The notes under the pieces were generated by a model that worked only from the letters and a program-made list of their open reading frames with translations, had not been told where the DNA came from and did not search any database. Positions 1 to 52,863 of a DNA stretch of 52,863 nucleotides are shown here, in pieces; positions within the stretch are counted from its first letter, which is position 1, and every line of letters starts with the position of its first letter. Origin of the DNA: Clostridiales bacterium (GTDB lineage Bacteria > Bacillota > Clostridia > Peptostreptococcales > Anaerovoracaceae); contig JAAYSU010000135.1 of NCBI GenBank assembly GCA_012523915.1, forward strand, positions 1 through 52,863, given 5' to 3'. A program made the translations under genes and the position numbers.

Positions 1-229
1 AAAACCCTCGAATGCTTTCATTTAATGAATGGTATATACTCTTTAATAGCTACGGGAATGGACGAGGATATTGTAGTTCACCCAATCTTTCAAGGACTTA
101 CCATTGCGCTGAAATGTTTGTGGGATGGTAGTCTGCAGTAGCAGAAATAGCCCACCTGGAGCAACAATTATCATTTCTATTAGAAAATGAAAAGTTACAC
201 TTGAAAACGTATTTTAAGGGTGGTATTCT

Positions 230-350
230 AGAGCAAAGTAGAGTAAATATTGTGCGCTTGTCTTTATTTAGACATGTAGTGTCATGGGATGGGATGTTGC
301 CCATGAACGAAAAACTACGGTTTGCGATACAATATTGCGTCCGCTGCTGC
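230..350 (+). promoter_or_regulatory. THF (tetrahydrofolate) riboswitch aptamer (folT motif)
   Basis: Read directly: AAGUAG near the 5' end. P2 pairs AAUAUUGU (246-253) with ACAAUAUU (329-336). Hairpin CAUGGG (283-288) / CCCAUG (300-305) has loop AUGGGAUGUUG, followed by ACGAA and a closing GCGUCCGCUGCU. Architecture and loop match the Eubacterium siraeum THF riboswitch as I remember it. It sits about 70 nt upstream of a folate ECF S-component gene. The expression platform is not resolved. Confidence 0.85.
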
Positions 351-417
351 ATTAAGGAGAATTTAACATTCCATCCTCTTTAGTGTAGTAATCACTTTTG
401 AAGGAAGGAATTTTTTT

Positions 418-930
418 ATGAAAGGAAAAATAAATACAAGAACCCTTATTCTAATAGCTTTATTTGCGGCTATAAGTATTATATTAGCCAGATTTTTTGT
501 TGTATATCTCACCAACAGTTTGCGTATAAGCTTTGGCAATATACCAATAATCTTGGCCAGCCTCTTGCTTGGGCCGATCGCAGGCGGTCTAACCGCTGCT
601 ATAGCAGATATTCTAGGAGCCTCACTTTTTTCACCCCTTGCCTGGTATCCGCCTTTAACCATATCACCGGTAATTGTCGGCATTTTACCAGCCCTATTGA
701 AAAAGAGGGTCCTACATAAAGTAACTATCTGGCGCCTTTATATCATCATTTTCATAACTAATTTAATTACAAGCATAGGTATAACCACCTATCTTCTTTC
801 TAAGCTCTATGGCTCGCCCTACTTATCCCTGCTTGCCGTGAGGGCACCCCTATCTATATTAGTCAGTATAATAGAAGGATTGGTTGTTTACATATTGTAT
901 AAGAGGCTGATGAAAAACAGTCTCTATTGA
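418..930 (+). CDS. folT: Folate-family ECF transporter S component
   Basis: 170 aa and about 5-6 TM segments. The N-terminus MKGKINTRTLILIALFAAISIILARF...ISFGNIPIILASLLLGPIAGGLTAAIADILGA is typical of FolT-type S components. SD AAGGAAGGA lies upstream, and the gene follows a THF riboswitch. Confidence 0.85.
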   Translation: MKGKINTRTLILIALFAAISIILARFFVVYLTNSLRISFGNIPIILASLLLGPIAGGLTAAIADILGASLFSPLAWYPPLTISPVIVGILPALLKKRVLHKVTIWRLYIIIFITNLITSIGITTYLLSKLYGSPYLSLLAVRAPLSILVSIIEGLVVYILYKRLMKNSLY

Positions 931-1868
931 TATTTCCCGCATCGATCTGAAAAGCACCCAAGCTGTTGCCCTTCGGATTTAATTATGGTAACTTCGCAGT
1001 GATTATCACAATCCTGGCACACAAAATGATCCGTTACTATTTCCTCATTGCCTGTAGCAAACCCACGGAAATTCGTTCTTTCTTTTGTATGTTCATATTT
1101 TTCTTTAGCTAAGATGGCTGCACCGTAAGCACCCATGACATTATAATACTCTGGTACAAAAACCTCACAACCAAGCTCCTCTTCAAAGGCTCGCTTGATA
1201 CCTAAGTTTGCCGCCACTCCACCTTGAAAACATACTTTAGATTTTATAGCTTTTCCCTTTGCTACATTAGATAAATAATTACGCACCAAGGCCTTAGACA
1301 TACCCGCCACTATATCTTCTATCCTACATCCCAGCTGCTGCTTATGTATGATGTCGGATTCTGAAAATACAGCACACCTGCCCGCTATAGCAACAGGATT
1401 TTTAGATTTTAATGCAATTTGACCCAATTCTTCTACCCTATAGCCAAGTCTTTCTGCTTGACGGTCCAAGAAGGATCCGGTACCTGCTGCACAAACAGTA
1501 TTCATGGCAAAATCAGATATTACCCCGTCTCTTATTAAAATAATTTTTGAATCCTGTCCTCCAATCTCTAGCACAGTGCTTATAGCAGGATCTACAGTAG
1601 AAGCTGCTACGGCATGGGCTGTTATTTCATTCTTAACAATATCACCCCCTACGATCGCACCTGCTAAACTCCTTCCGCTTCCTGTTGTGCCTACACCCCA
1701 TATATCATCATCCCTATAGCGATCGCTAAAAAGACGCAGTCCTTCTTTTATAGCTTCAATTGGAGCTCCTCGCGTCTTTAAGTATAGCTGATCTATTATT
1801 TCATTCTCCTGATTCATAATAATAAGATTTGTACTTACAGAACCAACATCAATTCCTAAATATAACAT
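924..1868 (-). CDS. BcrA/BadF/HgdC-family ATPase (acyl-CoA dehydratase/reductase activase-like) with extra C-terminal Cys-rich motif
   Basis: Has the ASKHA N-terminus MLYLGIDVGSVSTN and a second phosphate motif EIGGQDSK. The two cluster-ligand contexts VCAAGTGSF and GRCAVFSESD match HgdC-type activators. The additional tail is CQDCDNHCEV...GCFSDRCGKY. It overlaps the upstream gene by 13 nt. Confidence 0.85.
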   Translation of the reverse strand: MLYLGIDVGSVSTNLIIMNQENEIIDQLYLKTRGAPIEAIKEGLRLFSDRYRDDDIWGVGTTGSGRSLAGAIVGGDIVKNEITAHAVAASTVDPAISTVLEIGGQDSKIILIRDGVISDFAMNTVCAAGTGSFLDRQAERLGYRVEELGQIALKSKNPVAIAGRCAVFSESDIIHKQQLGCRIEDIVAGMSKALVRNYLSNVAKGKAIKSKVCFQGGVAANLGIKRAFEEELGCEVFVPEYYNVMGAYGAAILAKEKYEHTKERTNFRGFATGNEEIVTDHFVCQDCDNHCEVTIIKSEGQQLGCFSDRCGKYQ

Positions 1869-2962
1869 TTTCTCCCCTTATACAAATTAAGATTTTTTCT
1901 TCTCATCAACATATCTATAAAAGCCTCTATACGTGTAACGTATCCTGCTTCTCCCACCATTTCATCAAACACTATAGATAAGACTGGTAAATTTTCATCC
2001 CTTGATAGACCGTCAAATACAGACTTTGCCACAATTTCCGGCATACAGCCAACAGGCAGAATCTGTATTATTCCATCGAAGTTTGCTTTATTAAAACGGT
2101 AAATCCCGCTTACAGTCTCCTTTGCATATCCGCCAATTCTATATGGAATATACTCATTAAAGCGTTTGTTAGAAAAATAGCCGCCTAATGGATTGATAAC
2201 AGTATTGTCTAACCACCACCCTATAGATATTGTCTTTTCAAAGGAAACTCCCATATCCATTAATTTTTCTTCTATATTGTGGTTGCTAAAGCTATCAATG
2301 CAAGTAAATATCTCTCCTGTAAGAATGATTTTAATTGGTTCCTTTAATTGATCTAGTTCAAGACTCTCTATAGAATTATGGCCCTTTTCTAAAATTTTTA
2401 ATGCCATATTAATACTTGTCGTTCTTGCTAAACCTCTTCTGCATTTTTTAACTATTTCTTTTGATTTACCCGCCTGCTTTTCATAGCCCGAATATAATCT
2501 TGCTTTTTTTTCTAGCTTCTCAAACTCCTTAATAACTGTATAAACACCTTTTAAAGCTCTTACTATCTCAGCTCTGCTACAATTGCTGTCCTCTACAATA
2601 GAAACCAGTCTTTTCTTTAGATTGGGTAGACCAATAGCTGATATGGAATCTAAGAGAATCCAATTATACTTATATCCGTGCCTGTCCAGGACCACCTTCA
2701 GCACTTCTCCGTATTCACCTAATCTACATGGTCCCATAGTCGCAGGCATTATAACCGTATCAGCCCCTTTCTCCCAAGCGGATATCAAATTATCAACCAT
2801 GAGTTTGAATGGCAGGCAGATATCTTCAGGAGATATGCTTGATCCTCTTTCTAGTCCAATCTGGCTGTTATGATCAGGGATTACTAATTCCATTCCAATC
2901 TCTTGGAATAATAGCCTGCCGTATATATGGGCATCCCCCAATCTAGGATAAGTAATCCTCAC
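1856..2962 (-). CDS. Acyl-CoA dehydratase activase-related protein (DUF2229-like), paralogue B
   Basis: 368 aa. GTG start at 2962 has GGAGA 7 nt upstream. Motifs EDICLPFK and LPVGCMPE parallel DEACLPIK and SFSCGTDS in the upstream paralogue. The C-terminus is DEMVGEAGYVTRIEAFIDML. It resembles the C-terminal parts of the large fused CoA-substrate-specific enzyme activase proteins. Confidence 0.75.
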   Translation of the reverse strand: MRITYPRLGDAHIYGRLLFQEIGMELVIPDHNSQIGLERGSSISPEDICLPFKLMVDNLISAWEKGADTVIMPATMGPCRLGEYGEVLKVVLDRHGYKYNWILLDSISAIGLPNLKKRLVSIVEDSNCSRAEIVRALKGVYTVIKEFEKLEKKARLYSGYEKQAGKSKEIVKKCRRGLARTTSINMALKILEKGHNSIESLELDQLKEPIKIILTGEIFTCIDSFSNHNIEEKLMDMGVSFEKTISIGWWLDNTVINPLGGYFSNKRFNEYIPYRIGGYAKETVSGIYRFNKANFDGIIQILPVGCMPEIVAKSVFDGLSRDENLPVLSIVFDEMVGEAGYVTRIEAFIDMLMRRKNLNLYKGRKCYI

Positions 2963-3851
2963 GCATCTTTCTCCTTTCTAAAAGCTCTATAAAGGCCTCT
3001 ATCCTTGTATTAAAACCTGCTTCCCCAGTATGCTCATCAAGTTTTAAAACTAAGATGGGCAAATCTTTAACCTTATTCCGAATCAATTCAATAGTTATCG
3101 AATCTGTGCCACAGCTAAAAGATGAGAGATATATTATTCCGTCAATTCTCTTTTCCTCCGAGAGATAACTTGCTGCGCCATAGTTATCTCTTAAAAAAAG
3201 CCAGTATGGCTTTTTCAGCAACCCTATTTGTTGTTTTAGCTTGTAATCTTCAGGAACATCTTCCTCTGTTACTATCCCTATATCCATATTTTTGAGTTTA
3301 TCTTTTAAATTCATATTGATAAAAGAGTCCTTAGTATTATAGGGATGTCCTAACAACGCAATTACTATTCTATTGTCCAGCTCTTCCCTTTGCTTATTTA
3401 CGTATAATTCTTTAAATGCGAATTCAAAGGCCCTGCTTGTTTTATAAGCTGATATTCCCAGCAATTTAGCATCCCGTATAAATGCCTTTTTAGCCTTGTT
3501 TTTATCATTAAGATAAAGGGGGCCGGTAAAAACTAGATTATCTTCTCCTGTACCACTTTTTACAAGCTCAGGCAACCCACAAAACTTTGGGCAAATGGAT
3601 TCTCCGTATTCACACTTCATCAGTCTGAGTACTGCAATTTTATCGCATTCTTTACGTAATTTTGAGACATGGCCGTGAAAAACTTTTATAGGCAGGCATG
3701 CTTCATCGACACAGGATTTAATACCCTCTTCTAAAATCTTTCTGTTTGTTTTGCCAGAATATATGACATCTACTCCTAATCTATCAAAAAAACACCTTAT
3801 AAACCGCTCATATCTATGAAACAATAAACCCTCGGGAATTCCTATTCTCAT
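2943..3851 (-). CDS. Acyl-CoA dehydratase activase-related protein, paralogue A
   Basis: 302 aa. N-terminus MRIGIPEGLLFHRYERFIRCFFDRLGVDVIYS, motifs VDEACLPIKVFHGH and SSFSCGTDS, and C-terminus DEHTGEAGFNTRIEAFIELL. It is the first gene of a translationally coupled three-gene operon, overlapping the next gene by 20 nt. Confidence 0.75.
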   Translation of the reverse strand: MRIGIPEGLLFHRYERFIRCFFDRLGVDVIYSGKTNRKILEEGIKSCVDEACLPIKVFHGHVSKLRKECDKIAVLRLMKCEYGESICPKFCGLPELVKSGTGEDNLVFTGPLYLNDKNKAKKAFIRDAKLLGISAYKTSRAFEFAFKELYVNKQREELDNRIVIALLGHPYNTKDSFINMNLKDKLKNMDIGIVTEEDVPEDYKLKQQIGLLKKPYWLFLRDNYGAASYLSEEKRIDGIIYLSSFSCGTDSITIELIRNKVKDLPILVLKLDEHTGEAGFNTRIEAFIELLERRKMREDYLS

Positions 3852-3862
3852 ATTCTCTCCAA

Positions 3863-3893
3863 TAAAAAAACTAACGGTATTGCTTACCGTTAG
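3863..3893 (-). terminator. Rho-independent terminator after the bactofilin gene, only 11 nt before the next start codon
   Basis: Minus-strand stem CTAACGGTA / TACCGTTAG (3871-3879 / 3885-3893) with a 5-nt loop, followed by a T8 run (plus-strand A run 3863-3870). Confidence 0.7.
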
Positions 3894-3937
3894 ATATTAT
3901 TGACACATTTTTAAGTTCTATAACTAATTATTAAAAT

Positions 3938-4615
3938 CTATTCATCCGTTTCTTGAGTGGATTCACTAAAATCCAAATCTTCAACTTCTTCTCTTCTCGG
4001 CCTGGTTACAGGTCTTTCTTCTTTAGCAAAGTCAAAGTCACTTTCACTTATTTTACCTGAAATAACCTCCATGTTTCCTTTCAGCTCAGAACCAGCCTCC
4101 ATTGAAACGGATTTTGCTTTCAGATTTCCTAATACAAGGGCAGCCTTCCTAAGAACAATTAATTCCTCTGCACGTATATCACCTTTTATCTTACCACTGA
4201 TCTCTACACTACCCGCATTAATATCTCCTACGATTATGGAAGATTCGTCAACGGATAATTCGCCGGAAGCAGTAACATTTCCCTTAATATTGCTGCGAAC
4301 CAGGCTCACATTGACACCCTTAGCATCACCTTCTATTGCGCCTCTTGATAAAATATCTCCGGCAGTTGTCACATTTCCTTTGACTTGTCCATTGATCTGA
4401 ATAGACGATTTCCCGTTAATAGAGCCTTCAATTACTACGTCCTCGGCAATAACGGAATTATAGCCGGTCTTATTGAAAACATTGTCTCTAGGAGGAAAAA
4501 TATTAGATGATGAGTCCGTGGTTGTTCTTTGTGGTTTCTCTTCGCTTGTTGCTTTTGATGATGCACCGTTCATTAGTTCATTAACTGCTATTTTAAAATT
4601 ACTTTGTCTACCCAT
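3938..4615 (-). CDS. Bactofilin-family cytoskeletal protein
   Basis: The central beta-helical repeat region IEGSINGKSSIQINGQVKGNVTTAGDILSRGAIEGDAKGVNV...GDINAGSVEISGKIKGDIRAEELIV is typical of DUF583/bactofilin. Both termini look disordered and the C-terminal tail is acidic. I chose the start at the second ATG because AAGGAG is 7 nt upstream of it. Confidence 0.85.
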   Translation of the reverse strand: MGRQSNFKIAVNELMNGASSKATSEEKPQRTTTDSSSNIFPPRDNVFNKTGYNSVIAEDVVIEGSINGKSSIQINGQVKGNVTTAGDILSRGAIEGDAKGVNVSLVRSNIKGNVTASGELSVDESSIIVGDINAGSVEISGKIKGDIRAEELIVLRKAALVLGNLKAKSVSMEAGSELKGNMEVISGKISESDFDFAKEERPVTRPRREEVEDLDFSESTQETDE

Positions 4616-4659
4616 GATCATACTCCTTAAATAATTTTTTATATATATTAATAAATAAA

Positions 4660-5574
4660 TTAGTTAATATAGCTGAAGGTTATGGGTTTAACCTGATTAG
4701 TTAACGGAAGTATCGTTTTCCCTGATGCTTTAAGACTGTCAATTATATCAGGCAGAGCCTGCAAGGTCCCCTTCTTCTGCAGGCTGTCATGAAAAAGCAC
4801 TATTGCCTTATCCTTTTTATCTATATCTTTTACAACATTGTTATAGATGGAATATTTAGAATAAAATCTTGCCGCATCTCCTGAATCCACATTCCAATCA
4901 TAATAGAGATAGCCCCTTCTCAACATTTCAGCAATAATAGTCTGATAGATCCCTTCATTATAGATATTTATGCTTCCTCCCGGAAATCTGAATATCTCGG
5001 GTTTATTTCCCGTTACCTCTTCTATCCATGTCGCAGTCATCTCGAAATCACTGAGAAAGGCCTCTACCGACGAGTATATTTGACTATAGATATGGGTAGT
5101 ACTATGTACTCCTATCGTATGTCCCTCTTCGGCAATCTCTCTTAATAATTCAGCTGCTTCTGAACTGTCGTTATATACAACAAAAAATGTTGCTTTAACA
5201 TCTTTTTCTTTTAGTACTTTTAGAATATCTTTTGTTACTGGAGAAGGTCCATCGTCAAAGGTCAAATAAACGCTATTTGGTACATCATCAAACATTTCTT
5301 CATTTCTTTCAACATATAAGTCCGGATATAATTCTTGGTATTCCAAGCTATATTCGGTTTTATTTTCATCAAGAAAAAAAGTTTGCTTTGCACTTGCGAA
5401 CCATTGCTCATCTACATAAATATTCTCTTTTATTAGCGACAGAGCCTCTACTTCTCTGTTGAGCTCAGAATTTTTAACAGCAAAATGTATGCATAATCCG
5501 GTTGGGACTATAATCATTAAGGCAATACAAGTTAAGATTAACCTTTTATAGAATTGAACACTTCCGATTTTCAT
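4660..5574 (-). CDS. Membrane-anchored polysaccharide deacetylase (NodB homology domain)
   Basis: Has an N-terminal TM segment. NodB motifs are VYLTFDDGPS, IGVHSTTH and a later FRFPGGS region. Start at MKIGS has GGAGA 6 nt upstream; the ORF-track start is over-extended. Confidence 0.85.
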   Translation of the reverse strand: MKIGSVQFYKRLILTCIALMIIVPTGLCIHFAVKNSELNREVEALSLIKENIYVDEQWFASAKQTFFLDENKTEYSLEYQELYPDLYVERNEEMFDDVPNSVYLTFDDGPSPVTKDILKVLKEKDVKATFFVVYNDSSEAAELLREIAEEGHTIGVHSTTHIYSQIYSSVEAFLSDFEMTATWIEEVTGNKPEIFRFPGGSINIYNEGIYQTIIAEMLRRGYLYYDWNVDSGDAARFYSKYSIYNNVVKDIDKKDKAIVLFHDSLQKKGTLQALPDIIDSLKASGKTILPLTNQVKPITFSYIN

Positions 5575-5630
5575 GCACATTCTCCATTTCAACATAATAC
5601 TACAAAAAAATCCAAAAATGTGCAAGGTGT

Positions 5631-5873
5631 TTAGGATATTATTTCATAAATATTTTGAGCCATGTCTTTACTTATATGGTCAGGCGTATCTATAACCCTA
5701 ACTTTAATCTCGCCGCCTCCAAAGCGTATCTCTATAATGTCTCCTTCCTTAACAGTATTTCCAGGCTTAGCCACCTTCCCGTTTATAAACACTCTATCAT
5801 TCATACAAGCTTCTCTAGCAACAGTCCTTCTTTTAATTAGCCTTGAGACTTTTAAATATTTGTCTATTCTCAT
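5631..5873 (-). CDS. S4-domain RNA-binding protein (YabO/Hsp15-like)
   Basis: MRIDKYLKVSRLIKRRTVAREA...NGKVAKPGNTVKEGDIIEI is a canonical S4 domain. The position matches yabO downstream of mazG/hup in Firmicutes. Confidence 0.85.
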   Translation of the reverse strand: MRIDKYLKVSRLIKRRTVAREACMNDRVFINGKVAKPGNTVKEGDIIEIRFGGGEIKVRVIDTPDHISKDMAQNIYEIIS

Positions 5874-5971
5874 ATTACCCCCATAGTTCAAGATGTTTTT
5901 ATATATAAAAGGTAGCTATTCATTTCCCTATTTTTCACACATTATATCACTATTTCTACATTATTACTATT

Positions 5972-6253
5972 TCATTTTTTCCTCTTGCATGGAATAGGTA
6001 TTAACGATCCGATAAATAATGGCAAGATAATTGTTTCAGCTACAATTGCCCACATTTGGATTACAGCAACCCCTGTACCTGCTAAATGCTCTGGCGTCTC
6101 AATCAAAGAACAAATCTCACAAATCAATGTGAGAACGCCTAAAAAGATTACAGTAGTTTTTTTCTTGACAAGAAGTAAACCTATAATAAAAAATACCAGC
6201 ATTATTATATATAAATCAACGCCAGCACCAATAAATGCAAGATTGATCAACAT
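5972..6253 (-). CDS. Small hydrophobic membrane protein, unknown function
   Basis: About 93 aa with three predicted TM segments. Start at MLINLAF has GGAGGG 8 nt upstream. I recognise no family. Confidence 0.5.
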   Translation of the reverse strand: MLINLAFIGAGVDLYIIMLVFFIIGLLLVKKKTTVIFLGVLTLICEICSLIETPEHLAGTGVAVIQMWAIVAETIILPLFIGSLIPIPCKRKK

Positions 6254-6352
6254 CTTATTGCCCTCCGTTTTTACTGAACCTAGATATTCACATCGTATCA
6301 TTTCTATGTTCAAAACTCAAACAACTATGCTGTTATAAGGGTAGAAAGCTTG

Positions 6353-6390
6353 AAAAATACAAAAGAGAGAATAATTACTAATCCTCTCTT
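6353..6390 (-). terminator. Rho-independent terminator after hup
   Basis: 7-bp stem AAGAGAG / CTCTCTT (6363-6369 / 6384-6390), followed by a T-rich tract on the minus strand. Confidence 0.55.
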
Positions 6391-6465
6391 TTATTAATTC
6401 ATATAATATAATTTCTAAATCAACTTACTACTAAACCCAAAATTATTTTGGTTCGAAGTCCACTA

Positions 6466-6744
6466 TTATTTGTTCACAGCATCCTTTAATGCCTTACCAG
6501 CTTTGAACACAGGAGCTTTTGAAGCTTTAATTTCAATAATTTCACCAGGTTTTCTGGGGTTTCTACCCTGTCTGGCCTTTCTTTGTCTGGTCTCAAATGT
6601 GCCAAATCCAATAAGCTGAACCTTTTCTCCCCTTACTAGGGCCTCTTGTACGCTAGCTACAAATGCGTTTACTGCAACCTCTGCATCTTTCTTTGTAAAA
6701 CCAGCCTTTTCGGCTACGCTAGCTACTAATTCTGCTTTATTCAC
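6466..6744 (-). CDS. hup: HU-family DNA-binding protein
   Basis: [28 protein letters not shown]...[45 protein letters not shown] is canonical HU. GTG start has AAGGAGG 7 nt upstream; the ORF-track start is over-extended. Confidence 0.95.
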
Positions 6745-6810
6745 GTATCTTACCTCCTTATAAAATTCGCTTTTAAAATATCTTATCACTTTGCTTCACA
6801 AACACTTCTA

Positions 6811-7617
6811 TCAATAGAGCGCCTTGGAGTCCTCCCAAAGCTTGTCCATTTCTGAAAGAGTTAGTTCTTCTAATTTCCGACCCTCTTCTTTGGCACTGCT
6901 TTCGATAAAGCCAAACCTTCTAATAAATTTCTGTGAAGCAAAATTCAAAGCGTCTTCAGGGTCGACCTGGAGAAATCTCGCTACATTAACAACTGCAAAC
7001 AACAGATCTCCAAGTTCTTCAACGATTGAATCTTGATTGCTCTTTTTATAGGCTTCAAATAGTTCCTTGGTTTCTTCGGTAATTTTCTCGAAAGCAGAGT
7101 CTGTATCATTCCAATCAAAGCCTACTTGAGCTGCCTTTGCCTGAACTTTATAACTCTTTCTTAAAGCCGGCAAAGATTTCGGGATTCTCTTCATAGATTC
7201 CGTGTAGGATATCTGGGCTTCCCTTTGCTTCATATTCTCCCATTTTTCAACGACTGTGTCAATACTATCTATGCTAAAATTTGAAAAAATATGGGGATGA
7301 CGGCGTATCATTTTTTCACATTCACGGTTAGCTATGGATTTCAGATCAAATTTGCCCTCTTCTTTGCCCAAATCGCTATGGAAAATCACCTGTAGAAGTA
7401 CATCTCCCAATTCTTCTTCGAGATTATCCCAGTCTTTATTGTCTATAGCCTCAAGTACCTCATAAGCCTCTTCAACAAGGCAGGGTTTTAAGCTTTCATG
7501 TGTTTGTGCTTTATCCCAAGGACAGCCCTCTTCACTTCTTAATATGCTGATAATCTTAGCTAGACGCTTGACAGCCTCCTCATCTGTTTTCCCTTCTAAA
7601 TATAAATCTTCAAACAT
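6811..7617 (-). CDS. mazG: MazG-family nucleoside triphosphate pyrophosphohydrolase
   Basis: Tandem MazG domains with EEAYEVLEAI...EELGDVLLQV and EETKELFEA...EELGDLLFAV motifs. Its start overlaps the upstream stop by 1 nt (TAATG). Confidence 0.9.
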   Translation of the reverse strand: MFEDLYLEGKTDEEAVKRLAKIISILRSEEGCPWDKAQTHESLKPCLVEEAYEVLEAIDNKDWDNLEEELGDVLLQVIFHSDLGKEEGKFDLKSIANRECEKMIRRHPHIFSNFSIDSIDTVVEKWENMKQREAQISYTESMKRIPKSLPALRKSYKVQAKAAQVGFDWNDTDSAFEKITEETKELFEAYKKSNQDSIVEELGDLLFAVVNVARFLQVDPEDALNFASQKFIRRFGFIESSAKEEGRKLEELTLSEMDKLWEDSKALY

Positions 7618-9245
7618 TACTTTTTAAACCTCGCAAATATCCTAATTAGTTTTTCACCTTTAGGCAGTAGCTTTAATTCTTCGCTGGTGATTGCTCTTAT
7701 AGAAATTAACACGAAACCATAGACCAAAGCTCCTAGTACTATGGAGCCTGCTGTAGATATAGCATTCGCTAAGTTTGTGCTTTCTAATATAGTTCCCAAT
7801 ATTGCGTAAGAAAAACGATAAACGATATAAACGCAAGCAGACATTACTATAGCTGCCGTCAATGGTTTTGCAACAGTCAATTTCATATCAAATCTTGCAC
7901 CAGTATACTTGCGAACTGCTAGAAGGTTCAAAGAAGATGCTACAATGTATGCTGCAACTGTACCGACAGCAGCACCCCGGATGTTAATGCTTGGAATACC
8001 TGTCAGTACATAGGTAATCGCTATTTTAACGATTGCACCTATGAAGATATTTCGAACAGGAATTAACTGCTTTCCAATTCCCTGCAGTACACCGGTTAAG
8101 GTCTGGACAGTAGCCAAAAATATCACACCAAATGCTAGTATGAATAGGCTTGGTGCTGCGCTTATTGCACTTGCACGCTGTGCAGGATAAAGCAGCAGCA
8201 TTATAGGTTCTGCTAGAGTCATTAGTCCGAAGGCGCAGGGCAAACCCAAGATTAAGGCAGTACGCAAACCCAGTTCAACGTTATAGCGTAAAAACCCAAT
8301 CTCTTTCCTTTTGAAGGATGATGCTACAGCAGGAACTAAACTCATTGCGATTGCCTGCGTTAGAACCTGTGGAAAGTTAATAAGGGGGCCTGCCATTCCT
8401 GTCAACTGCCCATAGAGGCTGTTTGCAGCCTCATGGGTAAATCCGCTTGCGGATAGACGGTTTATGACTATAGCCACATCTATCGTATTCATTATGGGCA
8501 TTATTGCGGCGCCTATGGTAATAGGTATTGCGATTATAAGGATCTGGGCTAAAATCCTACCGCTTGATTCCTTCAACCCGCCAGAAGGTTGCCTTAAATC
8601 TTTTTTTATTGTTTTTTTATAGTAAAAATATATTAAAAGTATTGCAATTAGACCTGCAATGGCTCCTGCAGTAGCTCCAAAAGAGGCTCCTGCTGCAGCA
8701 TATTCAAGTCCCTTAGAGGTAAGCAGGATAGCTAGTATTAATCCTATAGCTACACGAAAGAATTGCTCGATTACCTGAGATATTGCTGTTGGCTTCATAT
8801 TTTGCAAGCCCTGAAAAAAACCTCTGGTGGCAGCCATTATAGGGACGAAGAACAGGGCCGGAGCAATTGCCATCATGGCGTATTTGGCACCTGGATTTCC
8901 CAGACGATTTACTATCATATCAGCTCCGAAGAAGAGTATACCGGAAGAGACTATTCCTATTGTAAATAATAAGCTAAATGATATCCGAAATACTCGATAT
9001 GCTTCATATGATTCCCCAATGGCGCTCCTTTCTGCCACCATTCTTGAGATAGCGACAGGAACACCTGCCGTTGAAAGGGTTAATAGCAGCACGTATACAG
9101 GATAGGCGGTTTGATAATAGCCCATTCCCGTATCCCCGATGATATTCGCCAAAGGAATCCGGAAAACCGCACCTAAAACTTTTATTATCAGACCAGCCAC
9201 ACCCAGTACGACAGCACCCTGTAAAAATGACTTCTTTGTCATCAT
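7617..9245 (-). CDS. MOP-superfamily polysaccharide/lipid II flippase (SpoVB/MurJ/YabM-like)
   Basis: 542 aa with about 14 TM segments. N-terminus KKSFLQGAVVLGVAGLIIKVLGAVFRIPLANIIGDTGMGYYQTAYPVY is typical of SpoVB/YabM. It occupies the yabM position next to mazG. Confidence 0.85.
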   Translation of the reverse strand: MMTKKSFLQGAVVLGVAGLIIKVLGAVFRIPLANIIGDTGMGYYQTAYPVYVLLLTLSTAGVPVAISRMVAERSAIGESYEAYRVFRISFSLLFTIGIVSSGILFFGADMIVNRLGNPGAKYAMMAIAPALFFVPIMAATRGFFQGLQNMKPTAISQVIEQFFRVAIGLILAILLTSKGLEYAAAGASFGATAGAIAGLIAILLIYFYYKKTIKKDLRQPSGGLKESSGRILAQILIIAIPITIGAAIMPIMNTIDVAIVINRLSASGFTHEAANSLYGQLTGMAGPLINFPQVLTQAIAMSLVPAVASSFKRKEIGFLRYNVELGLRTALILGLPCAFGLMTLAEPIMLLLYPAQRASAISAAPSLFILAFGVIFLATVQTLTGVLQGIGKQLIPVRNIFIGAIVKIAITYVLTGIPSINIRGAAVGTVAAYIVASSLNLLAVRKYTGARFDMKLTVAKPLTAAIVMSACVYIVYRFSYAILGTILESTNLANAISTAGSIVLGALVYGFVLISIRAITSEELKLLPKGEKLIRIFARFKK

Positions 9246-9263
9246 ATCTCCTTTAAATTTAGA

Positions 9264-10553
9264 TTAGTTTAAAGACGCAAGTATTCTATTTTTTGATTTT
9301 TCAACTTCATGTTTAACTTTTTCTATATCTAAAGTTAAGTATTCTCCCTCACGGTAAAGAACCTTGCCATCTACCATGGTTAATATGACATCGCTTCCTG
9401 AGGCGGAATATACCACGTTATTTACTAAGTTATGCACTGGATACATATGTGTATCCGAAATATCCAACACTACTAAATCTGCCTTATAGCCTTCAGCTAA
9501 TTTACCTGTATCGGTTCTTCCTTGACCTAATGCGCCTGCTCTTGTTCCTGCATATAGAGCCTGTTTTGGTGTTACCAAGGTTGGATCCTTATATTTCTCC
9601 TTGTGTAACAAGGAAAAGAATTTAATCTCCTCCAAGTAGTTTAAACTATTGTTGCTTGCCACACTGTCTGTTCCGATAGCTACATTTATACCTTTTTCCA
9701 ACATCCTGGGAACATTACATACGCCACTTGCAAGCTTCAGGTTACTTATAGGGCAGCTTGCCACCGTAACTCCCTTTTCAAAGATTATCTCTATATCATC
9801 TTCCTCGACCCAAACGCAGTGGGCCGCTGTAGTTTTGCTATCAAGAAGTCCTAGATCGTTGAAATACTCTATAGGTGTCTTTCCATGCCTTTCCTTACAT
9901 TCTTCATGCTCTTTTTCAGTCTCAGATACATGTACGTGCATGTTTGCACCAATCTCTTTTGTGAATTCAGCGAACTGGCGGACTATCTTAGGATTGGAAG
10001 TATACTCTGCATGAAGGCTCATGTCAACCTTAATCCTTCCATCGCCACTATTATTATATTTATCGAAAAGTTCCTTGGATTCCTTATATGCGATTAAATC
10101 CTTCAAATCTTGATCGGTAAAACAGGTTAAACCCCTTCCTAAATTGCTTTTTACCCCGCTTTCAAGAATAGCATCTGCCATTCTATCACAAAAATAATAC
10201 ATATCAGTTGTAGAAACTATACCAAATCTCAAGGATTCGGCTATACCTAGCAGGGTAGCATAATATACGTCATCGCCATTTAACTTATCTTCGAATGGAA
10301 AAATTCTATCATTTAGCCATGATTGAAGAGACATGTTTTCACCGTAGCCCCTCATAAGGGTCATAGGTGTATGAGCATGGGAGTTAAAAAAACCACTCAT
10401 CAGTAGTTTGCCTTCACCCTCATATATTTGACCATAGTCCTCCTTGGGCATTTCCGTACCAATATAGTCAATTTTATCTTGTTTTATACCAAGGTAGATT
10501 TTTTCCTTAACTTCTAAATTTTCATCCAATATATTTATATTCTTAAATAGCAT
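9264..10553 (-). CDS. mtaD: Amidohydrolase, 5-methylthioadenosine/S-adenosylhomocysteine deaminase-like
   Basis: Metal-ligand motifs FFNSHAHTPMTLMRG, MHVHVSETEKE, AAHCVW and IGTDSVASNNSLN. Start at MLFKNINIL has GGAGGA upstream; the ORF-track start is over-extended. Confidence 0.8.
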   Translation of the reverse strand: MLFKNINILDENLEVKEKIYLGIKQDKIDYIGTEMPKEDYGQIYEGEGKLLMSGFFNSHAHTPMTLMRGYGENMSLQSWLNDRIFPFEDKLNGDDVYYATLLGIAESLRFGIVSTTDMYYFCDRMADAILESGVKSNLGRGLTCFTDQDLKDLIAYKESKELFDKYNNSGDGRIKVDMSLHAEYTSNPKIVRQFAEFTKEIGANMHVHVSETEKEHEECKERHGKTPIEYFNDLGLLDSKTTAAHCVWVEEDDIEIIFEKGVTVASCPISNLKLASGVCNVPRMLEKGINVAIGTDSVASNNSLNYLEEIKFFSLLHKEKYKDPTLVTPKQALYAGTRAGALGQGRTDTGKLAEGYKADLVVLDISDTHMYPVHNLVNNVVYSASGSDVILTMVDGKVLYREGEYLTLDIEKVKHEVEKSKNRILASLN

Positions 10554-10605
10554 GACCTTGTCCTCCATTCGTACAATTAGGATAAAATTATAGCATATAA
10601 ACAAG

Positions 10606-10637
10606 AAAAAATCCACTTGCGCACTGCTTAAGTGGAT
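10606..10637 (-). terminator. Rho-independent terminator after spoVT
   Basis: Stem ATCCACTT / AAGTGGAT (10611-10618 / 10630-10637), followed by a T6 run on the minus strand. Confidence 0.7.
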
Positions 10638-10671
10638 CTCTCACATAATAAGTTTTGACTAAAAGCTATTA

Positions 10672-11223
10672 TTAATTCTCCATCTGTTTTGCAAGAAAAT
10701 CAGCTGCAATCTCAGCCGCTTTCATTTCAATTTCACCCAATGGATTTCCGCTTTCTCTTGAATAAAATATTACTGAACCAATCGGATCACCTTGAGTTAC
10801 TATCGGTACAACTATCTGAGACTTGTAATCCCTGTTTTCACTTTCCTCGTTGGTTATAGGATGAACATTATCTTCCCCTGTTAACAATACGCTCTTCTTA
10901 TTTTGGATTATACGCTCTATCTCGGGACTTATGCGTTTTTCTAAATACTCCTTTTTTGACGTTCCTGAAACAGCTACAATCTGGTCGGTATCTGTTATAA
11001 TAGCGGCATCTCCTAATACACTGTAGGCAGATTCAATAAACTCCCCTGCAAATTGATTTAATTCACTGATCGGCGAGTACTTCCTTAAAATCACACCACC
11101 TTCTCTATCGGTATAGATTTCAAGTGGATCACCTTCTCTGATTCTCATAGTACGCCTGATCTCTTTAGGGATTACAACTCTGCCAAGATCATCTATTCTC
11201 CTTACAATTCCAGTAGCTTTCAT
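10672..11223 (-). CDS. spoVT: Stage V sporulation protein T (AbrB-family regulator with GAF-like C-domain)
   Basis: MKATGIVRRIDDLGRVVIPKEIRRTMRIREGDPLEIY is the SpoVT/AbrB swapped-hairpin N-domain. Length of 183 aa and position downstream of mfd are typical. Confidence 0.95.
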   Translation of the reverse strand: MKATGIVRRIDDLGRVVIPKEIRRTMRIREGDPLEIYTDREGGVILRKYSPISELNQFAGEFIESAYSVLGDAAIITDTDQIVAVSGTSKKEYLEKRISPEIERIIQNKKSVLLTGEDNVHPITNEESENRDYKSQIVVPIVTQGDPIGSVIFYSRESGNPLGEIEMKAAEIAADFLAKQMEN

Positions 11224-11305
11224 TTAAATCCATCCTCTCTTAATCATATACATTTTAGCTGTTATTATTATTTTCCAAACATGGAGTAATATTCGTAGAT
11301 TTTGG

Positions 11306-11338
11306 AATAAAAAAAAGAGCCCGATTAAAGAGCTCTTT
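11306..11338 (-). terminator. Rho-independent terminator after the prsA-like gene
   Basis: Stem AAAGAGC / GCTCTTT (11314-11320 / 11332-11338), followed by a T8 run on the minus strand. Confidence 0.65.
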
Positions 11339-11356
11339 AAAAAAATTTTTCTTATA

Positions 11357-12280
11357 TTAACCTAAATATTCAACGCCAAATTCATTTCGGATCTCAGTAA
11401 TTTTTATATTATACAACTTGGAAATCTCATCATTTTCAAGTTTGTTTTTTATCAAATCCTTAACATCTTCAAAGGACTCTATGCCTTGATTTTTATCAGT
11501 TACCAGAATTATATGGTATCCGAATTGGGTCTCCACCACGTCACTCAACTCGCCCACTTCTAGAGCGAAAGCGGCTTCTTCAAACTCAGGAACCATCATA
11601 TTTCTTCCGAAAGTTCCCAGATCTCCACCATTTGATGCCGTTGCATCGGTTCCGTGTTCAGCTGCCAATTCACCGAAATCGGCACCGTCTTTTAGTTGAG
11701 CCAGAATATCCTCGGCTAACTCTTTATCTTCAACCAATATGTGTTTGGCAGTAACTTCATCTACTTCAAACAGCGATTGATTATTGTCATAAAAGGATTT
11801 TATATCCTCCTCAGCAATCTCAGCCATATCACCTTTCAGTTCGTCTATGAATACTGAACTAAAATATTGACCTAGAAAGAAATTATTTAGAAATTCATTG
11901 GATATTTTATTATCTTTCATGTATGCATTAGCTACTTGGTCCTTCCCAATCTGATCTATTACTTCATCTATATCTTCATTATAGCCTTCGGGTAGAACAC
12001 TTTCGTCTTTCCCATAATACAGCTCTATCGATTTAAGTGATATATAGTCTTCCAAAAGTGTAGCCTCTATGCCCTCAATACTTTCCTCCGGCAAGCTTTT
12101 CAAGTCGATCCCCTGGAAAAAACTGAATAACTGCACATACCGGTCTAATTGTCCTTGGGTAATTTCTTCCTCACCTACTTTGGCGATAACAAGATTTTCA
12201 TCTTTGCTGTCTCCGCAAGCAAACATTGTAAATACCATAGCTACTATTAACAAGCCCACCCATGTTTTCTTAAATTTCAT
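11357..12280 (-). CDS. Parvulin-type peptidyl-prolyl isomerase lipoprotein (PrsA-like)
   Basis: Signal peptide with lipobox TMFAC-G. Parvulin domain AKHILVEDKELAEDILAQLKDGADFGELAAEHGTD...GGDLGTFGRNMMVPEFEEAAF...TQFGYHII. Confidence 0.85.
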   Translation of the reverse strand: MKFKKTWVGLLIVAMVFTMFACGDSKDENLVIAKVGEEEITQGQLDRYVQLFSFFQGIDLKSLPEESIEGIEATLLEDYISLKSIELYYGKDESVLPEGYNEDIDEVIDQIGKDQVANAYMKDNKISNEFLNNFFLGQYFSSVFIDELKGDMAEIAEEDIKSFYDNNQSLFEVDEVTAKHILVEDKELAEDILAQLKDGADFGELAAEHGTDATASNGGDLGTFGRNMMVPEFEEAAFALEVGELSDVVETQFGYHIILVTDKNQGIESFEDVKDLIKNKLENDEISKLYNIKITEIRNEFGVEYLG

Positions 12281-12314
12281 CTATTATATTTCTCCTTCGT
12301 TCCTTAGTAATTAA

Positions 12315-15300
12315 CTATTCAACCATTATACTCTCCTGCACCATATTTGTCAAAAACGAAATGGTTTCAAAAAGTCGATTTTTCCCCATAAGACTTAGCT
12401 TAATAAAGGGCCTGATTCCACCATGGACCAAAATATTATTTCCATACTTTTCTACAATTTTTGATATCATATCCGCCTTCAATCCGTTATCCTCGTTGAA
12501 GCTGAATACCAGCTTTTGTTGCTCCTGATGTATCCTCAAAATGCCGACTTTACTAGCTAGAGCCTTTATTAAAGCAATATCAATCAAGTTCAATGTCTCC
12601 TTCGGTATATCTCCGAACCTATCCAGAAGCTCATCTATAACCTCACTCTTATCGCTTTCATCTTTTATTGATGCAATTTTTTTATACATTTCAAGCTTGA
12701 TTAGTTCGTCTTCAATATAGCTTGAAGAAATATATGCTTCAACTTGAATCTCTACCGAAGTCTCCTCATCAGCTAACCTATCTGTCTTTTTACCTGTGAG
12801 TTCTCTTACTGCATCATCAACAAGTTTGCAATAAAGTTCATAACCGATCATCATCATATGACCATGCTGTTCGGTACCCAAAATGTTTCCTGCCCCCCTT
12901 ATTTCCAAGTCCCTCATCGCTATATGGAAGCCTGCACCGAATTCGGTGAACTCACGTATGGCACGCAGCCTTTTTTCAGCCACCTCAGTCAATACTTTGT
13001 CTTTCTGATACATCAGGTAGGCATAGGCCATTCTATTGCTTCTTCCAACCCTTCCCCTCAACTGATAAAGCTGTGCAAGCCCGTATCGATCTGCATCTAA
13101 GATTATCAGTGTATTGGCATTTGGGATATCTAAACCAGATTCAATAATAGTTGTAGCTACTAAAATATCAATATTATCATTTACAAATTCAATCATTATA
13201 TCCTCTAGTTGCCTTTCGTTCATCTGCCCATGGGCAACCGAAACTCGTGCTTCTGGAACTAAATCCCTTATATGGGAAGCAATCTTTTGAATTCCCCTGA
13301 CCCGATTGAAAACGACATATACTTGTCCCCCTCTGTCCAATTCCCTTTCTATCGCTTCCTTTAAAACATTATCATCCTGTTCCATTACATAGGTCTGAAC
13401 AGGATAGCGTTCTTCGGGAGGCTCTTCTATCAAGCTCATATCCCTTATTCCTACCAGGGACATGTGCAAGGTCCTCGGGATAGGTGTTGCAGATAGGGTT
13501 AATACATCAACGTTTTTTCTAAGCTTTTTAATCTTTTCCTTATGCTGAACTCCAAAATGTTGTTCTTCATCTATTACTAATAATCCCAGGTCATGAAAAC
13601 TTACATCATCTGAAAGCAACCTATGGGTACCTATCACTATGTCAAGTTCTCCTTTTTTAAGCTTATTTATTATACCTTTCTGTTGCTTATCTGTTCGAAA
13701 CCGACTTAACATCTCTACACTAATCGGAAAATCTGCAAACCGCTCTTTGAAAGTATGGTAGTGCTGATTTGCCAAAAGGGTAGTGGGAACAAGCACAGCA
13801 GCCTGCTTGCTGTCCGTAACACATTTAAAAATTGCTCTCGCCGCAACTTCTGTCTTCCCATATCCCACATCCCCGCAAAGCAGACGATCCATAGGTACAG
13901 GTTTTTCCATATCCTTTTTTATCTCTTCAACACAGCGGAGCTGATCAGCGGTTTCCTCATATGGAAACAGGTCTTCAAACTCACGCTGCCAAATGCTATC
14001 CTTTGAAAAGCTATGGCCTCTTTCTGCCTGTCTTGCAGCTGAAAGCTCTATCAAATCCTTTGCCATGTCCTTTATTGCAGATTTTGCTCTCGCCTTTGTT
14101 TTTTTCCAATCACCGCCAGAAAGCTTATTTACTTTCGGCACACTGCCTTCAACACCCACATATTTTTGAATGAGATCCATCTGTTCAACTGGTACATAAA
14201 GAAGATCTTCACCGGCATATTTAATCTTTAGATAGTCCTTTCTTATCCCTTGGATTTCCATCTGTATTACGCCAATAAATTTTCCGACCCCATGATTTTC
14301 ATGAACTACGTAATCTCCGCTACGAATATCGGTAAAGGATTTAATTATATGTCTTTTGTCTTTCTTTTTCTTAGTTTTTCTCTTGGCTTTTACGAATATA
14401 TCGTTATCGCTAAAAATGACGAGCTTTTCTTCCGGAAACTCCATTCCTGAAGATAGGGCACCATGTTTTACTGAAACTTTTTCTTGGAGTCTGCACTTTC
14501 TTACGAAGTGCTGCATATTTTCTACTCTATCCTTTGTAGAGCAGCTTATTGTAATATTATAGCCCTGATTAGCGTACCTTGATAGCTCCGCCTCAAGGAA
14601 ATCCATCCTGCCGCTAAATACTGTAGCCTGTTTTGAGACAATATTAATAATTGCATCTAGTCGATCTACACCTTTAATTTGCTTTTGGAAGGGAGTAAAT
14701 AAAAGGATCGGACCCCTTTCGTATATCTTGAAAAAATCATCCTGGCCTGAAAAGGCTCCAAAATCATCAGGTGCAGCTTCTCCGCGCTCTAAGAATACCT
14801 TGAAGTCCTCCCTATACTCAGTCTCTGAAAGTTCAAGGGTATCCATTACTCGTTCTGGATCATCAACTATTATCAAACCATCATCCTTCATATAGTCCCA
14901 GACCCTTTCTGGTCTTTCGTAGAAATAGTGGATATAGTTTTCTAATAGCTGAATATTTGTCCTGGTTTCAATGTACTCTAAAACGCGACCCATACGGTCT
15001 TTTAGCCTTTCCTTTTTTTCTATGGGAAGTTTCTTCATGAATTTTTCATAGTGAGATTTTATACGAGTAGCTGCCTGTTCAAATAAATGCTCTGATTGAA
15101 CTATAAGCTCTGCAGGAAATATCTCTATAGTATTCAAACTGCTTATTGATCTCTGCGTAACAGGATCAAAAAAGCGTATGGAATCCACTTCAATATCAAA
15201 AAATTCGACACGGCAAGGATAGTCTTTATCTGGAGGAAATACATCTAAAATTCCTCCCCTTATGCTATATTGGCCTTTTGCTTCTACAGAGCCAACCCTC

Positions 15301-15773
15301 TCATAGCCCATATAGGTTAATTGCCTTTTTAGCTGTTCCATATCCTTTGAATCTTCTAAAGAAAGGGTTATACTATGTTCTATAAAAAGGCTTTTGGGTG
15401 CAAGCTTTTTCACAGCACCCAAGGCGGAAGTAACTACAATACACTCCTCTCCCTTTACCAATGGAATCAGTGCAGAAAGGCGATCTAACAATAGATCGTG
15501 GCTTTTAGCATCATAAGTGATTCTAAATTGCTCTTCTTCAGGGAGAAGTATAACTCTTTTACCAACAAAAAAAGGCAAGTCTTCTGCAAGCCTTTTTGCC
15601 CGGGCATAGGAAGATGCAATAAGCAAAACTTGTCCGCCTCTTGCCTCGGCAACGACACCAGCAATTTTTGCTGATCTGCTATCCGAAATGCCTGATATAT
15701 TTACTATTCCAGTTGCACTTTTCGCTATATGTTCTATTCGGTGGAAACCTTCCCTGCCTCCCTTTTCAATCAT
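12315..15773 (-). CDS. mfd: Transcription-repair coupling factor
   Basis: About 1150 aa. Contains the CarD-like region (GDYVVHENHGVGKF), superfamily-2 helicase motifs (GDVGYGKTEVA, DEEQHFGV, LSATPIPRT, QLRGRVGRS) and a TRCF C-domain. The start is taken at MIEKGG, overlapping the pth stop by 8 nt, and is uncertain. Confidence 0.95.
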   Translation of the reverse strand: MIEKGGREGFHRIEHIAKSATGIVNISGISDSRSAKIAGVVAEARGGQVLLIASSYARAKRLAEDLPFFVGKRVILLPEEEQFRITYDAKSHDLLLDRLSALIPLVKGEECIVVTSALGAVKKLAPKSLFIEHSITLSLEDSKDMEQLKRQLTYMGYERVGSVEAKGQYSIRGGILDVFPPDKDYPCRVEFFDIEVDSIRFFDPVTQRSISSLNTIEIFPAELIVQSEHLFEQAATRIKSHYEKFMKKLPIEKKERLKDRMGRVLEYIETRTNIQLLENYIHYFYERPERVWDYMKDDGLIIVDDPERVMDTLELSETEYREDFKVFLERGEAAPDDFGAFSGQDDFFKIYERGPILLFTPFQKQIKGVDRLDAIINIVSKQATVFSGRMDFLEAELSRYANQGYNITISCSTKDRVENMQHFVRKCRLQEKVSVKHGALSSGMEFPEEKLVIFSDNDIFVKAKRKTKKKKDKRHIIKSFTDIRSGDYVVHENHGVGKFIGVIQMEIQGIRKDYLKIKYAGEDLLYVPVEQMDLIQKYVGVEGSVPKVNKLSGGDWKKTKARAKSAIKDMAKDLIELSAARQAERGHSFSKDSIWQREFEDLFPYEETADQLRCVEEIKKDMEKPVPMDRLLCGDVGYGKTEVAARAIFKCVTDSKQAAVLVPTTLLANQHYHTFKERFADFPISVEMLSRFRTDKQQKGIINKLKKGELDIVIGTHRLLSDDVSFHDLGLLVIDEEQHFGVQHKEKIKKLRKNVDVLTLSATPIPRTLHMSLVGIRDMSLIEEPPEERYPVQTYVMEQDDNVLKEAIERELDRGGQVYVVFNRVRGIQKIASHIRDLVPEARVSVAHGQMNERQLEDIMIEFVNDNIDILVATTIIESGLDIPNANTLIILDADRYGLAQLYQLRGRVGRSNRMAYAYLMYQKDKVLTEVAEKRLRAIREFTEFGAGFHIAMRDLEIRGAGNILGTEQHGHMMMIGYELYCKLVDDAVRELTGKKTDRLADEETSVEIQVEAYISSSYIEDELIKLEMYKKIASIKDESDKSEVIDELLDRFGDIPKETLNLIDIALIKALASKVGILRIHQEQQKLVFSFNEDNGLKADMISKIVEKYGNNILVHGGIRPFIKLSLMGKNRLFETISFLTNMVQESIMVE

Positions 15774-16380
15774 CTTTGTTACAATCCCTTTGCTCCAAAT
15801 CTTTTTCCATGTCCTTACTTGTAGCATTATATTCGTTCATTGCACTATCTATACCCTTTTCAAGTATGCATTCTAGTGCTTCTACAGCTCGCGTAATGCT
15901 CTCTTCTATGGTTTTTTTATCTTCTTTTTTAAAACCACCTATAACATAATCAGTAAGTCGCATAGGCCCTTTATTTCCACCTATGCCAATTCGCAAGCGG
16001 GGAAAATTATCATCTTGTATATCATATATTATTGAACGCATGCCATTGTGGGTTCCTGCGCTGCCCCTCTTCCTTATCCGGATCCGTCCGATAGGTAGGT
16101 CCACATCATCGTAGACTACTATTAACTTCTGTAAATCTATTTTATAGTAGGATAAAACTTCTCTAACACTGTTTCCAGATAGATTCATATATGTTTGTGG
16201 TTTTACTAGCAAGACTTTTTGGCCGGAGATAATACCTTCCCCGACCAAAGCTTTGTGTTTTATTTTATTAATTTTTATAGCGTGCTTTTCTGCCAGGAGA
16301 TCCAAGGTGATGAAACCAACATTGTGTTTGGTGTTTTCATACCTTTTTCCCGGATTACCCAGTCCTACAATAATATACAT
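15766..16380 (-). CDS. pth: Peptidyl-tRNA hydrolase
   Basis: MYIIVGLGNPGKRYENTKHNVGF...GTHNGMRSI are canonical Pth motifs. It has an acidic C-terminal extension of about 15 aa. Confidence 0.95.
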   Translation of the reverse strand: MYIIVGLGNPGKRYENTKHNVGFITLDLLAEKHAIKINKIKHKALVGEGIISGQKVLLVKPQTYMNLSGNSVREVLSYYKIDLQKLIVVYDDVDLPIGRIRIRKRGSAGTHNGMRSIIYDIQDDNFPRLRIGIGGNKGPMRLTDYVIGGFKKEDKKTIEESITRAVEALECILEKGIDSAMNEYNATSKDMEKDLEQRDCNKDD

Positions 16381-16385
16381 AGTCC

Positions 16386-17336
16386 TTAATCGAATAACCT
16401 GCTTATTGAATCATTTGTAAATATTCTTATCATAGCCTCAGCAAACAGTGGGGCTACTGATAATATCGTAATATTGTCTAATCTCTTTTCCTCTGGTACA
16501 GGAATTGTATTCAAAACTACCATTTCCTTAATAGCTGATTCTTTTATACGCTGTATAGCCGGACCCGATAAGACGGGATGGGTTGCACAGGCGTATACAT
16601 CCTTTGCCCCTAATTCTTTTAAAGCGTTAGCTGCATTGCAAATAGTGCCTGCAGTATCTACCATGTCATCAATTAGAATTGCATTCTTTCCTTCGATATC
16701 TCCAATAATATTCATAATTTCGGATACATTAGCCTTGGGTCTCCTCTTGTCAACAATTGCAATCGGAGCATCCAACGGGTGAGCCATATTTCTCGCCCTT
16801 ACTACACTGCCGTGATCAGGAGATACTATTACAAGATCATCAAGCCGCTTCTCTTTGAAATATTTTACTAATATGGGGATGCCTAATAAGTGGTCCACAG
16901 GTATATTAAAATATCCTTGTATCTGATATGCGTGAAGGTCCATAGTAACTACCCTATCCGCACCGGCAGCGCTGATAATATCGGCTACTAATTTAGCTGT
17001 TATTGGATCTCTGGCCTTAGCCTTCCTGTCCTGCCTTCCATAGCCATAATAGGGTATTACAGCATTAATCCTGCCAGCAGATGCTCGCTTCATAGCATCT
17101 ATCATTATCAACAGTTCCATCAGATTGTCATTTACGGGATCACAGGTTGATTGAACTATATAAGTATCGATACCCCTAACCGTTTCCCACAGGTTGACGG
17201 AAATTTCACCGTCACTGAATTTGCTGACTGTTGACCTACCAAGAGGTTTACCCATAATAGAGGCTATTTCCTCAGCCAGTTCCATATGGGAATTACCTGC
17301 GAATATCTTAAAATCAGCTAACGCACCGTTTTTCAT
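16386..17336 (-). CDS. prs: Ribose-phosphate pyrophosphokinase
   Basis: [17 protein letters not shown]..., [10 protein letters not shown], and the PRPP loop [12 protein letters not shown]. Confidence 0.95.
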
Positions 17337-17361
17337 AATCTTTCTACTGCCTCCATTCCTA

Positions 17362-18087
17362 CTACTTTCTCTTTTTTATTATACCCCGTCTTTCGACCCA
17401 TCCTTCTATGAATATTTCCTTCTCTCTACCTATGCACAGTGATCCTTCAGGAACATCTCTCGTAACAGTAGTCCCAGCAGCCACATATGCTCCCTTGCTA
17501 ACCTTAACCGGCGATATAATATTTGTATTGCAACCTATAAAAGCACCATCCTCAACTGTTGAGCGGTGCTTATTTATACCATCATAATTAACGAATATAA
17601 CACCACAGCCTAGATTCACGCCCTCTCCTATATCCGAATCTCCTATGTATGTGAGATGAGATGCCTTTGAGCCATTCCCTATTGTCGAATTCTTCACTTC
17701 GACAAAATCTCCCACCTTGACATCTTCACCAATTTTACTATTAGGTCTTAAATAAGCAAAGGGACCAATTTTACTCCTACTCCCTACTTCACTATCTATT
17801 ATGACAGAAAGCTGTATGCTGACATCATCTGCAATTTTGCTATTCTCAATCCTAGTATTCTGATCGATAGTGCAGTTTTTCCCAATTACTGTGTTGCCTT
17901 TTATTACAACACCAGGACCTATAAAAGTACCTTCCCCAATTACAACTGAATCATCTATATATGCGTTCTTCCAATCTAAAAATTTTACCCCTGACTCAAT
18001 ATGCTTTAAATTAATTTTAAGCCTATTTTGTTCCTTCTTGCTCTCTTCTAGTAATATTTTTTCAATGGTTTCATTTTTAAGATCCAT
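17362..18087 (-). CDS. glmU: GlmU C-terminal half only: left-handed beta-helix GlcN-1-P acetyltransferase domain, uridyltransferase domain absent
   Basis: The 241 aa align by eye with B. subtilis GlmU/GcaD from about residue 225 to the end ([47 protein letters not shown]...[29 protein letters not shown]). Only 150 nt, which include the spoVG terminator, separate it from spoVG. Confidence 0.8.
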
Positions 18088-18170
18088 CTTAAATATTCCC
18101 CTTTTAAGTTTACTTCATGTTAAGTATATCACCTATGACTATCATCGGCAAGAATTCATATTTCTATCAC

Positions 18171-18204
18171 AAAAAAGACACCTAGATTCCTCGTCGGTGT
18201 CTCT
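18171..18204 (-). terminator. Rho-independent terminator after spoVG
   Basis: Stem AGACACC / GGTGTCT (18176-18182 / 18196-18202), followed by a T run on the minus strand. Confidence 0.7.
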
Positions 18205-18237
18205 TATTACATCACTAATTGTATAAATAATAAATAA

Positions 18238-18597
18238 TTACCCTTCTGCTACCTTTTCCTCATCTATATATCCCTCGGGAACCTCCTCAGAAACCTCCTC
18301 TGAAGCCTCAACCACCTCTTGAGCTTGTTCCTTATTCCTTTCTTCTAGAACTCGTTCATACTCCTCAAAGATAGCTGACTTGATTCGATTTCTGGTTTCC
18401 GAAGTTAATGGATGAGCGATATCTCTAAAATCCCCTTCTCCCATTTTTCGGCTTGGCATTGCAATAAACAAGCCATTCTGTCCTTCAATTACCTTAATGT
18501 CATGAACCACGAATTCATCATCGAAGGTTACTGAAACCACTGCCCTCATTTTGCCTTCGTCATTCACCTTACGAATTCTCACATCAGTGATTCGCAT
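18238..18597 (-). CDS. spoVG: Septation protein SpoVG with long acidic C-terminal tail
   Basis: [51 protein letters not shown] is canonical SpoVG. About 30 extra Glu-rich residues follow at the C-terminus. Confidence 0.95.
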
Positions 18598-18710
18598 GGA
18601 ATACACCACCTCTCCCACAGTACGAAATTACAAAAATAAGCGTGCATCAATATAAAATTGATTTAAATCAATTATATATTCAATTGCTATATTTTTCAAG
18701 TAAGTTTGTG

Positions 18711-19508
18711 TTAATATCTAAAAATTTGAATAATTTTAGCATCTTCATCGACATTTTCTAGCAATAATAATGGATAATAATCGTTTATCTTCTTTTTTTT
18801 GGGTTCGGTTGACGCTATAACAACTCCTGTCCCCACTACTTCAACATCAAATTCCCCCAGTATTTCCCAAAGTCCCTTGATGCTACCCCCCGCACGCATG
18901 AAATCGTCAATTACTATTGCCTTCTTACCAGGTTCAACTGCCCTCTTTGCAAGCGACATTTTTTGAATTCTTTCAGCTGAGCCCGAGAAATAGTTTATAC
19001 TTACTGTGGAACCCTCTGATACTTTACTTTCTCTTCTCACAACTACCAATGGAAGATTCAGCATATGTGCTGTCATATATGCTATGGGAATCCCCTTAGT
19101 TTCTATAGTAACGACATAATCGGCAGCTCTATCTATAAATTTTCCTGCAAACATCTCAGCTACACCGTTTACTATTTTAGGATCAAACATAAGATCGGAA
19201 GTATAGAGAAATCCACCACCCATTATTCTGCTTCCGTCGGATAACTTTTCGCAGAGATAATCTAATAGTTCATCACCCCGTTTTTTAGACATAACAGGTA
19301 CAAACTTAACTCCCCCTTTAGCGCCAGCAGTAGTCTCTATTGCCCCTAACTCAATTTTAGCTAATAGTTTTTTTGCTATTGATACATCCTCACTTATAGT
19401 CGATTTGGCCGCGTGGAATAGGTCACAAAAATATTTTAAGGAAAAAGTTTGGTTTGGGTTCTGAGATAATATTCTTACAATAGCGCCAACGCGTTCAGTT
19501 CTCTTCAT
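18711..19508 (-). CDS. purR: Purine operon repressor
   Basis: MKRTERVGAIVRILSQNPNQTFSLKYF is the winged-helix N-domain. A PRT-like domain follows, with AIVIDDFMRAGGS. Confidence 0.9.
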   Translation of the reverse strand: MKRTERVGAIVRILSQNPNQTFSLKYFCDLFHAAKSTISEDVSIAKKLLAKIELGAIETTAGAKGGVKFVPVMSKKRGDELLDYLCEKLSDGSRIMGGGFLYTSDLMFDPKIVNGVAEMFAGKFIDRAADYVVTIETKGIPIAYMTAHMLNLPLVVVRRESKVSEGSTVSINYFSGSAERIQKMSLAKRAVEPGKKAIVIDDFMRAGGSIKGLWEILGEFDVEVVGTGVVIASTEPKKKKINDYYPLLLLENVDEDAKIIQIFRY

Positions 19509-19520
19509 ATATATCCTCCA

Positions 19521-19564
19521 TGTTACGAATTTTTTTTAATTATGTATTAATAATATTCGTATAA
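19521..19564. promoter_or_regulatory. Candidate inverted PurBox pair (PurR autoregulatory operator)
   Basis: TGTTACGAATTTT (19521-19533) and the reverse complement of 19552-19564 (TTATACGAATATT) form inverted boxes 18 nt apart, immediately upstream of the purR SD. They resemble the B. subtilis PurBox (A/T-rich-CCGAAC-A/T-rich) as I recall it. Confidence 0.4.
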
Positions 19565-19658
19565 ATATTATTTGTCAATTAATCATTTTGCGAGTATGAT
19601 TTACTAGACAATATGATATAATCAAACAGGAAATAAATTAATCAATTGGAGGAAATTC

Positions 19659-21071
19659 ATGCTAAATCTTTCAGACTTTAGACATATACACTGTATAGGC
19701 ATTGGAGGAATCGGACTTTCAGCTATAGCTGAAATTTTTCTAAAAAGAGGATATTGGGTCTCCGGTTCCGATCTTAAAGAAAGCGACCTCACCGAAAAGT
19801 TAAAAAAGGACGGAGCCTTAATTTATATAGGACACGATGAAGCTAATGTTGCAGGGGCAGATATCCTTATCTACTCCTCTGCAATTTCTCAAGACAATCC
19901 TGAAATTTTAGCCGCTAAAAATATGGGGATCCCTATTGTAAGCAGGGCTGAAATATTAGGCGCCCTTATGAAGGAGTATAAAAACAGCATTGCCATTTCA
20001 GGTACGCACGGTAAAACCACTACGACTTCTATGGTATCTTTAATATTAGAAAACAGCAATTTAGATCCAACTGTTCTGGTCGGAGGAAACTTGCCGACAT
20101 TTAACGGCAATGTAAAGGTAGGAAAAGGAGACTATATTGTCACCGAGGCCTGCGAATATATGAATAGTTTTTTAAGTTTACACCCGCGTCATGAAATTAT
20201 TCTAAATATTGATTCGGACCACTTAGACTATTTTAAAGACATTAAACATATAGTAAGATCCTTTGAACAGTTTGCAAAGCTAGTTCCTGAAGACGGAACC
20301 GTAATAGCATATGACGCCAACCCATTTGTTAATGCAATCATCAAGGATTTAAAATGCAAGGTAATTACTTTTGGATTTAACGAACAATGTGATTACCATG
20401 CTTCAAACATCACATTTAATTCCTCAGGAATGCCATCATTCGATCTATATTCACATGGGGAGTTTCTATGTCATCTTCAGCTGTCAATTCCGGGAGAACA
20501 TAACATCGCCAACGCCCTTGCAGCTGCCGCATGCTGTCATAATTTAGGTGTTAGTCTTTCATGTATAGCATCAACTCTGGAATCCTACAAGGGCACTCAG
20601 CGTAGATTTGATGTGGTTGGCATTACAAAAAGTGATGTACGCATAGTAGATGATTACGCCCATCATCCAACGGAGATAAAAGTTACATTAAATGCTGCAA
20701 ACAATATTCCTCATAATAACTTATGGTGTCTATTCCAACCCCACACCTATACAAGAACACTGGCTCTATTTGACGAGTTTGCAGAAGCCTTTGATGAAGC
20801 CGATAAAATCATATTTGCAGAAATATATGCTGCAAGGGAAAAGAATATTTATAGAATAAGTTCTAAGGAGCTTGTTGCTGAAATAAAACGAACTAACCCC
20901 AACAAAGAAGTATACTTTTTTGAAAGCTTTGATGAAATTGCTAATTTTGTGATAAATAATTCTGAACCGGGGGATTTAGTCATAACCATGGGGGAAGGAG
21001 ATATATATAAAGTAGCAGAGATAATCATTGAAAAGGATGGCTGTAATAGCAAAACTGAGACCTTTCTATAA
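19659..21071 (+). CDS. murC: UDP-N-acetylmuramate--L-alanine ligase
   Basis: HCIGIGGIGLSAIAEIFLKRGYWVSGSD, the P-loop ISGTHGKTTTTSM, and DDYAHHPTEI. SD GGAGGA lies upstream. Confidence 0.95.
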   Translation: MLNLSDFRHIHCIGIGGIGLSAIAEIFLKRGYWVSGSDLKESDLTEKLKKDGALIYIGHDEANVAGADILIYSSAISQDNPEILAAKNMGIPIVSRAEILGALMKEYKNSIAISGTHGKTTTTSMVSLILENSNLDPTVLVGGNLPTFNGNVKVGKGDYIVTEACEYMNSFLSLHPRHEIILNIDSDHLDYFKDIKHIVRSFEQFAKLVPEDGTVIAYDANPFVNAIIKDLKCKVITFGFNEQCDYHASNITFNSSGMPSFDLYSHGEFLCHLQLSIPGEHNIANALAAAACCHNLGVSLSCIASTLESYKGTQRRFDVVGITKSDVRIVDDYAHHPTEIKVTLNAANNIPHNNLWCLFQPHTYTRTLALFDEFAEAFDEADKIIFAEIYAAREKNIYRISSKELVAEIKRTNPNKEVYFFESFDEIANFVINNSEPGDLVITMGEGDIYKVAEIIIEKDGCNSKTETFL

Positions 21072-22436
21072 GAAAGGTCTCGTTCTCCAATATTCTTGTT
21101 CCCAAAGCTCTTTTTCTCTTTCTTTTAGCCTTCTTAACTTCTCTCTTTCCCTTTGTCTGGCTAATCTTCTCTTCTTTATCTGCCTACGCTTGATCATGAT
21201 GTAGATAATAAGCAGTAGGAATATCATTATCAGGGTTGCAATTACATATTTATATATCTTTTTGGCCGTTTCATCGGTTATTCCGAAAATAGAGAGAGTT
21301 CCTCCTTCTTCTATTTGCTCAACTGCCACAGCATCATACTCCGCTAGCAGTTCATCCCCAGCATAGATTTTAACAACCCCTGCCTTTTGCCCTTTTTCTA
21401 CAGGAGCAATCAATGAATCATATAGCTCCACCTCAGAGCGAATCAGGTTTTCTGAAGCTTCTATTGGTAAAGTAACAAAAACAGGCTCTGCAATTGCAAC
21501 AGCCACACTATTATCTGCCCCTCTTTTTACACTTACTATTCCTAGATCCTCGCCTGCCTGCATGGAGTTAACAGTCTTAAAGTTATCAAATCCGTAGTCT
21601 AAAAGCATAATGCAGTCAGCAAATCGTCCCATATCGGTTGATGCCATAGTTACTGCAATCAACTCAGTATCTCCTCGCCTTGCTCCAGCTACAAGACATC
21701 CTCCCGCCTTGCTGGTGTAGCCGGTTTTAATACCGGTAACATCATCATATTTGCAGACACGAGTCTGCCCATTTATCATTACTTTATTAACAGTGTCATA
21801 AAGCATTCTGTTGGTATTGTATAGATAACGGGTTTCCTGTAGATTTGTCTCTTCAATTGTATATTGATATGTTGATACAAAATCTCGAAAGAGCTGATTC
21901 TCCATAGCATATCTGGCAATCAATGCAAGGTCATAGGCTGTGCTTACATGTTCGTCTTCATGTAGGCCATGGGGATTTACAAAGTTAGTATTTTTCGCTC
22001 CCAGCTCTTTGGCTTTCTTATTCATGAGCCTTGCAAAGCTTTCAACAGTACCGGACATTTTCTTTGCCAAAGCTACAGCAGCATCGTTTGCTGATTCTAA
22101 AAACAATGCATATAGGAGCTCCTCTACCGTAATCTCTTCTCCTTCTAAGAGATAGATACGGCTTCCCCCTGTGAAAGAAGCCTCTTCATCTATATCGACA
22201 TAATCTGACAAATTCAGATTCTCCAAAGCCAAGATACCTGTCATTACCTTTGTGGTGCTGGCAGGATAATGCGGTATATGGCTATTATGTTCATAGAGTA
22301 CTTCGCCTGTGGTTGCATCTATCAATATAGCACTTTGTCCTGTAAGTTGTAGTGTCTTATCTGTTCCAAAAGAAAATGTAACCGATGATAAGACAATGCA
22401 TAAAATCAGTAATATATTTAATGATATTCTTCTCAT
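21066..22436 (-). CDS. D-alanyl-D-alanine carboxypeptidase (S11, PBP5/DacB-like) with C-terminal TM anchor and charged tail
   Basis: Signal peptide, then SxxK (PASTTKVMT), SxN (LESANDA) and KTG (IKTGYT). A C-terminal TM segment is followed by an Arg/Lys/Glu-rich tail. The start taken at MRRISLN is uncertain. The 3' end overlaps the murC stop by 6 nt (convergent). Confidence 0.85.
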   Translation of the reverse strand: MRRISLNILLILCIVLSSVTFSFGTDKTLQLTGQSAILIDATTGEVLYEHNSHIPHYPASTTKVMTGILALENLNLSDYVDIDEEASFTGGSRIYLLEGEEITVEELLYALFLESANDAAVALAKKMSGTVESFARLMNKKAKELGAKNTNFVNPHGLHEDEHVSTAYDLALIARYAMENQLFRDFVSTYQYTIEETNLQETRYLYNTNRMLYDTVNKVMINGQTRVCKYDDVTGIKTGYTSKAGGCLVAGARRGDTELIAVTMASTDMGRFADCIMLLDYGFDNFKTVNSMQAGEDLGIVSVKRGADNSVAVAIAEPVFVTLPIEASENLIRSEVELYDSLIAPVEKGQKAGVVKIYAGDELLAEYDAVAVEQIEEGGTLSIFGITDETAKKIYKYVIATLIMIFLLLIIYIMIKRRQIKKRRLARQREREKLRRLKEREKELWEQEYWRTRPFL

Positions 22437-22446
22437 AGCCCAACCC

Positions 22447-23664
22447 TTATTTTCTCTTAGCAAAAAAATAATCTGTCAGTTCATAACCATTATCGAAATA
22501 AATTCCTTTTGCGCCTGAACTTTCTCCATAATACTTAGAATTATCGGCCTGTTTTTCATCAGTGCTGTCATAGAACACAAACGGAACTGGATTTCCTGCA
22601 TGGGTCCTAATTGATATAGGAGTTTGATGGTCAGGCAGTACAAGAAATCTGTAGTCTTCCCCTGAGCTATTAAAATATTCAATTATAGGCTCTACTATTT
22701 TTTCATCAATTAATTCCAGTGATTTTATTTTACCTTCTATATCACCTTGATGCGAACATTCGTCAGGTGCCTCAAGATGTAGAAAGATGAAATCTTTACC
22801 CTCTTTAAACTGCTCTATTGCTGCAGCTGCCTTCCCTTCAAAATTAGTATGAATTGTACCTGTAGCTCCAGGGACATCTATAGCATCAAGGCCTGCGCAT
22901 ATTCCGATTCCTTTTATTAAATCAACTGCAGAAATAGCAGCCCCTCTTACATTATATTTATCATACAAGGATGTCAGTCTAGGTTTTCTTCCCTGCCCCC
23001 AAATCCAAATTGAGTTTCCAGGATTTTTTCCATTCTTAACCCTTTTCAGATTAACAGGATGCTCTGATAACAGTTTGTAGCTATCTCGCATCATTTTTTC
23101 AATAAAATCTGCTCCTTGTCCTTTGGGAAGATATTCTTCAATTTTTCTGTCCAATATATCGTGAGGTGGCGTTAAGTCATAATCCACACTGCCCTTTTGC
23201 ACAATCATGGCATGCCTATAGCTTACTCCGGTATAGAACTGAATCTCTTCAGTCCCAAATTCCTTATTGACCGCTTCGATAAGCTCCCGTGCTTCCTCGG
23301 TAGTAATATCTCCTGAACTGTGATCTATTATAACCTTATCGCCATAATCTCCTTCACCTTTTAAAGTAACCAGATTGCATCGAAAAGCCACATCTGTGTC
23401 ACTCATATCGATTCCCATACTTACTGCTTCTAAAGGAGATCTCCCTGTATGATAGATCTTTGGATCATAACCCATAACTGAAAGGTTTGCTGCATCGCTG
23501 CCCGGTGCCATTCCATCAGGTATGGTTTTTACCATACCCACAATACCCTTTGATGCTAACTTATTGATATTTTCTAAATTAGCTGACTCTAAAGGTGTCT
23601 TGCCACCCAGCTCCTTTATTTCCTCGTCTGCAGCCCCATCGGTAACTAGTATAAGATATTTCAT
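22447..23664 (-). CDS. Cofactor-independent phosphoglycerate mutase family protein (ApgM type; the clade also proposed as a non-orthologous homoserine kinase)
   Basis: MKYLILVTDGAADEEIKELGGKTPLESANLENINKLASKGIVGMVKTIPDGMAPGSDAANLSVMGYDP plus the metal site HLEAPDECSHQGD. Confidence 0.75.
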   Translation of the reverse strand: MKYLILVTDGAADEEIKELGGKTPLESANLENINKLASKGIVGMVKTIPDGMAPGSDAANLSVMGYDPKIYHTGRSPLEAVSMGIDMSDTDVAFRCNLVTLKGEGDYGDKVIIDHSSGDITTEEARELIEAVNKEFGTEEIQFYTGVSYRHAMIVQKGSVDYDLTPPHDILDRKIEEYLPKGQGADFIEKMMRDSYKLLSEHPVNLKRVKNGKNPGNSIWIWGQGRKPRLTSLYDKYNVRGAAISAVDLIKGIGICAGLDAIDVPGATGTIHTNFEGKAAAAIEQFKEGKDFIFLHLEAPDECSHQGDIEGKIKSLELIDEKIVEPIIEYFNSSGEDYRFLVLPDHQTPISIRTHAGNPVPFVFYDSTDEKQADNSKYYGESSGAKGIYFDNGYELTDYFFAKRK

Positions 23665-23749
23665 TTTATCGTATCCTTTGTTTTAGTTTTAGAGTATATT
23701 CGACATTCAATTTGATATTTTATCATACATTATTGTTTCTTAACAAGTC

Positions 23750-25072
23750 TTAAACGAAAATCGATCTTTTCATTTGATACATCCTCATGTCTGCCTGGTG
23801 TATGGCAATAGGTATCCCTTCTTTATTTTCCACTTCTGCAATACCGTATGAGACTGTAACTTTAAAATCAAATTTATCAATATTTCTAATTCTTTCAGTA
23901 CAACGTTCAAGGATTGCTTCGGCCTCTTTAATGCTACATTCACTGAGAAGCAAAAGAAACTCATCCCCACCAAACCTCACTACCATATCTTTATCCCTTA
24001 CAGTTGACTTCAATATCGAGGCGATTTCTACAAGAACATGGTCGCCTACCAGGTGGCCGTATTCATCATTTATATATTTGAACTTATTTACATCTATCAT
24101 TGAAACACACAGCGGTTTATTGGACAAGCAATGTCCAAAATTTTCTATGTATTCGCTCAAATAAATCCTGGAATATGTATTGGTTAAACCATCAATATGT
24201 GCGCCTTTTTTGTATTCATCCCTTTCTTTCTCAAGTCCTTTTACTGTTCGTCCTATGTTTTTGTAAGTAAAAGCATTGGCAATTAATATCAATATTAATA
24301 TCACCAGGGGGAAATAGAAAAGCAAAGCACCCATAGCTGTATCTAATCGCCCATATATGGTGTCATTGGAACTTGATGCCGCAAAGTAGACATCAGTATG
24401 TTTGCAGCCCTTTATGTACCATGTAGCTTTCTCATCATCAACTATATATTCTCCTTCATTCAGCATGGTCCATTCATTATCGGATAGAATTTTTTCAAGA
24501 TCTGCCTCCGAAAATATTTCATGAAACATATGTCCCTGGTGTACCCCTTGTAAAATCTCTGGTAGGTCTAGGTAAATAATATCGTAGCCAAGTATTTCTT
24601 CGCCTATTTTTATGGGTGAAAATACAGTTACTACTGAGCTATCAAGGTCAATAAACGGAGTAATTTCAGAAACTGCTGGATTTCTATCAATGCTCGTAAG
24701 GTCAACATTGCCTAGGCTAGCAATCACATTGCCATCAACTACTCTTGCTGCACCTGTGGCAATATCCTTTGTTTTATAATACTGTTTAGTGTGCTCCATT
24801 AAGTCTTTTAGAGTGATATTTCCCGCTTTGTATTCAATAATACTTTGCTTTAGTTCAGCCTTATCTGAAAAATAGTGAGCAGTATTCATACTATTTTCTA
24901 TGAATAATTCAGTTGCATACCAAACTGCCTCAGCAGAATGAATAAATTGATGCAGGTTATTCTCTTTCAAATCATTTCCGATAGGTCGAAAAATTGTAAG
25001 GTATGAAATAATGCAAACTATACACATCACACCAATTATTATATATCTTATTCTAGTCAATACATTTTTCAT
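23750..25072 (-). CDS. Membrane sensor diguanylate cyclase (GGDEF)
   Basis: N-terminal TM, an extracytoplasmic region of about 230 aa, a second TM, then a GGDEF domain with an intact RFGGDEF active site. An RDKD (RxxD) I-site lies 5 residues upstream. Confidence 0.9.
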   Translation of the reverse strand: MKNVLTRIRYIIIGVMCIVCIISYLTIFRPIGNDLKENNLHQFIHSAEAVWYATELFIENSMNTAHYFSDKAELKQSIIEYKAGNITLKDLMEHTKQYYKTKDIATGAARVVDGNVIASLGNVDLTSIDRNPAVSEITPFIDLDSSVVTVFSPIKIGEEILGYDIIYLDLPEILQGVHQGHMFHEIFSEADLEKILSDNEWTMLNEGEYIVDDEKATWYIKGCKHTDVYFAASSSNDTIYGRLDTAMGALLFYFPLVILILILIANAFTYKNIGRTVKGLEKERDEYKKGAHIDGLTNTYSRIYLSEYIENFGHCLSNKPLCVSMIDVNKFKYINDEYGHLVGDHVLVEIASILKSTVRDKDMVVRFGGDEFLLLLSECSIKEAEAILERCTERIRNIDKFDFKVTVSYGIAEVENKEGIPIAIHQADMRMYQMKRSIFV

Positions 25073-25261
25073 TATTAATCTCCACTAGTCTTAAATATTT
25101 CTTCGCTTATATATACCTAGAATATATAACCACAAACTATTGGGAAATTCAAACAAAACATACAGCTATACTTTTGTTAGTTTTATAAAATAATTGTTAG
25201 GAATAGAAAAATACAATACTTTGTGCTATACTAAAGAATATTGTATTTGGAGGCTAAGGTT

Positions 25262-26353
25262 ATGAATACAGATAATAGAGTTTATAATTTTTCAGCAGGG
25301 CCCTCGACTCTCCCTGTTGACGTAATGGAGCAAGCAGCTAAGGAAATGCTAAACTATAAAGGCTGCGGAATGTCCGTTATGGAAATGAGCCATAGATCTA
25401 AAGATTTTTTAAATATTATTGAAAAAACAGAACAAGACCTTCGTGATTTGATGTCTATACCAGACTCTTATAGGGTTCTGTTTTTACAAGGCGGAGGAAC
25501 GCTGCAGTTTTCAATGATTCCACTTAACCTATTTAGAAAATATAAAAAAGCAGACTTTGTTATAACCGGTTCTTGGGCAAAGAAGGCTGCCAAAGAGGCA
25601 TCTAAATATGGTGAAGCTAATGTTATAGCATCATCAGAAGACAAGATGTTTAGCTATATACCGGAAATAACTCAAGATATGATCTCTGAGGAATCAGACT
25701 ACCTATATATAACCTATAACAACACTATTTACGGCACAAGGTTCACAAAGCTACCGGAAGCAAAATCTCCCCTGGTTGCTGATATATCATCTATGATATT
25801 ATCCGAGGAGATTGATATTACAAAGTTTGGCTTGGTCTTTGCCGGTGCTCAAAAGAACATTGGTCCCGCCGGACTAACAATAGTGATAATAAGGGAGGAC
25901 CTTATAGGCTTTGCTCCTGAAGATACTCCCATAATGCTGGATTATAAAATTCATAGTGAAAATTCCTCACTATATAACACTCCACCTTGCTACTCCATAT
26001 ATATGGCAGGCTTAACGCTAGAATGGATAAAGTCGCAAGGTGGCGTAAAAGCAATGCAAGAGATTAATGAAGAGAAGGCTGCACTCCTTTACAAGGCAAT
26101 TGATGAAAGTGACTTGTTCAATTGTCCGATAGAGGAAAAGGATCGATCTCTTATGAATGTAGTCTTTGTAACTGGTGATCCTGAACTAGATAAAAAGTTC
26201 ATTGCCGGCGCAAAGGAAGAGGGCTTGGTCAACCTCGGTGGACACAGAACAGTTGGAGGTATGCGTGCCAGCATATACAATGCAATGCCAATAGAAGGCG
26301 TAAAAGCTTTGACCTCATACATGAAGAAATTTGAGCAGAACAATAAACGATGA
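25262..26353 (+). CDS. serC: Phosphoserine aminotransferase
   Basis: VYNFSAGPSTLPVDVMEQAAKE...MEMSHRSKDF...GAQKNIGPAGLT are class V aminotransferase/SerC motifs. Start at MNTDN has GGAGG 8 nt upstream. Confidence 0.95.
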   Translation: MNTDNRVYNFSAGPSTLPVDVMEQAAKEMLNYKGCGMSVMEMSHRSKDFLNIIEKTEQDLRDLMSIPDSYRVLFLQGGGTLQFSMIPLNLFRKYKKADFVITGSWAKKAAKEASKYGEANVIASSEDKMFSYIPEITQDMISEESDYLYITYNNTIYGTRFTKLPEAKSPLVADISSMILSEEIDITKFGLVFAGAQKNIGPAGLTIVIIREDLIGFAPEDTPIMLDYKIHSENSSLYNTPPCYSIYMAGLTLEWIKSQGGVKAMQEINEEKAALLYKAIDESDLFNCPIEEKDRSLMNVVFVTGDPELDKKFIAGAKEEGLVNLGGHRTVGGMRASIYNAMPIEGVKALTSYMKKFEQNNKR

Positions 26354-26370
26354 CATAAGGAGTGATAACA

Positions 26371-27525
26371 ATGTATAAAATCGCTAAGCTAAACCATATT
26401 TCACCTAAAGGATTGGCTTGCTTTACAGATGAATATGAAATAGTAGAAGATATTAATGAAGCCCACGCTATAATAGTCAGAAGCCACGATATGAAATCGA
26501 TGGACTTCTCACCCAATCTACTGGCTATTGCCAGGGCAGGGGCAGGTGTAAATAATATACCCATAGAAAAATGCTCTGAAAATGGTATTGTAGTATTCAA
26601 TACACCAGGAGCCAATGCTAATGCAGTCAAAGAGCTGGTCCTTACTGGTTTGCTGATGTCAGCAAGAAATCTAACAAGCGCTATTGCATGGACTAAGACT
26701 TTGACAACGGATATTCCGAAAACAGTTGAAAAAAATAAATCAAAATTCTCAGGTCATGAAATAAAGGGTAAAACCCTCGGCGTAATAGGCCTCGGTTCTA
26801 TTGGAGTTCTCGTTGCTAATGCCGCCGAGTGTTTAGGCATGAAGGTTTTAGGCTATGACCCCTTTTTATCAATAGAGCACGCTCATGCCTTGTCAAGCAA
26901 TGTTGAACTTCATGAAACACTTGACTCACTACTACCCTTGTGCGACTACGTTACTATACATGTACCCTTTATGGAAGCTACTAAGGAAATGATAAATAAA
27001 GAGCGTCTATTAAAGATGAAGAAAGATGTTTGTTTACTCAACTTCTCAAGGGATCAGATAGTAAAAGAAGATGACGTTTTAATAGCGATTGACAAAGGTA
27101 TAATACGTACCTATGTAACAGACTTTCCGAGCGAACGCTATTTAGATAATGAGCAAGTAATATGCATACCCCATTTAGGAGCTTCGACATATGAGTCTGA
27201 GGTAAACTGTGCCATGATGGCTACTGAAGAACTTATGGACTTTCTTGAAAACGGAAATATTAAAAACTCGGTTAACTTCCCTACCTGTAACCTTGGCCTA
27301 TGCACTACCAAGGCTCGCCTGGTAGTCCTTAACAAGAATGTACCAGCTATGCTTGGGAAAATAACCGGAATTCTGGCAGACAAGAACGTCAATATCAGCG
27401 ACCTTGTAAATAGAAGCAAGGGAGATTATGCAGTTACTTTGGTGGATGTTGACTCTGATATAGATGAAGAAGAGATTAAAGAAGCTTTGAATGTTGAAGG
27501 GATTATTTCAGTTCGCGTTATCTAG
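26371..27525 (+). CDS. serA: D-3-phosphoglycerate dehydrogenase with C-terminal ACT domain
   Basis: NAD-binding motif GVIGLGSIGVLVA, catalytic region CIPHLGAST, and an ACT-like C-terminus. Start at MYKIAK has AAGGAG 8 nt upstream. Confidence 0.9.
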   Translation: MYKIAKLNHISPKGLACFTDEYEIVEDINEAHAIIVRSHDMKSMDFSPNLLAIARAGAGVNNIPIEKCSENGIVVFNTPGANANAVKELVLTGLLMSARNLTSAIAWTKTLTTDIPKTVEKNKSKFSGHEIKGKTLGVIGLGSIGVLVANAAECLGMKVLGYDPFLSIEHAHALSSNVELHETLDSLLPLCDYVTIHVPFMEATKEMINKERLLKMKKDVCLLNFSRDQIVKEDDVLIAIDKGIIRTYVTDFPSERYLDNEQVICIPHLGASTYESEVNCAMMATEELMDFLENGNIKNSVNFPTCNLGLCTTKARLVVLNKNVPAMLGKITGILADKNVNISDLVNRSKGDYAVTLVDVDSDIDEEEIKEALNVEGIISVRVI

Positions 27526-28342
27526 TTTCTTCTATGGCTGCATTGAAAACAATCCCAATGACTATGACAAAGCCTAGGATATAGAACCAGATCAAAAGAC
27601 CCACTATGGTAGCTAGGCTTCCATAGAGAAGATCATAATTTGAAAAACGATTAATATAATAGGAATATATCCAAGTTGAAACAAGCATCCCGGCTGAAGT
27701 TAATATGCTTCCCGGGATCAGTTTTTTATAGGGTAATTTCTTAGTAGGCAGTAAATAGTAGATGAAGCTGATAGTAAAGAAGTATATCGCAATTCCTAAG
27801 GGCCATCTTAAGGCATACCATAATTGATTATAGTTGTAATGAACACCCAAAACATTATCTACATAATAGCCTATTAACATCATTAAAGGCTCACCATAAA
27901 CCAGTATCGCCAAACTAAAAACTATAAGCAATATCGTGATAATTACAGTAACCATTGCCCTTATTCTTTCTTTTATAAAGCCTAATCCTGAATTTAATCC
28001 CGTATAAGTGTAGTTGGCTATCCTGATCATAGAATATTGGGCCTTAGAGGCAGACCACAAAGCAAATACAACAAAAATTATATTTACAGTCCCGGAGGGG
28101 GTATGGGCAAAATACTGACTTATATCAATAAATACATCGTCAGATAAATATTCTTCTAAGAGATCAGTGATGATGTCAAGAGAGATAGAAAACACACCTA
28201 GGAATTCACCTAATATGATGAACAAAGGCACCATTGACATAAGAAAAAAGAATGCTAGCTCAGCCGCAACCCCTTGATAATAAGGTTTTTGCATTCTAAC
28301 AAATACATTAGTTATTATATCTTTTACTCTCTTTTTATTCAT
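27518..28342 (-). CDS. YihY/BrkB-family membrane protein
   Basis: GVAAELAFFFLMSMVPLFIIL near the N-terminus and 6 TM segments are typical of the YihY family. Confidence 0.8.
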   Translation of the reverse strand: MNKKRVKDIITNVFVRMQKPYYQGVAAELAFFFLMSMVPLFIILGEFLGVFSISLDIITDLLEEYLSDDVFIDISQYFAHTPSGTVNIIFVVFALWSASKAQYSMIRIANYTYTGLNSGLGFIKERIRAMVTVIITILLIVFSLAILVYGEPLMMLIGYYVDNVLGVHYNYNQLWYALRWPLGIAIYFFTISFIYYLLPTKKLPYKKLIPGSILTSAGMLVSTWIYSYYINRFSNYDLLYGSLATIVGLLIWFYILGFVIVIGIVFNAAIEETR

Positions 28343-28935
28343 AGATTAAGGGACCTCAATTGCCTTTCAAGCGACTGCAGAGCCATAGCCCTATGACTTA
28401 TCTTATTTTTCTCCTCAGAAAATAATTCCCCAAAACTCTCTTTATAACCATCAGGAACGAATAAAGGATCATATCCAAAACCATTTTCTCCCCTTGGTTC
28501 GAACAATATATGCCCCTTACACTCACCTCTTGCCACAACAATCTTATCCTTTGAAAACACCATAGTAATCACTGAGACAAACTTGGCACTTCTTTGCTCA
28601 AGGGGTTTGTCAGATAATAGTTTTAAGAGTTTCTCATTATTCTTCTGGTCATTTCCTTCTTCACCGGCAAACCTTGATGAGTGAACCCCAGGTGCACCAT
28701 CGAGGATATCAACCATAAGGCCGGAATCGTCGGCTATAGTAATTTCACCGCAGAGCTTATGTATTTCCAAAGCTTTTTTTAATGAGTTCTCTTCAAAAGT
28801 TTCGCCGTCTTCCTCAATATCAATATCAGGTACCCCTGCTTGCGAGCGAGATATTACTTTATAACCAAAAGCTTTCATAATTGCATCGATTTCTAAAATC
28901 TTATGTTTGTTTTGTGTTGCTGCTACTACAATCAT
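28339..28935 (-). CDS. rdgB: Non-canonical purine NTP pyrophosphatase (XTP/dITP diphosphatase)
   Basis: VAATQNKHKILEI..., DDSGLMVDILDGAPGVHSSRF, and FGYDPLF...SHR. It overlaps the downstream gene start by 4 nt. Confidence 0.9.
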   Translation of the reverse strand: MIVVAATQNKHKILEIDAIMKAFGYKVISRSQAGVPDIDIEEDGETFEENSLKKALEIHKLCGEITIADDSGLMVDILDGAPGVHSSRFAGEEGNDQKNNEKLLKLLSDKPLEQRSAKFVSVITMVFSKDKIVVARGECKGHILFEPRGENGFGYDPLFVPDGYKESFGELFSEEKNKISHRAMALQSLERQLRSLNL

Positions 28936-28939
28936 TACA

Positions 28940-30589
28940 TTAATTCTCCTCTACTTTTTTGCAATAATCGAAAAAGAAGTATCCTAAAGGTGTATAGTAA
29001 ACTCCAGAAAGATTATTTGATATCATATAGGGTTGAGTATAAAAATATATTGGAGCAAGGACCTTATCAGCCAGCAGCATGTCTTCAGCATCATGCATTA
29101 GCTGGAATCTTTCTTCCTTGTCCTTTGTAGTCTTAATCTTATTGATTAGCTCATCATATAAAGTATTGCTGTATTTTGCATCGTTGTTGCCACTATTGCT
29201 TACCCACATATCTAAAAAAGAAATCGGATCATTATAGTCTGCAACCCAACCGTTAATAAGGATTGAATAATCCCCTTCTTTCTTTTTATTAAAAAACTCA
29301 TCCCTATCGAGTCCAGTCAAATCAACCTTAACCCCAAGTTTAGTTTCCCACATATCTTTCAATGATTCCGCTATTTCCCTATTACGATCTCCAAAATTAT
29401 AAATACATTCAAGAGTAGGAAGGTCTTCTAAATCCGAATAACCCGCTTCAGCTAATAGCTCTTTCGCCCTTTCACAACTTAATTCATAATCATCATAGGA
29501 TACTCCGTAATATGCTCCTCCTTCTTTTCTAAAATCAGAACCTAAACCAGGCGCATCATAAATGCCATAGGGAATAAGACCTGCAGCGGCAATTTCTCCT
29601 GTCCCTGTAATCTTAGATACAATATAGTTTCGATCGATCACAAGGGAAAAGGCCTCTCTTAACAAGGGATCCGAAAAAGGTTCTTTACTTGTCTGAAAGC
29701 TAGCATAGGATGTTCCGATGTAGTTAGCGACCTTAACTTGTTCTTGTTCCGACAGTTTTTTGGCCTTATCAACGGGGAAATACCTTGCAAAATCAAGTTC
29801 TTCATTATCAAATGCAGCCAGTATCGCATTATTATCTCTCATAAGCACAAACTTGATAGAATTGGGGCCTAGATTCGAAACTTCATAATAGTTTTCATTG
29901 GCTTTCATTCTTATATATGAATTATGCACCCATTCACTCACCACATAAGGTCCGTTGCTTATATAGGTGGAAGCTTTGTAAATCCATTGTTCACCATATT
30001 TTTCAATAATATCTTCGCGTACAGGAAAAGTCGCAGGAAATGCAGCGATGTTAATGAAATAAGGTACAGCCGTGTGAAGGGTAACTTCAAAAGTATAATC
30101 GTCAAGTGCATAGGCTGCAAGCCTTGAAGGACTCATTTGTCCCTTTGAGATTTCAGCCGCATTTTTAACACAGTCTAATATATAGCTATATTCAGCACCC
30201 GTCTCAGGATCAACCAATCTCCTCCAAGCATATTCAAAATCATAAGCAGTTACAGCCTCTCCGTCAGACCATAATGCTCCCTTTCTAATATGAAATGTAT
30301 AGGTTAAGCTGTCATCGCTGACATCCCAACTTTCAGCCATTCCAGGTGCCAGGCTAGCATTTCCCTTGCCGTCATCCACCCATTTCACCAATCCCTCAAA
30401 GGCATGGTTGAGCATTATAGCTCCATCTATAGTATTGTTTAAAGTAGGATCCATAGTTAGGGGCTCAGATGACAGACAAACAGCAATACTAAAGCCATCC
30501 ACTTCATCTGTTTGTAAAGAACTGTTATTACATGCATTAAAAGAAGAAAAAATAGAAAATGATAAAAGTATAATTAAAAGTCTCCTCAT
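28940..30589 (-). CDS. ABC transporter substrate-binding lipoprotein, family 5 (peptide/nickel, OppA-like)
   Basis: Lipobox SFNAC. 549 aa with SBP_bac_5-type motifs (LAESWDVSDDSLTYTFHIRKGALWSDGEAVTAYDF). No cognate permease or ATPase gene is adjacent. Confidence 0.8.
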   Translation of the reverse strand: MRRLLIILLSFSIFSSFNACNNSSLQTDEVDGFSIAVCLSSEPLTMDPTLNNTIDGAIMLNHAFEGLVKWVDDGKGNASLAPGMAESWDVSDDSLTYTFHIRKGALWSDGEAVTAYDFEYAWRRLVDPETGAEYSYILDCVKNAAEISKGQMSPSRLAAYALDDYTFEVTLHTAVPYFINIAAFPATFPVREDIIEKYGEQWIYKASTYISNGPYVVSEWVHNSYIRMKANENYYEVSNLGPNSIKFVLMRDNNAILAAFDNEELDFARYFPVDKAKKLSEQEQVKVANYIGTSYASFQTSKEPFSDPLLREAFSLVIDRNYIVSKITGTGEIAAAGLIPYGIYDAPGLGSDFRKEGGAYYGVSYDDYELSCERAKELLAEAGYSDLEDLPTLECIYNFGDRNREIAESLKDMWETKLGVKVDLTGLDRDEFFNKKKEGDYSILINGWVADYNDPISFLDMWVSNSGNNDAKYSNTLYDELINKIKTTKDKEERFQLMHDAEDMLLADKVLAPIYFYTQPYMISNNLSGVYYTPLGYFFFDYCKKVEEN

Positions 30590-30683
30590 TGTTACTCCTA
30601 CAATATAAAATTCGTCTATATTTTATACTTGCACCAATCAAAGGTCAATATACTTCAATTTTATAAAAATCCAAAAGGAGGCT

Positions 30684-32252
30684 TCAGCGATTGTTCAGCT
30701 CAGCAAACTCCAGCATGTTTCTACACAAGAATATAACTAATAATGATACTATAAAATTGCATATTCCGATTGCCATAAAAGATTGAACTATAGGCGGGAA
30801 AAGATCAACAAGGGTATTAATTAAGGTGGCTGCTGTTATCGCAGGTATTGATATTACAATCATTATTATAATATAAATAAATACGGTAATAATTTTAAGC
30901 GTGATTCCACTGAAGAAGCGTTCCACTAAAATATTTCCTGCGTTAAACAGCAGACCAAAGGATATTCTTGCAAATACCACAAATATTATCTCAATTATGC
31001 TTAGATCGAGAATAAGCCCGATTATTGCAAAAAGTATTATAGCTTCTACTACCAGCTTCATAAGGCTTTCGCGTAGGCAGTGCAAGAGCTTTATGAATGC
31101 AGGTTCAGGAACTAAATATATATAGGGTAGTACTAGCTCTCTTATCCATCTTCCTAGGGCAACACTAAACACCTGCATGTATGTTGCAAAGCTGAATGCT
31201 GCTACAATACCTACATTTTTCATAAATATGGCAAATACAATATTTACTATCATAAATATCAAAGTAATTCTGTCTAATACGAAGACTCTGGATCTTCTAC
31301 TTTCCAAGAGGTGCTTGTAATAGAAAGTACTAGCCCCAAATCCTTTGCTTATGCCTATCCTGCCTAGCTTCACCTTATGGGGCAGGGCAGAATCGATCCT
31401 GCCTTCTTTGCTGGCATTAATAGCAGTATATGAAGCTTCTGTAGCCTGCAAAACATCCTCGTAGTAGTCTGCTTTTGACCTGGTCAAAATTGCGACTATA
31501 GCTCCTACATATATAACTGCAGCTAAAATTCCTAATAAAGCTTTAACCCCTTGCCCTGTCCAAAGGCCTACAACTGCTGCCTGGATCCACCCAGCTATAG
31601 GGAAAAGTATTATAGGTAGATCATTCGCAACAGAAACTGCTGCATTGACCATATTATCCTTATCTAGATATATAGTAATCAAAGCATAAAGGGCAGCGAT
31701 TCCACAGATAGCAAATATGATGAACTTGCCAACTGTTTTACGCCTATCATCCCCTGCCGTTAAAGAATAAATCATCATAGCAGAAAGTTGGCCAGAAAAA
31801 ATGACAAGGGCATAGCCTAGTAATATATAGATCAGGAAGACTAATGACACCCCATATACCGAATTAAGCCATCCATATTGAAAGATTATAAATAGGCCCA
31901 CCAATAATGAAGTCCCCATCTGCTGTATAAGTCCGTAGAGCAGTACTTTCTTCGTGGGAATTGGTGCAACAAATACCAAAGAAACATCAGGCATCGAATA
32001 TAGGCTGGCTCCTTTAGAAAGGCCATTTAGACAGTTCATCACAAAAACCCATATATAGAGAGCCGTTATCATTGCATAAACTTCTGAGATATGGCGGTAT
32101 GTTTTAGCAAATTGATTTGATGGATTGTTAATTGCCGATATAACAACTAGGGCTATTATAAATATAATAATAATGATTGCTCCTGGGTTCTTTATCGTAT
32201 TTTTAATACGGTTCTTAAACCTTGTTAAAATTAAATATGCTAAGGCTCTCAT
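30684..32252 (-). CDS. Polytopic membrane protein, putative ABC exporter permease
   Basis: 522 aa and highly hydrophobic, with about 12 or more TM segments. Its start overlaps the upstream ATPase stop by 4 nt. It resembles the 'putative ABC exporter' membrane family. Confidence 0.65.
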   Translation of the reverse strand: MRALAYLILTRFKNRIKNTIKNPGAIIIIIFIIALVVISAINNPSNQFAKTYRHISEVYAMITALYIWVFVMNCLNGLSKGASLYSMPDVSLVFVAPIPTKKVLLYGLIQQMGTSLLVGLFIIFQYGWLNSVYGVSLVFLIYILLGYALVIFSGQLSAMMIYSLTAGDDRRKTVGKFIIFAICGIAALYALITIYLDKDNMVNAAVSVANDLPIILFPIAGWIQAAVVGLWTGQGVKALLGILAAVIYVGAIVAILTRSKADYYEDVLQATEASYTAINASKEGRIDSALPHKVKLGRIGISKGFGASTFYYKHLLESRRSRVFVLDRITLIFMIVNIVFAIFMKNVGIVAAFSFATYMQVFSVALGRWIRELVLPYIYLVPEPAFIKLLHCLRESLMKLVVEAIILFAIIGLILDLSIIEIIFVVFARISFGLLFNAGNILVERFFSGITLKIITVFIYIIIMIVISIPAITAATLINTLVDLFPPIVQSFMAIGICNFIVSLLVIFLCRNMLEFAELNNR

Positions 32253-32953
32253 TCTTCTGCCACCCTGCCTTCGGTTATCTCAAAATAGAGCTCCTCCAAG
32301 GTTTTTTCATCACTACCGTCCCTATTAAATTTTGTAGCTTTAATAGAGCCATTTACCATTATGTGGGCAAGATCCCAATAGTCTTCAACGCTATCGAGCA
32401 TGTGGGTACTTATTAGAATCGTTTTGCCACTATCCCTAAATTCACGAAACATATTCTTAAGCTCTTTGATTGCATGGGGATCCAAACCCACCATTGGCTC
32501 ATCAAAGACTATAACCTTAGGCTTGTAGAGTAGTGCACAACAGATAGAGAGCTTCTGCTGCATACCTTTAGACAGTTCTTTTCCAAGCTTATCCTTCTTA
32601 TCCCAGAGCTCTAATCTCTTCAAAAGCTCTTGGTCATAACCGTCATCACTCAATCTATATACACGTTTTATAAACTCCATATGTTCACTTACTGTTAAAA
32701 GATCATAAATTGCAGGCATCTCCGGTACATAGCCCAATACCCTTTTAGCTTCTAAGGATTTATTCTCATTCCCATCAATCTCAATCTTCCCAAAAAATCT
32801 AAGAAGCCCGGCAATACATTTTATAATAGTGGACTTACCGGCACCATTTGGTCCCAACAGTACCGCTATCTGTCCCGGCTCCACCTCAAAGCTAATATCA
32901 TTATTCGCCAGCACCTTCCCGTACCTTTTAGTTACTCTTTCTACTTTCAGCAT
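32249..32953 (-). CDS. ABC transporter ATP-binding protein
   Basis: Walker A GPNGAGKST, signature LSKGMQQKL, Walker B VIVFDEP, and an H-loop. Confidence 0.9.
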   Translation of the reverse strand: MLKVERVTKRYGKVLANNDISFEVEPGQIAVLLGPNGAGKSTIIKCIAGLLRFFGKIEIDGNENKSLEAKRVLGYVPEMPAIYDLLTVSEHMEFIKRVYRLSDDGYDQELLKRLELWDKKDKLGKELSKGMQQKLSICCALLYKPKVIVFDEPMVGLDPHAIKELKNMFREFRDSGKTILISTHMLDSVEDYWDLAHIMVNGSIKATKFNRDGSDEKTLEELYFEITEGRVAEE

Positions 32954-32965
32954 ACCGAAGCTCCC

Positions 32966-33826
32966 TCATATAATTGAATTTCTGTATTCGTCAACTTCTA
33001 TACTAAGCCTATAATTAGTTTTCTTCAATATATTATTAAAATCTTTTAAGAGATTAATATATTCACTTTCATTAGCTGTATTTACGGCTTGTTGATAGGC
33101 CTTCTTTACCTTATCTTTTAGAACGCCTTGGTTTTGATCGAAAATTGGTGAATTTGGTGAACCGAAAAATGTGAGCACTTTATATCTTTCATATAGTTCT
33201 CCCATCGTCTCGGCTTTTTCAGACTCTTGATATTTTAGCAAAAACTCCTCAATAACAAGTGCCCTATTAATTACCTCATCCCAACTAATAACCGGTGCGG
33301 CATCCTTTAAAGCCAGCTGGTCGGACTCGGTTTTCATGATCCTGAAGTATTCCTCTATATCAGCTTCAGCATATGTGCTGAATTCCTGATAGAAAGAGTA
33401 ATCTATTATGGGGAAAAACTGTGCTTCAGCTTCCGCCACCTTATAGCCACACTTAATAGTTTCCACTACGAGTGCTTTTATCAATTTATCCTTTATTATT
33501 TCAGGATTATTAATATCAACCTGACCATTATTGTACTCTTGCTGAAAGTGTCTTTGAATTGTATCTATAAAGAAGCAATCCTCAATTATACTTATGTAAT
33601 CCTTATGATAGTCTTCAAATTTAAGAAGCATTAGTGATGCTTTTTCTTCTGATAGGTCCCCTATGTTTTCTCTCATAAAAGCTAGAACGTCATTGAATCC
33701 CGCTTGTTTTACATCAATAATATTATTAAATTCTTCTATTATCAAGTCTTCATCAACTTGTTCATTACATGCCGTCACAATAATTAGAACAGAAATAATC
33801 AGTATTGCAGTTATAGTTTTTTTCAT
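32966..33826 (-). CDS. Lipoprotein of unknown function
   Basis: Signal peptide with lipobox VTAC-N, and an acidic helical mature part. It is the first gene of the operon with the ABC ATPase and permease. I recognise no family. Confidence 0.6.
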   Translation of the reverse strand: MKKTITAILIISVLIIVTACNEQVDEDLIIEEFNNIIDVKQAGFNDVLAFMRENIGDLSEEKASLMLLKFEDYHKDYISIIEDCFFIDTIQRHFQQEYNNGQVDINNPEIIKDKLIKALVVETIKCGYKVAEAEAQFFPIIDYSFYQEFSTYAEADIEEYFRIMKTESDQLALKDAAPVISWDEVINRALVIEEFLLKYQESEKAETMGELYERYKVLTFFGSPNSPIFDQNQGVLKDKVKKAYQQAVNTANESEYINLLKDFNNILKKTNYRLSIEVDEYRNSII

Positions 33827-33882
33827 ACAAAAACCTCCTCTATATTAAGACGTACAATACTGATCAAAGTTCCAGTTTTTGC

Positions 33883-34218
33883 TTATATTATTAAGTTTTG
33901 AACCAATAGCATGTAGATCACAGTGCCTGCTCCTATCGAAAGCAGGGTATTACTCTTCCAAAGATGTAGAATAAGAATACATACAATAGCGATGGCTTCA
34001 GGTATGCCGTAAGGAGGATTTGTCAATGAAACCCCCTTAAGACAATATATTACCAGCAACCCTATAACTGAATAAGGAAGTACTTTTCCTAGATATAATA
34101 CAAAGGTGGGAGTCTTTTTATTTGACGGAAAAAGTATAAAAGGTATTGCCCTGGTCAAAACAGTTCCCACAACCATCATAACAACCGTTATCAAAGTTTG
34201 TACAGGAGTTAAAGTCAT
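33883..34218 (-). CDS. azlD: Branched-chain amino acid exporter small subunit
   Basis: Start at [31 protein letters not shown] overlaps the azlC stop (ATGA). About 111 aa with 3-4 TM segments. The ORF-track start is over-extended. Confidence 0.8.
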
Positions 34219-34913
34219 TCTTCCATCCCTCCCTCCAGCTTGCCCCGAAAGATTGTCAGTATTACTAGTATTAAAATCATTGCAGGGATAATGAAACCAT
34301 CCTGCCCGAATATTAGCAAACAAATAATTGGTGATATCAATCCTACTAAAGCGGGAATATGATTCTTTGTAGATTTCCACTGATTTATAAATATAACTAC
34401 AAATAAAGCTGTTAGCACAAAATCCAATCCTTCTGTGTTGAAATTAACTATATATCCCAGCAAACTACCTATTGCTGAACCAATCACCCAATAAATATGG
34501 TCAAGCAATGTTATAAAAAACATAAACCAGTTTCTATCGATGCCTTTCGGCGCATCAATAGAACACTGAATAGAGAAGGTCTCATCTGTAAGCCCAAATA
34601 CTAGATATGGCTTAAACTTACCTGTCCCTTGGTATTTTTCCAACATTGAAATGCCATAAAAAAGGTGCCTGGCATTTACCATCAGAGTAAGCAGGAATGC
34701 ATAAATAGGATTAAATATCGAAGTAAGAAGTGTTACTCCCACATACTGCATCGATCCTGCAAATACAAAAACACTGATAAATAGGGTCCATCCTATACCA
34801 AATCCCTTTGTATTCATCAATATTCCATAAGCCGCACCTAAAAAAAGATAGCCGGTCATGACCGGTATCGTGTGAGGGAATGCGGCTTTAAAAGCTTCTT
34901 TTTTCTGATTCAT
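34215..34913 (-). CDS. azlC: Branched-chain amino acid exporter large subunit
   Basis: 232 aa with [23 protein letters not shown]...[10 protein letters not shown], typical of AzlC. Confidence 0.85.
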
Positions 34914-34998
34914 TAAATCCTCCGCAAAATTATCATAAGTCGTGTAGATAAAATCAAAGGAGTTTTTAGAAAACCCCTTTGAAACATTACATCTGATC

Positions 34999-36510
34999 CT
35001 ATCTTACAGGGTTGCTTGTGCTTTCTTTCAATATGACATCATGGGCCCCTCCCTCTACTATACTTGTAGCAGAAACAAGGGTTAATTTAGCATTTTTGTG
35101 TAGTTCAGGAATAGTCAATACTCCACAATTGCACATGGTAGCCTTGATTTTATTAAGAGTTAGTCCAACATTATCTTTTAGGCTGCCCGCATATGGCACA
35201 TAGGAATCGACTCCCTCTTCAAATGAGAAATCATCCTCTTCTTCCCAATCATATCGTTGCCAATTGCGTGCCCGCTTACTTCCCTCTCCCCAGTACTCTT
35301 TTACGTAATTACCGTTAAGGTTCAACTTATTAGTTGGACTTTCGTCGAATCTAGCAAAGTATCTTCCCAGCATAAGGAAGTCTGCACCCATTGCGAGGGC
35401 AAGTGTCATATGGTAATCATAGACAATACCACCATCGGAACAGATGGGAATATAGATCCCCGTCTCTTTAAAATACTCATCCCTTGCCTTAGCCACATCT
35501 ATTACTGCAGTTGCCTGGCCGCGCCCTATTCCTTTCTGCTCCCTAGTTATACAGATAGAACCGCCTCCGATCCCAACTTTAACAAAGTCTGCACCTGCTT
35601 TGGCTAGGAATAGAAAGCTCTCCTGATCCACTACATTGCCGGCACCAACCTTCACCTGGTCTCCGAAGTTTTTGCGAATATAGTCAAGTGTTTCCCTTTG
35701 CCATTCTGAATATCCTTCGGACGAATCTATGCAAAGGACGTCTGCCCCTGCGTCTAATAAGGCGGGGACTCTTTCTTTGTAATCCCTTGTGTTAATTCCT
35801 GCACCTACCATGTATCTTTTGTGCTCGTCCAAAAGCTCGTTTGGGTTTTCTTTATGCATTTCATAATCCTTGCGGAATACAAAATGAGTCAGTCTTCCGT
35901 TTTTATCGATAATAGGCAGGGCGTTTAATTTATTGTCCCAAAGTATATCGTTAGCTTCTGAAAGAGTTATCCCTTCTTCAGCATATATTAACGAACAAAA
36001 GGGTGTCATAAATTCTTCAACTTTAGTATCTAATGACATTCTGCTAACCCTATAATCCCTGCTCGTTACTATTCCTAATACTTTCCCATCTGGGGTACCA
36101 TCATCTGTAACAGCAACTGTTGAATGGCCTGTTCTTTTCTTCAGAGCAAGAATGTCCGCCAGGGTTTGGTCTGGCCTTATGTTAGAATCACTTTTTACGA
36201 AACCGGCCTTGTAGCTCTTTACCCTTTTTATCATCTCCGCCTCTTTTTCTATGGGCTGAGATGCATATATGAATGATAGACCGCCCTCTTTTGCTAGGGC
36301 AACTGCCATCCTATCATCGGATACTGACTGCATGACTGCAGATACCAATGGAATATTCAAGCTTATCGCAGGTTCTTCTTCAGCTTTCCTATATTTTGTC
36401 ACAGGGGTCTTAAGGCTAACCTTATCTGGTATACATTCCTTTGAGGAATATCCCGGTAACAATAAATATTCACTAAATGTCCTTGAAGGTTCATCAATAA
36501 ACTTTGCCAT
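34999..36510 (-). CDS. guaB: IMP dehydrogenase (503-aa form with CBS pair)
   Basis: Catalytic loop [27 protein letters not shown] pair region, and [10 protein letters not shown]. It closely resembles the 503-aa Tritrichomonas foetus/bacterial IMPDH type as I remember that sequence. Confidence 0.9.
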
Positions 36511-36530
36511 CTTTCATTTTCCTTTCTGTA

Positions 36531-37343
36531 TTAGGGTGTTTCTAAATACTCTTCTAAAGTAAGTTCTTGTTCATATATCCTTGTTGCAACTTTTTCTCCC
36601 ACATAGCGTAAATGCCAAGGTTCATAGAGATAGCCTGTGATATGTTCCTTCCCTTGGGGGAATCTGATTATAAAACCAAATTTATGAGCATTCTCTGCTA
36701 TCCATATACCCTCATCCGTGTCTGCGAAATCTTCAGTTAAGGCATAATTTACACTAGGAGAGGATATATCTACGGCTAGACCTGTCTGGTGTTCACTCTG
36801 ACCTGGCCTTGCGCTAAAACGATTTGCGGCTTCTTCGCCTTCTCTAGCCACATAGTTATCCCAAAGTATTTTTTGAAAACTATATGACCTATATGCAGTA
36901 GTCATAACTATTTCATATCCTTCTTCTTTTGCCGCTTCTACAAGTTTATGGAAGTGTTCTGCCGCTTCTGCTCTCATAAATCTACTGCCAGAACTTCTAT
37001 CTGACGCATAATAGCGTATGGGCTCTAAGTCATCTGGTTTATAGTCAGCTTCTAAATGGTTTTGTTTGTTAACAAGAATCAGCAAGCCTCTTTCTTCCGC
37101 CTCAAGCCTATCTTGCCTATCCTTCTCTTCTTCAAGATCAATATCGCTAATCTCTTCCTGGGGCTCCCTAACTTCCTCATTTTCTACAATAACATCTGGT
37201 TTTGAATTGTTAATATTCTTAAAGCCATCATTTATTCTATCTAAAGCATCCCTATCAAAAAATCCCACATTTAATAAGATAAATGACTCTAAAATTAACA
37301 AGGCACAGACTATTAATATTATTAAACGCTTAACATCAGCCAT
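36531..37343 (-). CDS. D-alanyl-D-alanine carboxypeptidase, VanY/M15B family, membrane anchored
   Basis: N-terminal TM segment. Zn-site motifs SEHQTGLAVDI and EPWHLRYVG. Confidence 0.9.
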   Translation of the reverse strand: MADVKRLIILIVCALLILESFILLNVGFFDRDALDRINDGFKNINNSKPDVIVENEEVREPQEEISDIDLEEEKDRQDRLEAEERGLLILVNKQNHLEADYKPDDLEPIRYYASDRSSGSRFMRAEAAEHFHKLVEAAKEEGYEIVMTTAYRSYSFQKILWDNYVAREGEEAANRFSARPGQSEHQTGLAVDISSPSVNYALTEDFADTDEGIWIAENAHKFGFIIRFPQGKEHITGYLYEPWHLRYVGEKVATRIYEQELTLEEYLETP

Positions 37344-37436
37344 TAGCTCTCCTCAATCGAATATTATAATATTTTATAGTATATCATAATCGATTTTACT
37401 TCAAGTAAATAAAACTATAAAAGGGCGGAACTATTT

Positions 37437-37529
37437 CTAGCCCGCCCCTATTAAATCTCCCGGACTACATTCTAGGAAATGTAATTCCAGGAAATCAACA
37501 AGGTGTTTGTGATAACTTTTTATTATCAT
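37437..37529 (-). CDS. Candidate 30-aa small ORF ending in a terminator hairpin (speculative)
   Basis: ATG at 37529 has GAGGTG 6 nt upstream. It reads MIIKSYHKHLVDFLELHFLECSPGDLIGAG. The stop TAG is embedded in the hairpin GGGCGG-N13-CCGCCC (37423-37447). I recognise no family. Confidence 0.25.
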   Translation of the reverse strand: MIIKSYHKHLVDFLELHFLECSPGDLIGAG

Positions 37530-37668
37530 TCTATCACCTCAGTCATATCTTTTGAAAAATAAAATTTATTATTCATTTTATATAAAAATATTATTCTCCA
37601 ATAATTGACTGATGATTCTTAATAAATATGATAATATAATATAACTAGAAAAAGATAGGAGAACTAAA

Positions 37669-38781
37669 ATGTTCCGAATAGTAGCTGACTATATTAGTAC
37701 ATATAGAAAAACCTTTGCTTATGCAGGGATTTGTTTTGCTACATCTGTAATATTAATCTTTTTAGCAAGGACAAGTCAGATCTTTGCTCAATTGTATGCA
37801 ACTAGTGTTTTTCCTATTTTCCAAAATACAATCGGAAGACTATTCTCTCCAATACCCTTTTCAGTCTTAGAAATATTAATATATGCCACATTAATACTAG
37901 CGTTATATAAACTAATTAAGATAATTATATTTAGAAAATCTAAATTGATCTCTAAGTTTTTTCGTCAGTCCATATGTTTTCTATGCAGCATACTTTTAAT
38001 CTTTACTCTTACTGCATCTATAAACTACAGCAGGGCTACATTTGCAGATGAGACGGGCCTTTATGTCCCAAACCGAACCACCGAAGACCTGATCAAACTA
38101 TCACTCATGTTTATCGAAGATATATCAGGTCTTTTAGAACAAATTAATATTGATGAAAATAATTTGTTCATATTAGATAGAAGCATGATCCATGAAAATG
38201 CTATTACTGCAATGAAAACCCTAGGGGAAAGATATCCCCAGCTAAGAGGCTATTACCCAAACCCGAAAGCTATTATCTTTTCGAATGCTATGTCTTATCT
38301 TGGGATTACTGGAATCTACTCACCTTTCACTATGGAAGCAAACTATAATAATGATGTGGCTGATTACATAATACCTTTCACCATATGCCATGAACTAAGT
38401 CATTTTAAGGGCTTTATGAGAGAGGACGAAGCTAATTTTATTGCCTACCTGGCATGCAATAGCTCAGATTCAGCCGAATTTAAATACAGCGGAAAGCTAA
38501 ATGCTCTAATCTATACTTTAAGAGCCTTAAATGATCATGCTACTGTATCTGAATATATGGCAGTATATGATCTTATCCCTGATCAAATTAAAGCCGAGAT
38601 AATATACAACAATCTCTACTGGTATGAGCGCACGACCCCTGTAACTACTATGGCTAAAGCTGCAAACGACCAATATCTGCAGGCTAATGCTCAAGCTGAC
38701 GGTGTTAGCAGTTACGGCAGGATTGTAGATTTATTGCTAGCAGAGTATGCTGATCAAATTAACAACGCAGTATTGCTATAA
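37669..38781 (+). CDS. DUF3810-family membrane protein with HExxH-like motif
   Basis: N-terminal TM segments and the motif ICHELSHFKGFMREDEANFIAYLAC, characteristic of DUF3810 proteins. SD AGGAGA lies upstream. Confidence 0.75.
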   Translation: MFRIVADYISTYRKTFAYAGICFATSVILIFLARTSQIFAQLYATSVFPIFQNTIGRLFSPIPFSVLEILIYATLILALYKLIKIIIFRKSKLISKFFRQSICFLCSILLIFTLTASINYSRATFADETGLYVPNRTTEDLIKLSLMFIEDISGLLEQINIDENNLFILDRSMIHENAITAMKTLGERYPQLRGYYPNPKAIIFSNAMSYLGITGIYSPFTMEANYNNDVADYIIPFTICHELSHFKGFMREDEANFIAYLACNSSDSAEFKYSGKLNALIYTLRALNDHATVSEYMAVYDLIPDQIKAEIIYNNLYWYERTTPVTTMAKAANDQYLQANAQADGVSSYGRIVDLLLAEYADQINNAVLL

Positions 38782-38793
38782 CAAATAAGTAAA

Positions 38794-38814
38794 GCCGGAG
38801 AATAGTTCTCCGGC
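38794..38814. terminator. Bidirectional terminator hairpin between convergent genes
   Basis: Perfect 9-bp stem GCCGGAGAA / TTCTCCGGC with a 3-nt loop. Confidence 0.65.
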
Positions 38815-38822
38815 CCTATTGT

Positions 38823-39188
38823 TTAGTAATAAAATCTTCTTCTCCTCCTACCGAAAAGTTCGGTAAGTAGTAGTATATTTATCAAATCTCCTAAAACTCC
38901 TCTTCTGCGTCTTCGGCCATATCTATAAGGGCTTATTAAAACATTTACTTCTTTCGCAGTCTCTTCAACTGATTCATTTAGTTCGGGATACAGTCTGCAT
39001 AAATTATCGTAAATCCGATCAGTCATTTGATCCAGCATTTCCTGCGATGGCATTCCTGTACCGTATGCATCCATCTCATCACACATCATGACTACATAGG
39101 GCTGTATTTTATAATATATTTCAGGATATACCATGCGAAATTCCATAGCCTCGTTTGCAGCCGATTGCATCAAGTGTTGATTATTCAC
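38823..39188 (-). CDS. Small hypothetical protein with C-terminal hydrophobic helix flanked by two RRRRR blocks
   Basis: 121 aa. Core is MVYPEIYYKIQPYVVMMCDEMDAYGTGMPSQEMLDQMTDRIYDNLCRLYPEL and tail is GRRRRRGVLGDLINILLLTELFGRRRRRFYY. I recognise no family with confidence. Confidence 0.6.
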   Translation of the reverse strand: MNNQHLMQSAANEAMEFRMVYPEIYYKIQPYVVMMCDEMDAYGTGMPSQEMLDQMTDRIYDNLCRLYPELNESVEETAKEVNVLISPYRYGRRRRRGVLGDLINILLLTELFGRRRRRFYY

Positions 39189-39268
39189 TTTTCAAGCTCC
39201 CTTCTAGTGTTTAGGGCAAAGTATTACCCAATACAGCTTATGATGATTGAGCTAGAAAAGTTTCTATC

Positions 39269-41140
39269 TTATATCATTAATTTACATATTTCATTGCTAA
39301 ACTCCAGTGGATCTTCAATTGATAGTCCCTCTATCAACAGCGCCTGATTGTACAGCAGGTTTGTATATGACTTAAGTTTATCCTTATCCTTTTCATAGGC
39401 TTCTTTAAGGGCCTTATAAACATCGTGATTGCGATTTATCTCAAGGACCTTTTTAGCTACAATACTTTGATCTGTCGGCATATTGTTAAGAACCTTTTCC
39501 ATCTCTATGCTCACAGCCCCCTCGCTAGATAGGCACACCGGATGGGTCTTAAGTCTTTTTGACAATCTTACATCAACAACCTTTTCACCTAGAGTATCCT
39601 TCATAAACTTGAATAGATCTTTTGAAGATTTGTCTTCTTCATCTTCTTCTTCCTTATCAGCCAGTTCGAGATTGCTGTCGGAAACTGATTTAAATTCCTT
39701 CTCTTTATAGTTCATCATTATTCCTATGGCAAACTCGTCTACATCATCTGTTAAGTAGAGTATCTCATAGCCCTTATCTGAAATTAGCTCAATCTGAGGA
39801 AGCTTGTCTATCTTTTCTATAGATTCGCCTGAGGCGTAGTAAATATATTTTTGATCCTCTTTCATCCTCGAAATGTATTCATCCAGTGTAACCATCTTTT
39901 TCTCTATAGATGAATAGAACATTAATAGATCCTGTAAATCTTCTCTATTAAGCCCGAATTCGTTGTAAATGCCAAACTTAAGCTGTCTTCCAAAGGATTT
40001 ATAGAATATTTCATATTTTTCTCTGTCATTTTTAAGTAAATTAAGGAGCTCTGACCTAATTTTGTTCTTAATGTTCTTTGCAATTAGTTTTACCTGACGA
40101 TTACTTTGTAGCATTTCTCTGGAAATATTCAAGGATAGGTCTTCAGAATCAACCATACCTTTTACAAAACTGAAATAGTCAGGTAGTAAATCAGGACATT
40201 TATTCATGATAAGGACGCCGTTGGAATATAGCTCCAGTCCCTTTTCATATTCCTTAGTATAATAATCGAAAGGAATCTTTTCGGGTATATACAATATGGC
40301 GTTATAGCTCACTAAACCGTCTGCAGAAACATGTATATATTTTATTGGTTTATCATAACCATAACGTTTTTCAGCATAGAAATTTTCATAATCTTCTTCC
40401 TTGAGTTCATTTTTATTCCTACGCCAAATAGGAACCATGCTGTTTAAAATCTGCTCTTCAACAAGATCCTCAAATTCATCTTCGCTTCCCTCTTTCAACT
40501 TTTTAGTAGTTATATCCATCTTGATCGGATAGCGAATATAATCGGAATATCTCTTTACAATAGAGCGCAAATGATATTCCTCTAAGAATTCATCGTAATT
40601 TTCTTCCTCTGTATTTTCTTTTATTTTGAGGATGACCTCTGTCCCTACTTCTTGTTTATCGAACTCATCAATACTATAACCATCAGCACCTTTTGATTTC
40701 CACCTATGTGACTGTTCACTGCCAAATGCCTTACTTATTACAGTTACCTCATCCGCTACCATGAATGCAGAGTAAAAACCGATGCCAAATTGACCGATAA
40801 TTTCATGTCCTTCTTCAATTTCATTTTCCATCTTAAAGCTATATGAGCCACTTCTTGCAATGACTCCCAGATTCTTATCAAGTTCTTCTTTTGTCATTCC
40901 GATTCCTGTATCGGCAACCTTAAGTAATCTTTTTTCCTTGTCTACTGAAATTTTTATATAATAATCGTCTTTGTTAAATTCGATATTTTCATCTGTTAAT
41001 GCCTTGTAATATATCTTGTCAATGGCATCACTTGCATTTGACAGGAGTTCTCTTAGAAACACTTCCTTTTTAGAATAGATTGAATTGATCATCAAGTCTA
41101 TTAGACGTTTAGATTCTGCTTTGAACTGTCTTTTAGCCAT
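39269..41140 (-). CDS. htpG: Molecular chaperone HtpG (Hsp90)
   Basis: GHKL ATPase motifs [19 protein letters not shown] and [14 protein letters not shown], followed by the middle and C-terminal domains. Start at MAKRQF has GGAGAG 6 nt upstream. Confidence 0.95.
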
Positions 41141-41167
41141 GCGCATCTCTCCTTCCTTGACATATTA

Positions 41168-41194
41168 TTAGCACTCGATTGCATAGAGTGCTAA
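41168..41194 (-). promoter_or_regulatory. CIRCE operator (HrcA binding site), perfect consensus
   Basis: TTAGCACTC-N9-GAGTGCTAA read directly: 41168-41176, spacer gattgcata, 41186-41194. It lies 28 nt upstream of the htpG start and right after the -10 element. Confidence 0.9.
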
Positions 41195-41198
41195 TAAT

Positions 41199-41226
41199 AA
41201 TATATCATTTCAGAAGAATTTGTCAA
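41199..41226 (-). promoter_or_regulatory. Sigma-A type promoter of htpG
   Basis: On the minus strand: TTGACA (41226-41221), a 16-nt spacer, and TGaTATATT, an extended -10 whose hexamer is 41204-41199. The -35 lies inside the 3' end of the upstream OYE gene. Confidence 0.6.
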
Positions 41227-42202
41227 TCTTCGAGGCCCAATTTGAATCCTTATATATAGCCCTCCCCACTCCTATTAGATCGGCTTTCTCCTGGGCTAAT
41301 AAATCCTCAGCGGCATAAATATCTGTTACGCCCCCTGTCAATATTACAGGTATAGATACAGCTTTCTTTATTTCCTCCGATAAGGGCGAAAAATATCCTT
41401 GACCCTTTAGACTTGGGACATCATAGCCGCAAAGCCCACCTGAAATATCAAGAATATCGACTCCAGCCTTTTCGAATTCCACAGAGGCCGCAACACTGTC
41501 TTCTATGGTAGTTCCTCCATCCATGTAATCACATGCACCTAACCTGAGCAGTATCGGGTAGCTATCACCTACAGCCTCTCTAACTGCTTTAATCACTTCT
41601 TTGTGAATTTTGATTCTGCCTAAAAGGTCTCCTCCGTACTCGTCTGTTCTTTTGTTTGTCAATGGCGAAAAGAACTGATTTAAGAGATAACCATGGGCAG
41701 AATGTATTTCCACAGCATCAAACCCAGCTTGCTTAACGCGTATGGCAGCATCCTTAAATTCATTAACTATTCTCTTTATCTCCTCTGTCGTAAGTTCATT
41801 GGGAATCTCGCTTCCCAACCTAGGATTCATTACAGGAGAAGGGGCTATAGGATCCATGCCGGTAACTTCTCTTTTTGCAGCACTTCCCGCATGGTTGATC
41901 TGCATAGCGGTTTTTGAACCGTTTTTTTGGATGGTAGATGAAAGTTTCTTCAATTCTTCAACAAGTTTATCATCTGCTATTGATAGTTGATTTTTGCTAG
42001 CCTTGCCTTGCTCCGCAATATAGCTATGCTCTATTATGATTAAAGAAATATTTCCGCCCTTTGATTTTTCATCGTAATAGCTTAATATGTCTTCGCTAAC
42101 CTCGCCATTATCCTTAGCCTTTGCAGTTGCCATAGGAGGCATAACAAGCCTGTTGTGTAAATTTAGTATCCCTATATCTAAAGGTTTAAGTATATTTGAC
42201 AT
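41210..42202 (-). CDS. NADH:flavin oxidoreductase, Old Yellow Enzyme family
   Basis: LKNRLVMPPMAT-type N-terminus (LHNRLVMPPMATAKA), HSAHGYLLNQFFSPLTNKRTDEYGG, and the TIM-barrel C-terminus GRAIYKD. Confidence 0.85.
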   Translation of the reverse strand: MSNILKPLDIGILNLHNRLVMPPMATAKAKDNGEVSEDILSYYDEKSKGGNISLIIIEHSYIAEQGKASKNQLSIADDKLVEELKKLSSTIQKNGSKTAMQINHAGSAAKREVTGMDPIAPSPVMNPRLGSEIPNELTTEEIKRIVNEFKDAAIRVKQAGFDAVEIHSAHGYLLNQFFSPLTNKRTDEYGGDLLGRIKIHKEVIKAVREAVGDSYPILLRLGACDYMDGGTTIEDSVAASVEFEKAGVDILDISGGLCGYDVPSLKGQGYFSPLSEEIKKAVSIPVILTGGVTDIYAAEDLLAQEKADLIGVGRAIYKDSNWASKIDKFF

Positions 42203-42219
42203 AAGCATCTCCTCAATTA

Positions 42220-42654
42220 TTATCTCATTGCCAAGGTAACTTCACCGCTAGCAGCAAGAACATCGCCGTTATATACCTCGGCACTACATGTAGCTATAGC
42301 TTTTTCGATTCTTTCAGTCAGGATTTTAGCATGTATGGTTATAGTATCGCCTGGTTCGATCATGCTCATAAATTTAACCTTATCAATCCCGATAAAATAT
42401 GGAATAGTTCCTTTGTATCTATCTAGGGTCAGTAGCAAAATATCGGATGCTTGAGCCATACATTCTACCGTATACACTCCCGGCAATACTGGCGAACCAG
42501 GGAAATGCCCCTCGAATATGTCTCTTTCAGGACTAACATAAAATTTTGTAATTATCTTCTTGCCAGGCTCTAATTCCAATACCTCATCGACAAGAAGCAT
42601 AGGATCTCTATGAGGTATAATCTTTTTAACCTCTTCTAATGTAAGTTTTTTCAT
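42220..42654 (-). CDS. fabZ: 3-hydroxyacyl-ACP dehydratase
   Basis: IPHRDPMLLVDEV...FEGHFPGSPVLPGVYTVECMAQ is the hot-dog FabZ signature. It stands alone, with no other fab genes in the window. Confidence 0.85.
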   Translation of the reverse strand: MKKLTLEEVKKIIPHRDPMLLVDEVLELEPGKKIITKFYVSPERDIFEGHFPGSPVLPGVYTVECMAQASDILLLTLDRYKGTIPYFIGIDKVKFMSMIEPGDTITIHAKILTERIEKAIATCSAEVYNGDVLAASGEVTLAMR

Positions 42655-42723
42655 TGCTACCTCCTTAAATTCTTTATCAGCTCCTTTTTACCATATTATA
42701 TCTACCTTATCAAGTAACCGTAA

Positions 42724-42753
42724 TTCAAAGAGTCCGGGTTTCCCCGGACCTCT
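42724..42753 (-). terminator. Terminator-like GC-rich hairpin directly after the selenoprotein gene stop
   Basis: On the minus strand: AGAGGTCCGGG-GAAA-CCCGGACTCT, then TTTGAATT. Confidence 0.5.
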
Positions 42754-43053
42754 TCAACAAGAACTGAAATTCCCACCAGTGAAATGAAAACCCTTACGCA
42801 TCCCTTCTTCTGTGTAATCTAACGAAAGTCCCTCCAGATGTCTCTCAAGATCGCTAGCATAAACTACCTTTATTCCGTTCGATTCAATAACCTTATCCAT
42901 TTTGTGTTGCTGCTCATCCAGAGCAAGTCCTAATTTAGGTCCACCTCACCCAAAGCCTCCATAAGAAATTCTCAGCATCTGTTTTTCCGACCTGTCTGTA
43001 CCTGCAACAATCTCATTAATCTTTTTCGCAGCAGCATCGCTAATAGTAATCAT
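42754..43053 (-). CDS. HesB/IscA-like selenoprotein; in-frame TGA (42946-42948) read as Sec
   Basis: Manual translation gives MITISDAAAKKINEIVAGTDRSEKQMLRISYGGFG-U-GGPKLGLALDEQQHKMDKVIESNGIKVVYASDLERHLEGLSLDYTEEGMRKGFHFTGGNFSSC. GGAGG is 7 nt upstream of the ATG. It is a single frame across the TGA, which sits at the conserved Cys position of A-type Fe-S carriers. A SECIS-like hairpin lies downstream. The gene is absent from the ORF track because it is split by the TGA. Confidence 0.7.
42910..42926 (-). other. Candidate bacterial SECIS hairpin
   Basis: UUGCUC-UGGAU-GAGCAG (5 Watson-Crick pairs plus one G-U pair) starts 20 nt after the UGA and has GG in the apical loop. Confidence 0.5.
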
Positions 43054-43216
43054 AAGTTTACCTCCATTTTTTTTACTACTTACTATATTTATGCCTTAGA
43101 ACCATAAATGTTATTATTATATTTAATATAATAAATCGTATACTACAACTTAATCGAATATAAGGGATGATTTATATGCCATAAGAAGATCTGTGATGAG
43201 AAAAAATTATTGATAA

Positions 43217-43241
43217 TAAAAAAATCCGATAATTATCGGAT
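43217..43241 (-). terminator. Rho-independent terminator after tRNA-Ser
   Basis: Palindrome ATCCGATAA/TTATCGGAT (43224-43241), followed by a T7 run on the minus strand. Confidence 0.75.
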
Positions 43242-43261
43242 TGCCTAAACCATATTTATTA

Positions 43262-43349
43262 TGGCGGAGAGTGTGGGACTTGAACCCACGGGGCTTTCGC
43301 CTTACTCGCTTTCCAGGCGAGCTCCTTAGCCACTCGGTCAACTCTCCGC
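43262..43349 (-). tRNA. tRNA-Ser (anticodon GGA), CCA encoded
   Basis: The reverse complement GCGGAGAGTTGACCGAGTGGCTAAGGAGCTCGCCTGGAAAGCGAGTAAGGCGAAAGCCCCGTGGGTTCAAGTCCCACACTCTCCGCCA folds as a class II tRNA. Anticodon arm is CTCGC-CTGGAAA-GCGAG, with a long variable arm and T-loop GTTCAAGTC. Confidence 0.9.
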
Positions 43350-43550
43350 AAATCACATACTTTTATAATATACAATATTTTTAGATTAAAATCAATATCA
43401 AAAGATGAATTTCACAATTTACCATCTAGAGAAGTCAAACATATGATAAATATTTTTTGTCATTCGTATTTTCTTTTCTCTTATTTGCCTACACATAGAT
43501 TCATATGTGCATTTATAGCCTACTTCTATATTAAGATGGTTTGATTATAA

Positions 43551-43579
43551 TAGACAAATTGCAAAAAATCTACTATAAT
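43551..43579 (+). promoter_or_regulatory. Candidate sigma-A promoter of tRNA-Glu
   Basis: TAGACA (43551-43556), a 17-nt spacer, and TATAAT (43574-43579), ending 16 nt before the tRNA 5' end. Confidence 0.5.
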
Positions 43580-43595
43580 AAAAAAGTCTAAACGA

Positions 43596-43670
43596 GTCCC
43601 GTTGGTCAAGTGGTCAAGACGTCGCCCTCTCACGGCGGAGTCAGGGGTTCGACTCCCCTACGGGATACCA
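43596..43670 (+). tRNA. tRNA-Glu (anticodon CUC), CCA encoded
   Basis: GTCCCGTTGGTCAAGTGGTCAAGACGTCGCCCTCTCACGGCGGAGTCAGGGGTTCGACTCCCCTACGGGATACCA has a cloverleaf with anticodon arm TCGCC-CTCTCAC-GGCGG and T arm AGGGG-TTCGACT-CCCCT. It is very similar to the B. subtilis tRNA-Glu backbone but has CTC instead of TTC. Confidence 0.9.
43622..43670 (+). repeat. Direct repeat copy 1 (att-like), the 3' two-thirds of tRNA-Glu
   Basis: 46/49 identical to 45000-45048. Weaker similarity continues about 40 nt downstream of both copies. Confidence 0.85.
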
Positions 43671-43903
43671 ACGTAAAACGCCTTAAACCAAGTTTTATCA
43701 ATGGTTTCAGGGCAAGAGCTTGGGAGTAGGTTTTGGGTGAGAGTTTTGTCCTTACCAGGGAGGCCCCTTCTCTTCCTCAGGAACGCTTCGCATCCTTTTT
43801 CCGTCTGCAACTGCAACTTGGCTATATCAGAGAATGCCTGATTTCCCTATCCTTTCGACTTTGCCCTAAATTCCACAGGAAATATTTTAGCGGCTTTTTG
43901 CCG

Positions 43904-44104
43904 CTAAATGTCAATCCCGATCCGGGTATATACTTCCTTGACCGTCTTCATGATCTCTTCCCAGTTTATGCCCTCTGCATAATCGAATATCTCTTGGTAG
44001 TTCTTCCACAAAACCTTCATCTCGGGGTCCTGAGGACGTAGTGTCTCAAGGACATATATGTCATAGAAGTCCAGGTCCTTAAGCTGTCTCGATGTCCGGA
44101 TCAT
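43904..44104 (-). pseudogene. Internally deleted AbiEii/DUF1814 nucleotidyltransferase toxin remnant
   Basis: The 66 codons keep a family-like N-terminus (MIRTSRQLKDL), the KDxYDIYxL motif and the C-terminal W..Y....YAEGI.WEE segment. The roughly 200 residues of nucleotidyltransferase core are missing. The start overlaps the abiEi stop (ATGA). Confidence 0.55.
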
Positions 44105-44697
44105 GACAGCAGCACCTCCACGTAGCGGTGGATGATCTTTTCCACAGAAAACATCTTCGCGTAACGCATTAGAAGCGGAATATTCTTCTCCTTGCTCCTC
44201 ATGTAATCCCTGACCGCCGCCTGCAGGGCCTGTCTGTCTACCGGCTGTCGGCTTCGCACAAGATCGCAGATTGTCCGCTCCACATTGTATACCCTTACCG
44301 TGTGGCCGGCCGGCGTTGTCGCTTCCGTCAGCCCCACCGTAAACAGCTCCCTTTTGACTTTGAACACTTTCACTCCTTCGCGCAATAAAACTGTCGCGTT
44401 GGATCCGTACGGCAGCGAAATCGAATAACGCAGCGGCTCCCGCTCTGCAAAGCCGAGAAGATATAGCGCAGTCTCGTGCGAAAATATCCCGGATGGGTAC
44501 CGCGTTTGAATGACATGAAACTCATCATCCCAGTAATCGGCCGATTTGTATAATCCATTGGCTACCCGCTCAAGGCCATTCTTTCGCACATAGTCGCCTA
44601 AATACGCCCTCGAAATTCCGGCTTTCACCGCGTCCGAAGTTTTTAAATATCCTTTGTTCTTTTTTACCAGAAGGTCAAGTTTGTATTTCATACTCAT
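44101..44697 (-). CDS. AbiEi-family antitoxin/transcriptional regulator (type IV TA, abortive infection)
   Basis: LLVKKNKGYLKTSDAVKAGISRAYLGDYVRKNGLERVANGLY is the AbiEi_4-type N-domain, followed by the conserved C-domain (IFSHETALYLLG...ERTICDL). Start is taken at ATG 44697; the ORF-track GTG at 44712 is also possible. Confidence 0.75.
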   Translation of the reverse strand: MSMKYKLDLLVKKNKGYLKTSDAVKAGISRAYLGDYVRKNGLERVANGLYKSADYWDDEFHVIQTRYPSGIFSHETALYLLGFAEREPLRYSISLPYGSNATVLLREGVKVFKVKRELFTVGLTEATTPAGHTVRVYNVERTICDLVRSRQPVDRQALQAAVRDYMRSKEKNIPLLMRYAKMFSVEKIIHRYVEVLLS

Positions 44698-44999
44698 GTT
44701 ATTGCTCACCACCTTACACTTACTCTCTAATTATGTACCATTAGAGATTGAATGTAAAGTATTTTTAAAAAATTTTTGCGATTTACACAAATTTAGATAT
44801 ATGAACGTTTTATTTTTACCCGTCATACACGGTACCGTCCGTATTCAGATCCTGTCGTATACCATTTGTGGTCGTCAGGGGTTATCATTCCCAAATCGCA
44901 GTCCATATATCGGGGCATGGCCACAGCAATGTCATTATAGAAATCTTTGTAGTCATGTGGGAGTTGCTCTTGTAGGCATTGAAAAATAGCCAATCATTA

Positions 45000-45048
45000 T
45001 CGCCCTCTCAAGGCGGAGTCAGGGGTTCAACTCCCCTACTGGATACCA
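45000..45048 (+). repeat. Direct repeat copy 2 (att-like), a displaced 3' fragment of tRNA-Glu
   Basis: TCGCCCTCTCAAGGCGGAGTCAGGGGTTCAACTCCCCTACTGGATACCA has 3 mismatches to the intact tRNA. No 5' half is present, so it is not a functional tRNA. Confidence 0.85.
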
Positions 45049-45054
45049 GAACTA

Positions 45055-45094
45055 AAAACGCCTCAACCAATTGTTTAAAAGGTTTAGGCGTTTT
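45055..45094. terminator. Bidirectional terminator (native tRNA-Glu terminator; also downstream of rnfB)
   Basis: Stem AAAACGCCT / AGGCGTTTT (45055-45063 / 45086-45094) with inner AACC/GGTT pairs. T runs are present on both strands. Confidence 0.7.
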
Positions 45095-45122
45095 GTGTTA
45101 TAAAACCTTATTTATCCTTTAT

Positions 45123-45932
45123 CTAATTCTTCTTTATCCTCGGGTACACATGTATTACCTTTGTCGGGCAAACCTTTGAACATAGGGTGCAGTTCGTACA
45201 TTTTTCATAGTCGATAACGGCATGGTTATCTATTACATGTATGGCATCGAACTTACATTCCTTTACGCAACGATTACATGCTATGCATCCTATTGTACAG
45301 ATCTGTCTTGTTGCCTTAGCTTTATCAATTGAGCTGCAGCCTACTACAACTCGGGTTTTTTCAGGTACTATTTCTATCAAGTAATTAGGACAGGCCTTAG
45401 CACATAGGCCACATCCTACACATTTTTCCCTATCTATTACAGCGATTCCATTTTCTATCTTAATCGCATCATAATCACATACAGCTACACAGTCGCCAAA
45501 TCCTAAGCAGGCAGTTTGACATTTTCCTCTGCCCTTATAGAACAATTTGCTTGCTTGGCATGTGGGATATCCTTGATAGTCCATCGAATAGCTAGTTCTA
45601 TCTAAGGTCCCCGAGCATTTCATAATGGCTATTTTACCTGCCGCTTCTTCAAATTCTAGCCCTAGAATTTCGCTGATATCTTTTACAACCTGATTGCCTC
45701 CGGGTGTACATAGATTTGCTTTTGTATTTTCCCTATCTGCTACAAGGGCATTTGCATAATCTTCACATCCAGCAAAACCACAAGCACCGCAATTAGCACC
45801 AGGTAAGGCTTCTAATACCAATAATGCTGTCTCATCTGTTTCTACAGCCATAAATTTAGCTGCAATTGTAAGGATCACACCGGCAATGAGTCCGATGAGA
45901 GCAACTAATAATATGGGCGTAATATATTGCAT
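45123..45932 (-). CDS. rnfB: Rnf complex subunit B (polyferredoxin)
   Basis: N-terminal TM segment, the CGACGFAGCEDYA motif, and several CxxCxxCxxxCP 4Fe-4S motifs. Confidence 0.9.
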   Translation of the reverse strand: MQYITPILLVALIGLIAGVILTIAAKFMAVETDETALLVLEALPGANCGACGFAGCEDYANALVADRENTKANLCTPGGNQVVKDISEILGLEFEEAAGKIAIMKCSGTLDRTSYSMDYQGYPTCQASKLFYKGRGKCQTACLGFGDCVAVCDYDAIKIENGIAVIDREKCVGCGLCAKACPNYLIEIVPEKTRVVVGCSSIDKAKATRQICTIGCIACNRCVKECKFDAIHVIDNHAVIDYEKCTNCTLCSKVCPTKVIHVYPRIKKN

Positions 45933-45953
45933 GGTCTCATCCTCCCTTCTTCC

Positions 45954-46547
45954 TTAAAGTCCAAGCAGGCCATCTATTACGCCTGCAAATCCCATGAATG
46001 ACAGGGAGACGATAGAGGCCGCAATTAGGGTCGCGGGAATTCCTTTAAATGCTATCGGGAAATTATTATTTTCAATTCTTTGTCTAACTCCTGCAAACAA
46101 TACCATGGCTAACAGGAAGCCAATTCCTGCTCCTAAAGCATTTACTATAGACTGTATGAAAGTATAGCTTTCATCTATATTTAAAATAGTAACTCCCAAT
46201 ACAGCGCAGTTGGTTGTAATTAATGGCAGATAAACTCCTAAGGATTTATACAAAGCAGGCATATTCTTTTTTAAAGTAGTCTCTACCAATTGTACCAAAG
46301 CTGCTATTACCAATATAAATACGATTGTCTGAAGATATTCAATTCCCAATGGGATCAGCAATCCCATGTAAATAGGAAAAGTTACTATAGTAGCCAACAC
46401 CATGACGAAGATAACTGCAAAACTCATCCCTACTGCAGAATCTAATTTCCTCGACACGCCTAGAAAGGGGCATATTCCTAAAAACCTAACTAGCACAAAG
46501 TTATTTACCAGTATAGCACTGAATAATATGATCACCATTTCTTTCAT
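45954..46547 (-). CDS. rnfA: Rnf complex subunit A
   Basis: 197 aa with 6 TM segments. Contains FLGICPFLGVS and LPLITTNCAVLG motifs. Confidence 0.9.
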   Translation of the reverse strand: MKEMVIILFSAILVNNFVLVRFLGICPFLGVSRKLDSAVGMSFAVIFVMVLATIVTFPIYMGLLIPLGIEYLQTIVFILVIAALVQLVETTLKKNMPALYKSLGVYLPLITTNCAVLGVTILNIDESYTFIQSIVNALGAGIGFLLAMVLFAGVRQRIENNNFPIAFKGIPATLIAASIVSLSFMGFAGVIDGLLGL

Positions 46548-47218
46548 TATTCACATCCCCCTTCCTCGATTTTCGCACAAGCTGCAGCTGACGGGCAACC
46601 TTCACAACCTATCTCTTTCTTTTTAATAGCTCTGCCCTTTGTCATGTAGTTTATAAATGCTACCAGGCATCCATAGGTAAAGAATGCGCCTGGTGCCAGC
46701 ATAAAGATCGACATAGGCTCAATAAGGTTTGCTGTAAGAACTATCCCCATCCAAGAGCCAGAACCTAATATTTCCCTTATAGTTCCCATAATAAATAGGG
46801 CTAAGGTGAATCCAAGACCCATTCCTATACCATCAAAAGCTGAATCTATAACCTTGTTTTTGTTAGCAAACATTTCAGCTCTACCTAAAATGATGCAGTT
46901 TACAACTATAAGCGGAATAAATAGGCCTAAAGATTCGTTGACTTCAGGAGCATATGCCTGTAAAAGGAATGATACCAGTGTCACGAACCCTGCTATAACT
47001 ACAATATAGCAAGGGATTCTAACCTTATCTGGAATAATACTTTTTAAAATCGATATTACTATATTCGAACATATTAAAACCGCCATGGTGGAAACTCCCA
47101 TACCTAAACCGTTAATGGCTGTTGTGGTAACAGCCAAGGTGGGACATGTACCTAAGAGCAAAATAAGTACGGGGTTTTCTTTTATAATCCCATTTTTTAA
47201 TAGAGTAATTTTATTCAT
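46547..47218 (-). CDS. rnfE: Rnf complex subunit E, with Cys-rich C-terminal tail
   Basis: LLGTCPTLAVTT and IPLIVVNCIILGRAE motifs. The extra tail is KKKEIGCEGCPSAAACAKIEEGGCE. Confidence 0.9.
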   Translation of the reverse strand: MNKITLLKNGIIKENPVLILLLGTCPTLAVTTTAINGLGMGVSTMAVLICSNIVISILKSIIPDKVRIPCYIVVIAGFVTLVSFLLQAYAPEVNESLGLFIPLIVVNCIILGRAEMFANKNKVIDSAFDGIGMGLGFTLALFIMGTIREILGSGSWMGIVLTANLIEPMSIFMLAPGAFFTYGCLVAFINYMTKGRAIKKKEIGCEGCPSAAACAKIEEGGCE

Positions 47219-47772
47219 TATTTAGCACCCCCTAGCTTTTCGAATTGCTCAAGTGCGGTTTCAACCGCTCTAAATATTGCATTCGAGGATACTGTTGCTC
47301 CAGTTACAGCATCAATACCATTCTCGTCCGATGGATTCGCTGATATCGTCACTTTACCCTCGTATTGAGAAAGATGCTCTACAGTCATTGCCTTTGTGCC
47401 CAGTCCCGGTGTTTCCTGATGGCTTGTAACCTTAACTCCTTCTATCTCTTTGGAGCTATTGATACCTACCATTACAGTTATATCGCCACCAAATCCCTTA
47501 TCGACAATGGTAAATATCATTCCGGATCCATTATTTGCTTGATATACTTCAACTACATTATCAATAAGTTCTATACCTTCCAAAGGAGAAAAACCCTCTG
47601 CTCCTTCGGGTAGTACTTCGGCACGTGCAAGATTTGCTTTTTCCAAATTGATCTCTTCTATAATTGGTTTTGTTATTTGGTAAGTAATAGCTAATGCAGC
47701 TGTTACCACCAAACAAATTATTACCAACACCAAGGTAGGTGCAATCAATTCTTTTGTTTTAACATTAGTCAT
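47218..47772 (-). CDS. rnfG: Rnf complex subunit G (FMN-binding)
   Basis: N-terminal TM segment. The FMN_bind domain ends in the flavinylation motif DAVTGATVSS. Confidence 0.9.
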   Translation of the reverse strand: MTNVKTKELIAPTLVLVIICLVVTAALAITYQITKPIIEEINLEKANLARAEVLPEGAEGFSPLEGIELIDNVVEVYQANNGSGMIFTIVDKGFGGDITVMVGINSSKEIEGVKVTSHQETPGLGTKAMTVEHLSQYEGKVTISANPSDENGIDAVTGATVSSNAIFRAVETALEQFEKLGGAK

Positions 47773-48718
47773 TCTTTACACCTCCATATACATTTGTTCT
47801 TGTCAGGTTATCTATATGGGGTGTCAAGATATTCATAAGTAAGATAGCATAGGATACTCCTTCGGGGTAAGAGCCGTATAACCTTATAATCATTGTCAAC
47901 AGCCCGCACCCTATACCGAAGATAATCTTACCCTTGGTTGTCAGCGGCGAAGTCGTATAGTCAGTAGCCATAAAGAATGCCCCTAGGAAAACACCGCCAG
48001 CACATATATGAAATATTGGATCATTGCCTGTTACTACTGCGAAAACAAATACTGTCGCAATAAATGCCACCGGTATCGTAGGTTCTATTACCTTTCTTAC
48101 AATTAAATATATGCCACCAATTAACAGAGCTATTGCACTTGTTTCTCCTAAAGAACCCCCGATAAAACCAAGAAACATATCCAAGTTAGATGGGACTGCA
48201 TCTGAACCCGTAGCTATAACTCCTAAAGGAGTAGGTCCTGTAACTGCATCTACCATTCCCATAAGCTTTTTAGGCAAGGGCCAAGTTGTCATGGGAGTAG
48301 CGAAAGATATTAATAGTACAATTCTGGCAGTAATTGCAGGGTTAACAAAATTCTGCCCGATTCCTCCAAACAGCTGCTTCACAATAACTATTGCTACAAA
48401 ACAACCTATAACTGCCATCCAAAAGGGTAAATTAGCAGGCAGATTAAATGCAAGCAATACTCCAGTTACAACCGCACTATAATCGGAAATTGTATTGTCT
48501 TTCTTCAGTATGTAGTTGAATAATCCCTCAAAGATAACACAAGCCACTACGCAGACTATGGTCAATACTATTGCTCTCGTTCCAAATACAATACCGGACA
48601 TAATAAATGCAGGAATCAAGGCAATTATTACATCTAGCATAATCTTGGAAGTATCTACATTGTCAAATATGTGGGGAGAGGAAGAAACAACAAGATTTCC
48701 ATTATTATATTGCTCCAT
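47765..48718 (-). CDS. rnfD: Rnf complex subunit D
   Basis: 317 aa and polytopic. N-terminus SSSPHI, and FFMATDYTTSP, which contains the covalent-FMN Thr context. Confidence 0.9.
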   Translation of the reverse strand: MEQYNNGNLVVSSSPHIFDNVDTSKIMLDVIIALIPAFIMSGIVFGTRAIVLTIVCVVACVIFEGLFNYILKKDNTISDYSAVVTGVLLAFNLPANLPFWMAVIGCFVAIVIVKQLFGGIGQNFVNPAITARIVLLISFATPMTTWPLPKKLMGMVDAVTGPTPLGVIATGSDAVPSNLDMFLGFIGGSLGETSAIALLIGGIYLIVRKVIEPTIPVAFIATVFVFAVVTGNDPIFHICAGGVFLGAFFMATDYTTSPLTTKGKIIFGIGCGLLTMIIRLYGSYPEGVSYAILLMNILTPHIDNLTRTNVYGGVKND

Positions 48719-50028
48719 TATTTGTTCCCTCCTTCCATAACTTTTTGCTTAGCTAATTTATTTACAAAGCTCAACTGTTTTTTCGCAGGACACACATAAG
48801 TGCAGGTTCCACATTCCATACAAGATAGAACATTGAGCTTCTTCAATTCATCCACATCATTCTTATCATAGGCCTTTAGTATTAACGTAGGCATCAACCT
48901 CATTGGACAGGTTCTAACGCATCTGCCACAATTAATACAAGCCGTTTCCTTGGGTAGCTTTACCCAGTCTTCATCAAAGGCCAATATAGCGTTGTTGTTT
49001 TTAATTATCGCCATATTGTCATTGTAGATGGTCCTTCCCATCATAGGGCCTCCCATTAGAATCTTTTTAGGAGGTTTCTTATAACCGCCGCAAAATTCTA
49101 TTAAATCCTTTATTGAAGTTCCGATTAAAACCTCAACATTTTTGGGCGTATTAACTGCCGTACCATCAACAGTTACCTTTCTAGTTATCAAAGGTATACC
49201 AGTCTGAACATATTTTTCTAAAGCTACTATTGAGCTTACATTGGACACAAGTACACCGACATCCGCAGGAAGTTTACCTATGGGAACCTGCCTGCCTGTA
49301 ACTTCATATATTAAAACTTTCTCTGCACCTTGGGGATAAATTGGCTTGAGTCCCATGACTTCAATTCCATCAGAATCTTTAAAGGCTTCACTCAGTTTCT
49401 CAATCGCAGGGGCCTTGTTTAATTCAATTGCTACAACAACTCTTTTAATACTAAGATATTCCTTTGTCCTCTTAATCCCTTCGACTAACAAGTCGGTATC
49501 TTCCATCATAGTCCTATAGTCAGAAGTGATATATGGTTCGCATTCCGCACCGTTAATTATCAAAGTGTCAACCTCGTCGAGGTTCTTAGGACTGAATTTA
49601 ACATGTGTCGGAAAAGCAGCTCCTCCAAGACCTACCAAGCCAGAATCTCTGACTGCTTTTATAAAGCTTTCTCTATCCGTTATCTTAGGAGCTTTCAAGT
49701 CTTCTATCAATTCCTGTTCCTTATCCAGCTCAATGGTTACAACAGGATCCCATATGCCCATCATGGTCATGTTCTGATCTATTGCCGTAACCTTCCCTGA
49801 AACACTGGAATGAATCGGTGCACTAACAAAAGCGTCTGTATCACCAATTACTTGTCCAACTTTCACCATATCTCCAACTTTTACCCTAGGCTGACAGGGC
49901 GCACCTATGTGCTGTACCATAGAAATGAATACTTTGTCTGGCAGTGGCATCTTCTCTGTAGCGCTATTCTCTGTGTTCTTGTAATGCCCAACCTTAACTG
50001 CTGGCAAATGCTTACTAAAAATGCTCAT
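48718..50028 (-). CDS. rnfC: Rnf complex subunit C
   Basis: QHIGAPCQPRVKVGDMVKVGQ, the NADH/FMN-binding region GLGGAAFPT, and two clusters CINCGRCVRTCP / CMECGTCTYVCP. Start at MSIFSK; the ORF-track start is over-extended. Confidence 0.9.
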   Translation of the reverse strand: MSIFSKHLPAVKVGHYKNTENSATEKMPLPDKVFISMVQHIGAPCQPRVKVGDMVKVGQVIGDTDAFVSAPIHSSVSGKVTAIDQNMTMMGIWDPVVTIELDKEQELIEDLKAPKITDRESFIKAVRDSGLVGLGGAAFPTHVKFSPKNLDEVDTLIINGAECEPYITSDYRTMMEDTDLLVEGIKRTKEYLSIKRVVVAIELNKAPAIEKLSEAFKDSDGIEVMGLKPIYPQGAEKVLIYEVTGRQVPIGKLPADVGVLVSNVSSIVALEKYVQTGIPLITRKVTVDGTAVNTPKNVEVLIGTSIKDLIEFCGGYKKPPKKILMGGPMMGRTIYNDNMAIIKNNNAILAFDEDWVKLPKETACINCGRCVRTCPMRLMPTLILKAYDKNDVDELKKLNVLSCMECGTCTYVCPAKKQLSFVNKLAKQKVMEGGNK

Positions 50029-50151
50029 AATTATATCACTCTCTTTATATTTATTTATTAACAAGCCCCTCGGGGACACCCTAGACCATTATAACATAAA
50101 AAATTTATTAAATTATAATACAATTTGTTGTTTTCTGTAAGAATAACCGAA

Positions 50152-51627
50152 TTATTTAAGAACATCTACTACAAATAATGCCATCTGTTCTTTTTTTAAT
50201 ACTTTTTTGTGTATAATTTTCTTTTGCTCTAAATCTTTTAGCCCAGAAGGAATTCTTACCCCTGTTTCTTTATATAAAGAACTTATATACTTAAAACCAT
50301 CATCTTCCTTTTTAAGACCAATTGCACTAGCTACACTATCTGCAAATTTATAGGCGCTGGCAGTAGAAGCTATCACTGTGGGAGTTTCATCCCCTGTCTC
50401 TTTTTTATAATCCTGATAAACCTTGTATCCTACTGCAGTGTGGGTATCAATGAGATAACCATGATCCTTATACATCTTACTTATAGTTTCCATGGTCTCA
50501 TCCTCATCTGCAAAGCCACCATAAAAATCAGAGAGTCCTTCTTTTATTCTATCGCTGACTTCATATCCCTTATCATTTTCTAGAGAATTCATTAGTGTAG
50601 ATATTTCTTCTCCATTCTCTCCTGATAAGTGATATAGCAAGCGTTCCAGGTTGCTGGAAATGAGAATATCCATTGAAGGAGAGCTGGTAATATAGAATTC
50701 ACGCTTTATATGGTATGCTCCAGTGTTTATGAAGTCTGTTAATACCTTATTCTTATTAGAAGCACAAATAAGCTTATTAACCGGGAGCCCCATCTCCTTT
50801 GCATAGTAGGCCGCCAATATATTTCCAAAATTACCCGTAGGTACAGTAATATTTATCTTATCTCCAGGGTTGATTACCCCATCTTCTAATAGTTTCACAT
50901 ATGACCATACATAGTAGACTACCTGAGGTACCAGTCTGCCTATATTTATCGAATTTGCTGAGGATAGCTTGTACCCCTTCTCCGCAAGCTTATCTGCAAT
51001 ATTTCTATCATTAAAGATATTTTTCACTCCCGATTGAGCATCATCAAAATTACCTTCGATAGCAAATACATGAGTGTTACTACCTTCCTGTGTAACCATT
51101 TGTCTGGCCTGTACCTGGCTTACTCCCTTGTTTGGAAAAAATACTATAATCTCCGTATTGGGTACATCAGCAAAACCCTCCAGGGCAGCTTTGCCTGTAT
51201 CTCCAGAAGTAGCAGTAAGAATTGCAATCTTCTTTTCTTCCTTTTCTTTTTTCATAGCAGTAGTTAAAAGATATGGAAGGATTGAAAGAGCCATATCCTT
51301 AAAAGCTGCTGTTTTACCATGATAGAGTTCAATAAAGTAGGCATCATTGCCCTTCTTGACAGGAACTACTTCTTCAGCCTCAAATTTAGAATCATATGCA
51401 TTATATATACAATCTCTCAACTCATCTTCAGTAAAGTCAGTCAGAAACTTAGGGAGTACATGAGAAGCTAGCTGCCTATAATCTAGTCCTATAAGTTTGC
51501 TGATATCTATATCCAATTCAGGAATCCTCTCAGGTACATATAAGCCTCTATCCTCTGCTATCCCTTTTATTATTGCCTGGGCAGAGCTCATCAAATTTTT
51601 GCTTCCCCTTGTACTCTTGTATTTCAT
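50152..51627 (-). CDS. thrC: Threonine synthase (long form)
   Basis: MKYKSTRGS N-terminus and the PLP lysine context HGKTAAFKDMAL. About 491 aa. GGAG is 9 nt upstream of the chosen ATG. Confidence 0.9.
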   Translation of the reverse strand: MKYKSTRGSKNLMSSAQAIIKGIAEDRGLYVPERIPELDIDISKLIGLDYRQLASHVLPKFLTDFTEDELRDCIYNAYDSKFEAEEVVPVKKGNDAYFIELYHGKTAAFKDMALSILPYLLTTAMKKEKEEKKIAILTATSGDTGKAALEGFADVPNTEIIVFFPNKGVSQVQARQMVTQEGSNTHVFAIEGNFDDAQSGVKNIFNDRNIADKLAEKGYKLSSANSINIGRLVPQVVYYVWSYVKLLEDGVINPGDKINITVPTGNFGNILAAYYAKEMGLPVNKLICASNKNKVLTDFINTGAYHIKREFYITSSPSMDILISSNLERLLYHLSGENGEEISTLMNSLENDKGYEVSDRIKEGLSDFYGGFADEDETMETISKMYKDHGYLIDTHTAVGYKVYQDYKKETGDETPTVIASTASAYKFADSVASAIGLKKEDDGFKYISSLYKETGVRIPSGLKDLEQKKIIHKKVLKKEQMALFVVDVLK

Positions 51628-51733
51628 ACCTAAACACTCCATTTCTTATTATTTATAACACCTTTAATATATTAACAAATATATCGGCTGATTACTATAG
51701 ACAAAACTATATAATTTGCAATCCTTTACATAC

Positions 51734-51762
51734 AAAAAAGAGCAATTGCTATTTTGCTCTTT
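51734..51762 (-). terminator. Rho-independent terminator after the HD-GYP gene
   Basis: Stem AAAGAGCA / TGCTCTTT (51737-51744 / 51755-51762), followed by a T6 run on the minus strand. Confidence 0.7.
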
Positions 51763-51792
51763 TAAATGTTTATGTATTCTTATCGACTGGGA

Positions 51793-52689
51793 TTATTCTT
51801 CATAAATTATGTTTTCAAACAAAGTAATTAGCTCTTGAGGATATCTTGCCCTTTCTTTTCTTAGCATCTTTATTGCAGTTTTTATATCATATGCCTCCCT
51901 ATAGGGACGATGGGATGTAATTGCATCAATGGTATCGGCCACCATTGCAATCTGAGCGATGTGGGATATTTCATCTCCCTTTAAGCCGTTGGGATATCCG
52001 CTTCCGTCTAGTCTCTCATGATGCTGCATAATGATATCAGTAAATTCCTTTGGAATATTGAATGTTTCAAGAGAACTTAAACCCAACTCGCAATGCTGTC
52101 TCATGCAATCTTTTTCCACTTCATTCAAGGCCTCAGGCTTTTCTATTATAGCTTTTGGTACCAACAGCTTGCCTACATCATGTAGCAATGCTGCCAATCC
52201 AATATTGAAAAGCTCTTCATCAGTATAGCCCAGCCTCTCAGCCAACATCATTGAAATTATGGCAACATCTATTGAATGTGTATAAATCCAGTTGACGTAA
52301 TTGGGTAAAGCATTGATATATATCCACCAGGGTTCACCCTTGGATTCAAAAATTATATCGCTCAATAACTTGTTGGGTTTTTCTAAAACAAGTTTGTTGC
52401 GGATATTCAATTTCTTTTCAAATTCCTCAGTATTAGGAATTTGAATATCCTTAGCCATTTCCTTTGAGGCTATAGCAAAGCCTCTCATACCAACACTATT
52501 ATCTTCGCTCATTATTTCCAGTCCGCAGCTTTCAAGCCTTAGAAGTTTTAATATGGTACTTTCTGATACCTTTTGGCCCTCTCTTAATAGCAACATACCA
52601 TTTTTATTATAAATATTCTTTCTTGTAAAAAATCCGGCTCCCTTTTCAGTAAAGAAATCCTGATGCCTTTCAATGAAACTTTTTACCAT
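51793..52689 (-). CDS. HD-GYP domain protein (c-di-GMP phosphodiesterase family)
   Basis: Motifs LLHDVGK and HHERLDGSGYPNG. The N-terminal region of about 120 aa has no recognised domain. Confidence 0.85.
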   Translation of the reverse strand: MVKSFIERHQDFFTEKGAGFFTRKNIYNKNGMLLLREGQKVSESTILKLLRLESCGLEIMSEDNSVGMRGFAIASKEMAKDIQIPNTEEFEKKLNIRNKLVLEKPNKLLSDIIFESKGEPWWIYINALPNYVNWIYTHSIDVAIISMMLAERLGYTDEELFNIGLAALLHDVGKLLVPKAIIEKPEALNEVEKDCMRQHCELGLSSLETFNIPKEFTDIIMQHHERLDGSGYPNGLKGDEISHIAQIAMVADTIDAITSHRPYREAYDIKTAIKMLRKERARYPQELITLFENIIYEE

Positions 52690-52863
52690 TATTTAATCAT
52701 TCCTTTACCTTGTTATTTTCTGTTTTATATTAAAACATATTACTGTATATAAATTGAATTTAATTCCATTATATTTCAAGCAAAAACATCTACGATTATA
52801 GCATAAATAAATCAAAAAGCAATTAAATTACTTAAAATTTCAGAAAATTAAATATTACTTCCC

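Follow-up and report, generated by a model that had tools for sequence, protein, structure and literature searches.

The Locus

The window analyzed here is a whole NCBI contig of 52,863 nt. Its minus strand carries, between fabZ downstream and a tRNA-Ser(GGA) gene upstream, a 99-codon frame (43053..42754) whose translation is interrupted by a single internal stop, a TGA at codon 36, and which ends at a second TGA at codon 100; coordinates are collected in Table 1. The ATG start is preceded by GGAGG, and the read-through product carries the motif U36-G-G-P39 (U being the predicted selenocysteine, Sec), D79, and a C-terminal C99. A terminator-like hairpin lies directly 3' of the stop codon and separates the gene from fabZ, with genes for an old-yellow-enzyme-type oxidoreductase and HtpG (htpG) further downstream, and the upstream tRNA-Ser gene is closed by a terminator of its own (terminator scan); the gene therefore looks monocistronic. 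Re-translation and direct reading of the sequence confirmed the coordinates, frame, start, GGAGG, hairpin, and terminator given in the original prediction, including its GC-rich hairpin after the real stop, for which an 8-bp stem was found.

The same prediction had held that standard gene callers would miss this gene, and they do, because the Sec codon resembles a stop. A standard open reading frame listing cuts the gene into pieces of 35 and 48 amino acids. The NCBI records of three members of the same clade (P0065, P0074, and P0079) are C-terminal fragments of 54–57 residues annotated as "hypothetical protein," and a search of the representative library with the 48-amino-acid C-terminal fragment gave only nine short matches, which proved to be the C-terminal parts of further genes split by a TGA.

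Table 1. Features of the window and of related loci (L numbers) discussed in the text
Feature	Sequence	Position	Strand	Basis or remark
Ribosome-binding site GGAGG	Window	43061..43065	-	7 nt 5' of ATG 43053; direct sequence reading
CDS, predicted HesB/IscA-like selenoprotein	Window	42754..43053	-	99 codons + TGA stop; translation, Pfam PF01521, TIGR00049
Predicted Sec codon UGA, residue 36	Window	42946..42948	-	Same-column TGA in relatives; aligned to E. coli IscA Cys35
Small extra hairpin CCUA-AAU-UAGG	Window	42929..42939	-	Between UGA and SECIS stem; MFE and centroid folds
SECIS-type hairpin UUGCUC-UGGAU-GAGCAG	Window	42910..42926	-	RNAalifold, covariation on 22 sequences
SECIS-type hairpin, 5' arm UUGCUC	Window	42926-42921	-
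SECIS-type hairpin, loop UGGAU	Window	42920-42916	-
SECIS-type hairpin, 3' arm GAGCAG	Window	42915-42910	-
Real stop codon TGA	Window	42754-42756	-	Codon 100
Terminator-like GC-rich hairpin	Window	42731..42750	-	8-bp stem, 6 GC pairs; terminator scan
fabZ	Window	42220-42654
tRNA-Ser(GGA)	Window	43262-43347
tRNA-Glu(CTC), 3' 49 nt	Window	43622-43670
Repeat of tRNA-Glu 3' 49 nt	Window	45000-45048		94% identity
AbiEi-family gene	Window	44101-44712
THF riboswitch	Window	237-348	+	63.6 bits; gathering score 36
ECF-transporter S-component gene	Window	418-930
2-Hydroxyacyl-CoA dehydratase-type trio	Window	924-3851	-
Rnf complex operon	Window	45123-50079
sel + hesB(U) cluster	L028	5359-10297
sel + hesB(U) cluster	L029	5399-10297
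sel + hesB(U) cluster	L031	5239-10297
sel + hesB(U) cluster	L056	2218-7180
sel + hesB(U) cluster	L059	2238-7174
Tandem HesB-like selenoprotein pair	L021	592-870, 915-1217
Tandem HesB-like selenoprotein pair	L027	about 9703-9980, 10001-10290
HesB-like selenoprotein gene and neighbors	L058	7430-12699		Syntrophomonadaceae

Other Features of the Window

The 3' 49 nt of a tRNA-Glu(CTC) gene are repeated 1378 nt downstream, with an AbiEi-family gene between the two copies; the arrangement resembles what is left of an element that had inserted into the tRNA gene. A different assembly of this species (L012) has IS21, IS110, and Mu-type transposase genes between the tRNA-Glu gene and the tRNA-Ser/hesB side. 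Near the start of the window, a tetrahydrofolate (THF) riboswitch scoring well above its gathering threshold lies directly upstream of the gene for an ECF-transporter S component, which is probably a folate transporter. Close by on the minus strand is a trio of the 2-hydroxyacyl-CoA dehydratase type, comprising a BcrAD_BadFG activator ATPase and two DUF2229/HGD-D subunits. Such a trio and the Rnf complex operon, also present in the window, are typical of an amino-acid-fermenting anaerobe.

Conservation of the TGA Codon

The 300-nt gene, TGA included, is identical in nine independent assemblies from different samples; the TGA is not the sequencing error considered in the original prediction. 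The TGA occupies the same column in every homolog whose DNA was read, about 25 distinct sequences that are 39–89% identical. It was found at 26 of 26 related loci from two collections (11 from species-representative genomes and 15 from metagenomes), in three further lineages (L056, L058, and L059), and in P0001 together with five more homologous genes from another four contigs. The species-representative loci with TGA belong to Clostridiales, Oscillospiraceae, Family XIII, Syntrophomonadaceae, and Candidatus Neomarinimicrobiota. Around this column the motif is always G-U-G-G-P, except in one group of paralogs, where it is A-G-U-A-G-P.

The column is Cys in P0043, P0045, P0072, and P0093 and in the solved IscA structures; the codon of P0072, checked in its DNA, is TGT. 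The original prediction had placed the TGA at the first cluster-ligand Cys of the family and had expected the column to hold Cys or Sec in homologs. Both points stand: the codon aligns with E. coli IscA Cys35 and with the TGT of P0072, relatives carry TGA, and the true Cys forms carry Cys. The gene thus shows both the Sec/Cys pairing and the conserved UGA expected of a bacterial selenoprotein gene.

Comparison with an 89%-identical ortholog (L024) revealed 20 synonymous and ten non-synonymous codon changes, spread over both sides of the TGA, with none in the hairpin-bearing codons 39–54. This excess of synonymous changes indicates purifying selection both upstream and downstream of the TGA.

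Many full-length database proteins of the family carry Trp (W) at the Sec column. Dozens of public predictions (P0001, P0011–P0042, and others) are of this kind, sometimes with a spurious terminal W. The DNA of P0001 has TGA at the column, and its terminal TGA is also read as W, so the W in P0001 is a genetic-code-4 call, made on a short contig; the other W-bearing predictions probably have the same cause, P0001 being the one among them whose DNA was read. Within the window, TGA is the terminator of nine of the 42 other genes. The genetic code is therefore standard here, and code tables 4 and 25 were rejected on the basis of this stop usage.

A SECIS-Type Hairpin Downstream of the TGA

A hairpin begins 19 nt after the TGA, and its apical loop begins 25 nt after it. 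The bare hairpin has a folding energy of -7.2 kcal/mol and the 60-nt region that contains it one of -9.8 kcal/mol. Single-sequence folding is indistinguishable from that of shuffled sequences (z-score of -0.21) and was rejected as evidence on its own; the significance of the hairpin comes only from comparison with homologs.

For this comparison, 22 distinct sequences were aligned from the TGA to position +57. RNAalifold returned exactly the same six pairs with a UGGAU/A/G loop, and four of these pairs show changes on both sides. At pair 25–37, the sequences have GC (13), AU (six), UA (two), or GU (one), and the pair is broken in none; at pair 24–38, six standard pair types occur among the 22 sequences; and at pair 27–35, U-A is replaced by C-G in one sequence, where the conserved Glu gives way to Gly. 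Cells changed on both sides number 20 in the alignment compared with 7.3 +/- 2.1 in shuffles, a count reached in none of 500 shuffles, and 79.5% of cells are paired compared with 28–48% after a shift of the 3' partner by one to three columns.

Codon choice in this stretch is constrained as well. CUG encodes Leu45 in each of the 22 sequences, despite making up only 12.7% of the Leu codons in the window, and Glu47 is GAG wherever Glu is retained (21 sequences; the 22nd has Gly, encoded by GGG), compared with 33.6% of the window's Glu codons. Synonymous sites in the hairpin region are thus frozen. In the Cys form P0072, Leu45 is encoded by TTG and the stem is weaker with the same amino acids, an anecdotal observation on one sequence.

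The bacterial SECIS model of Zhang and Gladyshev, as summarized in PMC13188914, calls for a loop of 3–9 nt, a stem of 4–16 bp, a G within the first two loop positions, a distance of 16–37 nt from the UGA, and a minimum free energy of no more than -7.5 kcal/mol (PMC13188914). The window hairpin has a 5-nt loop with G at position 2, a 6-bp stem, and a spacing of 25 nt, within a region that folds at the energy given above. It resembles the consensus in being a stem-loop within the coding sequence just after the Sec UGA and in having G at loop position 2 followed by a second G; it differs in that the stem is short and the energy of the bare hairpin is marginal. It also differs from the SECIS of E. 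coli fdhF in having no bulged U. The SECIS-like hairpin of the original prediction is therefore retained, being preserved with compensatory changes in TGA-carrying homologs and in agreement with the published bacterial model. The L-A-L-D-E motif downstream of the Sec column is largely a reflection of this RNA element at the protein level.

A small extra hairpin sits after the UGA and 5' of the SECIS stem, where the Gly-Pro codons (GGNCCN, with Pro39) pair with the region of the Gly42 codon; many homologs have it, though not all, and similar GGNCC/GGNCC pairings occur in several of them (alignment columns 7–22).

Protein Family, Fold, and Ligand Residues

For profile searches, U36 of the window protein was replaced by Cys. 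Pfam PF01521 (Fe-S_biosyn) recognizes the read-through product with E=5e-12 and 46.4 bits against a cut-off of 26.3, and NCBIfam TIGR00049 does so with 63.8 bits against a cut-off of 58.8. The two selenoprotein-specific HesB models also match it, but with scores short of their cut-offs: 57.5 against 85 for NF038090 and 45.8 against 66.35 for TIGR01911. The other members of this Clostridia-type clade are likewise under both cut-offs, whereas deltaproteobacterial members pass NF038090.

Relatives of known structure in the PDB are E. coli IscA, Haemophilus HI1723, Aquifex AQ_1857, the [2Fe-2S] IscA 1x0g, and SufA. The AlphaFold model used was that of a homolog, P0001, which is 54% identical to the window protein and carries W at the Sec column; its mean pLDDT is 82.8 and its C-terminal tail is disordered. 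It superposes on E. coli IscA with a TM score of 0.83–0.85, and its top Foldseek matches are 1r94 and 1s98, so that the IscA fold is assigned to the window protein by way of this homolog. Geometry near residue 36 in the model is not trustworthy, because of the W at that column.

Aligned to the IscA sequences in the PDB, residue 36 of the window protein pairs with Cys35 of E. coli IscA and with the corresponding Cys of AQ_1857 and HI1723, C99 lies at most one residue from IscA Cys99, and D79 falls at a conserved position. The protein ends with C99, its single terminal Cys, and so has no counterpart of IscA Cys101. The ligands of A-type carriers are taken here, also from the description of the 1x0g structure, to be Cys35, Cys99, and Cys101 of E. 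coli IscA. Of these three, the window protein has a predicted Sec at the first position, a Cys at or beside the second, and nothing at the third. The A-type carrier layout proposed in the original prediction is thus upheld as far as membership of the HesB/IscA family goes (PF01521 and TIGR00049) and fails for the third ligand, since the protein lacks the last Cys of the C-G-C motif.

The window protein is accordingly like the carriers IscA, SufA, and ErpA (PF01521, TIGR00049) in fold, as judged from the P0001 model, in its TIGR00049 score, and in the three aligned positions. It is unlike them in having a predicted Sec in place of Cys as first ligand, in lacking the third, in having some paralogs without a C-terminal Cys, and in having no isc or suf genes nearby. 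The C-terminal Cys is absent from L021a, L027a, L027b (a downstream copy), and L055, and Sec is the sole reactive residue kept in all members of the clade.

L021 and L027 each carry a tandem pair of HesB-like selenoprotein genes. The upstream paralog of these pairs has 92 residues, the motif A-G-U-A-G-P, and no C-terminal Cys.

Comparison with Known HesB-Like Selenoproteins

The original prediction regarded HesB-like selenoproteins as a family that had merely been predicted. In fact the family is established and common. A list from 2006 has eleven bacterial members, several of them in Clostridia (PMC1794560), and Clostridium perfringens carries one (PMC1242214). By 2016 the count had risen to 90 proteins in 86 organisms, which ranked the family sixth among bacterial selenoproteins (PMC5029168), and a 2026 review lists it with the motif UxGP and the model TIGR01911 (PMC13188914, table 1). 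The HesB-like selenoprotein of Methanococcus maripaludis was identified by mutagenesis and 75Se labeling, as reported in PMC11097638; this archaeal protein is the only HesB-like selenoprotein known to have been labeled in this way.

The window protein shares with the known HesB-like selenoproteins (TIGR01911, HesB_rel_seleno; NF038090, IscA_HesB_Se) a small HesB/IscA domain with Sec predicted at the first conserved Cys, the U-x-G-P motif (PMC13188914, table 1), here U36-G37-G38-P39, a SECIS within the stretch that encodes LALDE, and occurrence in anaerobes, including Clostridia (PMC1794560, PMC1242214). It differs from them in three respects: its clade lies under the trusted cut-offs of both models; it has a single terminal Cys where the family has a Cys/Gly/Ser-rich tail with several Cys; and in its clade the gene frequently follows directly after selB.

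Selenocysteine Machinery and Linkage to sel Genes

A tRNA scan and tblastn searches with SelD, SelA, and SelB found no tRNA-Sec, selA, selB, or selD in the whole-contig window, and none lies in roughly 10 kb of further flank per side taken from other assemblies; tblastn with the three proteins likewise gave no hits at the flank loci L035–L040. For the source organism, Sec decoding is therefore a prediction. Nor do isc or suf genes occur near the window gene or in the flanks examined.

In five divergent relatives (L028, L029, L031, L056, and L059), the gene closes a cluster with the order tRNA-Sec, selD, selA, selB, hesB(U). In these clusters hesB(U) lies on the same strand as the sel genes and starts 40–90 nt after selB, and SelD itself contains Sec, in the motif SKAG-U-ASK. 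The sel proteins of L028, L029, and L031 are 48–60% identical to each other. Among the distinct clade members whose upstream sequence is long enough for a verdict, about 19 in number, five show the linkage, and these five are scattered through the clade on a rough neighbor-joining tree. We found no mention of hesB(U) following selB in the papers that we searched. Clustering of the neighbors at 20 loci returned as recurrent only the sel genes and one loose group of oxidoreductases; most members, including the window gene, are located elsewhere, among unrelated neighbors. In L056, a thioredoxin gene and a thioredoxin-reductase-like gene lie just upstream of selD.

At L058, from a member of the Syntrophomonadaceae, the cluster that comes after the HesB-like selenoprotein gene encodes CbiA/ParA-type Fe-S ATPases, two Nitro_FeMo-Co proteins (NifX/NifB-like), and DUF134 and DUF5320 proteins. 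This is the only context that hints at metal-cluster handling.

Recoding and Function

We regard it as very probable that this gene is intact and monocistronic, that it encodes a selenoprotein of 99 residues with the HesB/IscA fold, and that its UGA36 is recoded by way of a SECIS, an assessment that concerns identity and mechanism and not function. The decoding of UGA36 as Sec is what we infer from the anatomy of the gene and the comparative support described above. According to this mechanism, the UGA at codon 36 would be read as selenocysteine; the 6-bp hairpin within the coding sequence, its UGGAU loop 25 nt downstream, would act as a bacterial SECIS and recruit SelB carrying Sec-tRNA(Sec) to the ribosome; and the second TGA, at codon 100 and with no such hairpin after it, would terminate translation. 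The reactive center of the product would be Sec36, at the position of the first ligand Cys of A-type Fe-S carriers, and Sec36 may work with Cys99 on a flexible C-terminal tail. An A-type-carrier-like center made up of Sec36 and Cys99, probably at a dimer interface, is predicted from the fold, from the conservation of D79, and from the two ligand positions.

The function that we prefer, tentatively, is that of a dimeric carrier that would hold and pass on an Fe-S cluster or an iron/chalcogenide precursor through its Sec and Cys ligands. What speaks against a classical Fe-S carrier is that the third Cys is missing and that some members, including the L021/L027 tandem paralogs, have no C-terminal Cys. 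The close second is a possible, somewhat less probable role in the selenocysteine pathway, as a relay for selenium or sulfur or as a redox protein, and the rest of the probability belongs to something else.

A role in selenium handling would leave the gene and its recoding as described and replace only the Fe-S carrier function: a perselenide or selenotrisulfide formed on Sec36 could be passed to SelD, or the protein could buffer selenide. We consider this doubtful but a serious competitor. It is suggested by the frequent position of the gene as the last of the selC-selD-selA-selB cluster in members scattered across the clade, and the thioredoxin system genes beside selD in L056 point the same way, as does the finding that Sec is the only reactive residue that all members share. 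Adjacency to sel genes may, however, reflect co-transfer or co-regulation instead of shared function, most members have unrelated neighbors, and one relative, that of the Syntrophomonadaceae, has Fe-S-type ATPases and nitrogenase-cofactor-like proteins beside the gene. The fold and the two ligand positions, moreover, are those of Fe-S carriers, the function that we prefer.

It is very unlikely that the UGA is read without Sec, whether as Trp or Cys by a near-cognate tRNA or under a reassigned code, or that the source genome has lost its Sec machinery. Such a reading would account for the absence of this machinery from the contig and its flanks and for the W that public gene callers place at the Sec column of homologs. 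The W calls, however, are code-4 artefacts, certainly in P0001, whose DNA has TGA and whose terminal TGA is rendered as W as well, and probably in the others; TGA is an ordinary stop in the window, including that of the selenoprotein gene itself; complete sel clusters occur in relatives; and simple read-through has no use for a SECIS-type hairpin that is conserved and covaries. That the locus is a pseudogene or an assembly error, with a Cys or Trp codon corrupted to TGA and two meaningless short frames, as its halving by ORF calling and the short hypothetical proteins annotated in its NCBI relatives might suggest, is effectively refuted by the nine identical assemblies, by a TGA kept in every relative over several bacterial families, and by the excess of synonymous changes on both sides of it.

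Significance

The window gene is an ordinary additional member of the known HesB-like selenoprotein family, and its novelty is low; it does not change the understanding of selenocysteine recoding. What is new is modest, namely a clade that scores below the cut-offs of two NCBI selenoprotein models, has one C-terminal Cys, and is often linked to sel genes. Its practical value is as a concrete case of a selenoprotein gene that is missed in annotation and whose UGA is elsewhere rendered as Trp under the wrong code, and a dedicated model for the Clostridia-type clade would recover many such genes.

The recurrence of the gene directly after selB and the existence of Sec-bearing paralogs without Cys are testable leads on the function of HesB-like proteins. 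The boldest proposal that they allow is that the single-Cys Clostridia-type clade is a dedicated selenium carrier or delivery protein acting with SelD, and not an Fe-S assembly factor. We think this improbable; if true, the order selC-selD-selA-selB-hesB(U) would mark hesB(U) as a fifth sel gene, and a selenoprotein family recognized since the mid-2000s would have its first function.

Follow-up and report, generated by a model that had tools for sequence, protein, structure and literature searches.

A probable decayed genomic island at tRNA-Glu(CTC), recently shared between two bacterial species

Introduction

Between a tRNA-Glu gene and the rnf operon of a clostridial genome lies 1.3 kb of GC-rich DNA, bracketed by two copies of the 3' half of that tRNA and encoding what looks like a phage-defence module. 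How did such a segment arrive there, and is it still a working unit or the debris of one? Defence-system hotspots without mobility genes are known from pan-genome surveys of defence islands. Detail on the sublocation of the class of elements with an anticodon-centred attP was reportedly given by Williams in 2002. A regenerated tRNA gene accompanied by a displaced 3' fragment is a mark of tRNA-integrated islands, of which 2,083 have an anticodon-centred attP (PMC4383910). Here we analyse the locus within the window, the whole 52,863-nucleotide contig JAAYSU010000135.1 of assembly GCA_012523915.1.

Results

A tRNA-Glu half repeated around foreign DNA

The boundaries of the site are formed by the following features, the tRNA gene beginning 17 nt downstream of the end of its promoter-like site.

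43551-43579, + strand: promoter-like site of tRNA-Glu, TAGACA, 17-nt spacer, TATAAT (11 of 12 consensus positions)
43596-43670, + strand: intact tRNA-Glu(CTC), the apparently regenerated target gene on the attL side (ARAGORN; Rfam, 61.6 bits)
43622-43670, + strand: proximal repeat copy, first base of the anticodon stem to CCA, with G56 and G67 as in the allele of organism Y (see below)
43671-43711, + strand: foreign tRNA-Glu 3' flank, matching the terminator of another organism over its first two thirds and ending short of the T run (metagenome contig matches; weak local fold)
45000-45048, + strand: distal repeat copy (attR fragment), read as the host's own tRNA-Glu 3' half, displaced and now decaying
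45050-45099, both strands: native bidirectional terminator, once common to tRNA-Glu and rnfB
45123-45932, − strand: rnfB, with which the host rnf operon ends and which bounds the site on the right

The sequence-only reading had pointed to a 49-nt direct repeat in the 3' half of tRNA-Glu, and a repeat search reproduced it, 43622-43670 matching 45000-45048 at 46 of 49 positions. Its three mismatches fall where they had been placed, at base 38 in the anticodon loop, base 56 in the T-loop and base 67 in the 3' strand of the acceptor arm, and the onset, read from the sequence, is at tRNA base 27, where the anticodon stem begins. By blastn the similarity is longer, extending over 43622-43711 and 45000-45088 (84% over 93 columns). 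The distal copy lacks a 5' half and reaches only a sub-threshold 21.6 bits in Rfam, so that it is an att-type fragment and not a gene, as had been proposed; its base 67 mispairs with C5. C38 is kept in the distal copy of one strain (L002), and the distal copy of a sister species has lost 16 nt. At base 56 the proximal copy holds a foreign G and the distal copy the host A.

The DNA between the repeats (43671-44999, 1,329 nt) has 45.8% GC, as against 37.6 ± 2.1% in equal-sized windows elsewhere (z = 3.9). The AbiEi gene within it has 50.4% GC and a GC3 of 60%, where that of the host is 33 ± 2.6%, and no background window diverges as far in tetranucleotide usage as the insert does. The abrupt change of composition described earlier is thus quantified: the insert is foreign DNA, and the observation of a tRNA-Glu repeat bracketing a foreign insert is confirmed.

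The flank of the proximal copy is another organism's allele

Weaker similarity continues for about 40 nt past both copies, and had been taken to mean that the host terminator hairpin was duplicated along with the tRNA half. The similarity stands, as does the claim that a clean stem with T run is found at the distal copy only: the hairpin at 45050-45099 (-19 kcal/mol; z -4.8 on the + strand and -3.5 on the − strand) is followed by a T run, whereas 43671-43730 folds with a z of -1.45 and has none. The duplication of the host terminator does not stand. The proximal 41 nt are the allele of another organism, here called organism Y, and this match to a different tRNA-Glu flank excludes a decayed copy of the host terminator. 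In four metagenomes, contigs of organism Y match 43675-43708 and then run on as an intact terminator (GGGCGTTTTTT...), at depths of 7.6-95x compared with 2.5-5x for the species of the window, or roughly ten times higher; these contigs hold a complete tRNA-Glu with G56 and G67. A 6.8-kb organism Y contig (run X9) starts at window position 43679 and continues GGGCGTTTTTTATTTTTTGTTTTTGGGATA. The flank 43671-43711 thus follows organism Y to the middle of its terminator, with one extra A, and the window sequence departs from it after 43711. Zero matches to the organism Y flank were returned by two genome-contig pattern scans, one IMG/VR scan, and BLAST against phages and plasmids.

An empty site and a recent crossing between species

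The empty site in a relative that the sequence-only reading called for is present in a sister species, in contig LSQX01173252.1 (L097), where an intact tRNA-Glu is followed by the terminator and then directly by rnfB. This one metagenome contig, which starts exactly at tRNA base 1, is the sole instance of an empty site; none was found in the window's own species. Over 2,222 nt L097 shares 99.87% identity with the sister-species contig L011, in which the site is occupied, and the sister species is polymorphic for the islet. In more distant relatives, whose RnfB has about 71% identity, tRNA-Glu is missing from this position, and we count this, like the dependence on one contig for the empty site, against our best explanation.

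Between the two species dS is 0.066 for AbiEi as against 0.84 for rnfB and 0.67 for rnfA (Fisher p = 5e-19). This roughly tenfold lower divergence of the islet than of the flanking rnf genes indicates it moved between the species after their split, and an old vertical inheritance of the arrangement common to both was rejected, the islet being much younger than the split. The sister-species islet, which is represented by two contigs that end inside it at window positions 44280 and 44073, differs from that of the window by indels of 16, 52 and 12 nt, the 52-nt and 12-nt ones in the right non-coding part (44761-44999). Such differences suggest that decay of the islet is continuing.

The cargo is a broken AbiE operon

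Inside the islet the following features were recognised.

43712-43885, no strand assigned: left non-coding part
43886-43908, − strand: intrinsic terminator of the abiE operon, a 9-bp stem then a T-rich tail (-19.4 kcal/mol, z -4.4)
43904-44104, − strand: collapsed AbiEii, a 66-codon in-frame remnant (PADLOC AbiEii, 8.6e-07)
44101-44697, − strand: intact AbiEi, type IV antitoxin and transcriptional repressor, 198 aa
44711-44760, − strand: promoter-like site of abiE (-35 at 44758, -10 ending at 44730) with a 21-nt inverted repeat
44761-44999, no strand assigned: right non-coding part, including a degenerate 56-codon ORF at 44823-44993 (− strand)

AbiEi, which from an upstream alternative GTG at 44712 would have 203 aa, matches the PADLOC AbiEi model at 1.5e-68, residues 5-202 lying on profile positions 3-195 of 198. 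In Pfam it scores above the cutoff of PF13338 and weakly with PF09407, it has both the N-terminal winged-helix domain and the C-terminal antitoxin domain, and a homologue search returned 2,461 relatives. The start of AbiEii overlaps the AbiEi stop codon as ATGA. Aligned by BLASTP with the full 283-aa AbiEii of L095, the remnant retains residues 1-11, 192-204 and 241-283; PF08843 spans residues 34-268 of that homologue, and about three quarters of the nucleotidyltransferase domain is missing. The 66-aa remnant has no Pfam match and hence no DUF1814 toxin domain. Two in-frame deletions have left these 66 codons, and the module would therefore be unable to kill cells or abort infection. The insert thus holds, as had been read, an AbiEi gene and a collapsed AbiEii only; of the further claim that it carries anti-phage cargo, the AbiE derivation survives and the activity does not, the cargo being defunct.

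The inverted repeat is 81% complementary and overlaps the promoter-like site. AbiEi autoregulates through inverted repeats (PMC7319586), and by this analogy we consider it a candidate AbiEi operator; five positions of its right arm differ in the sister species. In each of four metatranscriptome assemblies a contig (depth 2-3) falls inside 43923-44514 and none elsewhere in 43400-45300, from which AbiEi appears to be transcribed, although the RNA contigs could be DNA carry-over. An omega of 0.37 between the two species indicates weak purifying selection on AbiEi.

The rest of the islet offers little. The left part, 43712-43885, showed no recognisable gene, family match, or phage or plasmid DNA match. 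The ORF at 44823-44993 found nothing in Pfam, NCBIfam, PHROGs, tblastn against plasmids or a search of 5.8 billion proteins, and it was rejected as an integrase or excisionase remnant when a read-through with the sister-species sequence gave nothing; we treat it as non-coding debris. As the sequence-only reading had it, integrase, excisionase and replication genes are absent: in domain searches none of the ORFs of 43671-44999 showed a recombinase or replication domain, and the failure to find an integrase, an excisionase or a fragment of either in the insert weighs against our best explanation. BLAST of the insert, in distant mode for phages and plasmids, gave no DNA match to a parent element in the phage, plasmid or IMG/VR collections, and an exact 33-mer across the AbiEi/AbiEii junction is absent from GTDB genomes and IMG/VR. 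The nearest AbiEi outside the two species is 66-68% identical.

AbiE pairs near other tRNA genes

Of 79 homologous AbiE loci, 14 are found downstream of a co-oriented tRNA, no more than 1.4 kb from its 3' end (p = 7.5e-16); the genes adjoined elsewhere are those of tRNA-Leu, Thr, Ser, Lys, Val and Tyr. The expectation that a related element would use the same tRNA was borne out only in part: neither such an element at tRNA-Glu nor a parent integrase was found, and the nearest counterpart is L140, where an AbiE pair alone has been inserted between pgi and a gene with a nuclease domain, with a 26-nt repeat of a tRNA-Ala 3' end on either side. Tight direct repeats surround AbiE pairs at 8 of 68 loci, two of the eight added by hand after the scan, against 4 of 163 control positions (p = 0.007). 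Other pairs have long imperfect repeats unrelated to tRNA (L165, 144 nt, 91%; L171, 73 nt, 96%; L144, 189 nt, 86%). Integron attC sites, considered as a source of these long repeats, are inapplicable at the present locus, where the repeat is a tRNA half. A regular-expression screen of the AbiE loci, which is crude and unreliable, gave no tyrosine recombinase, and among ten ORFs neighbouring AbiE pairs Pfam identified one serine recombinase (L123), the rest being ordinary genes.

Discussion

Origin of the islet

We consider the locus, with a probability of roughly 0.7, to be what is left of an integrative element; a single crossover within the 3' half of tRNA-Glu(CTC) would have brought it into the chromosome. 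Insertion is favoured over the decay of tandem tRNA genes by the empty site, the foreign 41-nt flank and the start of the repeat at the anticodon stem. The element would have carried its own tRNA-Glu segment, which began with the anticodon stem, ended 41 nt beyond the CCA and probably derived from the tRNA-Glu locus of another bacterium. The intact tRNA at 43596-43670 would then have been rebuilt from a host 5' part and an element 3' part, with the foreign flank reaching to 43711, and the original host 3' half and terminator would have been displaced 1.38 kb downstream, to 45000-45099. Because G56 is foreign in the proximal copy and A56 is of host type in the distal one, the crossover would lie 5' of base 56. 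At 43640-43641 organism Y has AA where both window copies have GT, and so either organism Y is not the exact donor or the crossover fell between bases 47 and 55, that is in the T-arm rather than the anticodon loop, which would fit less neatly with a repeat starting at base 27. We infer that a tyrosine integrase lay behind the original insertion and that the parent was a larger element, perhaps a prophage or island since whittled down, whose remaining cargo would be the abiE operon with its own promoter, palindrome and terminator. Passage between the species may have been by homologous recombination in the conserved flanks or by a recombinase acting in trans.

Weighing other origins

The same arrangement could in principle have been reached by homology alone, with no site-specific recombinase acting in this host: the whole block, made up of foreign tRNA 3' segment, AbiE DNA and tRNA fragment, would have been assembled in another lineage and have arrived by RecA-dependent recombination, either through a Campbell-type single crossover of circular DNA within the ~90-nt tRNA-terminator segment or through a double crossover in the conserved flanks. 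The repeat is indeed long (about 90 nt) and imperfect (84%), as it would be had a diverged homologous segment recombined, its proximal copy holds another organism's allele, the islet has crossed two species with no detectable integrase, and other AbiE pairs are flanked by long imperfect repeats that are not of tRNA origin. The badly decayed sister fragment, beside flanks 99.87% identical to those of the empty-site strain, is also most easily explained by import of the whole block. Yet 49-90 nt at 84-94% identity make a poor RecA substrate, and such a route explains neither how the first structure flanked by direct repeats arose nor why the distal copy starts exactly at the anticodon-stem base. 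It overlaps with our preferred explanation as regards later spread and competes with it for the original event only, for which we think it improbable.

We attach a smaller chance still to an old pair of tandem tRNA-Glu genes, each with its terminator, between which foreign DNA settled; the second gene would later have lost its 5' half, and the first terminator its end, by deletion, and a secondary deletion through recombination between the copies would account for the empty site. The similarity reaching past the tRNA into both terminators, the natural occurrence of a free-standing tRNA-Glu with a proximal-type terminator, and the sharing of the arrangement by sister species would all accord with this. 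The edge of the fragment exactly at base 27 would however be a coincidence, the islet's age is about a tenth of that of the species split, two complete copies are found in no relative examined, and in more distant relatives the position is devoid of any tRNA-Glu. Moreover the tRNA of L097 is intact, while the fragment in the 99.87%-identical occupied strain has three substitutions and the 16-nt deletion, so that L097 is not derivable from that fragment by recombination. As to a chimera of collapsed tRNA-like repeats in metagenome assembly, many tRNA-Glu-like contigs of other organisms do pile onto 43596-43670 in metagenomes, and the sole deposited genome with the locus is a gapped scaffold. 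But more than 15 contigs assembled independently (JGI, ENA, Logan, NCBI) show the arrangement at about 99.8% identity, as does that genome; contigs of 14 kb and 146 kb among them span both junctions, and this recurrence effectively refutes an artefact.

Relation to known systems

Insertion by an integrative element, our preferred reading, places the locus close to the islands catalogued by Islander. As in these, an intact tRNA gene would have been regenerated by element sequence, a 3' fragment in the same orientation (here both on the + strand) lies at the far end, base composition is deviant, a relative has the site unoccupied, and the repeat begins with the anticodon stem, a feature of the class with an anticodon-centred attP (PMC4383910). 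Unlike them, the islet is only 1.3 kb, it has between tRNA and fragment no integrase gene, which Islander requires, and its homology runs 41 nt past the tRNA in a part that is another organism's allele. In its present form it is by definition an att-flanked, integrase-less islet resembling a cis-mobilizable element (CIME). Like a CIME it is flanked by att-type direct repeats (attL and attR), lacks recombination and transfer genes, has moved between lineages despite this, and occupies the 3' end of a target gene, a place at which a further element could insert next to it; it differs in that its attR is degenerating, with three mismatches in the window and 16 nt deleted in the sister species, and that neither a neighbouring ICE or IME nor tandem accretion was seen.

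With the AbiE type IV system (Dy et al. 2014, PMC3985639; Beck et al. 2020, PMC7319586) the cargo shares the bicistronic order with ATGA overlap and a full-length AbiEi; the inverted repeat over the promoter-like site may, by analogy with known AbiEi autoregulation, be a further common feature. The cargo departs from the system in an AbiEii of 66 residues from which most of the DUF1814 nucleotidyltransferase domain is gone, and is therefore not a working AbiE system; what is left is an orphan antitoxin-repressor with a mini-ORF.

The locus also resembles the defence hotspots in being a lone defence or toxin-antitoxin module beside a tRNA at a conserved spot, variable between strains and species and without a mobility gene. 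What distinguishes it is that an att-type duplication and a foreign tRNA allele record its arrival; to our knowledge most hotspots preserve no such record.

Do the AbiE pairs of this clade then travel as minimal, recombinase-less mobile cassettes, and not merely outlast their islands by chance? The sharing across species, the foreign tRNA allele, the enrichment at tRNA 3' ends and the tight direct repeats argue for it, and yet we hold the idea to be doubtful. Such att-flanked two-gene units would insert just 3' of different tRNA genes (Glu here, Ala in L140), each taking part of its former host's target along; resident elements would provide the integrases in trans, and the toxin-antitoxin pair would stabilise its own cassette. 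It is at least as likely that islands simply lose their addictive toxin-antitoxin genes last.

The islet is then probably a decayed genomic island, a well-documented and in itself ordinary kind of locus, yet one recently shared between two species. Its value is that the whole history would be legible, from a foreign tRNA half through the loss of the toxin before the antitoxin to a crossing between species without a recombinase of its own. It provides a concrete case of how small defence or toxin-antitoxin modules may end up alone at tRNA-flanking hotspots without mobility genes, and in annotation it ought not to be counted among functional AbiE defence systems. It also raises the possibility that AbiE pairs are moved in trans.

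Architecture and composition of the islet

The islet (43671-44999) separates two copies of the 3' half of tRNA-Glu among housekeeping genes encoding a FabA-like dehydratase, an old-yellow-enzyme-type flavin oxidoreductase, HtpG, IMPDH, the rnf operon and threonine synthase. Its features and the adjoining tRNA genes (the latter called by ARAGORN and Rfam) are as follows.

43262-43347, minus strand, tRNA-Ser(GGA)
43596-43670, plus strand, intact tRNA-Glu(CTC)
43886-43908, minus strand, the abiE operon's own terminator
43904-44104, minus strand, 66-codon ORF, a collapsed AbiEii by partial alignment to the AbiEii of locus L095
44101-44697, minus strand, AbiEi, 198 aa (PADLOC AbiEi model, 1.5e-68; Pfam PF13338)
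44711-44731 and 44740-44760, 21-nt inverted repeat overlapping the abiE promoter-like site
-35 at 44758 and -10 ending at 44730, minus strand, abiE promoter-like site from a sequence scan

The 49-nt direct repeat of the sequence-only reading was recovered in all its details by repeat search of the window and by Rfam: 43622-43670 and 45000-45048 agree at 46/49 positions, and in tRNA numbering the repeat opens at base 27, where the anticodon stem begins. Of the three mismatches, one lies in the anticodon loop (base 38), one affects the T-loop purine (base 56) and one is in the acceptor stem (base 67), in which the distal T would form a mismatch with C5. No 5' half precedes the distal copy, which scores under the Rfam threshold. 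Directly after it stands a strong hairpin with a T run (45050-45099, z -4.8), also the terminator of the convergent rnfB, whereas downstream of the intact tRNA folding is weak (z -1.45) and a T run is absent, so that a clean stem and T run do survive at the distal copy alone. Rfam also places a tetrahydrofolate (THF) riboswitch aptamer at 237-348 (plus strand, 63.6 bits, RF01831), unrelated to the islet.

The abrupt change in composition is equally real. GC content is 45.8% across the 1,329 nt that separate the copies, against 37.6 +/- 2.1% in equal-sized windows elsewhere (z = 3.9); no background window is as divergent as the insert in tetranucleotide usage, and GC3 is 60% in AbiEi against 33 +/- 2.6% in 17 host genes.

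AbiEi is the sole complete gene of the insert, and its stop overlaps the start of the 66-codon ORF as ATGA. This ORF aligns with the full-length 283-aa AbiEii of L095 at residues 1-11, 192-204 and 241-283 only, while the PF08843 nucleotidyltransferase domain of that protein covers residues 34-268. The AbiEii gene has therefore undergone two in-frame deletions that removed most of the toxin domain. As abiE is autoregulated by AbiEi via inverted repeats in its promoter (PMC7319586), the 21-nt inverted repeat fits such control and is a candidate operator. Nothing recognisable is present in the left 174 nt or right 239 nt of the insert, and searches of every library and of a 5.8-billion-protein collection gave no homologue for the right-hand 56-codon ORF, whose reading was bridged with the sister-species sequence. 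Domain searches of the insert found no recombinase, excisionase or replication domains, confirming a cargo of AbiEi and a collapsed AbiEii.

Occupied and empty sites

At ~99.8% identity, the same arrangement recurs in over 15 independent contigs (JGI, ENA, Logan), recovered from metagenomes of biogas, digester and landfill origin, and in one gapped NCBI genome, GCA_900198705.1. This only deposited genome with the locus (FZPS01000048.1; L001/L091) is a scaffold of contigs joined by N runs, in which unrelated genes rather than rnfA precede rnfB and the islet breaks off at window position 43762; its gene order should not be trusted. In one strain (contig L002) the distal fragment survives with ~50 nt from the right end of the islet, after which come an ISL3-type insertion sequence and unrelated DNA. 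This contig (6950-9894) leaves the window at about 44951, its displaced fragment has C38 intact, ISL3 transposase fragments, a sigma-54 activator fragment and an IS3-type HTH gene stand where AbiEi would be, and no tRNA-Glu is seen within 3 kb. In a further strain of the window's species (L099, a 146-kb JGI contig), ~4.7 kb of insertion-sequence genes (IstB_IS21, IS110-type transposase, Mu-transposase C-terminal domain and rve families in Pfam) lie between tRNA-Ser and tRNA-Glu, at 11236-15979, equivalent to window 43395-43445, with ~50 nt of window sequence duplicated at the junctions; the contig is rich in frameshifts and was probably assembled from long reads.

A sister species (contigs L011 and L098, rnfB DNA 86-87% identical to the window's) is also occupied. 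Its distal fragment is decayed further, by three substitutions and a 16-nt deletion, and its right non-coding part differs from the window's by 52-nt and 12-nt indels. We searched JGI metagenome contigs with a pattern able to match an unoccupied site only, the junction of the tRNA 5' and 3' halves with a host-type terminator within 35-55 nt, and one contig matched, L097. Here the intact tRNA-Glu is followed directly by the terminator and then rnfB, the empty site sought in relatives. L097 is 99.87% identical over 2,222 nt to the occupied L011, and the sister species is therefore polymorphic for the islet. More distant relatives (L012, L014, L016 and L017, RnfB ~71% identical) have rnfB and tRNA-Ser with no tRNA-Glu between them. 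Three of these four carry a putative membrane permease-like ORF of 423-452 aa in the interval, the remaining one only non-coding DNA, and in L012 a transposase-like ORF adjoins tRNA-Ser; the rnfB-to-tRNA-Ser interval varies across the family.

Origin of the proximal flank

By blastn the similarity between the copies reaches 43622-43711 and 45000-45088 (84% over 93 columns), so the proposed extension of ~40 nt past the repeat is real, but its interpretation as a decayed duplicate of the host terminator is ruled out by metagenome contigs aligned to 43671-43830. Four runs contain contigs, 7.6-95x deep where the window's species reaches 2.5-5x, that follow the window over 43675-43708 and diverge thereafter, continuing GGGCGTTTTTTATTTTTTG... 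to complete a proper terminator; upstream they read ...GGTTCGACTCCCCTACGGGATACCAACGTA. On them lies a complete tRNA-Glu, whose upstream region has a TATAAT of its own and is unlike the window's, and they belong to an organism, Y, more abundant than the window's species in those samples. The Y locus has G56, G67 and, one extra A aside, the first 41 nt of the window's proximal flank, from which the window departs mid-terminator, after 43711. The proximal flank is therefore a segment of another organism's homologous locus, imported with the insert. Y was not found in GTDB representative genomes, IMG/VR, phages or plasmids. Among runs X9, X14, X17 and X18, compared on window 43580-43830, X9 holds a third flank allele besides Y (...ACGTAAAA GCGCCTCAAACCAAGTGTTTTCAACAGGTT...), so that tRNA-Glu together with a terminator of this type forms a locus conserved among several relatives that occur together.

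A foreign proximal flank is what single-crossover (Campbell-type) insertion predicts. An incoming circle bearing a tRNA segment from base 27 to +41 would recombine with the host tRNA-Glu, leaving a proximal copy that is host to the left of the crossover and foreign to the right, and a distal copy with the reverse. Base 56 is the foreign G in the proximal copy and the host A in the distal copy, as in L097 and L002, which puts the crossover 5' of base 56. Positions 43640-43641 read AA in Y but GT in both copies of the window, so either the true donor was a relative of Y or the crossover fell between bases 47 and 55.

Recent spread and loss of function

Between the window and the sister species, dS is 0.066 for AbiEi (9 synonymous and 11 non-synonymous differences, omega 0.37) against 0.84 for rnfB and 0.67 for rnfA (omega 0.05 for both; Fisher p = 5e-19 for synonymous change). 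Identity per 100-nt bin is 92-100% in AbiEi and 87-93% in the right non-coding part, compared with 82-90% in the rnf genes past the conserved 3' end of rnfB. The common ancestor of the islet copies is therefore far more recent than that of the genomes, which points to recent spread between the two species. This low dS, the empty site in a 99.87%-identical strain and the heavily decayed fragment in the occupied one are explained most simply by entry of the islet into at least one species as a block, displaced fragment included. The islet could have crossed by homologous recombination in its conserved flanks (tRNA and terminator) or with the help of a recombinase provided in trans; no recombinase of the islet's own is detectable in either species' copy, as far as the contigs reach.

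The supposed anti-phage cargo is an AbiE remnant that has lost its defence function. The AbiE system requires the AbiEii nucleotidyltransferase toxin (Dy et al., PMC3985639), and with that toxin collapsed the islet is not a working member and is unable to act as a toxin-antitoxin pair or abortive-infection system. AbiEi remains intact in both species under weak constraint. Four metatranscriptome assemblies each yield one contig within 43923-44514, one spanning the AbiEi/mini-AbiEii junction, and none elsewhere in 43400-45300, all at low depth and possibly from DNA carry-over. AbiEi probably survives as an orphan antitoxin that represses itself; it may be on its way out, or it may be kept for neutralising AbiEii toxins that enter the cell. 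In this clade the toxin is commonly lost and the antitoxin retained: by a crude count the ORF after AbiEi is shorter than 150 codons in roughly a quarter of 79 homologous loci, and the closest outside homologue, L096, also has an AbiEii stump (73 aa).

AbiE islets at other tRNA genes

In these 79 genome loci (AbiEi 44-68% identical), a co-oriented tRNA (Leu, Ala, Tyr, Thr, Ser, Lys and Val among them) ends 90-1,350 nt upstream of AbiEi in 14 (binomial p = 7.5e-16), and tRNAs occur anywhere else in ~20 kb per locus in three loci only. A clean second example, at another tRNA, is L140 (9834-11464), from a Coriobacteriia metagenome-assembled genome: pgi, tRNA-Ala(TGC), AbiEi and a full AbiEii are followed by an exact 26-nt copy of the tRNA-Ala 3' end and a nuclease-domain gene, the 1.53-kb insert being 47% GC in a 57% GC genome and holding no recombinase. 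Other AbiE pairs lie between long imperfect non-tRNA repeats (L165, 144 nt; L171, 73 nt; L144, 189 nt). With these included, repeats flank 8/68 AbiE pairs against 4/163 control positions (p = 0.007), an enrichment that is only suggestive, since the automated scan overlooked two of the eight and these were entered by hand.

Across ten such modules, the first large ORF that follows is, by Pfam, a serine recombinase once (L123) and otherwise ordinary or defence-like. The L123 protein (11442-12446, minus strand; 334 aa, Resolvase and Recombinase domains), the sole recombinase adjoining the AbiE pairs sampled, lies 9 nt past AbiEii, with a tRNA-Leu ending 338 nt upstream of AbiEi. In L142 (9078-9739) and L124 (8913-9343), tRNA-Thr(GGT) is followed by its own 3' fragments (two of 43 nt, 293 nt apart, and one of 51 nt, respectively), each accompanied by a short inverted anticodon-arm piece, and then by AbiEi, an arrangement suggestive of scars left by successive integrations. 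Genes with Schlafen/AlbA_2 and HATPase_c_4 domains follow two unrelated AbiE loci (L125 11630-12913, L165 12831-14150) and could be a co-travelling defence-like gene.

tRNA-integrated islands are recognised by a regenerated tRNA gene, a displaced 3' fragment, foreign composition, an empty site and an integrase (PMC4383910). The islet shares the first four with them but has no integrase. Bounded by att-type repeats and devoid of recombination genes, it also resembles a cis-mobilizable element (CIME), and may descend from an ICE or IME and be mobilisable in cis. The sequence-only reading, an integrase-less foreign element in tRNA-Glu with an AbiE remnant, is thus supported with three refinements: the foreign proximal flank, the recent spread between species and the lost defence function. 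Addictive toxin-antitoxin pairs may simply be the last part of a decaying island to be lost, or else AbiE pairs may be moved as recombinase-less cassettes. The locus itself is ordinary; its value lies in the preserved record of its arrival and in the recurrence of AbiE-only islets at tRNA genes.
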